DNA of 63,766 bases from Chlorokybus atmophyticus (Eukaryota; Plantae; Mesostigma and Chlorokybus algae): NCBI GenBank assembly GCA_009103225.1, contig RHPI01003508.1, forward strand, positions 62,235 through 126,000, given 5' to 3'. The notes below the pieces were generated by a model, which saw only the letters and a list, made by a program, of their open reading frames with translations, had not been told where the DNA came from and did not search any database. The position numbers were made by a program, and so were the translations under genes. Shown piece after piece: positions 1 to 63,766 of the stretch; position 1 is the first letter of the stretch; the number at the start of each line of letters is the position of its first letter.

Positions 1-129
1 GGGGCGGGGGGTGCTTTGTGTGTAAGAAAATCTTTCTCTACTAACAGCAAAATCGTCACACCAAGCTATGCACTGTCATCCTTGCCTATCATTGCACAAG
101 CATACTCACACGCATGTCAGCGGCATGCA

Positions 130-365
130 AGCACGCCTACACAACAACACTGCCGCAGCTGCCAGCACAGCGTCCGCTTCCGCTGTTGGCGCCGCCGTCT
201 GGACCGGACCCCAGCCTGGTACTGCCGCTACGACTGCCGCCCCCCGCTCCAGGATGGTGATGCCCTGGGCGCGCTGCAGCGCGCAAGACACGCGCTGCCG
301 GTACAGAGCCAAGTAGCCCGATAGCCTGCGCAATGGCAGGTCACGTGCAGCCAGTGCCCTCCTAG
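130..365 (-). mobile_element. Possible 3'-terminal ORF fragment of a non-LTR retrotransposon (RTE/RTEX-like), decayed
   Basis: Minus frame reads LALYRQRVSCALQRAQGITILERG, resembling the C-terminal 'QRLSxALQRxNA' motif of RTE/RTEX-type ORFs. No RT core is visible, so this is motif recall only. Confidence 0.35.
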
Positions 366-1536
366 CGCATGTGTAAAGGGGGGCTATGACAATGTATGAC
401 GATGAAATACAACATTTAGAATATCAAAAGTGATAGTACGATTACAGCATTGCACTTATTGTACACTCCGGGCAATGTGACCCTAACCCAATAGCGCCAA
501 CACTTTACATTAGGTATGTAAGACTCCATAATCACTCAACACCTGACCCGATGCGAACTTCAATACAGGTGACAAGCTCATTACAACATTGCCTTACAAT
601 ATGCAATGCTATTCACGCACAACTTCTGCCTTCGTGCATTGGTGTTGACACATGATTTGAGACTTCCCGAATCTTTATTGGTGTGCATCCACAATTGCAT
701 ACAGACTGTTTGCACGGGCTTTTCGTGGCAGTGGTAGACGTAGAGGTAGACGTAGAGGAGTGGTTCGGAAAGGTAAAGGTTGTGCTGAGAACGATTGTGA
801 CCTCACGCGTGGCATCACGCGCATCTTCACCACAACCGCTTCCACCTTTCCAACCCACTCCTCTGCATCAAGCCCAGCATAGAATCTATACGCAATTGTG
901 CTCACCAATGCAACTAATGCTCACCAATGCAACTATCACAGGGGGACCAGCGCCTTGTGCGCATAATGGCATGAACCTAGGTTCTGTCCAAGTAGTAGGC
1001 TTGCTGCTCGCATGCGTACAGATCACACATACTCCAAAAGATTATGATGATGATGCCTTCTCCAGCAAGTCTACCTTCACTTCCCCTTTCTCACCCTCGC
1101 CGCTGTGTCTACCAAATGGTGTTGTGTTAAGAAACTTGGACGACTTCAGCCTGAAGGGCGTCCGAGGATCCTTTTGGTAATACCAAGAGGAGGAAAGCTC
1201 ATACAGAGAGGCCAAAGGAGAATAGAGCACGTATCCCGTAGCTCTGGCAATGCAAATCTCATGTACCGATACCTGTCTTCGAGCGAAGCCTGTGTTGCCC
1301 TTGTATGATGCAGCCATGGCATGGTGGGTAAGGCTGTAGTCTTCCTCAAGCTTGGCATACAGCAAACCATCGCCTCGGAGGGGGAGGCACCTTTGTTGTG
1401 AAACTTGTCAAGTCATTTCTGATTTCTTGATGCCAATGAAGAACTCCCAGCTGGACTTCCACAACCGTTCTACTGCGCAATGCTCCGCAACATGCCTTGT
1501 GGCACAGCGTGAACCCGAAGTCACACGCACACGGCT

Positions 1537-1765
1537 TGTGTACATGCGTACTTGCACTTCCAGCTACCTCTTTGCTTAGCATTGATCATGCTGTGTGCAT
1601 GTGTGCATGTTGAGCATGCAGGCCGGATGCATGTCCGCACGCATGCACATACCTGTGTACATGCGTACCTGCACTTCCAGCTACCTCTTTGCTTGGCATT
1701 GATCATGCTGTGTGCATGTGTGCATGTTGAGCAGGCAGGCCGGATGCATGTCCGCACGCATGCAC
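1537..1765. repeat. Near-perfect tandem duplication, 117-bp period, about 2 copies
   Basis: tgtgtacatgcgtac...cagctacctctttgctt...gcatgcac starts at 1537 and again at 1654, with only a few substitutions. Confidence 0.9.
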
Positions 1766-2289
1766 TTGCATGCAGACAGGCACCGCACAAGCATGGAGTA
1801 GCGTGATGCCCCGGGGCGTGATGTAACTCTGTTGGTTTGCTTGAGTCTTGCTGTTGTGTTGCGTGTGTTTCCACGGACTGCATGTGTGCAATATGACTCA
1901 TACCCTATGCATGCACGGCGTGCGTGTAGACAGGCAGACGCACATGCATGCCTGCGCATGAAGCGAAATGAATAGCATGCATGCCTGCGCGCATAATCTG
2001 CACGCAGACACAAACACGTATGCAAGCATGCACACAGGTCTTGGCGGACACGCATGCAAACACGCTGCCTCCAAAGAAAGCCGCTTGCAGATCCAGCGCA
2101 AGTGCACAGCTAAGACCTGATTAAGAACTTGACACGATTGAAAAAGGCATGTACGTGCAGCTGTTCACTTCCTCACCTCTTCCCAAGCCGCTCATGCCTC
2201 TCCTACCTGCTCCTGACTGACTCCTCTCTCAGGGCTCCCCTCCAAGGGTTCCCCACCGTCGCCGCCGCCGGTTCTCGCTGAATCAGGCG

Positions 2290-2682
<393 letters not shown>

Positions 2683-2796
2683 GCGTCGCCCCTTGCCGCC
2701 GTCTCTGCCGGCGACTTGTGTGTCTTGTGGAGAGCGAGAGAGACTGACTCCGACGCCTCCTTTCGCTGGTCAAAAGGGTAAAACGGGTCAAAAGTT

Positions 2797-2857
2797 CCCT
2801 TGTTTGATACTGAGAGGCAGAAGGGTAAAGAGGTCCCTTGTGTGATACTGAGAGGCA
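2797..2857. repeat. Short direct repeat (23-bp core, 38-bp period)
   Basis: cccttgtttgatactgagaggca (2797-2819) and cccttgtgtgatactgagaggca (2835-2857). Confidence 0.8.
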
Positions 2858-3635
2858 AAGTAGAACTGCTGCAGCATTGTACAGAGGGTGAGCAACTGGC
2901 TGCAGGCGGACAGGGATTGAAGGGATCGATCAGGAATAGAGACCTACCTGGTGGGGGTGGGGGTGGTGGCGGGCTTCATTACCATCATGACAGCATCGAT
3001 TGCACATTATATGGAACATGCGACGTATATGAGATGCATCTACTGCATGCTTGAGCCTGCGCCATTCAGAAATAAGCCACGCTTGCAAACAATGTGAACA
3101 TGTAGGCTGCCCGATGATGCAGATGCAAGGGTACCTTAACAACAGAATCTACACCATCACAAGCACAGCATAACCCACTCTTCTCTTTCTCCATTACGCC
3201 TTGATACATGTGCCGGGCACGCAAAGCTGAAACGACACTCTCTACTACTACTACTGCTGCTGCTGCTGAGAACATGCAAAAGTCTGCATTGTTGGGTTGC
3301 GAGAATGAGCTCCTTGCGACTGGTTTCGCCCATTGCGCAGAAAAAGCAAATCCAGCGGAATGAGAAGCTCCTCTACACAAGTTGGGAGGTCTGTCGAGTG
3401 GCTTGGGCGGTAGTATGGAAAGGCTTGCCTTCAGCTGCTGAATGCAGCAGCGAGAGTTGGTAACATATCAGAAGACAAAGTGAGCTACCTTGCCAACTGA
3501 CATGCGGAACACACTGAGACAGTGCAACCTCACCTCTGCAGTCGTCAGACCCACGTGCTCGCATTTGAGAGCCGCATGCTTGTTGAGCCGTCTCGCCGCG
3601 CGTACAACATGACCCACACGACAGCGCAGACGAAA

Positions 3636-6600
3636 TCAGAACTTCATCCACTTCTTCTGGCGCTCCCTGTCGAGGATCCCCTTCTCGCTCTTCGCCCGCG
3701 CGCCCTCCGCATCGGCAAGCTGTTGCCGCGTCGACTCCAGCTTGGCTCTGATCTGCACAGGTATGAGTTTGAGTGTGCACGCTTGACGCACAACGTCATG
3801 ATCAGAGGCATGTGTTGGCACCCAACAGTTGCATGCTGTGAACACATGCAAACACGCATGCACATACACACAAGCACGCACACACGCACAAACACACCAT
3901 CTATTAATACAGACTTCATCACTCTGTCAATGTGCACCATTAAAGGCAAGCGCACACTGCTCGCAGCCACACCCAATACAATGCTCTTTTTTGCCCAGTG
4001 GTATCAATGCTGACAATATACACTACGATATACGCCACAAGACACGCCTAGCACACACCAGTTGTGTACCATTATCAAAGTGGCCACGCAATGATACCTG
4101 AGGACCGAGCAAGCGGTCGGCTTTATTACGCACCGCCATCTCTTCCAACCTTGACACCTACACAACAGAACACAATGCTCAGGTGAATGCGCTTACAGAC
4201 TCATGAAACAACAAAACAAACAGCAGGATGTTGCAAACTGCTGCGTGCCTTTACTCGGAGGTTGTTGATATCGTCCTGCCGCGTTAGCAGCCCGCTCCTG
4301 TTGTTGGCGTGCGCCACTTTTGACATTGCCTTTGCGCCCCCCTCACCGGCATCATCTTTGCTCTGTCACAGAAACACAAAGCAGTGCAGGCAGTGAGTTG
4401 TGACTCATTCGACATATGTGGAAGACGAAAAACTGGTAGCAACATATGATGACATAACATTCCATAAAACAACAGACCTATGGATCAGCCCAAAAGACAC
4501 AACAGACGTTTTCATAGAGTAAGAAGAAAACAAGAACACAAGTCTTGTCTCTCTTACCCGCGCTTGACTGTTGTTGTCTGCCGCTTGCTGCTGCTGCCAG
4601 CTGGCGGCGTCCGGGTTCGCCAGCTGTCCAATGACGTCAAACACGCCGTTAGACTGCGCCTCCACATCCTTCATGTGCTCCTGCTTCGCGCGCGCGGCGT
4701 CGGCGAACCGCTTCTTCCGACTGCAGACACAACAGTGGCTAAGTTGACACGAAAACAACTGCATGCGTGCGTGTATGTGTGCGCGCGTGTGCGCGTGCGC
4801 ATGTGTGTCTGTGTGCGCATGTGTGTGTGCTTGTGCTAGCATACATGCCTGCGCGTGAGCGTGCATGTGTGAGGACGAGTGTTCAAGCACATGCACAACT
4901 GCACAACGCAACATAAAAGGTCAACACGTTCAGCACATACGCATATATGTGAACGTACATATACCTGTATAAGTATTAACATATAAATATGCGTGCACAT
5001 GTACGTATATGCAAACACAAGTGACTGCCGAGTGAATGGCCCAAAATTGAAGTGTCAGGGTACCAAAAGTACACATTCTTTTCAACATCTCAGCATCACA
5101 CACGTGGCACCTGCGCTCCCCTCCGCGCCTCTTCTTCCGTTTACTCGTCTTGGCCGCCGCATTCGATGCGTGCACGAAATCGAGCGACCGTTTGGGCGGC
5201 AACACCGTCACCTGTAAAGCAAAGAGCGATTGCGATCAAACAACATTGACTTCAACACCAACAGCTAGCTGTTGTGCGCAAATGCAAAGCGAGTGCATGG
5301 GCAACAACAACCTTGTGTGTGCACACACGGTACCGAACAATGGTGAATCTGAGGCTATTGCCACAAGCTGCAACGCCAACAAATCAAGATGAAGATTTCA
5401 TGCACACAGGCTCGCCCACATCTCTCTCACACACAGTCACCCTCGCGACCACAACACGCACATAGACACACAGGCGACGCAACGCGAACAAACACACACA
5501 CACGCACACACACATACACACGTGTCCATTCCAGTGGGAGTCGACAGGTCACAAGGCACAAACCCCACCCCACCATCGCCTCACCAACCACCAACCACAC
5601 AACAAACCGACACACGACTTGCTTCTCGTACCGTCAGTGGCGCGACGATCCCCTGGCGCTCTCTGCCGAGCCCCTCCCCAGACACGTAACCCATGGCGGC
5701 CATGAGGCGCGAGGCCACGCCGCGGGTGTGCGCCTCCCATGCGGCGAAACGCAACGTGTCCGAGTAGACGCTGGACGTCGTCGAGACCTCCGCCAAGGCG
5801 ATGTTGTCATCGAGGTCGTCGCTATCGTCATCGTGGTCGCTGTCTCTGCGTGCGTGCGTGCGTGCGTGCGTGTGTGTGTGTGTGTGTGTGCGTGCGTGTG
5901 CGCGCATGCATGTGCGTGCGTGTGTGCAACGGTGTTGAGCGAGTGGATGTGCGACATGCGTATGGGAATTGCAAGGGGCGACGGAAATTGCTTCTACTAT
6001 TGCTTTGGCATGGCAACCAGCTATTAGCCAGCCGCTGGCTGACAGCTGATCTTGCCATGGCAATGCTATATTAAAACAATTGCCATCGCTTTATACAGTT
6101 ACAAGACGCATGTCCCCCATCCACCCACTCAACACCGACGCAGGTGGGATTGAGCACCATTGCTCCATCAGTGTTGCAGGTTTGCAGCAACGGGTAGTTG
6201 CAACATGAGTCACATCATGCGCCTGCGTGTGTGTACGCATGCACAACCACGCACATGCGTGTGTGCGCATTGTTGTTGACACAACGTGTACTCCCCTCAC
6301 ATGCAAACACACTCACTCGCTGTCTCCATCCCTGTCTGCTCCAGGCGGCATCACGATGAACTCCTCTTCAACCTCCTCAACACGTCCATCACGCACGAAA
6401 GCCACGCGGTAAGTTGTCGGCGTCTCGCCTTGGCCTTGGAGCTCAGCCATTGCAAAGAGCGTGCTTTCGGTATTGTTGTTGTTGTTGCTGTTTGTGGTGG
6501 TGGTGTTTGTTCGGGCGAGGACGGTTGTGCCTTGCGGGAGTTGTGTCAGGTCGGGTCGCTTGTATGCGTGCAATGCGTCCGAGCTGACCATTAGGCCGTG

Positions 6601-8348
6601 AGAGTACCTGCACATGTTGTTGAGACTACTTTGTAGGTACTGCGCAACAATAATGGTAACAATAATAGTATTGACAACTTACGACCGCGGGATCACTAGA
6701 CTTGGCCACTTCACAAGCACGACACATGCACGCAAGTGTGTGCGTGTATGAGCTTGCGCGCATATGTGCGAGCGCATGTATGTGTGCGCGCGTCTACATG
6801 CGTGCATGTGTGTGCATGTCTACAAGTTTACGTGTTTACATGTGTGTGTGCACACGCGAGTGGGTGCGTGTATGTGCATAGTAACCACTATTGACAAAGC
6901 ACAACCAGCAAGACTCTTCTCACCTGCATTCGGCATCAAACCGACACCGCCCCAGCTGATAAAACCTGCATATCAGCTGCCGCGGCTCAGTCGGCGCAGC
7001 ATGCCGTACACGCACGCCACTCTTGATGTTACCGCCACCACCATCGCCCACATCACCATCGTCAACTTGCATGACGACCACGGGATACCATCTCCCATCT
7101 GTATCACGCCACTGGGCCCAATCGCCAACGCGGAAGGCATTGCTGCTTGTGTCCTCTTCGTTGCCATCATCTTCATCGTCATCGTTGTCGTCGTTGTTGG
7201 GATTGTTGGCGCCGTTTGTGGCCAACACCGCGTCGCAGTACTCCAGCAAGCGCGCCTGTGTGCGTGGGTACAGGATTAGGTGTATGAACGACACTCTTCA
7301 CGCATGCAGAAGGCCATGAAAAGGCAATGTTTGCTTGTTTGAGATTCTCATGCCAGCATGATGCAATGTACTGTCAACATGGCATGCACCACTCGTGCAT
7401 GCCATGGCGCAATTCTCAGAACAGTACACACAGTTGCACGCAAGACTCCTGTCTCTCATGCGAGTTTAAACTTCATTCCAACATGCATGCACGTAAACCT
7501 TGCGCTCGACATTCAAACACTTCTGTGTGACGAAGAATGCGAGACACAACAATGTCGTACGCGCACCTTAGCAGCAGTGCCAACCAACACGAAAACACTG
7601 CCATCACCGTTGCTGCTTGCCTGTCTGAGCTCCAGTAGCGCCTCTTCAAGCGAAGCCACCGCCGACGCGAGCTCTTCTTCTGCTGCGGCGAGCTCAGCCG
7701 CACCCGGCTCCGCCACCAAAGCATCCTGAACAAGAAGCACAACATTATCCCTGGATTGTTTACAACGTATAATCTGAGAATAAGATGCACCTACTACAGT
7801 GACTGAAGACTGGAGGGTGGGTAGTATGCTGTGTGTTTCCCTTATTTAACTAGCATGGCAGGTGGTCATGATGTTTGCATTGTTAAAACGCTTGTTTTGT
7901 AAGGCAGTGCGCACGACTTTGTGCGTTGGTATCAAGTGCTGAACATTTATGCCACCTCGGCTATGGTTACATCGTACGCAGTACCGGCAGAGTTTGAAGG
8001 TTGAAACTGCATTGACAAAAAGCATGACAACTTGAATGCTGCCAACAACGCTGAAATGGTTTCTAGTAGCACAACGGCATGCATGCACTAAGACACCTGA
8101 TCGTTGCGCAGCATGCAACTGAGCTGCAAACACAGAACCCTTGGATAATAAAACACATATAGTAATGTGTTACAGCGCCTGGCAAGTCAGTCAATGCCCC
8201 AACCCACCTGTACGTGCTGCAGCGCCTCCTTCTGATCCGCCAGCTGCGCCTCCAGCTCCGCCTCGATGTCGTCGCCGTCGTTGCCCTCATCCTGGTGGCC
8301 CCCTCCTTCTGCCGCCTCTGTCGCTGGCGAGTCGGGTAGAGACGCCAT
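3636..8348 (-). CDS. ZGPAT: Zinc finger CCCH-type with G-patch domain protein (multi-exon)
   Basis: Exons encode an N-terminal helical region (IEAELEAQLADQKEAL), a Tudor-like region, a CCCH finger (CRFYQLGRCRFDAECR|YSHG), a G-patch (WEAHTRGVASRLMAAMGYVSGEGLGRERQGI) and a C-terminal coiled coil ending KKWMKF*. Splice phases checked at several junctions are consistent. Confidence 0.9.
5930..6137. repeat. Intronic element bounded by ~32-bp imperfect inverted repeats (MITE-like)
   Basis: 5931-5961 matches the reverse complement of 6106-6136 at 27 of 31 positions; lies inside a ZGPAT intron; no target-site duplication seen. Confidence 0.6.
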
Positions 8349-9556
8349 CGCCACCACCACCACCGCCGTCCAGCCTGATGGCCTCAACAAGACAGGCTGA
8401 CAACTTTGGCCTGGACTATCGGTGGTCGCTTTGTTGGTGGCAGCGGCGGGGCGGCGCTATAAGATTGGGATCTAGTGCACACAGTCCTGATTGTATTTGT
8501 CAACGAGCGTGCACAGCTCGTGTCAAGCTCCCTAACTAGCACACCTCACCTACACCACCTACACCACCACCTCCTTTAGGGGCGTCTCTCAGGCAGGCTG
8601 GTCGGGTTCCCAATGCCAACAGCAGCAGCGCCAATGGCGTTCATGTTTACTCGAACGTCCGTCAACCGCCAGGTAGTTATACATGTGCTGGCTGTTTCTG
8701 TCAGCTGTGTGTGTGTGTGCTTGAGCATTGTGTAGCTTTAGTATTGCTGTTGAGTGTTATAACTGAGTTGTTTAGCATGCTATCTGAAGAACATGTGCTG
8801 GCTGCGCTATGCTGGCTGCTCATGTGTGCAGGTGTGTGTGTGTGTGAGAGTGTTACTGTTAATAGTAACTCATGCTGCTGTGCTTGGGCATGTTGGCACA
8901 TGTTTTTGCATACTGTGCACATCTGTGCGTGTTTGCACAGGCATTTGTCCCTGCATGGCGTTGCTACGTGTGCATGCCAACGTCTTGGCTGGCATGTGTT
9001 GGCTGAGCACAGGGGTAATCCTCAGGCGCAGTTCCATCAACTTGCAGTACAAGCAGACTGGGTAGCCCTAGGCGTAGGTCCCAGCTTGCTCCATGCGTAT
9101 CGTGCGAATTACCATGCATGTTGAGGCTGATGTTGTGATGTGATCTATTGCGCAGACCCCGCGGGCCTTTGGGTTCCCTTAAAACTCTACCCCTGACCTT
9201 AACAAAACTGCTCCTCCGTGCACTGCGCCGGCACATGCTGCTTGGCACTACCCTACCTGTCTGCCCTTGCATCATAGAGCACGTAGGGATCAGACCCCGT
9301 CGCTAAGGTGCGGAATTGTGGTTGATGATGATGATGTATGCGTGAACAGCTATTAGCGTACGTGCTGTCCTGAGCTGTGTTCGTCTACTACTTTCTCTAT
9401 TGCTCGCCACGATGATCGCCCGCTTGCCCCTATTTGACTGCCCCATGCTTTGCCAACAAAGCAGTCTTAGACCAACAACTACATGCCCCGTTCGGAACAC
9501 CTAACAAACCTCAACCTCAATCCAACTTGTGCAATCCTGGGATTACGGCAGTTCCC

Positions 9557-9948
9557 ATGGCGGCGGGCGTGGCTGTTCCCGTGATGGCAGTGGCAACAGG
9601 CGTACCTAGTTTGCGGCACCGCTTGAATCGTCGTCCTCCGTTGAGACATGGAGCTCGCAGTACGATGGTTGTTAATGCTATAGGTTGGTATCGTGCGTGC
9701 AAGTACTGCCCTCCCCCCTCCCCCCTTCAGTGGTTATGAACGTGTTGTCTCCCGGGGCTGAAGACCGGCGCTTTTATGAAGATTACGATGCCGGCTTCAA
9801 GCGCATGTTTGAGCGTCTTAACAAGATTGATGCGACCCCTTGGCGTCTGGAGGAAAGCATGGACCAAGGACGACAGGCACTTTGCAGACACCAGCTTTGC
9901 GGTCATCAGCTCTGCAGACAACAAGAAGTTGGACAATGCGATGGATAG
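9557..9948 (+). CDS. Hypothetical small protein, possibly plastid-targeted (or decayed gene)
   Basis: MAAGVAVPVMAVATGVPSLRHRLNRRPPLRHGARSTMVVNA resembles a transit peptide; a pyrimidine-rich acceptor near 9730 leads into VVMNVLSPGAEDRRFYEDYDAGFKRMFERLNKID. The donor is weak, the intron short and no family was recognised. Confidence 0.3.
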
Positions 9949-10830
9949 GCTTTAAGCTATTGAGACGAAGAAGCGCTCCCACACAATTAACATCATCTCG
10001 ACTGCCGTGATCACTTTCATCAGAGCTGCATTCCTACGCATGGTTGGGAGTGTGAGGACATTGCTCAGCCGCATAACACGCTACACGGACCATGTAGATA
10101 TATATACAGAGTGTTACATCAACACCCTATGACAAGATTGACATTTTCTTTGCATTTGTGATCACTTGGACTGCAGTTGCCTACGTGTGAATCCTGCACG
10201 TCCTAATTATTTGTAGATATATTGTGTGGGTGAAGGGGGGGGCGGGGGCGGCAGCAGCAGAATCTCCATCACAACTGGACAGTGAAGCACAAGTCAGCTA
10301 ACTAGATATGCTTACCTTGTGCACCATGCATGCACAATAGATATGGTTGAGTAAGCCGGCACACTTTGATGGGAGAAACAGTTGCAGCCACAAGCAAGGC
10401 AAGCACAACCAAGACAAACACTAGGTGTCCACTGCGTGCCCCACTACGTTGAACGGTGCACATACCATGCAATATATAAATACCCCATGTCATTCAAGCC
10501 TCCTGCATGACCACCACTAACTACCACTAACCACACAACATACAACCCACAACACTAGCACACCATGTGTTGGCACAGGTGCGTGCATGTGTGCACAAAT
10601 GCCTCTCCCGCATACGCAAGGTTACAAGCGAGCAAATGCGTAAGGGGCAAGTCATCCCGCCAAACTGCAGGTATCTGGCCAGATGCAAATGCACAAATAT
10701 AGCGCAGATCTCAAAGGACACAGCAAACTGGTGTGACAGTGCACAAACCTACAACGCGCTGAGCAGCACATGGATATGTACAACGCCAGATGTTGCCTGG
10801 CTACATACAGAAACAGACAACTACGACTTT

Positions 10831-13800
10831 TTACAGCGCAGGGGTCTCCGCCACAGCGCGGTCGATGGCGTTGCGCACCTCGTGCTGAATCTCCGAGCGG
10901 GTGTTGTCTAGCTTCTGCAGGGCCATTGGGATGGGGAGAGCATAGTGCTTCCCGCCAACACCCTGCGCATGTAAGGAGTGTGTGGGTTTACAAGTATTTG
11001 TTGGCTTTCAACACAAACGAGTTCGACTCGAGACATGCACTCACTTGCGACACCAACTGCAGCTTCTTGAGCTTGTCCAATGCATCCTCCACGTCAAAGT
11101 TAGTGCGCTCACGGAGGTGGCGGGCGAGGATGTCCTCGCAACGCTTGTCCAACTCCTGCGGTGGAATACCAACTCTCACAACACAAGTGGTGGCATAGCA
11201 CAGCTGTGCATGTTGGGCTGTACACGCCAACATGCACAGCTCTGCATGCTCTGACTGGTGTTGACAACGGGGCCAGCACAATGCAAGCGACGAAACATAT
11301 AACAGACAACAAGTAGTACAAGTCAGGAGTTTAGACTTGCTGCATTGGCCTACCCTTGCATCAGCCGGGCCAGACAGCAGCAGGCAGAAGTATGCGACAA
11401 GCACCTCCTTGGCCTGTCAGCGGGCATGCAGAGTTATGTAACAGCATGTAGTGATAGTGATGTTGAGTATGCAACCAATTGCGTGGTCGTTAGAATGTTG
11501 TACTTCACCTCTTGCTGCACAACGTCATGGCACAGCCGCAGAAGAGTGCTGCGGCCGCTGTCCAGCTGTTTTTCGTACATTGTGCTGTTAACGACGTTCA
11601 TATATATCCGTTGCGCTCCAGCCCACCTACATATCAGTTGTGGACATGAGCTAATGCGCTCTCTTGTATGCAATGGGTCACCAGGTTAACTATGTTGCAA
11701 AACTGCATAAGCGCTTACATGAAGTAGATCCTGGCACAGTAGGATAGGAATGCAATGAAAATGCCAACCACCACCTTGAAGTCCATTTCCCATTGCTGTC
11801 CTACGAGTAATGCAGCCTGCAAGCAAACGCACAGCGCAATGCGTGGGTTGTTGCACACATAAACACAGGTGCTGCTGTAAGGCCTTGTCACGTGTCCCAT
11901 CAATATCCAATGGTTGATAGCGCTGTTGCTTACCAACCCTGAACCAGCTGAGCCCACCAACTTCAGCATATCAAAGGCACTCAAGCCAGGGACCTTCTTC
12001 TCAGGCTGCAAGCATAGCGCATAAGAGACAGACACGCAGTTGACTGCTGGTTGCTATGTTTGGCACAGCCCCGAGTGCGGGCATACAGACATGAGACAGC
12101 CGCAGCAGGCAGATGATCCAGTTATGGGGTCCAAACTCTTCACACGCTTACCAGAACAATCTCCATGTCTGCCATTGGGATGTCCCGGAAGTGCTTGATG
12201 TAGATTGCCCTGTCTTGCTCGGGTGGCTTTGTGTGCGTTGAGGTCGGCTGCGGAGTTGCTTTTCTGCGCACGGGAGAAAGGAAGCAAGTGTTAGTGACGC
12301 TGTTCAGTTGCAAGTGGAGTCCTGCTGGTTGGTATGTGTTGTGATGGGAATGGCACTATTGATTACAAATAGCCAGCACGAATGCGCATTCTGTTATAGA
12401 AATGATGCCACTGAGTGGAATGAGGACCATGGATAAGGGCAGTGCCAGTATGACAGCAGAAAAATTAGCCAATGCCTTGACGCGAAGTGACATGACCATT
12501 GCTAAAGGCTATTATGCTTTATGTAAGCGCAACCAAGGCAGCTGATACATCGTAATCTTTCATTGTGCAACAATGCCTTTGACATTCAAAGTCTCCTGCA
12601 CTCGAAAGAGCCGTGCATACAAGTGTGTGCAAGCAGTCTGTCAGAGCGCACCTGTACACTACAACCATGCGCTCGAAGGTAGGTTCCTGTACAGTTGCCG
12701 GCAGAAGCAAGTTCTTTGGCCTGCGTTGCAGTGCAGGCAGTCGGAAACCCGTAAACCTGCAGCAACTGGCATGCAACAACTAGATTGGGATGCACAACAA
12801 CATACGTGAACTGCATATTCTCAACTCGTACTCGCTCCACCACAATGTTCTCATCGTCATCAGCGCCAGTACCCCTGTACAGACAAATGTGGTAAACAGG
12901 GCTCGGTGAGCTTGTTAAGCACACGAGTGCAACAGCAGATTGCTGCAAGACACAACTTACGCTGGTGCCTGGAGCCCCTGCCTTGCAGGCAACTGGCTAA
13001 CGTCAGGAGGAGGTACAATATGCGCTCCACTCTTGGTTTGCACCATAACACCTCTGAATCATAATCTCAGTCGTTGCCATCTTGAAACCAAGCATGCGCA
13101 GTATAGTTGAAGTCTCACCTGAGGAGTTTCAGTGCGTTTGCAAACGCCCGCGCCACGATGGTGTTCAACTTGTCCATAATGAACATGTCTGTTGTGCGAT
13201 CAATGCCGACTCCACGCCGAAACATGAGAAACTGCAGCGAACAGGTATATTGTTAACTGCACATCTTAAAGCAACTGGCAAACAGCACTCACCCTATCTG
13301 AGAATTGCGGGCGGTCACTGCTGAGCTCCGGATTGTTCTGCCAGAAGCTCGACAGCATCTTGTCATCTATCTGCAGAGTCCTAATGAGTCAGCAAACTCG
13401 ACTTCAATACAACCAGTCTGGCACGACAACCACAAGCTTGCAAGAGATGGTATGCACAGCTTTTTGTTTAATGTGCTAAGTGCTAAAGGAAAGGTTGGTT
13501 TTAACCAAGGCGGTGTTGATGTGAACATCTTTCAAGCTTCAGATGCTCACCTTGGTCACATCAGGTTCCACTGGAAACTGCAGTAGATATTTTGTGTCTT
13601 GCGCAACTGCAATGGTGTCGTTGGTCACCAGCTTGAAGTTGCACTTGTTCATCACCTACGAAGACTTCTGATGTGATGTTGCACTCCGTCAACAAGCTTG
13701 ATAATTGATATACTGCCAAGGGAGGCTCACCTGCCATAAGTTCTTCAGGAACCTCTGTTCGTATGCATCTGCTTGAGCAGGAGTCACACTTAATTGCTGA

Positions 13801-14497
13801 AGCCTTGCTGCACCCTTCAATGGCTCGAACCAGGAGTAGTCGTCCTGAAGAAGTCATGCGTGTGCCATAAGCACCATGGCGGATGATAATGTACGTGTTG
13901 GCCACATGTGTGCACAAGCCTACCAGCAGCTCCTCTGTTTGCGCGAGGTACCATGCACGCACGGCAGCATCAATGCGAGCTGCAAGCTCCTGAAATCCTT
14001 GACGGAGTTGAGGGTCGTCTGCAACGAAGGTGTGTTGCATTCGTCAGTCAATTGGCAGCATGCAATACTGGCATGCTAACACACACCATTGCCTTATCGA
14101 AGCCTTTACCACTACACTGCTGGAGGTACCACAACTGTCTTTGTGGTCCACATGGAAAGACTACCAGCAATTGCAATGGAGCATGCAAGCAGGTGAGTAA
14201 GTGGAAAAGGGAGTGTATGAGTGAAAGGCATGGCGGATTGAGTGATAAAAGGCGTAAGCAAGTGAGTGAGTGAAAGGCATTATTGTGCAGCACTTCATAG
14301 GGAACACACAGCTTGCGCATGAAAAGGCGGTCTGCATGCAACCCACCCAGCAATGACGTGAACTGGGCCACGATGGCGGAGCGTGAAGCAGCGATGGAGG
14401 CGTCACGCTCAATCTTGATGACGTCACGCTTCTTAGTCTTCATCATGCGCTTCTGCGCTGAGGATGTGTCCAAGGCCAACGGCGCTGCCGTCGCCAT
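10831..14497 (-). CDS. DUF3754 family membrane protein (At3g19340/At5g13940-like; TMEM143-related)
   Basis: Exons encode KRDVIKIERDAS, NLLLPATVQEPTFERMVVVYR, IYIKHFRDIPMADMEI, PEKKVPGLSAFDMLKLVGSA, YEKQLDSGRSTLLRLCHDVVQQEVKE and ELDKRCEDILARHLRERTNFDVEDALDKLKKLQLV, all typical of the family; stop at 10831-10833. Confidence 0.88.
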
Positions 14498-14899
14498 GCT
14501 TGCTCGCTTACGTCCACCACAGCAGAAGCTTCACTCCCAACTTACACACTCACCCAGCCCTATTAGCAGCACGTTGAGGTTGCCATCGCTATCACAAGGA
14601 AGCGTACATACTGAAAAGTAGCATCACAGCAGCTGGCTGAAGCAACTCATACATTCCCAAGATGTCTGCAGCAACGCAGCTCTCAAGCAGGAGCAGCTCA
14701 TGACACAGCAGCAGAAAACGAGACTCACCCGTTTCTGTGTGGCCTCGCAGCGTGCACGCTTACGACCAAGCACGCTGACAACCACAACAACGTCCGCGCC
14801 CAAGCTCACACCTCCGCCGCTCGGGAGTGGATCTGGCTTGATGTGCTGATTAGACGATAGACCTGATGGCGTTCTGCATGTCACAGGCACAACAATCGC

Positions 14900-15810
14900 C
14901 ACAGTAACAACATGTTGGGTGAATCGATGAGTTCACTCGGATTTTTACTGCACTATAGCGTGAATCAATATAGCTCTCACGTGGACATACTTCACTGCTA
15001 AGCGGCGCTCCACGTGGCAGGAGCAGCTGGTGGCAGGAGCCATGCAGGCGGCGGCGGTGGCGGCAGTGGGGTGGGTGTTGGCAGCTGTTCTGCGGGGCCG
15101 CGCGGCCCGTGGAAGCTGCAGGTAGACGCGGCCGGCTGCTTTCGGTGGAGTATGAACAAGCACTGCCCGTCGCCTGCCGCCTATACGATCACCCTTATGT
15201 TTGCTAGGCAGATTCCAATTCTGAACTTTATGCCAGCCAGCTGCCAGGCCATGGTAACTGTGTAGCGTTAGTTTTGTGCAGGTGTAGCTCACACATGTCC
15301 CATGTGTAAGTGATATAGGTGCATGCAGCGTTCTTTGTGGTTTCATCTCGTGCGTACATCTACTACTACTCTATACTACTCTATACTTTCTGACTCTCAA
15401 CAAACTCATATCCTCTTGACAACTATGCACCACACCTTCTGCTCGGTCATTAGCGCTGTTAACTCCCAAGCCTGCATCAAGCCTTGGTGAAGAACACAGA
15501 AGCTGTACAATGCACCTGTTGCAAAAGCATCACTGATGCTACCTTGTCAAAGGGTGATGAAGGTCTCATGTGGTGGACATCTATTGGCTTGCTTGCTATT
15601 GTTTTCTATTCAGCTGCATCAACCTCCATTGTCAATTAATTTGCGCCCATGCCACAGGTGTTGTCTAAGACCAAGCTTTGCACATAGCTCTCAACAAGAC
15701 TGTACCTTGCACGAATGAGTTATGACATTGTGCTGCTGTTTGGCGACTGCGGGGTCCATCCACTATCAGCAATGACTTGATGTGCAAATCTACTAACTAT
15801 ATGCAGTAAC
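14900..15810 (+). pseudogene. Decayed, internally deleted duplicate of the 17.3-21.55 kb locus
   Basis: About 14900-15151 aligns to about 17333-17620 (promoter and exon 1; MQAAAVAAVG vs MRAAAVAAVG); about 15152-15810 aligns to about 20865-21550 (last exon MNKHCPS vs MNEHCPS and downstream). Frameshifts and stops are present. Confidence 0.88.
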
Positions 15811-16598
15811 AAGCCTCATACATACGCACGTGTATGCACACCCAAGTGTGTGTATGTTGCACACTTGGGTGTGTATATTTGGGTGCATGCGCGTAAGTGC
15901 ACACTTGCGTATGTGTATTTGGGTGTGTGCGTGCGCATGTCGGAGAGGCAGCACGCGCGCATGTGTATGTGCGCCTGCGTTTCCGCAGTAGTGCCCACTC
16001 TTATCTCAATCTTACACACCAACAATGCAGTCCCCGCAGGCATTGCCGACAGTACAGGGTGAACAGCTTGTTGACCCACTCCACGTTTGCCGCGACGTTC
16101 ACACGGCTATATGATGCAATGTCAAGTCCATGGTGCTCTTTGTTGTTGTCAACTCGTCGCATTTGACGATGTTGGCGCTGCATAACATGCATAAGAACAA
16201 GCGGACAGGGCTAGGGACAGATCGCTCCTTAACGGCCTCGACCCCTCATGCAGTATGTAGGTGTTCAACAAACTGGGTTGAGCTAGCACTTTGTGCATGT
16301 GTTACTTTGCTGATGCTTCGACGTTATAACACACGTGTCACAGGTTATATTTCTTGAAGAACGTGCAATAGCGATGCATTCAACCCTGCATAACATGTGT
16401 GCTTGGGTGCATGCCAATGTGCGTGCGCGCATGTGCTTACGCATTGAACTGCCTAAACAGGGAGTAAAACAACACAACACCAACATGTTTGCATCATCAA
16501 CCCCGCACGCATTGCTATTCAACACTGCGGTTACAGCTGCCTACCCTATAGGCCTACCCTATTGCGTACAGCCAACCCTACAACTACAATCCGGAGGC

Positions 16599-17136
16599 TC
16601 ATGATGCAATATCTTCCAGATCTTTCATATGTCGCTGGGAACGGGAGTTTACAGCTTCCAACACCTCGCTTTCAAAGCTTGCTATCTCGCTCTCCCACAT
16701 AGTATGGTTGTCATCCAAGTAAGCTTCAAGAATGTCGAGCTTTGCAGCCAGCACCTGTTGTTCAAACAGAAGCGTACCCTGCGCATGCCCAATCGCAATG
16801 CCCTGTGCATTGCCAAACAGTCAGAAGAATCGCAATGCAAGCGACATGCTTGGACAGTGCAAAAAGAAGTCAAGAACAAAACTCATTACACTCACAATGG
16901 CGCAGCAGCCGACGACGGTAGCAGTCCACACGACTGCTTCAACATCAGCGACATCCCACAGGCTTGGTGTCGCAGGGAGGGCGGACACCTTTGGCGACGC
17001 CCTTGGCAACCACCTGGCAGTAGTTGACAGGCATGCCCTCCGGGAGGGACGCCCAACAGCACGCTAACGTCGCATAGAGGGGTGGCAGAGCATGGCCGCG
17101 GGAGACCAGCCCTGGCAGCACCGCTGTACTGGCCAT
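16599..17136 (-). CDS. Hypothetical small protein with one hydrophobic segment and an acidic helical C-terminus
   Basis: Exon ending VVWTATVVGCCAI|gtgagt (16896) joins in frame to cag|GTLLFEQQVLAAKLDILEAYLDDNHTMWESEIASFESEVLEAVNSRSQRHMKDLEDIAS* (16778-16599). Reaching this frame from ATG 17136 needs a 58-nt GT-AG intron or a 1-nt indel. Confidence 0.5.
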
Positions 17137-17501
17137 GTCACCTGAAAGCTAGAAGCTAGCAGTCAGCTAGACGACGGCGCCATCCCACCGCGCCGACACC
17201 TCCCTCCCTTCCTCCCTCCCTCTCAAAATCCACCACCACCATCGACAACAACAACAACAACCCCGCCGCCGCCTCCGCCGTCGCTCTGTCCCGCCAACTG
17301 CATGTCATGCAGTGGGCAAGTATGCTCAGAGCCCACAGTGACTGCAGCCATCAACACGTGTTGGGTGCAGTTATGGACTCACTTCGACAGCCTCGGTGAA
17401 CCATTGTGAGTCAAGCGTGAAACACAGTAGCTCACTTGCGCGAATTTTTTCACTCTGCTAGGCTCTGTTCCACGTGGAAGTCGCAGCTGGGGTCAGGAGC
17501 C

Positions 17502-20500
17502 ATGCGGGCGGCAGCGGTGGCGGCGGTGGGGTTGGCGTTAGCAGCTGTTCTGCTGTTCTGCGGGGCCGCGCTGCCTGCCGAAGCTGCAGGCAGACCCGGC
17601 CGGCCGCTTCCGGTGGATTACCTGCAGGTGGGGTGTTTGGTGTTGGCTGTGACGTTGAGCTTGCCCTGCCTGCCAATTCCGCTGCCAGTCGGGGTTTTAG
17701 AATAGCTTTCTGTTGCTGTTGTTTAAACTTGAAGAGAGTGTGCTCAAGCTTTACGTCGCCCTTTCAAGCAAGCGCGTACCAGTCGACCACTACTTGAAAA
17801 CATGTCGTCAAGTAAACAGTTGCGTGCCCATTCGTCCTTCAGCTTCAAGCTTCAGCTGTGTGCTTCAGCTGTTTGTCATGCGTGCCGTTACAAGCAATTG
17901 AACAATATTTCGCATGATGTCAAGCTGTCTTGACTATCACCAAAGTTCTATCGTCAACCATGCACCCCTGCTGCGCCTGTCTTTGCTTAGTTACCACTCA
18001 TGCAGGACCGTGCAGCTGACTTGAAAGGGCGCACAGCGCAGCTTAACAGCCTTCTTCATCAGTACTTCACCCACCAGAGCAGCAGCGCAATAGAGGGAGG
18101 AGACATCACGGGTTACGCACACGATGTCCTTCAACAAGTTGAGGCTTTGCAGAAAGCAAGCCAGACGCCTCATGTAGAAGCAGACGCCCAATCGCATCAC
18201 ATAAAGGTCGGGCAAGGCATCAGCATGTGAGTTGCAGAGAGAGCAGTCGTTGATCTCAGCACTGTGGCGTTGCAACTTGCAACTGAGACTTCACTTGTAG
18301 TAAAAGCACTCATAAACTTGGTGTTCCTTGTGGTTCCTTGCAGAGGTTGGCAGATATCGAAGATGCTCTACCGGTGTACATTGCAAGTGCCATACCAGGC
18401 CAGCAAGTGAACTGGTCTGCACCGTGCTTCAGCAACAGTACCGCTACAATTGAGATGTCCAAGGACGGTGCTGCCCTTCATTTGGACGTGAGTGTGCTGT
18501 ATAGAGTAGTTTGCTGCATGCGTGTTCTGGTAGAGATATCCAGTCTCTTTGCATTGGCGAACTAATTTCAGTTGATGATATTATGATGTCATCCACAGTT
18601 GGGGAACCCTACTGGCCGCTTTTGCTACGATGTGTACATATTCTGTACCCCAAAGCGTTTCATCATTGACTTCTACTTTAACCATGGGAAGCACACAATT
18701 ACCTTGCGCAACTGGCAGAAGTATGAGAAGGAAACTGTAAGTGCCTCCTTTGCGCAACACGTGTCAGTGCCCTCACACACAACCTGAGTCGGTGAAATTG
18801 TTGGCCATTCTGTCAATACAACTTGTATCTGGACCAGGTGGAAGCACAAGGCGTGACTGTGTTCTTGTTGCCAGCTGGCCTTGTATCTACAGCGCGCGCG
18901 TTCCTGAACCTTTATCCACTGTTCCAGGTATCAACTAGTGGTGTCTGGACGCGTGCATGGTCTACACAACAACACATATTTTGTATAGCATACCAACAAT
19001 GTTCCTGCCTGCACTCTGCATTGCACACAACTCAATTCGTGTATGCAGAACGGAAAGTCTGGAGAGAGGGCTAATCTGGCTTTTCTAGAGACGCGGTCAG
19101 GCGCCGCGTTCGTGGAGAGGACTCCCCCGTACAATATCGACCTACCCAAGGATGCTGTCCACTCTGGTGACTTCATTGTTATTGCAAAGTACCGAGGCAG
19201 ATGGGGCGGCTTTGAGAGCCTTGAACGGTAAGCACTGATGACTGTATGATAAAAGCGCTCAGTTGCATTTCTTGAGCAAGCACACGTCTACAAGATGAAA
19301 TTATCATTCATTTTTGACAATGAGCATACCGTCATTATGCATGCCCGCCACTGTCACACGCAGTGTACGTTACGTTGTGACTCTGCCGAAACAGATGGGT
19401 TACTGGTGCGTACGCGGGACACTCTGCAGTTGCGCTTTGGGCAGAAGACGGCTCTGAGCTGTTTGTAGCTGAGAGTGGGTTTGAAAATGAAAAGGTACCA
19501 CAGTGCTAGCAAAGGTCTGGCAGGCTATCAGGAAGTGTTTGAAGTCGCAGTTGCACTCATATGCGATATGGCAGGGTGAGGAGGTTATTGCCGTCACGCA
19601 GTGGGACACGTGGATGGCAATGCAGCGCAACGATGTGGCTGAGCCTCATGTGGCAATAATTCGACTCAATCAGGCCCAACGCGAGCGGTTCAATCTGGCC
19701 AAGGCTTGGGAGTACGCTCGCAGCATGGAAGGACACCCTTACGGCTATCACAACATCATCTTCAGGTGTGTTGCACATCATGTGGTATATGCCTGCATTG
19801 GCACTGCATGGCACTGAGCATCGCTTACTTGACTTTGAGCAGCTGGATAGACACACCGGAGGCAAACTATCCCCCCGGCATCAGTGCGGAATTGATAGCT
19901 GCTGTCATGACCATCTGGGATAGAGTGATGCCTGCTTTCACTGGCCGCCTGTGGACAGAGGCCCTCAACAAGAGACTAAATACAACGGTATGTTGTGGTA
20001 CATGTTGCAGCGTGAACGTGCACACTCTGCGATGAGCATTCCTGCTGCCCTTGCAGGAGCATGGCTCATCAATCCAGATGACATACATATATTGGTATCT
20101 TGTTGCATCACTTTTTAGGGCTTGATATGAGCATGCTTTCCCTCCCAGGGTCTTGATCTTGGTGGAGTGCTGGCCGAGTGCGCAGCACGGGGAATAACAT
20201 TTGAAGAGCTTCTCGCAGTACCTGAGCAGGACGACTGGGAGTACTCTGATGGCCGGTGCGCAATGGGCAACCCTGTATTGTTCTTTGTCATGTACACCTT
20301 GTGCGCAAGTGTGCGCGCATGCGTGCACTGCAAGAGGCTATCTTCAGTTGCTATGTGCAGCCTTTTACATGCGGCCTGGCTTCATGAAAAAAGAAAGAAA
20401 GAAAAGTATCTGCAACCATTGCCTGACTTCAGCTGTGTTTCAGGTCTGTGACTTGTAATGTGTTTGTGCTGGAGATGTACAAGGCGGCAGGGCTTCTCGG

Positions 20501-20921
20501 AGACCTCGCGCCGCATGTACAGGCCACTGAGTTTACGCTGAAAGATGTGTACCAAATCAAGTTGTTTGACGATAACATCAATAACAAGCCAGAGGTATGC
20601 AAATGCGGTATGCCAAGCAGCTAGTGTTGGGTGTGGCATGCACACATGTCTGTGCGTGCAGACATGTGTTCACGCGCACGAGTGCAGACACAAGCATACA
20701 CAGACAGACACATGCATGCGCATGGCTGATAATGTGCTGGCAAGCAAGACTGACGTTTGTTGCTGCCGCAGGCGTGTTCCGTGGACCCGATGCCATATTG
20801 CCAGCTCACAGGCAAATGGCGCATGGACCTGCCTGGGCTGAACAGCATCGAGCCGTACCCGCAAATGAACGAGCACTGCCCATCGCTGCCGCCAGATTAT
20901 GATCGTCCTGATAATTGCTAG
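17502..20921 (+). CDS. Conserved secreted green-lineage protein (At1g70160/At4g27020/At5g54870 family), putative permuted papain-like amidase
   Basis: Signal peptide MRAAAVAAVGLALAAVLLFCGAALPAEA; family motifs HSGDFIVIAKYRGRWGGFESLE, TGAYAGHSAVAL, WEYARSMEGHPYGYHNIIFSWIDT, TCNVFVLEMYKAAG and C-terminal PYPQMNEHCPSLPPDYDRPDNC*. Confidence 0.88.
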
Positions 20922-21184
20922 GCGGTCCATCTCCCAATTCATCCCAGCCAGCTGCCAGGCCATTGTACTTGTAGGGATAGTTTTGTGCAGGTGTCGCATA
21001 AGAAGCTCACTTCTGCTCACATGCCCGTGTGTAAATAACATAGGTGCAGGCAGCGTCTTTGTCTGGTGCACAGCATGGCATATGTACACTGTTTCTGTTC
21101 CTCGACAGTTGTTCTCATTCTTCATTGAACCGTTCACTACGTCTTCCGCTCGGTCATTAGCGCTGTTAGTTCCCAAGGCTGCGT

Positions 21185-22991
21185 TCATGCCTAGTAAGAA
21201 AGACAGAAGTGCACCTTACAGTACACCTGCATCTGCCAAAAAGCGTCTCTCACCTTGTCAAAGGGTGATGCAGGCTTTCTTGCAGACATCTGTAGGCTTG
21301 TTTGCTGTTCCTTTTTCAACTTTGCCAACCTGCACTGTTGGTCAGCTTGTGCCCATGCCATAGATGTTACAACCCTAGTGTAGCGCATCGTTCTCAACAA
21401 GAATGTGGACCTTGCGCGAATGAGAGAGGACACTGTGTTCCTGTCTGGCGATTGCGGGGTCCGTCCACCATCAGCAATAACCTGTAGGTGTAGCGGTTGT
21501 TTGCTGTTACAAAGCATGAAACACAACTACAAACTGAACTTGTGCAGTAACTAGTCCTCACCTGTAGTGCGTGCCTCGGAGATGCAAAGGCGCTCACGGG
21601 CCTCCCGTGCAACCACACGTCCCCAACAATGCCGGCATTCTCATCACTGCAAACACACACATCGTCGTCACATCATTCTTTCACATGGCCTGCACCATTC
21701 CGCCTGCCAAGTTGCATGTTGACTTGAGGTTTTTTCTCACCTCACTGCTGATCGCGGACTGGCAGCATACACCTCCTTCTCACGACTTCCATGGCCAGTA
21801 TCAAATGTATTTGGTCTTGGCATCAGCATCCGCGAGTAGTCCCCTGACCAGCCCGGCCCCGGCCCGTAACTCCTCAAGGGCTCTCTACAGGTAGCTCCAC
21901 CACTCACAGCAGCAGCAGACGCACTTTTAGGCCTAACTGGATCTCTCACCCTGCTTGCTGTAGAGCTACTGAGCCCAGTCCCTCTCCCAGTCCCAGGCCT
22001 GGTCCCATTCTTCGGGTCACTCTTGCTCTCCAGTCTTCCAGTGCTTTGCCTCCGGTTTTTGTGTCTAAGCCCTCCTCCTGTTGTCCTCACTCGTACGCGC
22101 AGGCCATTCTTGGTGTGCATGCGAAGTTGATGTTGGTGGTGTTGCTGAGGAGATGCCTGCGAGTTGGGTGTTTGGCATGCGCTGTCTGAGGTTGAGACAC
22201 TCACGTCCGTGCTTGCATCCGAGAGCGCATGCGGCTTATCAACAATGGCTTCCGGCTCGACTCTGGCTTCCAGCTGAGGGCTGTGTGAGGGAGGGAGGCT
22301 TTGCTTCCCTGTGGCTTCTGCCTGACTGCTGAGCGGCCTCTTCTGGTTGGTGTTTGGTACAGGCGAACATGCCTGCATGCATGTTACATATGTCTCAGAA
22401 TGGCATGCTTGTTCTGGACATTCTTGAATCCAATACATGATGTGTACGTGAACCACATAGAATTTACCGTTGCATGTTCTGGACATTCATCGCAGCCGCA
22501 ACTCACAGCTGTATCTGTGCGTTCAACTCTTGTGTATGTATCTTCACTGCGCAATACCAACTCCAGCTTCAACACCGCCTCTTCCGCCTTTTCATCTGTT
22601 TGGCAGGCGCATTCAGCTACAACCACTGCCTCCTGCTTGTGTCTCTGCAACTCATCCCCTGTGTGGTATTTTGTGATTTAGAACCTCAACAGTTGTGACA
22701 TGCGTGTAATGATTAGGCTATCGTTTTGTCACCTGTGTCTGTGCTTGCTTCTGCAGAAATGCGGTTTGGCTTCCAAAGAACTAAGTCCTGCGTGATTACG
22801 CTGGCAGGAACCTGTTTGTGTTCGGCTTTTGTTTGGCTCTCGCAAGACAGCAGCTGTACACCAACCTGTGACACAAGTTGAGTGTCTCTGCACACGTGCG
22901 TGCGTGCGCACACGCACACACACATGGTACATACCTTCTGGCACCTCTCATGCCTAATGACAAGCACCTCCGCCCTTCTCCACCTCACCAT
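21185..22991 (-). CDS. Hypothetical low-complexity protein (about 450 aa, about 7 exons)
   Basis: Exons join with consistent phases (RHERCQK|VGVQLL..ASTDT|GDELQRH..EHAT|ACSPV..SAV|SDENAG..ALQ|VIADG..PFDK|A*). No family recognised; the true start may lie upstream. Confidence 0.7.
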
Positions 22992-23179
22992 CTCGCTCTC
23001 ACACCTCACCTCACCTCACCTCACCTCACCGCCGCCGCCTAGCCTGGCCTGGCCAGGTGGCCTGGTCACGTGACCAAAAACGCATCAATTTCTGTCTATT
23101 TGGCGACATCTCGATCTCGGTCGCAACATCCAGGCTCGGTAATCTGGTTTAGCACAAGACCTGGCTAGAGCCGGATCGG

Positions 23180-23188
23180 AAACCCTAA
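23180..23188 (+). promoter_or_regulatory. Telo-box (AAACCCTAA) in the divergent promoter region between the hypothetical gene and ALG5
   Basis: Exact AAACCCTAA, a known plant housekeeping-promoter element; function here is inferred from position only. Confidence 0.4.
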
Positions 23189-23565
23189 TGAATGGTCTGG
23201 TCGTTGGCAACGTCGTTGGCGTCGACGGCATTGGCGATTGCGGCAATGGCGGCGGCGGGGCACATGCATTGAGCACAGACGTCACTAGGCTAGGCGCTGG
23301 CTGCTGTCTTGGCGCCTTGGGTGAGGAATGTAAACATCTCGGTGTTCGCGAAGCACAGGCAGGCAGAGAAGCCATGTCGCCACCGCTGCCGCGGAGTGGC
23401 GCTCCCAGCCTGTCTACACACTAACCGGTAAGGAGAAATGGCTTGTTGTGTCCTGCTGCTGGTCTGTAGAGGAAGCAGTGCATTTATTTGATTGTGGTTT
23501 GCATGTCAAGCAGGCGACCTGTCTCGCTGGCCACACCTCACAGAGCAGCAACAGAAGCACTCAGC

Positions 23566-25906
23566 ATGGCATCATGGGCAGGCGTACTGTGGCCCGTCTC
23601 ATCCACCACATTGTGCATCGCCATCGCATTGGTAAGCGCCACTGAGTCACAGCTCCCCTTATGGCATAGCACGATGAAGCATTGGCCCTTGTTCATGCTC
23701 TCCAGCTGACATGCGCACTGTTGCCTCACTGTTGCATATCTGCAGATGAGTGGTCTGCTTGGATGGGGCATAAAGACAGTTGTAGACAAGTTTTCAAGTC
23801 TAAATGACACAGCACAGTAAGTGTCATGTTGACTGTGCTGTTGCATTGGGTTCAGCATGGCACCATGTTGAGGCATGTCAGTGCTGAATCTGATTGCGTG
23901 TGTTTTTCTTGCAGAGCAGATGTTGCAGAAGACTTTCTCGAGGACCCAAATTCGCTCGAGAAGGTATGCTTGTTGACCATGCAATGTGTAACATTGCTCT
24001 GTACAACTGACATGCATGCAAGCAGCTGTTGCCTTCATGCATGTCATCACTTGTGCATTCCACACACAGCACTCATTGCACGTGCTGGTTGTTCAGACCA
24101 CAATTGTGTCTTGTGTAGGTGCGGAACTCTTCCGTGTTCGATCCGCCGCAAAAATACCTTTCCATTGTGGTGCCCGCTTACAACGAGCGAGGCCGATTGC
24201 CAGGCACGCTCGATCACACGCTGCGGGTGCTCAATGCGCGCGCTGCACGCCAGCGGGACTTCACCTACGAGGTGGGTTTTCTCATTCAGCAAGAATCCTC
24301 AATCTATGCAAGCGTAGTACACAACATTCATGCCAACTTGGTTACCCGCAACTGCGTGTGCAATAAACGCAAGCGCTGTTGTTGCTACCTTATCCACTCA
24401 GTGAACAACGCAACGAATGCGATCAAAGTGACTGCCGTATGCAACCAAGGTGAGCTAACTTGTACATGGTGGGTTGGCAGATCATTGTTGTAGATGATGG
24501 CAGCACGGACAACACTGCACAAGAAGCGTTTAGATATGTGCGCAAGTTTGGGTTGGACATGGTACGCGTTGTCCGTCTCACTGCGAACAGAGGCAAGGGT
24601 GCTGCGGTTAAAAAGGTACTGGTACACTATCAGCACTCATGTGAGCCCGAACAAGTTGGTCGCTTGTACATCGCCCATGAGCCTTGCCTCCATACATAGG
24701 GGATGATGAGTGCGCGCGGGCAGCTGCTCCTGTTCATGGATGCAGATGGTGCCACAGAGGTGACAGATTTTGAAAAGCTGGAAGCTGCGGTGAGTTCTAG
24801 AATACCATTCCTGCCAGGCAACAGCTGCTCAATGCCGAGTTGATAATACAGATGACTATTCTTGTTGGCTCGAGCATACTTCACTTGTTCAAATATAGGC
24901 CTCCTTGAGTATCAGCTGGCACGCAACACAGTTGTATATGCCAACAACACATGATCCCGCAGCTATACTGAAGGCTTGGTTTTAACGTGTTGTTGTGTGG
25001 TGCCAGATACAAGAGATAGCAGCACCGCCGTTGGTGAAGCCCATCACGAAGAGTCCTGTCAAGGTGGATGCCAGGCAACAACCGCCCCCGCCAACCGCAG
25101 CGATTATTGGTGAGAAGATGGGCGTGTCGGTGGGATCTAGGGCGCACTTGGAGAAGGAAGCGGTTGCAAAGGTGAGCACGCACGCTTCAAGTCACATACA
25201 CAAAGGAATGACTTGTGTCATTGCGCGCTTCAACACACCTGTGTGCATGGTTGTGAGTTGGCTGTGGTGACGTGCGCAGAGGAAATGGTATAGGAACCTG
25301 TTGATGCACGGCTTCCATGCCTGTGTGTTGATAGCAGCGGGAGGGGGAGTAAGGGATACACAGGTACGTCCCATCCTCAAAAAGCGCGTGCACACGTTGT
25401 GCTGCACTGTTTGGCCTATCGATACAACTTCACAAGATGGTGCCTCAATTGCAGTGTGGCTTCAAGATGTTCACCAGGGCAGCCGCGCAGCAGCTGTACC
25501 CCAACCAGCGGTTGAGGCGGTAAGTTGCTCAACTCGCACGATCATCTAAGGTTGCAGCAAGTTATGTGCATGCATATCGCAAACATGACATGAACATTAT
25601 GCTGTCTGAGCAGGTGGTGCTTTGACGTGGAGTTGTTGTACCTCGCAAGGCGGCTGCATATACCCATCAAAGAGGTGCATTGTACCCGCCTGCATGCATG
25701 CATGCATATGCTGCTGTGACCAGGCCTGCAAAGAAGTTTGTAGAGATTTGAAGTCGAACTCATTTGTCATGCAGGTGTCTGTGCGTTGGACTGAGATACC
25801 TGGCTCCAAGCTCAAGCCAACTTCTATTTTGCACATGCTATTGGAGCTTGCCTTCATTATCGTTGGGTATCATACTGGTGTCTGGGCAGTCAGGACATAC
25901 CCTTGA
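23566..25906 (+). CDS. ALG5: Dolichyl-phosphate beta-glucosyltransferase (GT2)
   Basis: FLEDPNSLEK, KYLSIVVPAYNE, IIVVDDGSTD, NRGKGAAVKKGMMSARG, LLFMDADGAT, GSRAHLE, DTQCGFKMF, RWCFDVELL and VSVRWTEIPGSKL. Confidence 0.96.
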
Positions 25907-28082
25907 TGTACATTGATTGTGGCAGGGTTGCGGTTGGTTTGGAGGCACAACTACTTTCTGGCATATATACGCTGCTTGTGCATGCAGGTGCAATCAAACA
26001 GCAGAATGCTATCGTGTACAGATATAAGAATTTTTGCATATCCGCTGTTGATTACGCGGCCACACACATTCCACGCTGACCTACAAAGTTCAGCAGCTGA
26101 GGTTAGATAAAGAAAAGGTCAGTGCTTTTTCGAGGCTTTTTAAGTAGCACTGCTAAAAGTAGTGTTGCAGGGCTCTACGGGTATAGAACTGTTGCAAATA
26201 TTACAAGCAATGTCATAAGGCTCGGTTGAGGTCACATGCACCCTGGTGTTGCTTACACAATACCACAAACCATGCAACGCAAATGCACAACCTCGCACAT
26301 GCCAGTCCTTACTAGGACTGTCACACATATAGGCTTATCTACACCCCAGATGCAAGCACAAGGAAGCAGCAAACACATATGGGGTATATGTATATGTGTA
26401 TATATATACATATACATATGTCTGACATATAAGAGGCATGTGGCTCCGCCCATGGTAACACGTTTTGCTACCGTGCCCTAGTGGTAAGGCGCCAGTATTA
26501 CAAGCCTCTCCCTCCCCCATGCGCGCACGCGCGTCATTTATATTCTGTTGATTTTTAAGACAAGAGTATCATGGCTTAGGGCAACTATTGCATAATTACA
26601 GCATCTTGCAATCATTATTTATGCAACACCAATGTTCACTCTATACATAACGATTCACATCATTGGCAATCGTGTGTTGAAGAAAGAAATGTATTGCACC
26701 ATTCATGCTAAAGGGTTTGCAAACGAGAGAAATTTCGAGCACGAGTTGCAATGTGTTCCTTTATGTATAGCTTGTGATACACAAGGTATAATCATCAACA
26801 AAGAAAGGCAAAGAAGAAGCAAAACGTGCAACGAATGAACATCATACTTTGCTCATCAAGGATGCCAGTTGTCATTGTTCGACATTATATACATATACAT
26901 ATACAAATATATGTATAAACAGTGATTCAAGTTAAGAGTCTAAAGTCTTCTACATATGCATGTACTGCGTATATTATTTCAGAAACACATACGTTATTTA
27001 ATTGAGGAGATCGGCATTTATAATTGCAAGACACATGCAAAATTAGATTAAGATCAATTTTGTTAAGTAATTTTGTAAAGTACACTCACGCATAAGTTGC
27101 AAGCGTGATCCAAAACCAACTTATATATAGTCTCTACAGTACATTCAGTTACTCAAACAACTCACACTCGAGCACTCTGCACACCATGCACACCTTGGGA
27201 AATAAATTGATTGCGTTTGCGTGTGTTGTCATGCATAATGAATGGCAATTGTCCATAAAACAGTATCACTCGTTCACCATGTGTGAATCTTGACATTCCA
27301 TGGATAATGTCTCAGTCTCTAGTAGGAACTCGCTACGCATGAGACCGACACGCTGTGGGACCTACGGCGTAGCAAGCAGCATCGGTTTCAGATGTACATA
27401 TGCGTATAACAGAACAGCAAACGACTTTATAACGACGGAACCTGCGGCCCTGTTTCGAATCGGGCACAAACGGTAAAACCGCCCGTCGCCGCTTGCGCCT
27501 GTACAAATTCCGGCTGCCTGCTGTGTTCCAAAACTTGAACAATCAAGTGTCCAATCCAGCCAGTATTCCCAGGCTGCTGCGGCGGCGGAGGAGGAAGGAC
27601 AGGAGGGGGAGGGAGGAGGGGAGGGAGAGGGGGACGCGGAGGGAGACGTGGAGGGGGAGGTGAAGGTGGTGGTGGTAGTTTCTGTAGAGTGGGAGGGTTG
27701 AGCTAGGCGGGTTGAGTGACAGGTGCTGCTGCTGCTGCTGGTGAGTGTGGATGAGAGCAGCAGCCTGTGAGTGCGCAGCTTTGTTCTGGAATGATGGGTG
27801 TGGATGAATATTATGCTTGTTGTACCCTTTCACGCGTAATTTTGCTGTGCGCACTCGTCTGAAGCTCTACATCAACCATGCTGGTACTGGCTCACATTCA
27901 CAAGCTGCTTAGCAGCTGTTTGCATTGCTCTGGCTAGGTGGCAGCTAATTGATCAGCTTGAACACACACAAGCAAGTGTTCATCAGTAGTAAACTGGAAA
28001 GCAGGACTGTTTTGGCAAACCAAAGCTTGCGATTGCGTGCATATTCACCTGGTTGTCGTGCTATTGCCAGGATGTAAGCAGC

Positions 28083-30666
28083 ATGCTTGTGCGGCACTCT
28101 GCAACAGCGCTTGCGCAGCGCTTGCTGCTGCTGGCGGCAGCAGCATGGTTGTGCTTGCTGTCCTCAAGCAGCTGCGTTGATGGCGCCAACACCCCGTTCA
28201 ACTTCATCCGTAAGTGCAGCTGGCAAGCATTGCAGTTGACAAGCATGCATTGGCTTCAAGTTGGTAAACACAATCATGCGAGTGCTTAGTATTTCTATAC
28301 TATTTGTTTGCAGGATTTTTGGGTTTGGAAAAGCTTCCAGAAAATTCCCAACAGACTGACCCTCCGGAGTTTGCTCAATGGGACGGGTTGCTTCAGCTTG
28401 CCAGACAGCGTGCAAAGAACAACACTGTCGTGCTTTCATTTGTTGACGCCAACTACTATGTCCTCGGCATCAACTGGATACAAGTGAGTGCATTAGCATG
28501 TGCATGTTGAACATGTTACATGTGTTCACACATACACATGTACACACGTACACAACATTTGTGTGCAGGCGATGGAGAGGTTGGGTGTGACCAACTTCGT
28601 CATTGTGACGTATGATGAGGCCACGTGTGTGGACCTGCGCTCTCGCAAGGTGCCGGCGGTGCAGTCTCCAAGCGATGGCATGGAGCAGCCCGCTGATGGA
28701 GGCGCCAGGGAGCTCAAAGAGTTTCAGATCAAGATGGCGCATAGATTGCAAGCTACTCGCCGCCTCTTGCATGCCGGTAAGCATACAATGCGCGCGCATG
28801 CGTCTGCGTCTGTACAGAAAATCGTAGACGCTGTTGTGCAAATGCGCACATGCCTGTGTGAGTGTTATGCTATGTCGGTAGTATGCGTGGTCCCTTGCAA
28901 GGTTGTATTGTTTTCAATACCACGGTGCTGAGGTGTTGCTTGTGTTGTGCAGGAATTAGTGTTGTGCTGTCTGACATTGACGCTGTCTGGGTGGATGCTT
29001 CTGCCATGGAGTCGGTCTTGCTACCTGGCATTGACGTTGCTGGTAAGACTGACCTACTAAAGTTTGTACAGGTTGACTAGGCTGGTTGTGCATGAGGTTA
29101 ATGTAAGTGCACACACACAGGTGGGCGAGTCAGACGCTGGCACTCAACAACGCACATGCACGCTTGCACGCAAAACTTCTCACTCCCAACCACACGCGCA
29201 CCGCATGCCTGTTTGTGTTTATGCATGTTCTTGTTGGTGCATGTGCGGTTCTGTGGTTATCCAACACGGTACAGGTTGTGACACTGACACGACAATTACA
29301 TAAGTCAACACTGATGCCTATTACGTGTGCAGGTCAGTGGAACTGGCCTCCCGGCCTCGCGTTGATGTCGACCCCGGGTCTGCTGACGGGCCTGGTGTTC
29401 TTCAATGGCAGCTCTCCAGCGGTGGCGCGGCTGCTCGACCGGGCTTGCGCCACCACGGACGCGATGTTGAGAGATGAGTCCAAGAGCAGGACCATTGAGC
29501 AGATCGCGCTGGATAAGGCACTGCGAAGCGGGCCGGGAGGGATCAGGTGAGTGAAGTGGTGGAGCGTGAGCGCGTATGCAATTAAGCACACATGTTGACA
29601 GGTTCATTCACACGTGCACACACATGCGCTCTCACGCGTGTTCACGCGTGCACACAGAGATACCCACGCACGCACGCATGCACGCACGAACACAGCGAAG
29701 GTGAAGGTTGCAAGCATTGCTGTCAGTTCACAATGCCACAAAACCACGCATGCTTTCACCATGTGCGTGAAAGCAGGGGTGGTTCTTGCACGCGAGCATG
29801 CGTATCACTATATGCGTGCATGCTTGTGCACGTGTTCAAGCAAAGCTTGTGACATCAGCATGCACCGCACCCTGAGTACCGTGCACGCAAGCAAGAGTGC
29901 ATACTCTGTACACACGTCCGCTGCACGATTACAAGCATACAACATGTAACTCTTCCATCCCTTCCCAGGTGGGACACCCCTTCCGCCCAGCAGCTCCGCG
30001 TCTGTTCGGTCTCCCCCCTCCTCGGCCGCGCCTCCTCTCTGACGTCCGCTCCCGTCTCGACCCCCCTCGGCCCCCGCTCGGCGCGGGTCGCGGCCCCGCT
30101 CAGGATCGCGCTCCTGCCCAACAGCGACGTCAGGTTCGCCACCAGTGTGAGCGTGGTGGACGCGAGGAAGGAGCTGGGACGGTTTCCGAAACTGCAGGGG
30201 TGCAGGTGGGTGGGGAACTTGTATGTGTGAGCGCATACACCTACGCATGTGCGCGCATGCATGCACGCATGCACCCAAGCATGCATGGATACACATGTGT
30301 GGCTTGCAGAGTGCTCCAATGCACGCATGGTTACTGCGTTGCGCATGCAGAGGATGTTTTTCGTCATGCTTGTCACGACAAACGACAAAGTTCATGTAGC
30401 ATGACGTGATTGTTGCATGAACAGCTAACTGATAGTATACATGCGCCGTGCAGGAGCGCTCGCACGCTGGACAGCGTCTTCCACTGCGTCGCCAAGGCTC
30501 TGAACTCATTCTCCTCCTCCTCACCAACCAACAACAACAGCAGCAACATCGCCACCACCACCACCAGCAAGAAGTATTGTCGTCCGCCGGCAATCGTCCA
30601 CTGCTTCGGCCACATCCACCAGAAGGTCAAGTGCCTGCAGGGCTACCGCAACGGCTGGGTGCTGCA

Positions 30667-30697
<31 letters not shown>

Positions 30698-30823
30698 GGT
30701 AGTGGAGGAAAAGGTGGAGGAGGAGGAGGAAGGCGAGCTCTCTTGCGGCCGCCGCCTGAGCCTCCTGCCTTCAAGGAGTGGACGGACAACCTCCGCCGAC
30801 GCCTCACCTGGACCATGCGTTAG
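28083..30823 (+). CDS. Nucleotide-diphospho-sugar transferase (Nucleotid_trans/GT77-like), probably secretory pathway
   Basis: N-terminal hydrophobic anchor; VVLSFVDANYYVLGINWIQAMERLGVTNFVIVTYD; DxD motif VVLSDIDAVW; GLVFF; EQIALDKAL; C-terminal AIVHCFGHIHQKVKCL. Confidence 0.8.
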
Positions 30824-31912
30824 CTGAGGCGAAACAGGAGGAGGAGCAGGAGGAGGAGGTGGGCAAGGCGGACAAGGAGGAGGTCAAGGAGGACAAGGGA
30901 GTGGTCATCAGGTAGAGTACAAGCAAGTGGTGATCAAGAAGGTGTTTCTCAGTGCTTCAGGGATCAGCGGCGGTTTGTGTTTTCCAAGTTTTCTCCCTTG
31001 TTGGTGTCTCTGTATTGTGCAACAGCTGAGGCGTAGTGCAGTGGGCTAGGTTAGCGGCGTAGCGTGTGAGTGTGTGTGGGCGTTTGTGTACAGTGTGTGC
31101 GTGCGCGCGTGTGTGTAAGTTTTACCACTTGTCGTGGATTAGGTAGGCGGCAGCGGGACAATTTTGCTTCAGCTTTCCCCCATTCTTTCAATTCAACGTG
31201 TTTTCGTCCTGCATCCTGTTGTTTGAGATGTTGCGCTTACGCTCATTGAACTTGCCTTCATGACTGCTCAGCATGCTGACTTCAGTGCACACAAAGGCTA
31301 CTGATGCGTTGTTGGCCAAATGCCTGTATCTGGTTTGGTCATGATGTTGCTGTCGCTGCGTGGCTTAACTCACACAAGCAGGTCAGGTAGTAACAGAAAA
31401 CGGTGATGCGCAGCATGCTGATAAAGGATGTGCATGTTAGCATAATGTACATACACGCATAGATACACATACAGTCGATTGAAAAGCACTGTATGAGGGA
31501 CAACTCTCTGCATAGAGTCGAAGTTTGTAACCTGTTCCATTCCATACTACAATATAAACACTTGAATACGGGACACCATAGTGCACTGGCTCTACAACTG
31601 CTGTACAAGTTTCTGAACCAACATTGTGCTACGTTAATCAGTTCCACAGTCCAGGGTTACTGCATCTCCACAACCGTGCTTCTGTGTGCGGTACAAGCAC
31701 TAGACTCCAATTACACACGCTTGCGCTCTCACGCGCGCCCACCCATGGCCATACACGCACCCGTGCACACATATGCGCACGCATGCGCACGCACGCACTA
31801 TGTCTAAGCCATGTCTAAGCGTGTGCGTGGACCCACGTATGCACGCACGCACGCACGCGCACACACACCAAAACTAACCTTTGTCCACGCGCAGCCCCAT
31901 CCTCTCCTCTCC

Positions 31913-34900
31913 ATGGACATCGTCCGTCGCGCGTTCGTCCACGCCTCCCGCGCCCGCACGGCGATCGTGACCAACAGGACAACGGCGGGCGCGGCGCGTC
32001 ACTCTTACGGGGCGATCGTGGGGGCGGCGGCGCGGACGGCGGAGGGGCTGATGCGGGGGCAGAAGGTGAGTTGGGGGTGGGGGTGGGGGTGGGATATGGG
32101 GGATGTAAGGGAGGAGTTGAAGGACACGGGCGGTGCGTGTGGGAAGCGTACGCGTGCAGATGAGCGCGAGCATAGGCATGGGTGTGTTGCTGTGGGAGTG
32201 TTTGCGTGCATGGGTGGGTCGGGAAGTGGGGACGGGGGGAGCGTGTGTGCGTGAGTGCATGAGCGTGTGCATGCATGCATGTGTGTGTTTGTGGCTCACC
32301 CTCTGACACGTACCTGTGCACGCGCGCGCACACGTTCGATCCCTGCACAATACCTACGCGTGCGTGTTTACATGCGTGCATGCTCGTGTGTGGGGACACC
32401 CTCCTCCCGCATGCGTGCGCGTGCTTTTACATGTGCGCGTGCACAGAAACAAACGCACACGCACGCGGTTGTGTCTTATTGTCTCCTTGTCCAGGACCGT
32501 CCCGGCTCCCGCGTGGGTCTCCTCTGCGGTTCCACGCCAGAATGGGCCGCGGGCGCCTTTGCCGCATGGATCGCGGGGGCGATAGTCGTGCCGCTATCAC
32601 CCAATCACCCGGCGCAGGAACTACAGCACGTCATCGACGACGCGGTAACACGGGAACCTGTTGCTGTGTTGTTGATGATCTGTGACGGTTGTCACATGCT
32701 GTTGTGGTGGTGGTGGGTTGTCTCATCTTACAGGGTGTTGGTGCTATCGTGGCTTCGGCCGAGCTCGTCGGTCGCGCGGGTGCGCTCGCGCCCAACGACG
32801 TGCGCGTGCACGAGGTGGTGCCTGTGGGATGTGGCGTTGGCGATGATGTGGGGGCGTATGGTGCGATGATCGAGCGCAAACGTGGCGAGTATGATGACGA
32901 CGGGTCGATTATCGTGTATACGTCGGGGACGACGGGGAAGCCGAAGGGAGCGATGCATACGCACGGGAGCCTGATGGCAAATGTGGGTTTGCGTGCGTGC
33001 GTGTGGGTGGGTGGGTGGGTGGGCGTGCGCGTGCGCGTGTGTGCGTGTGTGTGTGTGCGTGTATGTGCTTACTTATTGTGTGTCGTGTGTGTCATGTCTC
33101 TCGTGTTTCAATGGTGGCCTCACACGTTGGGTTTGTTCACGCTCTAGATGTTGTGTGTCCTTCCTCAGATCAAGTCTATGGAAGAGGCTTGGGCGTGGCG
33201 CCCGACCGATGCGATCCTTCACTGCTTGCCGCTTCATCATATCCGTTGATGCCAGTGTGACACCTGCTCATGCATGGGTATGCATGTTGGGTTGCGCGCG
33301 TTAGGGGGTGTGTTGTTGGCCTTAACGGATAGTGTGGTGTCCTGCTACACACGTGCACGGGATATTCAACGCGCTGCTCACGCCCCTCCACACAGGCGCC
33401 ACGGTACACACGCGTGTGCATACATGTACGCATGTTGTGCGTCCTCCTCGTTGCCCCCAAGCCGCAACTCTCTCTCTCTGTGCAGGTAGAGTTCCTGCCT
33501 GGAGGCTTCGAAGCCAACACTGTCTGGGACGCCTTACTCACCTCCAACAATAACAACACTCGAGACTCTCACGATATCACCGTCTTCATGGGTGTAAGCA
33601 CTACCGCACGAGTGGATAATAATACAGCACGCACGCATATGCCGCACGCACGCATCCCCAACATGTCCTCTCTCTCTCTCTCTCTCTCCAGGTGCCTACA
33701 ATGTACCACAGGCTGCTGAAAGAGTACCAGGCGATGCCGGCGGACAAGCGAGCGGAGGCCTCGCGGGCAGCGCGAAGCCTACGCCTCGCTGTAAGGAGTG
33801 TGTGTCTCGCACTGGTGTGTGTCTGTGCGCGCGTGTGCGCATGCGTGCGTGCGTACACGGCCGGTGACGGGTCGTCTGTGTGTGTGCACGCGTGTCTTCG
33901 CGCGTGCATGCCCATGTCTATGTGCGTGTGTCTGTGTGCGCACGTGTGCGCGTGTGCACGCGCACTGCTGTGTCCGCGTTCGCTTGTGCGTGCGCTTGCG
34001 TGTGCGTGCGTGCACATGTTCCCATCACATGTGACATATGTGTTTGTTGCGCAGGTGAGCGGTTCGGCCCCGTGTCCGATCCTCGTGGCCAACAACTGGG
34101 CGGCCATTGCTGGGTTGCCCCCGTTGGAACGCTATGGCATGACTGAGGTTGGGTGTTGGTCGAGCATACATGTTGTTGGAGGAGGAGGAGGAATCACGCA
34201 TAGAAGGGATGACCATTGTTGCTGATCTATGATCTGTGTGTGCAGATCGGCATGGCGCTGTCCAACACATTGACGAAGCGAGTGCCTGGCGCTGTCGGAA
34301 CTCCCATGCCCGGCGTGCAAGTGAGTGCGTGCGCATGCGCGCGTGCGTGAGAGAGAGAGCAGATGTTGACAATCGCCGGCAACACATACACACATGTGCA
34401 CATGAGCCAGTTTTGTGTGCTTCTGCGACAAGGTGAAACTGGTACCAGACAAGCAAGCGACTGGGGCCGGTGAAAGAGACGAGTCCTTAGACCAAAGTGA
34501 AAACGGCGATGGAGTTGACATCGGCGAGCTTTACGTGCGGGGCGGGAACGTGTTCAAGGAGTATTGGGGCAAACCTGAGGTAGGGCAGGCTCATCTTGTT
34601 ATCGTGTTGTTACGTTGGGGGTGTTTACGTGTGCCCCTTGATATGCCGCTTGTATTCTGCGATGTTGTTGGTCGTGCTTGTGTAAACTAAATAATAACCT
34701 TGCAAATCAGTTGTACCTATGGTTGGTTCTGTTGGATCAGACGACGCGGGAGACTTTTGATGATGGCGGATGGTTCAAGACGGGCGATATCGCTTCGTAT
34801 GACGGCAGTGTGTACCGCATACTGGGACGTGAGTGGGGGGTTACCTACTTGTTTATACTACTCCAGATGACATGGGTTGGAAGGTCTTTGAGAGATGTTG

Positions 34901-35785
34901 GCGTGAGTTGTGTTTTGTGGTTGGCAGGTAGCAGCGTGGATATCATCAAGAGTGGCGGGTACAAGCTGTCGGCGCTGGAGATTGAGAACGCTCTGCTCGA
35001 GGTACACACACGCACATGCACGCATGCACGCACACACGCACACGCATATACACATGCGTACGCGTGCACACACGCACGAGCGCGAACGGATGCCTTCCCA
35101 CGTATGCACATGTGCATGTGTGTGTTTGGACGTGTGCGTGCGCATTTTCACGCGCACGCACACACACACACACCTCCTCGCAGCACCCGAGCATCGCGGA
35201 GTGCGCAGTGGTGTCCGTCCCCGACGCGGACCTTGGTGAGGCTGTCGGTGCACTCGTCGTCCTACGCGAGGGCGACGTTGTTGACACGACTACTGATCAC
35301 GTGGAGGAGAGGCTGAGGGGGTGGGCTAAGAGCAGGGTGGCGGCGTACAAGGTGAATGAGAGACAAGGGTGTTGGTTGCGTGTGTCCGTGCAATTACGTC
35401 TCAACGATGGGAGAGGACTCGGTTTGATGTATGTGCTCGAGCGTTCTCACCGCGTATCCGCTCTGTTCACTTTGCTTGCCAGGTGCCAAGGAGAGTTGTG
35501 GTTACCGATGCCATCCCTAGGAACGCCATGGGGAAGGTAAGCACGCGTGCGCGTTTGTGCAAGCGAACACGCTGTGCAAGCATGTCCTTGCGGAGCATGC
35601 TCATGGCAGGCAACTTGATGAAGTTGATTGATCAGACTATCAACTGCAACCCTTTCACCTAGCGGACAGGTTCAATGCTACTACTACTTCTACTGCATCA
35701 GTGACTGACAATCTCACACATTCCATTGGTCATGCAGGTGAACAAGCGTGAGTTGAAGAAGTTGTTTGTCGACACTTTGTCATGA
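31913..35785 (+). CDS. ACSF3: Malonyl-CoA synthetase / malonate-CoA ligase (ACSF3, plant AAE13 type); start may extend upstream to about 31341
   Basis: YTSGTTGKPKGAMHTH, LHCLPLHH, FMGVPTMY, ERYGMTE, GELYVRGGNVFKEYW, WFKTGD, DIIKSGGYKLSALEIE and IPRNAMGKVNK. Confidence 0.92.
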
Positions 35786-36045
35786 AAAGCTTTGTACTGG
35801 CGAGCGCACACATCCACTCATTGTGTAGGTTGAAAACAGTAGTGTTACAGTTAGGGATAGTTTGGTGACTGCACACCAGTCAAAACAAGTCGTATGTGTG
35901 CATGTTGTAACTGTGGTATGTGGCCGTGCTCTTTTCGTACGGTCATCACACAGTTTCTGACAAGATTTCAACAACAAGACTAAGAACTGGTTGCTGATGA
36001 CTGTACTGCACAATGATCCAAACATGAATGCGCCAGTTACTTCTG

Positions 36046-39000
36046 CTACTCGGTATTCGCGGGGAACTTGGCTCTTCTCATGAGCCACCAGGGCATGTGC
36101 ACAGGTGGGATGAGGCTGGCCGCCCACCTGGGAAGCCTGATGCCAGCCTGGAAGACGTGTGAAGCCTTGTTGGTAACAAACACACGCACACCAGCGCGCA
36201 CGCATGTGTACGAGAGCGCACACTCACATGCACACACGCTCGCGCTCATGCACGCGCGCACGCGCAAGCACGCTGTGCCAAGAGAAACCTGGTGTTCTTA
36301 CCTGTGAGAGGCCGTTCGGGATGAGGAATTGCAGGCTTCGTATGGACGGAGGCTGTGAGCCGTCCGCGTCTCGAAAACCGTACTCGCGCGCCAACTCGGC
36401 CACCACGCACACCTGTGATACGTGCATGTTTGTGGGGGGGAGGAGGGGCTCTGTTTGTGTCTACATGCATGCATGTGCGCATGTGCGCGTCTGCCTCTGT
36501 AAGTGAGCATGTTAACTTGTGTGCGTGGCTGTTTGCATGTGCTTGTGCGCATGCGTGTGCGTGTACGTGTGCCCTACGTGCCTGTGCCTGTATCTGTGCC
36601 CGTGTGCTTATTCAAGGATATGCACCTCCTCTTCACGCACGCAAATGTCACTTTGCATGCCATCCTACTCGTATGGTGATATATGCACTCCAGAGGAAAG
36701 TAGAAAACAACACATTGGCCTACCTTGCCAGTGTGCTTCTTCACGGCGCTGGGGTCGGCAGCCAGAGCGGCCACGGCGCGGCCCGCGTAGAGCGGATCCT
36801 CCGCGTACGACAGATCGAACATGCTCGAACCCTCTGCACGGACACGTAAGGAGAGGCGTGAGTACACTAGTGAGCGAGCAGGGTCACCGCGCATTCACAA
36901 ACGCATCTACACATACATGCACGCGCACAGAGATGCAGGCGCACATGCAAGGGTGCTTTGCGCGCGCGCGCGCACACACACGCACGCGTGCACTCACACG
37001 CAGTTGCACAAGACCAGCGTAAATACACAGCGTTCTCGACCCTGCAACACGGCAACAAAACAGCTGTTCTTCATACCAGCGAACTTGAGTATGCGGTCCG
37101 TCTTGACGATCCCCGGCCACAGCGACACGCACCCGACATCATGACTCTCAAGCTCGCGCGCCATATCAGCAGACAACCTGTCCACCCCGGCCTGTAGTTG
37201 CAAAACGATTCACAACAACAACAACAATCACAAGAACAGCGACAACGTGTTGTGGTACCTTCCCCACGCCATACGCCACGTTGAAGGTGTACCCGAGTCC
37301 CCCGAACGAGCTCACGTTCACAATCAACCCCGACCTAGCACACAACAACATCACACCTTTCACTCTCCCAACCCAACACCCCAACATGTGTCACAACCCC
37401 CACCTGTTTTTGATCATGATGGGCGCGGCGAAGCAGCTCGCGACGTAGTGCGATCGCAGGCCGACGTTGCAGACGGCGTCCCAGAGGGCGGGACCTTGCT
37501 TCCAGAAGGGGAGCTGAAACTTGCTCTGGGGAGGGGAGCAGACAGCAATATGTATGTTGGTGTGTGGCTGATGGCGCAATGTGAAAGACTCTGTTTTCAA
37601 TGTCAATGCGTTAGTTTGTTGTTGTGGCTTTGCTGCGCAACCGCAACAACATCACCCGCACTATCCCATGCTGGTTCCTTGTTGAGTTGAGGAGGAGTCA
37701 TTTGGCTGTGCTGCAACAACATCCACAACAAACCAGCAGGCATATCGTTGCTGCCATGACCATCACTGCACAAGTGTACGTGACTCTCATGTGGTAACAG
37801 TGTTGTTTGTTGCTTGTTGCCATCTCGCCCCCACCTTCCCATCATCTCCCGCCCCCATATCCGGCAGCGTCAGCGCGTTGTTGACCAGCACGTCCAGTCT
37901 CCCGCCCTGCTCGCTTGCGATGCGCTCGAACAATGCGCGCGTGTCGGCGTCGGACGCGTGGTCGCAACGGACCGGGATACCCACGCCGCCACGACGACCG
38001 ACCTGAGCGCACGCATGCGTGTGCAAATGTGCATGCGTATGTGCGCGCGTGTATGTATGCCCATGCGCATGCGCATCCACACGCACGCGCGTGCGCAGAT
38101 ACATACACACGCGTGCGCTGTGAGCGCATGTGCAATTGCGTGCGTGCGTGTGCCTGTGTGCGTGCGTGCGTGTGCATGAGTGTGCGTGCATGTGTGGGCA
38201 GACGTATGCGTGTGAACATGTGAGTGTCTGCGTGTGCAAGTCAAACATCGGCGTAAAAGCCACCTCCTCGGCCGTTTCGACCACGCTGCCGGCGCCACCC
38301 GCGGCATCGTGCTCGTGGGGCTCAAGCTTCCTCATCGTCCGACCCGTCACGTACACCGTCGCACCTGCATGCGCGTTCAGCTTCGCGCACTTTCACACCC
38401 GCATACTCACTCAGTCAAGCAATGAGGCAATCAGCGGGTGATCCAGTCACTCGAACCCTTACTGGCTGATTCACTCCTCTAATGACACACTGTTTTGCTC
38501 AATCACTCTCTAGCAGCGCCAGTTACCTGACCGCTCGTCACCCGTGTACTCGTTTATCAGACATGCGTGCGCTCACATAGCAACTCGTGTATGCAGACAG
38601 TCATTCAATCATTCAGGTCGGTCAGGTTCAAGATGACAGTATATATCAGATACACATCTGATATCTCATTCACTGGATGAATCAGTTAGAACTTCAGCCA
38701 GTTGCTCAAGCACTCCCTCGTTCAATCAAGCATTCCCTCACTTATGCTGTCACGCACTCTCTCTCCCTCACTCGTGGTTTCACGCAATCCCTCCTTCTCT
38801 CACACTCACTCGCTCACTCACACACTCGCTCACTCCCACTCACCCGCTTCCCCTAGCGCGTACGCGATCCCCCGTCCCACACCCCTGCTGCCGCCAGTCA
38901 CCACGGCCACCTTGCCGGCCAGGGGGCGCACGCTGGCACCGCCGCCGCCCTGCTCGGACACATGCATGCGGTCATGCAATACAAGGCGAGGCAAGCAAGG

Positions 39001-39336
39001 AGAAAGGGGGGGGAAACAGCACAGGACAGACAAGAAAGAGCGCGGAGGACGATGACGAGCAAGTAGGTGCGCTGCATGTCATAGAAAGAAAGGTTGCAGC
39101 GTGAGTGCGCATGAAGCAAGTGTTTCTTTCTGTTCAATGCAGCAGCGCACCTTGGCCATCTCTGCTCGGACTTGGATGAAGGTTGCGAAGCGCTGGCGCT
39201 GGTGGTGGCCACGGCGGGGAAGCGGGGAGAGGGGAAGATTGATGAATGAACAAGATTGGGATGAGTCGTGTCTGCAGCCTGCCAAAATCCACGACAGCGA
39301 CGAGACGGATGCCGCCACCGCCAGCGACATGCTCAT
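36046..39336 (-). CDS. DHRS1: Short-chain dehydrogenase/reductase, DHRS1 type, with predicted N-terminal targeting peptide
   Basis: GKVAVVTGGSRGVGRGIA, IPVRCDHASD, LDVLVNNA, VGLRSHYVAS, GLIVNVSS, catalytic YGVGK, VSLWPGIVKT and ELAREYGFRDADG. Confidence 0.88.
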
Positions 39337-39664
39337 GCACGCCAAGTAGCAACGGAAGGTACCCTTGTGATTGGAAGTTAGTAAGTCTTGGTTAGTTGCC
39401 CGCAACGGAAGGTAGAGCCAAGCTTGTTATCGGTCTGTTGGCCATGATATCGGTTGCGTGACGACGTGGACGAAGCTGGGGCACTGGTATGGGGTGCCTT
39501 AAGAGAGAAATCAGAGATCAGTGCCGCGACTGGCCTGTCACAGGATATCCAGTAGGGTTCAGTGACGTGGCGGCTTTGCAGGCGGGGACAGCGGGAGTGG
39601 CGGCGGCGGCGGAGCAGGAGGCCGAGGAGGATCACCAGGAGGAGGCCAAGAAGGTCTAGTCACA

Positions 39665-41632
39665 ATGTCGGCTGCTGGGTTGTCGGTGCCGCAGGCCGAG
39701 GGGCTGGGAAGGGTGCAGCACCTGAGGCGTGCCGCGACCAGGGCGGCGGCCACGGCGGCGGCGGTGCCGGCCGTGCCGGCTGTCCCACGCCGCTCCGCCG
39801 TGCTGGCAGCGTACCAGAAGCCCTCTGAGAATGCCGACACTACCCGCGCCGCCGCCACCCCCTCACGCCGCGACATCCTCGGCCTCGTCGCCGTGGTGGC
39901 CCCCGCCATGGCCTGCAGGTGAAAGCTCACAGTCAATTGGCATTGTGTCTTGTACACACTCTGCGCAGACAAGTCAACAGCTGGCTTACCAGCTGGTTGC
40001 ACAGATTGTGAAAGACAATGCTGGCTGGTTGATTGTTAATCAGCTGTCTGCTTAGAGTGAACGATACTGTCCCTCGGTTGACGCTATAAGCAGTCATTGT
40101 CCGCTGGGTGCTTGCTGTACTTGGGTTTGTGCTTACTACTGCCGCAGTCACTTGCAAGCACATCGGTGCGAAGCTCTCTCTCTCTCTCTCCCTCTCCCCT
40201 AGACGCTTTCCACAGCATTTCACCTCACAGTCAGTCCATCTACCCAAGCTCGACCGCGACGTTGTTGTTGGCTCCCGCATTTGCCATTGCCACCAAAGGC
40301 CTCTCTCTCTATGCATGCTCGTTCTCTCCCCCTTCCCCCCATTCACCACTCTCTCACTCCCTCCTCTCCTTCTGCAGTCGCGCCTTCGCCCTCCTCCCCG
40401 ACGACGACGACGAGGACCTCCTCCAGCGCGCCAAGTCGCGCCGCAAGGAGCGCCTCGAGGTGGAGCGCGCCACGGAGCGGTCGTTTGTGAGGGAGGAGGG
40501 GTTTGCTAAGGGGCAGAACTCGCAAAACGACACTGGTGAGATGAACGCACAAGCAGAACTCGCACGTTCAAGTGTAAACCCTGTGCATTGAGGATGATAC
40601 TTGTATGTGTGCATATAAACCTTCACAGTTCATAGCATCAAAGCAAGTCATGACATGACACTCATACGTACACCCACCCTCACACAGGCCTGTGCGTATG
40701 CATGCACAGCGAAGACCGTACACGCACGTACACGTGCGCGTTATCCCGTAAAGTTGGGCAGAGTGCTTCATTTATAAGCTCCTCATGTCTGCTTTCTATG
40801 CACATCGATTGCTGCATCAATAACTCAGTCAGTGTATATCCATGACAGCATTGGGTTGTCATGACCCATGCAAACACACACGCCGGATGCTTGCCATGGC
40901 TGCCATTACCTCTACCACTACTCATCTGCAACCCTCTCTCCCCCAGCCTATGTCCAGAAGTTTGTGAACGCCCTCGGTCGCGCCGGCGGTTCCCTCGAGC
41001 GCGGCGACTTCAGCGGCGTTGCTGACGCGGTCGGCTCTTCCCCGCGCGCGGCGATGGTGGTGGACACGTCGCGGGCGCTCAAGCAGCTGAGCCAGGACAA
41101 CGCGGCCGCGCAGGAGGTGGCGGATGAGGTGCTGGGGTCGGTCGCACAGCTGCAACGGGCAGGTCGGTGGGAATGGAAGGTGGTGTGAGTGTGGGAGTGG
41201 GGGTTCACATAGTATCGTGGATGTGGTTAAGCAGTCGTGTTTGTGTTGGTTTGTACGTAGTGGTTGCATTTGTGGTTTCGCCTTTGCAGGACTGCATGTC
41301 AATGCATTTGCACGGGGTTAGCACATTCGAATTTTGTCCGCCTGTCACACAGCAGACTAGTTCATTGTAACCTGGTGTTGCTTTGTTGTCTTGCACGTGC
41401 ATACAGCTTTGACGTCAGAGGCTTTGTTGCCCACTTGACAGCTTTTGCCGCATCATACACTCAGGTCATTGCGATCACCAATGTTAAACAGCAGCAAAGT
41501 TTGTGATTTCTTGTCTTCTGCCTTGCAGCTGCTGGCAAGAAGGAAAAGGAGGCCAAGAAGCAGTTCCTGGCAGTCATCCTGTTCCTGCAAAAGTGGGTGG
41601 ACTTGACGAAGGTGCCCGTGGCCGGCCTTTGA
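39665..41632 (+). CDS. MPH2: Thylakoid lumenal 16.5 kDa protein (At4g02530-like)
   Basis: Bipartite transit peptide with a twin-Arg motif (SRRDILGLVAVV..AFA); mature LLPDDDDEDLLQRAKSRRKERL and YVQKFVNALGRAGGSLERGD parallel Arabidopsis ILEADDDEELLEKVKQDRKKRI and YLQDLVYKLSKVGQAIENND as recalled. Confidence 0.8.
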
Positions 41633-42384
41633 TTGGTTTCTTCTTTTGTCCCACAGTTGCCAGAATAGGGGTTGCACTCCAGCTAGATAAGTTGTGCACT
41701 CACTGTGCCTCTACATTTCTGGATCACTGCACACAGGATGATATATCAAAGCTGTGCACTTGAGAGACTGCATATCCATTGTTTGGGTGGTCGCTTGTGG
41801 TTAACCGTCATATATGCTTGTTATTGGTAGCTGCTTTGCTGAGATGACAGCATTTTCCTTGTGTACAGGATGTGTGAATTGCTGTTTGCTTGTGCACATG
41901 CACGGTGTCATCGATGCTTCACACTGCATCATTGCCACACACGACCGTAACATTGCATGTGTTGTTGTTCTTGTTGCATAAGCATGCTGATGCTGTCTAA
42001 TGTAACCAAAGAATACACTACACTAAGCTGCACATGGCGTGGTGCCAAGCTTTCCTGCCTGGAAGGTACATCAGTACTGCTCATCTACGTCACTTAATGT
42101 AGCAAGTCACGAGTCCCTACAGAGAGACACCAATCTGTCAACCTTGCTGGCCAGCTTTGCACACTTCTTGACTGCGGGTTGTACTTTGTTGCTGCTGGCA
42201 ACCGCGCAGAAACTGCGTGCATACACGTTGTATGGAACAATGCCTGCTCAACGCAACGGCATGTAGACAAGGTTAAGCCAGTGAGCAAAGTCAAGTCCCA
42301 ACCCGTCAGCGAGCAAAGCAGAAAGCTGAGCCAAGAGCGTTGCACTGCAGACCAGGCCGGGGGCGGGCCAGGCCAGGCCAAGCC

Positions 42385-45300
42385 ATGCAGCATCCACACG
42401 CGGCGCTGCAGCGCAGGGACTACGCCGCCTTCCTGGACGCTTGCGGGGCGGGCGGCGTTGGATTGGCAGCATGGGCGCCGTACGCCCCGGCCCTGGGCAT
42501 GGCCGCTGTGGAGCAGCTGGACCAGGCCCAGGCGCAGACGCAGACGCAGGCTGGTGGAAACAACCCAGAGCAGCGGGACAAGCTGAGACTGTGAGTACAG
42601 CGAGCAAGCAGCTCATCATGCTTGACACGCATTGCGGTTCCAGTCTTATTGCCGTAGCAATGCTGTGTGGTCAGTGCAACTTCGACTGCTCGCACAGGTG
42701 GTTACAATGAACAGTAGCAGCCTATCTTGCAGTATGGGCTCCAACTGTAATTATCTGAGACAATGATTATCTCGGACAGCGTGTACAGAAAAGTGGACAA
42801 CGGATGGATCCGTCGATTTGTCGGATGGTAGCAGTTATTCAGCGCAACAAAGCGTGTGTAGCTTGGCATGCTTGTCAACTGAGCAGCACAAATCATGCGT
42901 ATGTGTGTTTTGCTGCTTCGTGTCAGTCAGTCCGTTACATGCACATGTCGGCTGTTGGATCAGCAAGCAACTTGTGTTGTACAACTGCCTTGGTGCTGTT
43001 CTGCCTGCATGCTTGATGCGCGTTCAGTGACTTGGCTCGCCGACGGTGCATATAAGCGTGCTGCTTTTGTGTTGCACACACTTGCTTCTCAAGCACTCAC
43101 AACTACCCATACGCGTGTGCATGCTCATACAAGTATGTGTGCAAACATGCACACATAGTTGGACACAACAAAGACATGTACACTGCGCTCGCATTCGCAC
43201 GCACGAATGCAAACATGAGTAAAAGCACACGCACATGCACAAGCCCCCCCCCCCACCACCACACACACAAACGCACACGCGCTGTCTCAACACTCCTCCC
43301 CTCTCCACACAGGCGTGAAGCTCTAACCAAGCTCAGCGACCCCTTCTCCTCCGCCGTCCAGTACGCCGAGTCTGCCCGTTCGACCGGTCTGTCTGCCGCT
43401 CTGCAAGTTGTCGTCGAGGAGGGTCGGCGTGGTGCTCAGGACTTGTCCACCGCCGACGCGGACGACTTCGATGCCGCCGACACCGTGCAGAGGATGCTGA
43501 TCGCCGCACTGCAGCTGCGCCAGCTGCTTGTGGAGAGCGAAGCTGGGCATGGTTGTGGACAAGCAGGAGATGTGGCAATGGTGGGGGCGAGTACCGTGTA
43601 CGACAGCGAGGGGATGGCGAACGAACTGGCACTGGTTGTGCCGATGCTCACGCTCAGTTTTCCTCACCTATTCCCAATTGGTAGGAACGCACACGGCTTC
43701 TCTTCTTCAACTCTTCCGTGCATGCATGTGTGCATGCATGTATACAAACACAGAGCGTGCTTGCCCCATGCAGAAGCGTGTCTGGGTGCACATGCATACA
43801 CACGCATGCACGCAGACGCATGCACATGCCTGCACGTAATTGTTACGTCACCTCGCCTCACCAACCCGCACACATGTCTCACGCAGGCCCCGTGGCAAAG
43901 GCACTCTCCGGGCTACCTGGCGGCATTCAGCTCCTCGCTGCGCTGGCGGCCAACACATGCGAGGGCGACGGGGACACCGCAAGCGTCCGTGCGGTTGTTG
44001 ATGCGGCTTTTGGGCACCTCAACACGTTGGAACGCGGCAGTGAGGTTGCTGCCGCAGCAGTGCTGTCAAGGCTCTGTCTACTTGCACCACCAGCCACGAG
44101 TATGGTATGTTGAGTTGATGCCGAACCAACCAATCGCTGTATGTTCATTTGTTGACTCACTTACGCATTGTTTTGCTGTTGTGCAGGTGCGTGCACATCT
44201 TGTTGAGAAGCAGCTGCTGCCTGAGATGGTGTTGCAGTTGACAAGCGACTTGCACGACGAGGTGATTGAGCAGCAGTTGAGGGTTGTGTGTACTTGTGGT
44301 CAGTTACAACCCACAAGCACACAATGTTATCACGTCATTGTGCTAACGACCAGTGTGCTGTCATTTCTGCAGCTGGAGTTCCTGACTTCAGTCGTGTTTG
44401 GTTTGGAAGCCAAACGGGACTGGCTGTTGGCCCATCTGGCATCCAGTCAAAGGTCCATCAGAGGACCGCCTTCATCCCAACCCCAGCCCAAGCCAGTCCC
44501 GTCATCCTCCGGTTCTGAACTAGGTCCTGAACCCCAAACCCACTCCAAACGCGGCCGTCCCGACATAATCCCTCTCGGCAGGACTCGGGAGGCAGCACCC
44601 GGGCCGGATACAGGACTTCCCGAAGCGAGCCCGTTGGCCAAACGACCCCGATTGGGAGGTCCCGGGACCCTCTCAGCACCTCTCCCCAGGACCTCGCAAG
44701 CAGCTAATAACCCTGTTCCCGTCCCCGCACCCGTTCCCATCCCGGCCGTGTCCAGGACCTCCTCCTTCTCTTCAGGTGCGGCGAACGTACACGCAGCCAA
44801 CATATCCCTCCGAGTGCGCGAGGCTCTGCTCGTGGACGCACAAAGAACCCTGGAGTTGAATCAGGAGAGGGATAGGGACTTGGATGGTCATGCACGCAAG
44901 AGATTGATGTGGTCGGAGCGTGCACTCAGACACCTGCGGCTGTTCTGCGTGCTGGTTGGGGCGGGCGGGCTGCGGCCGTCGGGGGAGGAGATGTCCATGT
45001 GGCTCACCGCAGGTGAGTACGTTACAATAAAATGCGCAATTCAAAAAGAGTGGCTATGTACATTACAAACGCATTAGTTACAACTGTGGATGGGGCCTTC
45101 ATTGTCCTTAGCTTTTGTTGTATTTCTTGTTGATGATGCATATGCGGCTAGTTAGGCGTGCGAACAAGTTGTGCTGCAGCACAAGTACTTGTGGCTGCTG
45201 ATGACTTCGGTGGTGCGCATGTATCTGCGTGTGTGTGTGCAGTTGCAACAGCACGGGAAGAACGAGGACGAGCACCTCCGGCTTCTCCACAGCATCAGCA

Positions 45301-47393
45301 ACATCAAGAGGAGGAGCGGCTCTTGTCGGCAGGGACGCTGCGGCTCAGCCTGAGCTTCCTGTGTCTATCGCAGGGGCTCACGGCGCCGTCCTTCCGACCG
45401 TTGCTGCAGCGCGCAGTTGGCAGAATCATCTATCATCACCGACAACCTGTTCTTGGCAATGGGGAAAGCCAAGCCCATGCACTACCGCAAGCACCACCAC
45501 AAGCAGAAGTACAAACACAAGCGCATGCACAAGTACAGGCACAAGCACAAGTACAAGCACGAGAACAACAAGTACTAGTGCAAGGGCAAGGGTTTGTCAA
45601 AGAGACTGCCGAGGAAGAGGAGGCCAGGCAGTTGTCTGTCTGGCTTGGCACGCAGTTGTACCTCCGACAGTACGTGCTCAATGTTGCCTGCCAGCATGTG
45701 TCAGCACTTAGCACAAACCCCACATAAATAAACCCCAATCCTGCAGGTTTCCTGCTATAGCTGATGCTGTCCGTGGCGCCCTTGGCGTGCACGTTCGCGT
45801 GCCAAGCACCGCGCTGCGGGACGTTGCAGAGGTGGCCTCTGCTGCAGGTGAGTGAAGCTCTCGTAAAGCACCCACGCAGCTTGCAAAAACAGGCATGCAC
45901 GCACCCACACATGCACGCACACGCCCGCACACGCACGCGTACACATGCTCGCACGTTTGCATGCACCTACGCACTTGTGTTCGTACGTGCATGTGTGCGT
46001 GTGTGCACACACATGCGCGCGTGTTCACACGCACACATACATGCGCGCGCATACGCACACACGCTGACATGCACAGGCTTGCTGGCTCCCGATGACCTCG
46101 CCGCCACCGCCGCTTCCATTCACACACGCGACACGGAACCCGCGGACTCCCCTGCCGCACAGATGGCCCTCGTCGCTTTGCGCCAGCTGTTGGAGGCGGG
46201 CGTGTTGCATCATCCCAGTAAGGCCGACATCGCCGGCTTCGCTGTGTGGCAGCTGTTTGCGCAGAAGACCGCATCATCAACATCATCGGTCAACCCGCAG
46301 TTGTTGGCCTTTCTGCGTGCGTTGGCTTTGCAAGACACACACGTGATAGCCGCTCCCGCTCTCGAGTCTCTCTTGCACGCCGAGGGGGGTGATGTTGGCA
46401 CCGATCGCGTGCGTGTGCTCGCGACGTGCTATGCGCTTCGTGTTGAGGAGGCCGCGCGCACGGGGCGCGTGAGGATTGCGGATGTTGGCGTGTGGGACGG
46501 CGTGCTCACGACTCTCCCTGTCATGCATTGCCTTCTCTTCATGCGCCGCAGCGGCACGGTGTACCAAGACCTTTACTCTGAGGTACTGCTGCTTATACGA
46601 CTGGTGTGCTGCGTTGGGTGAGAGGTGTTGCCAGCTAATGTGTGTATGTGGCATGGTGCAGTGTCTGCAACTTGCGACGGAGCTGCTGCCAGAGCAAACC
46701 TCAGCTTCTGCGCTGGAGCGCCTGCAGGCCGAAAATGGAGACGATCATCACACTGAACATCACGATGACAGCCTCAACGCTACTCTGGTACTTGAAAACC
46801 TATGTTGGTGCATGTGTGTGTGTGCATGTGCGTGCATGTTCTGCTTTCATCTGTTTGTGAGTTTGTGTGTACATGCATGTGAGCATGTACGTATTCATGT
46901 GCTTTTGTGTCTGTCCATGGTTGCATGCTGCAGTCTTGTATGCTTACTTGTCCTCCATAGGACCCGGACGCCTTACAACGCGCTCTCTCAGCCCCGTTAT
47001 CTGACCCAACATCCACCTCCCACTGTTTGCGCGCCTTCATCAACCACACCAAGCGCACTTACGACCCAAAAGGGTCTCTCCCTTTACACTCATCCGTCAT
47101 GGAGTCCATCTCCCCGCTTCTGCTTCGACACAATGAGAGCCAGAGCAATCCCCTCAAGGCGCTGTTCGTGGAGTGGTGGCTCGCGCTTCCGATGTGCGCA
47201 AAGGTGCCACTGTTCCCGCGCTTGATGGCTGCTCTTGGAGTGGACGGCGGCGATAACAACAACAACAACAGCAACAATGGTGCCAAATGCAGCCTTGAGA
47301 AGATGCGGCTCTCGCCGCTGCGGGTTCTTGCTTGCGATGCATGGTGCTTCCGCATTGCACCCGTGCTTGAGGTTGGTGTTGGTTACATAATGC

Positions 47394-47479
<86 letters not shown>

Positions 47480-48834
47480 TTCGTGTTTGTTTCGATGGTA
47501 CTCGCAGTTGGTGCTGAAGGTGTACGGCATGCTGCTTGCAATGAACCGGCGCTTAGCCATGGCAGCGCGCAAAAACAAGTACTCATCACTGCTCGTTTGT
47601 CACACGCCAGCTTCATCAGTCCAACCCTCGTGTGTACTCGCGGTAACACAACGTAGTGCCGTCTGCAGAATGGAGAATGGCAACAGCTCCATCGTCACGC
47701 CCTCGAACACGTCGTCCTCATTGCTGCTGCAGGCCAGCGCGGGGGTCCAGATGCTGCTGGAGGTGCTGATGGAGCTTGGGGGAGGTGGGGAGGGTGAGCA
47801 ACAACTCGTGCAACAACAACATGACGGGCAGAGAGGGGGAGAAGCAAAGCCACGAGAGATTATCCTCAAGTTTCTGGATCGCGCGTTTTCGCAAGAACCC
47901 CTCCTGCTGAAGCTTGTGCACTTTCAAGGGTACACAGATAGGCGGTTCACGCAGTGTGTGCTTACTGCTGCGGATTGAGATCAGCTGCAGGCAGTGCCAT
48001 GCAACAACAGTTGAAACACACCATCATTCAAGGCATGCATGCACATGTAGCGTGTAGCGCGCACATGCAAGCCACTTGTCTGCTGCATGCAGGTTTGACC
48101 TGTCGTTGGTTGGGCCACTCGCGTCTGGCGCACCATCCGTGCGGCGCATGTGCGTAGACTTCCTGCCCGAGCTTCTCACACAACCCCAACCAGAGAGACA
48201 GGTACCCGAGAACTGGGTTGTTGTTTAACATATGTTGTGTGCGTGTATGTGCGTGACATGGCAATGCATGCATGCAGGTGCTTGGTGTGGCGCTGGCGGG
48301 TGCGCTCGAGGACGCGTGCCCTGAAGCGCTTGCGCAAAAGGTTGTTGCGTTCGTGCGCTCACTGATGAGCAAGCCGACACCCACTGAACACATCCAGAAG
48401 GCAAGTACCACTCAAATGCAGAGTCTCCATGCATCCACGATGGTGTGTGCATGCGCGTGCAGGTGTGCGTGTGTATGTGGGTGCTTGTGTCATGTTTGCG
48501 TGTTTGCCTGTGTTTGCGTGCGTGTTTGTGTGCGTCATGCGAGTGTTGTCAACTATGGCCTGTGTCACAGATGTTGTTGCCACTGGCATCCTGTGCACTG
48601 GCTGTCCCGAAGGTCGCCATGGAATGCGTTAAGATATTCCAGGTGTGCGTTGGCATTGCATTGACATCAACACCTGTGACTAATATATGACAACTACATC
48701 AACTCCAGCATCTTCAGGACTGTGCGGAGGTATCACGTGCGCTGCAGCCAGATGCCCCTCCAAGAGATGCCGGCTTGCACGCGGCCGCTGCTGCCGCCGC
48801 GATGAACTTCTTTGAGCGCAGGGCTGCCACATGA
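42385..48834 (+). CDS. INTS2: Integrator complex subunit 2 (multi-exon helical scaffold)
   Basis: C-terminal exons LLLKLVHFQGY, LCVDFLPELLTQPQPERQV and MLLPLASCALAVPKVAMECVKIFQ are colinear with metazoan INTS2 (IAKLVHFQGY, ICLDFIPELIAQPELEKQI, MPTLPSLVSFCRAFP) as recalled; gene length fits a protein above 1000 aa. Confidence 0.8.
47394..47479. repeat. (GAT)n trinucleotide microsatellite, about 28 units, in an INTS2 intron
   Basis: Directly visible; lies between a donor near 47344 and the acceptor ctcgcag near 47507. Confidence 0.95.
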
Positions 48835-50709
48835 AAGGGCTGCTGTTGACTGTTGTTGCTCGTTTGGTGTGGTTGTGCAGTCCGTGCGACCACACACACA
48901 CGCTCTTCACTCTCTTCGTGATGAATGTGGACGGGTACGTGTCAGGCAAAGGGCGCTTGTTTTTGTGCAAGCGTAACCTTGTCTGTGCATGCATGGCTTA
49001 TACCCTATGCATATATGCACATAATCTGCGTTGAAACTAGGGCGGGCAGTCAGCGTGTTCTGGTTGGTTGCGCGCTATTGCACTTGACTTGCACACGGGC
49101 ACATGCTTGCACATGCCATTGATGTTGCACCATACTTGCTGTGATGCAGGTACAACTTGGCCTTTTCCCGGCCCACCCATTCCCCCTCCGTGCGCACTGC
49201 TGGGCGCATCGTATCTGTGTCGTTATATACGGTTAAGTAGGCCATGTAAGTCTTGAGTTGGGGACAGATGTGCATGTCATGTGTGCTGGGCAGATATCAC
49301 AATGCAATATGCTCGAGTTGGGACTGCGTGTTTACGGTGCTTGGTTAGTGACATGCGAGTAAGGCATGCAATGCAGTGCGCATATGTATGGGTGCTCGCT
49401 TGGAGGTAGTGTGCAAGCATGTGTCTCACAAGCAAGTAGGGGTGGCGTGGTTAATGTGTCTGTATTAAACTCGTGACTAAGAAGCCCTTGTGCTTTGTTG
49501 CTCCTCATCCATTGCTTATGTGCTTGCTTCACAATGATAGATGATAGATGGTACCATCGAACGCACTCGTAATCAAGTAAATACAATAAGCAACGGTAAT
49601 GCAATGCGGAAAAGAAGTGATACATTTTGATTACAAACTTAAATGCTCACATTTGTACCGATATTGGTTGTCAAAAAGGAATCATGAATGACTATGTATA
49701 CCACCCAAGTATTGTTGGTTGTTATACATAGTCACTTAGTGGTATGATTGATACGTCAAATCTTTCAAGGTGAACACGGCATGCACATATAACATGCAAA
49801 TGTATGGCTAATTTGTTGTACAATTCGCAAAACCCCTCCCATTGTGCAATACGATACTTCAACAAGCATATCATAAGTTAAAAAGTGACAACAATCGTTA
49901 TCAATCATACACGATGCGTGGTACAAGAATCCAAGATTAGCACTCTATGCATCAGCTCATATACAAGCTCTTGACAAAACACCCATACCACAATGCATTT
50001 ATCTTACAATACCATTAATGCATGTACATATTTGCATACATACACTGCATATACACATGATCCATATTGGTGTGATTGATAATTCACCACTTTATTATAA
50101 ATATGAAACAAGCTCAGCTTTAGCAAAGCATTTAAAGGAAATGCATTGCGTGATATAGTGCTACACTTTGATTCATGACGCATTTGTTCACGCAAAAGCA
50201 ACACATAAGTCCGATCAAGCGTCTATCGTGATCTTGCGCGGGCATGATGCTAGTTATGTAGCAAGTGAACAAGTTGCTGCTCTCGGGTGTCTGTCTTGCA
50301 TGCACTTTGCATAGGCTTTATTTGCTCAAACGCTTCGGAATTAACAACGCGTGGGGGATGCATACGCCGTAGCGAAGACCCTTTGGCATGGTCCATTTTC
50401 ACCTTTTATCTTCTCAAGTGGTCGCTTCTGTCTACGCGGGTTGCTCTGAAGGAAGGCACCTTCAGCACCGTCCCGGCATAATTAACACGTCACCGTCGCA
50501 GTCTGCGCAGCTGTACTTGTAACATGGGACCTTGCTGATTTGCGTGGATCAGGTTCGACAAGACCCTCTACAACATGCAATTGACATTATTGTGTCCGCA
50601 CTCTTCTTACCTCACATAAACACCTGTTATGAATAAAGAAATATTAAATTTCCGCTTAACTCATGTTTAAAATTTGCAAATTAACGGCCTTTATAAAGGA
50701 AATGTTATG

Positions 50710-51111
50710 ATAATTGAAAGCCTGCGCACACGTGTGGGTGAGGGTCAGGGCCGAATCCCCTCATCCAAACTTTAAGAATATAACCTACCGTGTATATGAT
50801 CGTGATGGTGGAGCTGATGATATTAGCGGTTGCCAATTTAAAACCATTGGAGAGGCCGTGATGGCGACATTCATGGCGCCGACAACATTGGCTAGACGGA
50901 CGTCAACCACAATGTGACCATATCGCCCTGCAACTCAAACTCAAACTCCCAGCCGTAAATGCTGACTGCTTCAAGCCTTGTATATTGTTTGACCCTGATG
51001 TCGACGGGCTACGTCTGGTCTTTTGCATGTAATGTTTACGTACAACTTTATGCTTCGCAACTTTGCAGAGCGTCATGTCGTAAACATCGTATGTCGGGCG
51101 GCCCGCGCATC
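50710..51111. repeat. Diverged dispersed repeat, copy A1 (partner 52074-52510)
   Basis: Colinear shared blocks: ataattgaaag, gcgca.ac.tgtgggt, aaacttta, gatggcga.att, aaccacaatgt, caactcaaac, ggtcttttgcat.taatgt.ta.gtaca, gcaga.cgtcatgtcg. Confidence 0.8.
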
Positions 51112-52073
51112 GTTCTTATTACGTTTGCACATTTGCAGGCACGTAAGGTATTTATCACTAAGTCACGCCATGAACGAATCTTTTTAACATGGGTAACGCA
51201 TTTGCGCGCAAACAAGTTAAAAAGCTATTCCGTATTGCTTACCCTGCACATGGTGTATATTTTGCGTTGCTTTGTGTGACACATGCATGAATTGTACACA
51301 ATCACATTCCAATCGTAGTCTCAACACATACAAGCAATTTTTATCATATCAAGATGGGTTTGGCCGGATAGACAGGCTGTTAAAGACAGCAAAGATACTC
51401 TTGCTACCGCTAACTTATGAGTAAAATGTCAACTATTTACGCACTGCACAATGGCATGCGGAGGCATTGGCAACATGAGTACTAATTCAAGTATATTTCT
51501 TGTTTTCTTACTCATGTATTTAACTTGATTCACATCAAGATGCATGCGGGTGTAAAATATGTTGCAATGCGTGTATGTGAGGGTCATGCCACATACGTAT
51601 TGCATGCAATGTTCACTTTATACTGCATGCGTATAATGGTAGCTTTCTATAATAACTTTTTGAATGAATGTATCATACACCTGAATGCATGACGCTCTGG
51701 TAAATATTTAAATGCCTGCCGCAAGTCATATTGTCTCTCAATGTAAGAGCCGTAAACGATGTTGGACTTTGACTCGAACACCAAAAGCACGATCTATTGA
51801 ACTCGATAAAGTATCGCAGCAGCCCGCTAATAGCGACAATAGACCAACCGCGAAGCGATTGGGTGGAAGTAAAAAGCAGTGAAATGCGTGGTTTGCTTTC
51901 ACGCCAAACTTGTGCTACACTCCAATTTTAGCTCTCGTCTTTTTGGTTTTCGCTCCACCCCGCTGTTCTTAACGACACAAAGTCTCCTCGCAAGCATTCC
52001 TAAGCTAAAAAGCATGAGATGGCTTGACAGAGTTTATAGCCATGCGCCAATCCAGCTTTGAGATGTTGCTGTA

Positions 52074-52510
52074 ATAATTGAAAGCTGCAAGCTGCGCATA
52101 CATGTGGGTAAAGGCTATCCATTATGGCTGCATTTGCTCACCTAAACTTTATCAATGCAATCTACCCTGTCAGTGACCGTGACGGTAAAACCGATGGCAA
52201 CGGCGGTTCAAGCTTACAAAGAGGCTATGATGGCGATATTTGCGACAGCGGCTAAACAAACGTGAACCACAATGTCGCCTTACTGCCCATCAACTCAAAC
52301 CCTAACTCCTGACTCCTGACTCCTAACTCCTTTTAAATGCTTTCGGCCTCGGTCACACCGTTTCCTCGCGATGTCGGGCTGCGTTCGGTCTTTTGCATAT
52401 AATGTCTATGTACATCTCAATGCATGCCTCGCAATTTGTGCAGACCGTCATGTCGCATGCCACACCGCGAAAAACTGTATACAACCATGTATGGCGCGGA
52501 CGTCCGCATC
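52074..52510. repeat. Diverged dispersed repeat, copy A2, with telomere-like aaaccctaactcctgactcctgactcctaactcc
   Basis: Alignable by eye to 50710-51111. Confidence 0.8.
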
Positions 52511-52917
52511 AGGGGGTAGTATCGGGTGTTGGAAGCCGCAAAGCAGGGTCACAACCTGGCGTATAACCGCAAAAACCAATCATGGTTTACTTTCCCTCAA
52601 TTGTCACTGCTGTCCGCCATAGTAGCACAATACTGATACGTTGCTAAATACAATGTATGCCTCGTGTGCAGACCGTTTTGTCGCATGCCTCATCGCGAAA
52701 AACTGTACACAACCATGTATGGCGCGGATGTCCGCACTGGGGGGCAGTAGCGGGCGGTGGAAGCCGCGAACTAGGGTCAAAACCTGGCTATAACTATAAC
52801 CGAAAAAACCAACCACTACAACCGAAAAAACCAATTATGGTTCACTTTTCCTCAATTGTCATCGCTTGTTCACTGCTTTTCGCCATGGTGGCACAATACT
52901 AATACGATGCTAAATAC
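52437..52917. repeat. Tandem duplication, about 228-bp period, 2 copies
   Basis: tgtgcagaccgt..tgtcgcatgcc..cgcgaaaaactgta.acaaccatgtatggcgcgga..ctaaatac at 52437-52651 and 52665-52917. Confidence 0.9.
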
Positions 52918-54440
52918 GTTTGCTGCTAAATGCGGGTATTTATGCGGGATTACTTTTAGCCAAAACGGTCGACGCTCATTTATTATGAATGTGCACGCAT
53001 TAAGCCGCATTTATGCAGCGAAAGAGCAAACTTATAGCAAGTTATAGAACATTGTTATTCTAGCTGCCCCCGCGACGTTTTTGGCCATGAACACCGCAAC
53101 CAGAAGCTCGTACGCGCAACGGTACTTTTCAAGGGCTTTTTTTTAGTGGTAAAGAAGTTTAGGTGGTGGACCTCAACAAATACGCCAAATACGCGTATTA
53201 AGTACCGCTGAGTGTTGGTGCGGGTATCATACGTATTATGGTACGGGTATCATACGTATTATAATAATATGATATCGAAAGTCGATGCCGTATTGTGCTA
53301 CTATGCTTCCCGCACCACAGTACGAGGGGTTCGTGTAGTCAATCAATACGAGGTATAATCTACCCTCGTTATAAGACTTCTAAGTAAGAGAATAACCCCG
53401 TTAAGATCATAGATTTGCAAAAGACCAATGGTTTTACAGGCAAGTAGTGGTTAGTGGAATAGTCTTGTACGTAATAAGACTAAAGCGAAGGCTTGAAACG
53501 GGGAATGCCTTGTTAACGGCATGCTGTTCCATTTTTATTAGCATCAATATGTTGCAAAACTCATATACAATTTTATACATAATATGATTGTTGACGACTA
53601 TACATTTATTCTTATTTGCCACATTAAAATATCATGACGTGGCTTACGGTTGTTATGCAACACCCCTGTTCATGGAATATATACTCTGTAACGATTTAAA
53701 AATATACGTTCCTATAAAAGCCAAGAGGACAACCCCGTTGATGGAACGAAAAGGTCGATGTGACCGGAGTTAATAATTGACGTTGAAGTCGCCCCTCCAT
53801 TTTTGTGTCCTCTCTAAGTGGGACTATATATTGACATTATGGGCTATTATATTGATATACATGTTTGCATATTAGTATTATGGCAAATCATTGTGTATGA
53901 ATTGGTAAAACATTATGTAGTACATGTGATGTATATGGATGCATATTGCATGTATCATAACATGGAAATATGCAATGCAAAACATGTGTATTTTACCCTA
54001 CACGTGAATATATGTTATAGCGTATAGCGTATCACCCCACTATCATATCATAAGGTAAGTAAAATGCGATGATGTAATAATGATGACAATGACTCAGTAT
54101 ACTTTATTGGCAGTGATTACAACAGTCAATAACCAACTTTTAGTCTCCATTCTGATTCAATCATTTGAATGTAAGCATACACACATTTATATACAAGTCA
54201 ACAGCGTCACGCACCAACTTTGCAACGCTGTTGCGCAACTTGCGACAGCAGCGTTGCAAAGTATGCTCTATACTATTATTTTGTGAATTTAGTATCAATT
54301 TCACATAACAGCAGATGGACGATACCTATAGCTCGAGTAGAAGACTGACTGTAAAAATCTTGGGTCAATTTTCGCGCGATAAACGCGAGTTGCGTTAAAA
54401 CACGAGTCGCGTTACGCGACAAAGGACAGGAGCCTCGCCA

Positions 54441-54481
54441 ACCAATAGCGACGCGGAGCCTGCCGCAAAGCGATTGGGTGG
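54441..54481 (+). promoter_or_regulatory. Putative LIL3 promoter module with opposed CCAAT and ATTGG boxes
   Basis: ccaatagcgac...agcgattgggtgg lies about 210-240 bp upstream of the LIL3 ATG. Confidence 0.45.
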
Positions 54482-54685
54482 GAAACCACAAAAGCGGCCA
54501 TAGCGCACTGCGTAGCTTTTTCCTACAGCGCTTGTGCGCGCACAAGCAACGCGCACAAGCCTTAGCCACTCCTTGTGCGCTGCCGGGCTACACACTGCGC
54601 TGTAGGCGGCGGCGGCGGCGGAGCAAGAGGAAGAGGAGGAGGACGACGAGGGAGACGAGGTGTTGAGTAAGGACGTGTTGCAGCA

Positions 54686-56930
54686 ATGGTGACCACGGTT
54701 GCATTTACCGTGAGGCTTGCGCCCGTCAGGGCTGCAGCGAAGGAGCCTGAGGCTCCTGTAGTCAGGCCAGGCCCCGCCGCCGGCGCTGGTGGCGCCAGGC
54801 CAGCCCCTGCGCGGCTGCAGCCGCAGCAGCCACAGCAGCAGGCAGGTAACTCCCGCCGCGCCTCCCCCCTCGCTGCACAGGCCACCACCAGCGCAGAACG
54901 CTCGCCCGCCGCCCCCGCCCCNNNNNNNNNNNNNNNNNNNNNNNNNNNNNNNNNNNNNNNNNNNNNNNNNNNNNNNNNNNNNNNNNNNNNNNNNNNNNNN
55001 NNNNNNNNNNNNNNNNNNNNNNNNNNNNNNNNNNNNNNNNNNNNNNNNNNNNNNNNNNNNNNNNNNNNNNNNNNNNNNNNNNNNNNNNNNNNNNNNNNNN
55101 NNNNNCAGACCCCCGCCCCCGCCCCCGCCCCGACCATCATCGCCGAGGACGCCGGTCAGGACAGGCAAGCCGCAGTTGAGACCACTTATTGGTGTCATCT
55201 TCAACAATGTGATGCATAGACAGCTCAAAGACGTGCAGTGCAACACAGTGCAATGCAACCTAGTGTCGTGCAGTGCACCGCAATGCATTGCCGCGCAGTG
55301 TTAGTGCAATGCAGCCAGCTGGCAAGCACTCTATTCCAGCATGTCTCGTACAAACCTGCGTGTTCTAGCTCTTGATTGTCTCAGACTTACGCTAGCCAGT
55401 AGCTTCATACTGCTAGTCGCATGCATGTCTTGGAGACTAGCAGCTTCATGCTGCTAATCGCATTCTTCAAGCCATGCATATGACTACTTCAGCTGGCATT
55501 GACGCTTTGCCTTTTGCTAGTTCATTGTTGTGGGGAGTTTCTTGTGGCATGCAAAACGGCATATGCTGTCGTGTTTGTCAGCTTGCTAAACCACGGGCAC
55601 GTGTACTTGTCGTCGCGCAGTGTTGTTCCTGAGGTGGCGGCGCTTCCGGATGCCGGCGATACCACCGGCGTTGAGGGCAAGCCCACCGACCGCAAGGCAG
55701 GCCCGCTCGCTCGCGGCGGCACACTTAAGGGCGAGAAGGCTGCTGGGAAGGATGCCGGCCTTGCTGTTAAGGGCCAGGTGGGTATTCGATGTAATAAACA
55801 TGTGCATGTGCGTGTTATGCCGATCACTTGTGCACTTGCGCGTGTGGGAATTGGCTCGCATGTACATTTGTGCATGTGTTTCCGTGTGGGTGCGCGCGCA
55901 TGTGTGTTCTTGTTGAGTAGCACGTAGTAATCGCCTCCTTGTTACAACCAGACTGAAGCCGCACCTCAGCTTGTTGACGGGCGGTTTGTTGACGATCGCT
56001 GGGTGAATGGCACGTGGGATCTTACCAAGTTTGCAAGTGAAAATGGCAAGACCGACTGGGACAAGGTCATTGATGCAGGTACAGCTCGTCACTTCAACCA
56101 TGTGTTATTAAAGTTGCGTCTGTTTTTCTTAATTGGTACAGTTGCATAACAACAGCCATCTGCAGTCCCTATATGCCTTGCATGCGTCATTGAGCAGTAT
56201 TTGTTGGTGACGTGCAGAGGTGCTGAGGCGAAAGGTGCTGGAGATGAGCCCGATCGCCAGCATGAACGAGGACCCCGTGTACTTTGACACCGCGCAGATT
56301 CCGTGGTGGGCGTGGGTCCGCCGCTTCCACCTGCCAGAAGCCGAGAAGCTGAACGGTATTTTCAGTGATAGTGCACAACACTTCAGCCGTTGCAATGCAC
56401 ACCATATGTCTATTCTGACACAACATACATGCGCAGTGTGTGTGCGCAAGCATGCACATACACACAGACAAGTGCATGCGCATGTATGATGCGCCAGCAT
56501 GCACTCGCGTGTTCTTTGAAACATGCATACACCGTGCACATGCGCATGAGCATGCTTGCACAAGCACACATGCACTTGTAAACACATGTACACGAGCGTG
56601 CATGCACGCACACACATGCATGTTGCTCAGACACGTTCAAGTGCACAAACACACATACACATCTAATTTATGGCACCTCTCTCAGGGCGCGCGTCGATGG
56701 TCGGTTTCGTTTGGGCTCTGCTTTGGGAGCGGTTGTCCGGTCAGTCTCTCTCTTCTCAGCTCGACAGTTTCGGCGGCAAGTTCTTCCTGATTGTGGCGCT
56801 GGCGGGCATCCTCCTCATCCGTCGCAACGAGGACGCCACGCAGCTGCGCGACCTCGCCGACGAGTGGACGTTTTATGACAAGCAGTGGCAGGCGAGCTGG
56901 AAACAGGGAGATACCGTTAAGGACGAGTAG
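54686..56930 (+). CDS. LIL3: Light-harvesting-like protein 3 (interrupted by an assembly gap)
   Basis: [63 protein letters not shown] (LHC motif) and LADEWTFYDKQWQASWK. Confidence 0.95.
54922..55105. other. Assembly gap (N run) inside a GC-rich LIL3 exon
   Basis: Ns visible and flanked by gccccc-type repeats. Confidence 0.99.
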
Positions 56931-57252
56931 CTGAGTAAGGCGAATAACACATGTTGGGTTGGAGTACAGATGTTGCTGATAGGCAAGCAAACGCCGTAGA
57001 TATCGCTTTTGTTGGTTTTTGGAGTTGAATCTTTTTTTGGGGCTGCTGCACTGAAGTGTGGCATTAGTAACTCGCTGCGCGCGCAATGGTTGATTATTGG
57101 GAGTGTTTGATGTTTCTGTTGAGTGGGGTAAGCGAGCTGCAACTTGCAGTTTGTCATGCGTGCGGCTGCATTCACTTGTATTCGGACCCGCGCTGTGGTA
57201 GGCCGGGCTGTCCTGCGAAGGTGTGGCGCCGTCGCTGCCCGCTGTTGAAAAG

Positions 57253-57260
57253 TATATAAA
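57253..57260 (+). promoter_or_regulatory. Candidate TATA box (TATATAAA), possibly for the 2H phosphoesterase gene
   Basis: Exact consensus, followed by donor-like sites (cag|gtaac, atg|gtgag) suggesting 5'-UTR introns; it could instead lie in the LIL3 3' region. Confidence 0.3.
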
Positions 57261-58125
57261 GCGACATTCTGCAGTGTCAGCAGCCCTGCACCTTGATCTG
57301 TGCAACGTACTGATCAACAATCATCAGGTAACAGCTGCTGTATTTGTCTATGATGGTGAGGTCCTCTACATCGGGAAGCAATAAGAAAGCTCGCAATGTG
57401 CTGCGCAATAGTAGCACAGAGAGTAGACTGTAGTTCCAATGGCAACCTGTGCCACCAGCTCATAAGTGATAAGGGCAAATTAAGCAACCCACTGCTAATT
57501 GCTCAAAGCCCACAAGCAAATGCGATACGCAATGTATGCCGGGATGCCTAGGTAGCAAGCAGCCAAGGCACATGCAGAAAATGATGCAATCTCGTATACC
57601 TGTTCCAATCAGATACAGCTACGCACCTACCAGAGCCTTTGGTTTTGCTTGCTTTGTCTTACAGCGTTGCTAACGACAGGTGGTGTGAGCCAGCAAACAA
57701 ACACACACATGTGCATCGCAGACCAACAATTCAGCTAACTTTCTAAAACTCAATTGCAGTAACACTGCAGTCAGAGCAGCAGCAGTGGCAAGACTGGTTT
57801 CTTCCCTCTCTTCAAGTCAGCTAGCGTGCATGTTTGAGATTGGAGCCAAAGTGTAATATCAAAAACAGGGAACTTGATACAATTTGCAGAGCGCATGGGT
57901 TGCAGCGATTAGCTGAAGCCTGGTGTGAAGTGACGGTGTTTTCTACTGTGCACGCTTCATGCGTACATGCGTTCAGCGGCGGTGGCGGCATTAGCAAAGC
58001 GCCCTGTTGGTACCGCCACTATTGCTGTTGCTGTTGCTGGTGTTGTGGTTGCTGTTGTTGGCCTTCCTCAACTAAGAATGTATATCTGACGGGGGTGTTT
58101 GTCGTCAGTTCATGTAGTCAAGGCG

Positions 58126-59437
58126 ATGACAGCCATGCACTCTTCCACCTTGCACACAGCGCCCTCCATGTCCGCGCACGCCATCATCGATGATCCAACA
58201 TCAGCACCAACAAACACTCACAGCAACAACAACAACAGTATCAGCCCTAAAAAGGTGTACAAGAGCGCTGTTGTGGTTGTCCCTCCCGAGCATGCCTGGC
58301 CTCAAATACAGGTGCGTTGTGCACAAATCCAGGTGAATCTAGTTGATCAATCAACCACGAGAATATTCTGTTGCATGTGGAGTCAGTGTGTTTTCCCCAA
58401 CGCAGGCATTAAGACAAGTCCACGACAAGCATTATGCGCGCTGGATGCCGCACATAACCCTGCTTTACCCCTTCTACGAGAACTCTGGGGACGCATTTGC
58501 GCAAGCCGCCGCGCGCATGAGAGCGAGACTGAGTGGGTTTGGTGGCAAGTTTGACCTGGAGCTGAAAGAGTTCAAGTCCTTTCGCCACAACAGGTACACA
58601 TAAGCCAGGTGTCTTAGGCGTGCAGAGCAGTTGCGTAACTTGACGAATTTGCTGTTGTTGTGATCACGGTGTTGAAAAGGGCGTGCTTGTGTAGGTGTGC
58701 GCGAGTGTGCGTGCATATATCATTGTTGTACTTGTATTCGTTTGCGTGCGCGTATGCATAAGTGTGTATTGTGCCTGTGTGTGTATGAGAGATAGTATGC
58801 TACATTGGTAGCATGCAAGGTGTCACGCACATGCAATGTCATACACCACACTCAGCACAAGGCACATGCAATGGGTGCGGTTGTCGTGTTTGTGCTTTTT
58901 ATCTGTTTTTCTTTGTTGGTTATGGGCGTGCTTGTTCAATGCTGTAGGAGTTGCACGCTGTGGTTGAATCCTGGCGGCGATATCGACAGCCACATGAGCC
59001 GCCTTCAGGCTGCGCTGCAGGCAGAGTTCCCTGATTGCGACGACGTAAGCCGCATCAGCAGCAGGTGGGTTTGCTGTTCCAAAATGTCTGCAAGTATCAA
59101 GTGCTGTGATTGTCACTCCAAACATGTGCTGCTGTTCAGATTCACTCCCCATTTGTCTGTGGGCCAGTGGCCTACCAACAAGGCAACAGAAGCGGTTGAT
59201 TCGCTCTCGCGCGAGTGGCAACCTCTCAGGTTTGCTCCATGTTGAGGGTTGTTAACACTTTGTGAACATGATGTCATTCCGCCGCCGCTCATGACATGTA
59301 CTGTGTGTTCAAGGTTCACTGTGGATCGAGTGTGCATCATATCAAGGAAAGGGTTTCACGACCCATTCACAATCAGAGAGACAATTATGCTTCGAGATGA
59401 CCAACAGGCAGAAAACGCTGTACAGCCGTGTTCATGA
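58126..59437 (+). CDS. 2H phosphoesterase (LigT / 2'-5' RNA ligase superfamily, LENG9-like)
   Basis: Two HxT/S motifs: KSAVVVVPP..LRQVHDKHYARWMPHITLLYPF and FTPHLSVGQW; C-terminal FTVDRVCIISRKGFHDPF. Confidence 0.85.
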
Positions 59438-59652
59438 CGTGCATTGCAAGTAATAGTTGAATGGTTGTGCAAGCAGTCCATCTGCGCACATCACGTGTGC
59501 ACACGCGCAGACAACCACATTCATGTGCTTCTTGTCATCATCGCCAGCATAACTTACTGTATAGTAGGATAGAGAAAGATAGGTGGGTACTGTACACAGG
59601 TTATAGAGTACATGCAGCAACATACACAAAAACGAAAAGCGACCCCAACACG

Positions 59653-62600
59653 TCATTTGCGTAAGCGCGAGCTGCGCCGTGTGCTTTCTGCAGCCAATGC
59701 TTGCGCGAGTGCAAAGTCCATCTCAATGGTGCTCATGGCCGCAGATGTAGACTTCGGGACGTCGCGGTCAGTTCCGCCCCGATCAGACTCATCATCCGAA
59801 CCGTCCGTGTGGCGCGCACGCCCTCTTCCCGACCTTTTCCGCGTGAACTTGGGCGTGACAACCGGCACTTCCTCGTCGTCTTCCTCCTCCTCCGCTTCAC
59901 TCTCCTCCTTCTCCTCCTCCTCCTCATCGTCATCCTCCTCCTCATCGCCACCCTCAGTCTCTTCGGCCACTTGCGCCGCAAGTTTAGACAGAATGTCTAT
60001 CTTGAGCTCCTCTTTCTTCCTGCGCTGGCCGCTGCGTGACCGCTTGTGCGGGGAGACAGGTAGTTCCTGATGTTGCTCTTCATCATCATCATCATCATCA
60101 TCGTCCAATGAAGGAGCTTGGCGTTGGGTTGACTTTGCTGGAGGGTCGGTCGGAGTGAGCGGACGTTTGCGAGGCCGCCCGCGCTTTCGCTTCAACGCGT
60201 CACTGCTTGGGTCCAACCCAGACCCTTCTTTCTTGAGCACAATGTGTTTCCGCCGCTCGTCTTCACCTTCAGACAGATTAACACTCACATTCCCGCTTAC
60301 ATGTCGTCTGGCCAGCCCTCTCCTTTTTCTCTTTCTCCTCCTCCCGTCCTCCTTATCCGACCCCTTTTCGCGCTCTTCGCTCCCTCCAGATGATTCTTTC
60401 ACAATGACCGGTCGCGGGTGCTTGCGTGCGAGTCTCAATGCCAGCTTTGCCAGCGCTTGCAAATCATGCTTCTCGAGGTCATCCACAGAAGGCAGATCGG
60501 CCGCCGCTTGCGCCACAAGTGCAGTCAACTCTGAGCTTTTAAGCTCTGCCGTGTGCAATGGCTTGTCCACAGTTGCTGCTGCTGCTGCTGGTGTTGCTGC
60601 TTGAACACGTGGGGACTCTGTAGGTTGAGCTGGTGTTTCTGGCAGTGGGAGCTTGGGAGGCCGGCCGCGTTTCCACGGCATTGAAGTGGTTGCTGCTGCT
60701 GCCGCCGCAGCAGCAGATGTTGACGCTGTTGATGCATGCGCGAGCGCTTCAGATGTTGTTGCCACTGGCGGCTCTTTGATGCGTACTTCGGGCACTTCGA
60801 GTCGCACTTTGGGAGGCCGCCCGCGCTTCTTTGGCACGCGCGGCAGCGCATTCAACAGAGGTTTTTGTGCTGTTAAAAGCATCTTCTCCTCAGAAGCTTT
60901 ACTGGTGTTGTCTGGTTTGTCTTCGTCGATGTCTCTCTTGTTGTCTTGATTTCTTGCCTTGTATCTGGTTTTCTCTTTCTCTCTGTCTCTGTCTCTGTCT
61001 CTGTCTCTGTCTCTGTCTCTGTCTCTGTCTCTGTCTCTGTCTCTGTCTCTGCGACTGTTCTTGACTTTTTCTCTGGCCCTGTCTTCATCTCCATCTCTGT
61101 CTCTGTCTCTGTCCCGTGCACTGGTGCCACGCTGTTTAAGCACCTTCCCCAGCCTGTTGACCCTGCGTGCTGAGCCGTTTTCCTGCTCCGAGGTCTTCTT
61201 GTCGCTGTCTTCCGGCTCATCTACGACGCGCTTGATGCGCTTCTTCAGCACCTTCGGCAGCGGATTGGCCCGCCTCTCTCTTGGAAGGGGTTCGACTGCT
61301 TGCTCCTCCTCTTGCTCTTCACGCTTCTTTTCAACCTTCGGCAACGCATCAGCCCGTCTCTCTTTTGCATGGGGCTCAACTTGCTCCTCTTCTTTCTCTT
61401 TCCCCTTCTGTTCAACCTTTTGTTCTACCTCTGCAACATCATCAGCACCTTGCAGTGTTTCTTTCACAAGCTCTTGAGATGCATCAACCCCTCCACCAGC
61501 AATGGCAATGTCAGGCTTCATGTCCACAACCACATCTGCTGCCACATCTGTGCATGCCTCTTCGGTGACGGGAACTGTTGGTTCGCATGCAATGGCAAGG
61601 TCGGTCTTTATGTTCACAACAACATCTGCTTCAACATCTGCGCATGCCTCCTCTGTGGCGGGAACCATTGGTGATAAGTGGGTTTGTGCTTGCTCCTCCA
61701 CTTTCACTGCAACTGGAACTGGAACGGGATCAGGCTGCGTGTGTTGTGGAGTGGGTTCACGCTTGACTTCCACAGTGATTGACTCAACAGCGAGTTCACT
61801 TGCTGCGGGGTGAAGGTGGCTGTGTTGCTCCGAGTGAGCGGATGCCGCTTTGAATGCTTCTGCTCTGCTATGCTCGTCTGCAATGGCGGCGGGAGCCTCC
61901 GGTGAGGGCGGTGGAACATGCACAAGCTGCGGGGGCGTTGTCGGTGTAGGCGGTTGGCCCACGCGCTTGAATACAAAGACCGCGTACAGACCTGCCCACA
62001 TAACACACATGAACACACTCATGCACGCAAACATACACCCACGCAATGCAACAAAGCCATGACTGACAATAGAGACACTGAGGTAGCGTGCACCTAACTG
62101 TGTATATGTACATTCGTGTGCGCGCGTGTGTACACACATATGGTGCATCAAGGCTGGCACGAATCAGAGACACAGAGGCAGCTTGCATGTAACTACACTT
62201 GAAAGGCAAGTATTCACTCACCAACTTGGTCCAACATGGCTGCATGCACCTTTCCATACGCCTTGCGGTCGAAAGTGATCACCTGGCGAAAGGCGTCTTC
62301 AAAAGTTGCCCTGCAGACACAGCGCTGTAAGACTTGGATTTAGCAAGCAAGTTTGATTGGGTCAACGCTACACACAGCACACAGCTGTACTATTCTGTAT
62401 ACACACACAACACACATACTTGTTGTCGTCATGAAACTCTTGCAGGTTAGTTATCTCCACCATCTCCAACCCAACACTCTCAGCCAACCTGTGCACACAA
62501 AGTCCAGTTCGGCTCCATTGTTTCACATGCAGGATGCTTGAAAGCGACAATCAGCATGCCTGATGAGTGTTGGAAAATGCACAAGGCACTGCAGCCGTGG

Positions 62601-63637
62601 TCGCAGGCCGTCATCCAGACGCAGCCGATAACGCGTGCCATAGTTGTTGAACCTGCATAATCAGGTCATGCGGTTGACAAGATGGCGATAACAACACCAC
62701 AAAAGGTCTTGACAGAAAATGACGGCGCGTAAGGCAACATACTGTGCATCGTCAAACTGTATGCTGTAGAATTCCGACTGGATGATGGATTGCCCGACAA
62801 GAACTGCTTTCTGTGCTTTATACCTGCGGCAACAACAACATTAAACAAGAAAACTGCAGTGCTTGTTTGTGCGCGCGAAACGCGTATGCGCGCATGCGCT
62901 TATGCTTGCGTGTGTGTGCGTATATGTGCTTGTATGCGGTCTGGACTCACCATATCATGGACGAGTCCGGCACGATGCCAAACAGCAGGCCACCAACTCG
63001 AAGACGTCGCGCGGCGCATGCCAAGAGGTTCCGCACAGTGCTCTCTTGCATGAAGAAGTCCTGCAAAAGCAACACAAAAGCAAGGTTGGCAGCACAATCA
63101 ACACGCCGACAAATTGATTGCAAATAGTTTGCATCGCGGCACGCTGCAAACAATTGCACCCACCTGCAGATGCTCGTTGCACACAGCGAGGTCAAACACC
63201 TCATCCGGCTGCAAATCGTCATGGCCCTGCTTGCAAAAAGTTTCAAGCTACGGTCAGAGAAGCATGCAACAAATTACTAAGAAATTACTGATACATTACC
63301 AGGTTCGTGCACTCCAACAAAATATTTCCGCTGCTCAACTTACGCGGGAAAGGTCGATCTGCTTAAACTCCGGCTCGAATCCCGGTTTCACCTCGGCCCA
63401 GCGCTGTTTGGCGCGGCTGAGGCCCGTCTCATCCGGCTCTGAAATGGTGTTTACATGATTAAGACATGCGCGTCAACGTGGTGGCACCCTTATTTGGCAC
63501 CAGTGCTGACTGCAGCAACAAAATCGCACCAACACAATCATTGCATGTGATGTAAGCCCACCTATGTCCAAGTATTTGGAAATGCTGGTGCTCGCCCATC
63601 GCACTGCATCTGCACCCCTTCCGCAGAGTTCCAACAC
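59653..63637 (-). CDS. mRNA cap guanine-N7 methyltransferase, plant type 2 (At3g52210-like), with long C-terminal extension; 5' end outside the window
   Basis: Exons VLELCGRGADAVRWASTSISKYLDI, LQDFFMQESTVRNLLACAARRLRVGGLLFGIVPDSSMIW, HFPTLIR, GLEMVEITNLQEFHDDNK and GLYAVFVFK follow the type-2 paralogue; the last exon 61991-59653 is stop-free. Confidence 0.88.
60981..61050. repeat. (GTCTCT)n hexamer encoding an RD dipeptide tract on the minus strand
   Basis: Visible repeat inside the 59653-61991 exon. Confidence 0.95.
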
Positions 63638-63766
63638 CTGCAACGCCACCAATTTATTAAGATCGTTTAAGCATTCAACAGTCACATTTAAACTGAAGAA
63701 ACTAGTACAATACGGATATCAATCATAAAGGCAACACTTAGAACCGAGACTCTGGTCGTAATAAAT

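Follow-up and report, generated by a model that had tools for sequence, protein, structure and literature searches.

In the analysed window, a 63,766-nt stretch of Chlorokybus atmophyticus DNA, an RNMT-like domain and a 770-residue tail with three AT-hooks belong to one gene and are transcribed as one spliced mRNA. We lean towards reading this nuclear gene as an RNMT-family domain provided with a disordered AT-hook tail that would act as a nucleic-acid-binding tether.

One transcribed gene encodes the enzyme-like domain and the tail

The tail lies on the minus strand within a stop-free open reading frame of 835 codons (59653-62160), and the true start of the last exon was placed at 61991, directly after a GT..AG intron (61992-62221). 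Eight exons of the methyltransferase-like domain fall within the window (Table 1), while the 5′ exon or exons lie outside it, past its end. Each of the eight is free of stops, their phases are mutually consistent, and all introns of the gene are GT..AG except one, which is GC..AG. The last exon opens with (G)LYAVFVFK, which we take, from the RNMT fold, to be the last strand of the methyltransferase fold, and it continues for 770 further codons to the stop, as the original prediction had it (a fold ending at GLYAVFVFK and about 770 more codons in the same exon). Since the final fold strand sits on the tail exon, the tail is not removable by exon skipping without breaking the fold.

Transcriptome-type contigs from runs X1, X2 and X3 contain the splice joints of the enzyme exons, and in all three runs the junction of 62222 with 61991 is used in frame. 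A single 2687-nt contig from X3, which represents a relative of about 90% identity, extends from 63438 to 60112 and comprises enzyme exons, the RD repeat, which it bridges in frame, and the tail as far as AT-hook 3. The contigs covering 61989-61123 and 60963-59312 showed no internal joints. A convergent neighbouring gene overlaps this one with its 3′ end. In both X1 and X2, assembly is interrupted at the RD repeat (60963-61123), which leaves the window's own strain without one contig over the whole gene. If intron 61992-62221 is retained, translation stops just after ...DQVGE. In these contigs, the transcript is neither spliced to remove the tail nor ended before it, the in-frame junction being present in RNA-type sequence from both diverged lineages.

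Table 1. Features of the gene encoding the methyltransferase-like domain and the AT-hook tail (residues are numbered in the last-exon protein)
Feature	Positions	Strand	Basis
Exons of the mRNA guanine-N7 methyltransferase-like domain, n = 8 (63640-63562, 63438-63344, 63226-63164, 63060-62951, 62823-62743, 62652-62560, 62488-62420, 62310-62222)	63640-62222	-	splice joints of RNA-type contigs
Last exon: (G)LYAVFVFK (61991-61966), then 770-residue tail; stop 59655-59653	59653-61991	-	
90-bp tandem duplication, two VP.TEEAC.DV.ADVVV..K.D.AIA units, residues about 108-168	61499-61672	-	TRF period 90, 1.9 copies, 83% matches
84-bp tandem duplication, VEP..ERRA..LPKV.KKR units	61250-61419	-	TRF period 84, 2.1 copies
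RD dipeptide tract, RDRDRDRD ... (RD)x11 (runs 61116-61093, 61050-60985)	60980-61116	-	regular expression, TRF
AT-hook 1, KKRGRPPK, residues 388-395	60808-60831	-	motif regular expression
AT-hook 2, WKRGRPPK, residues 440-447, PWKRGRPPKLPLP	60652-60675	-	motif regular expression
Helical module, residues 481-533, TAELKSSELTALVAQAAADLPSVDDLEKHDLQALAKLALRLARKHPRPVIVKE	60394-60552	-	predicted helices 486-497, 508-524
Basic cluster RRRKRKRR, NLS-like, residues 551-558	60319-60342	-	regular expression
AT-hook 3, KRKRGRPRKR, residues 601-610 (core KRGRPRK, 60186-60166)	60163-60192	-	motif regular expression
Acidic block: poly-D/E (60105-60076), basic helix (residues 653-679), poly-E/D (59946-59869)	59866-60105	-	
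C-terminal amphipathic helix, residues 753-776, MSTIEMDFALAQALAAESTRRSSR	59665-59736	-	predicted helix 761-776

A probable RNMT-family domain with a partly divergent motif I

The Pfam scan was made exon by exon, and each single-exon score lies below the gathering score of 26.6 bits for PF03291 (RNMT/Abd1/Ecm1): exon 63060-62951 alone reached 20.1 bits (E 3.7e-4, profile positions 155-188), and exon 63640-63562 alone reached 13.5 bits (E 0.04, profile positions 65-88). The two matches are collinear, and no rival Pfam family appeared among them. In a PDB sequence search, the sole matches to exon 63060-62951 were the cap guanine-N7 methyltransferases 9mg0 and 9mg4-6 (E 0.06-0.08), while the search with five other enzyme exons gave no match. 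Exhaustive HMMER with the 36-residue methyltransferase exon, a query too short to be informative, yielded 0 matches at E <=0.001. Judged by its sequence, the domain is probably of the RNMT family, mRNA cap guanine-N7 methyltransferase-like with a Rossmann fold.

Motif I reads VLELCGRGADA and is encoded by exon 63640-63562. It does not match the consensus VLxI/LxxGxGxDL (PMC9839713), as VLxL and GxGxD are kept, but the spacer counts one residue, not two, and the final L is replaced by A; in the PF03291 alignment, this region places 23 residues onto 24 profile positions. The algal motif is also one residue shorter than that of human RNMT. The SAM motif I (VLELCGRG) had been predicted to be degenerate, and a departure from the consensus was indeed found, but the term is too strong because GxGxD is kept and the changes are only the shorter spacer and L to A. 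We regard the change as a partial departure from the RNMT consensus, not a loss.

The Arabidopsis type-2 protein had been described beforehand as short and single-domain. For At3g52210, the AdoMet motif was reported to depart from VLxI/LxxGxGxDL, and the authors of that study think a cap methyltransferase role unlikely (PMC9839713), which agrees with the earlier claim that the Arabidopsis type-2 protein has a degenerate SAM motif. Both At3g52210 and the algal protein are plant-lineage members of the RNMT family with an AdoMet motif off the consensus; in contrast to At3g52210, the algal protein keeps GxGxD and carries the 770-residue tail. PMC9839713 argues against a cap methyltransferase in the case of the plants' second RNMT-family protein. 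The algal version offers a testable handle on whether this family works at chromatin. A literature search on cap guanine-N7 methyltransferase 2 found no papers.

Composition and divergence of the tail

All three AT-hooks of the tail have the basic-flanked GRP core of the AT-hook motif (Pfam PF02178 / SMART AT_hook), which PMC4615771 defines as a GRP core with basic residues on its flanks, and they are spaced 50-160 residues apart. The pattern [KR]RGRP[PRKG][KR] was observed 3 times versus 0.0004 expected per residue-shuffled tail, with 0 of 20000 shuffles reaching 3, and the only basic-flanked RGRP sites across the window's six frames are these three hooks. Thus, the three predicted AT-hook cores are borne out, and the other elements foreseen in the tail, namely the RD tract, the two-copy TEEACxDVxADVVV repeat, the NLS-like basic clusters and the poly-E/D stretch, were each located there by regular expressions.

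The TEEACxDVxADVVV copies (61656-61615 and 61566-61525) lie within the 90-bp tandem duplication. Besides the units of the 84-bp duplication, two more degenerate copies of L[PG][KR]V.K[KQ]R were found by regular expression at 61158-61129 and 60852-60823, the latter leading straight into AT-hook 1. In addition to the two tandem duplications, the tail holds four microsatellite-like tracts. When the tail was compared with itself by blastp, the identity match alone was returned; the internal repeats were established by TRF and regular expressions. The tail is unique in the window, and its being a dispersed repeat or transposon fragment was ruled out. An SGRGRAR patch is also present.

AlphaFold, run on the single sequence of the last-exon protein, gave a mean pLDDT of 45 (under 50 for 546 of the 779 residues), and the tail is predicted to be mostly intrinsically disordered. 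The RD tract sits in a charged region modelled as a single long helix (residues 295-358). The C-terminal helix was considered as a UIM, which EMDFALAQALAAES resembles by eye only, and was rejected, as no Pfam UIM match was obtained at E up to 10.

Nucleotide differences to the X3 relative amount to 10-12.5% in the tail versus 2.9% in the enzyme exons, the tail diverging 3-4 times faster. The tail indels (at least 9 events over about 1.9 kb) all preserve the frame, and the RD tract of the relative is 69 nt (23 codons) shorter. Among the tail substitutions, 24 of 40 are synonymous (P 9e-5) and 26 of 40 fall at third codon positions. This fraction rises to 11 of 12 in residues 499-533 of the helical module (P 1.2e-5), while the linkers, with 13 of 28 synonymous (P 0.057), are near neutral. 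AT-hook 2, the only hook readable in the relative, is identical there at the protein level together with PWKRGRPPKLPLP, and both nucleotide differences inside are synonymous. These data show purifying selection on AT-hook 2 and on the helical module at the least, and the tail appears to consist of short conserved islands between freely drifting linkers. Given the fast divergence and the nearly neutral linkers, most of the tail length may have no sequence-specific role.

Searches for relatives and precedents were negative. Pfam on the 778-residue last-exon protein gave nothing but a chance EBNA-3 match (E 2.3), ESM Atlas gave no usable match for the whole tail or residues 476-540, and the helical module (residues 481-533) corresponds to no known family in either resource. 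Three word-index protein searches, with the whole tail, with residues 366-640 taken as a region of it and with residues 365-640 as a query of their own to reach shorter proteins, returned no relatives and no self-match either; the candidates were probably taken up by low-complexity words, and proteins of this organism seem to be absent from the database. A metagenome scan with residues 365-640 produced 599 pattern matches, none of which was confirmed. The architecture had been described beforehand as unfamiliar from the literature, and our literature search for a cap methyltransferase with AT-hooks likewise found none, with only METTL1 and HMGA2 reviews surfacing.

Proposed function of the tail and alternative explanations

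The tail is most likely a nuclear, nucleic-acid-binding tether, maybe working like the N-terminus of human RNMT, a non-catalytic domain that recruits or tethers the cap methyltransferase (PMC3778707). As in the human enzyme, a domain, here probably of the PF03291 type, is accompanied by a basic region outside the catalytic part; unlike the human N-terminus, the algal extension is C-terminal, about 6 times longer and equipped with AT-hooks, and no sequence similarity between them was detected. In such an arrangement, the protein would enter the nucleus by means of its basic clusters, the AT-hook array would hold it on AT-rich chromatin DNA or on nucleic acid generally, and the methyltransferase-like domain would be concentrated where transcripts arise, comparable to what the human N-terminal domain does.

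HMGA (HMG-I/Y) proteins are intrinsically disordered polypeptides of about 100 residues, without an enzyme domain, in which three AT-hooks are followed by an acidic C-terminal region. The algal tail, predicted to be disordered and with acidic tracts coming after its three AT-hooks, is similar in layout, but its hooks are spread through 770 residues fused to an enzyme-like domain, so it falls outside the HMGA definition of a small, stand-alone protein of about 100 residues, and word searches with the tail found no HMGA-like match beyond the hooks. The acidic tracts, which lie downstream of the hooks, might bend back onto these and so tune binding, as in HMGA. A bolder proposal, that an HMGA-like AT-hook array of its own tethers the RNMT-family methyltransferase directly to AT-rich chromatin and thereby provides a DNA-based route, independent of the polymerase CTD, by which cap (or other guanine-N7) methylation is brought to sites of transcription, seems doubtful to us. 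The original prediction of a chromatin-tethered cap methyltransferase or pseudo-enzyme scaffold linking capping to chromatin is supported in part, by the single gene and transcript and by the constraint seen in AT-hook 2 and in the helical module.

An artefact of the gene model, with the frame after GLYAVFVFK being 3′ UTR, a separate gene or absent from the mature mRNA, is largely refuted and strikes us as very improbable: although no X1 or X2 contig crosses the RD repeat, rare isoforms are invisible in contigs and a retained last intron would halt translation, the X3 contig crosses the repeat in frame, the contigs on either side of it are free of internal joints, substitutions accumulate at third codon positions while indels keep the frame, and a stop-free frame of 779 codons is unexpected by chance. 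Unlikely, too, is the reading of the tail as a mostly neutral expansion of disordered sequence, specific to the lineage, that arose by tandem duplication and low-complexity slippage and was selected only for nuclear import or solubility, with incidental AT-hooks. The internal duplications and microsatellite-like tracts, the near-neutral linkers, the faster divergence compared with the enzyme exons and the lack of tail relatives in any search made are in its favor, but it is at odds with three full AT-hook cores far above chance, with the strong purifying selection on AT-hook 2 and its flanks and on residues 499-533, and with the intact frame across about 1.9 kb, where divergence is 10-12% and no fewer than 9 indel events have occurred.

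RNA-processing proteins are among those with tracts of alternating RD, and RAM, the partner of RNMT, binds RNA. The tail might instead be mainly an RNA-binding, substrate-recruiting arm, a built-in counterpart of vertebrate RAM whose AT-hooks, RD tract and RGR patch grip nascent RNA, a possibility to which we give little credence. It would be consistent with the RD tract and the SGRGRAR patch, with the RNA binding, besides DNA binding, that PMC4615771 ascribes to some canonical AT-hooks, and with the description of RAM, the RNMT-activating miniprotein, as a charged, unstructured partner of RNMT in PMC5137418 and PMC7145595. The resemblance of the tail to RAM, as a charged, disordered polypeptide accompanying a cap methyltransferase, is a functional analogy only, RAM being a separate subunit without detected similarity to the tail. 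Moreover, the algal hooks are of the classical short form [KR]RGRP[PR]K, not of the extended RNA-binding type described in PMC4615771, and Pfam and word searches revealed no similarity to RAM or any RNA-binding domain. That the RD tract differs in length by 23 codons from one close relative to another speaks against a precise role for it.

The tether reading would describe an RNMT-family member with a putative nucleic-acid-binding tail of its own, in an early-diverging streptophyte alga. Since nuclear proteins often carry disordered extensions with AT-hooks, the find is not a major surprise. In yeast, the cap methyltransferase reaches nascent transcripts via the phosphorylated CTD. The routes of cap methyltransferases to nascent transcripts thus vary by lineage, the yeast one contrasting with that through the N-terminal domain of human RNMT (PMC3778707). 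The gene also provides an example of a long, predicted disordered tail where only a few short islands appear to be under selection.

Structure and transcription of the tail-encoding gene

The minus strand contains an 835-codon open frame (62160-59653), the first 56 codons of which are intron; the last exon starts at 61991, at a canonical acceptor (…GGGCAG/GT), reads (G)LYAVFVFK and then continues for 770 more codons, here termed the tail, to a stop at 59655-59653. All eight enzyme exons are open and their phases agree with one another; of the introns that border them, seven are GT..AG and one is GC..AG. Intron 61992-62221, if retained, would end the protein at …DQVGE.

Contigs of four public sequencing runs (X1 to X4) were mapped onto positions 58300-63766. 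In those of X1, X2 and X3 the introns missing were precisely those predicted, with plus-strand borders CT..AC, and these runs therefore behave as transcriptome assemblies, a status inferred from intron skipping, as the run records are silent on it. The junction from 62222 to 61991, which leads into the tail exon, was found in all three. X1 contig 2 (1866 nt) extended past 63640 at one end, included every enzyme exon and reached 61123 at the other; X1 contig 1 covered 60963 to 59312 with zero internal joints, and the sole gap in the window strain's own contigs (60963-61123) lies at the (TCTCTG)n repeat coding for the RD tract, a break point of short-read transcript assemblies. X3, which bears the same organism label as X1 and X2 at an identity of only 88-97%, gave a single 2687-nt contig (63438 to 60112) that links the enzyme exons through the same splice junction to the tail, with the RD tract and the positions of the three AT-hooks included. 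Transcriptomes about 90% identical under one label, from a multi-sample study of 2021, would fit Chlorokybus and its cryptic species (PMC8611356). Thus, the predicted transcription of the tail was borne out, since it was neither spliced out nor preceded by a transcript end in the X1-X3 contigs, which leave room for minor isoforms. The 5' part of the gene lies outside the window, as RNA contigs hold at least 217 extra letters upstream of 63640 that are absent from it.

Low-depth X4 contigs of the mapped region, from a run labelled as another organism (organism B, 2018), are 95-100% identical to it and cross exon-intron borders without joints, indicating that X4 is genomic DNA; the sample may have been mislabelled, mixed or environmental, with the same alga in it.

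Features of the gene and its convergent neighbour (window positions)
Feature	Position	Strand	Remark
Enzyme exons	63640-63562, 63438-63344, 63226-63164, 63060-62951, 62823-62743, 62652-62560, 62488-62420, 62310-62222	minus	
GC..AG intron	62489-62559	minus	GCATGC...GCACAG; joint used in X1, X2, X3
90-bp tandem duplication	61499-61672	minus	codes TEEAC units
84-bp duplication	61250-61419	minus	codes VEP..ERRA..LPKV.KKR units
RD tract	61116-60985	minus	
AT-hook 1	60831-60808	minus	[KR]RGRP[PRKG][KR] match, residue 389
AT-hook 2	60675-60652	minus	[KR]RGRP[PRKG][KR] match, residue 441
Basic cluster RRRKRKRR	60342-60319	minus	
AT-hook 3	60186-60166	minus	[KR]RGRP[PRKG][KR] match, residue 603
Poly-D/E tracts	60105-60076 and 59946-59869	minus	
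C-terminal helix EMDFALAQALAAES	59665-59736	minus	
Neighbour introns (2H phosphoesterase)	58592-58945, 59062-59136, 59228-59311	plus	GT..AG

The methyltransferase-like domain

The enzyme part was searched one exon at a time, with the exons unjoined. Two single exons, 63060-62951 (E 3.7e-4, profile positions 155-188) and 63640-63562 (E 0.04, positions 65-88), gave collinear matches to PF03291, the mRNA guanine-N7 methyltransferase family, and no rival family emerged from the per-exon Pfam search. The PDB sequences matching exon 63060-62951 were cap guanine-N7 methyltransferases only (9mg0, 9mg4-6); five other exons, too short to score, matched no PDB sequence, and an exhaustive HMMER search with a 36-residue enzyme exon, a query too short to be informative, returned zero matches. 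By sequence, the domain probably belongs to the RNMT family.

Motif I, originally read as degenerate, is VLELCGRGADA. Compared with the RNMT consensus VLxI/LxxGxGxDL (PMC9839713), its spacer is one residue shorter, in agreement with the alignment of 23 residues of exon 63640-63562 to 24 profile positions, and the last L is replaced by A, whereas VLxL and GxGxD are kept. Arabidopsis At3g52210 is without this motif and is unlikely to act as a cap methyltransferase (PMC9839713).

Motifs, disorder and selection in the tail

The three AT-hook cores of the original prediction were present, against 0.0004 expected by residue shuffling (0 of 20000 shuffles contained three). They fit the AT-hook definition of a GRP core with basic residues on both flanks (PMC4615771), and no other RGRP site flanked in this way occurs in any of the window's six frames. 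The RD tract, two-copy TEEAC repeat, basic cluster and poly-D/E tracts were likewise located (see the table), and two more degenerate LPKV.KKR copies occur beyond the 84-bp duplication, the last adjoining AT-hook 1. AT-hook 3 yields RGRP in antisense as well (LRGRPRF), a side effect, without significance, of its near-palindromic CGNGGNCGNCC codons. A lone SKRGRPD at 44550 (plus strand), in a 673-codon open frame within an INTS2-like gene (42385-48834), is probably not a functional AT-hook, as its RGRP is basic-flanked on one side only. A ubiquitin-interacting motif in the C-terminal helix was rejected: the likeness was by eye, with Ser off by one residue and no profile support.

A profile search found no Pfam family in the tail, which occurs once within the window. 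Single-sequence AlphaFold2 modeling of the last-exon protein gave a mean pLDDT of 45 (546 of 779 residues below 50), with helices confined to residues 295-358, the charged RD region, and to residues 486-524, 653-679 and 761-776; the tail is thus modeled as disordered with short islands rather than folded into a domain.

The X3 relative served as a natural test of selection. All tail indels reported for it are frame-keeping (6; 1 out plus 1 in; 3; 2+1; 6; +3; 3), its RD region (60870-61124) is 69 nt (23 codons) shorter, and 94 letters take the place of one 100-nt stretch. The nucleotide difference is 10-12.5% in the tail versus 2.9% in the enzyme exons. Among the 40 substitutions listed for residues 413-533, a range with AT-hooks 1 and 3 outside it, the third codon position accounts for 26, and 24 are synonymous versus 30% expected (P 9e-5). 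Selection is uneven: 11 of 12 changes are synonymous in residues 499-533 (P 1.2e-5), and PWKRGRPPKLPLP, containing AT-hook 2, is identical in X3 with two nucleotide changes, both synonymous, while the linkers look nearly neutral (13/28 synonymous, P 0.057). The overall structure, a single gene whose product joins an RNMT-family domain to a disordered tail with selected islands, is very probable.

Possible roles of the tail and the convergent neighbour

In the literature searched, no paper describes a single protein that combines a cap methyltransferase and AT-hooks. The gene product is a probable RNMT-family protein whose disordered C-terminal extension, with its AT-hooks, is unreported and to date confined to the source genus; disordered extensions rich in AT-hooks occur widely on nuclear proteins, so the find is no great surprise. 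Word-index protein searches, a metagenome scan and Atlas queries revealed no tail relatives, and the tail's own protein was likewise unmatched there; the databases therefore appear to lack the proteome of the source alga, so this absence is weak evidence.

Architecture and motifs were confirmed, and the original interpretation is supported in part. We give a tethering role about an even chance. Nuclear import would be the task of the basic clusters; the three AT-hooks would anchor the protein on AT-rich DNA or chromatin, and anchoring would place the methyltransferase-like domain close to nascent transcripts. The acidic tracts downstream of the hooks may tune binding, as they do in HMGA, and the conserved helical module (residues 481-533) would probably contact other proteins. 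In function, the non-catalytic N-terminal domain of human RNMT comes closest as a precedent.

Alternatively, the tail could be an RNA-binding arm, RAM-like yet within the same protein, which we consider unlikely. Equally unlikely is a mostly neutral expansion with nuclear import as its sole role, a reading that suits the drifting linkers better than the retained islands. A gene-model artefact is highly improbable.

The plus-strand neighbour (58403-59312 and beyond) encodes a 2H phosphoesterase (PF13563, 2'-5' RNA ligase superfamily; exon 58346-58600 matches at E 4.9e-12) with HxT/S motifs HITL and HLSV. Beyond 59312, X1 contig 1 passes from the tail exon directly into exons of this convergent gene, so that the genes overlap or abut at their 3' ends.
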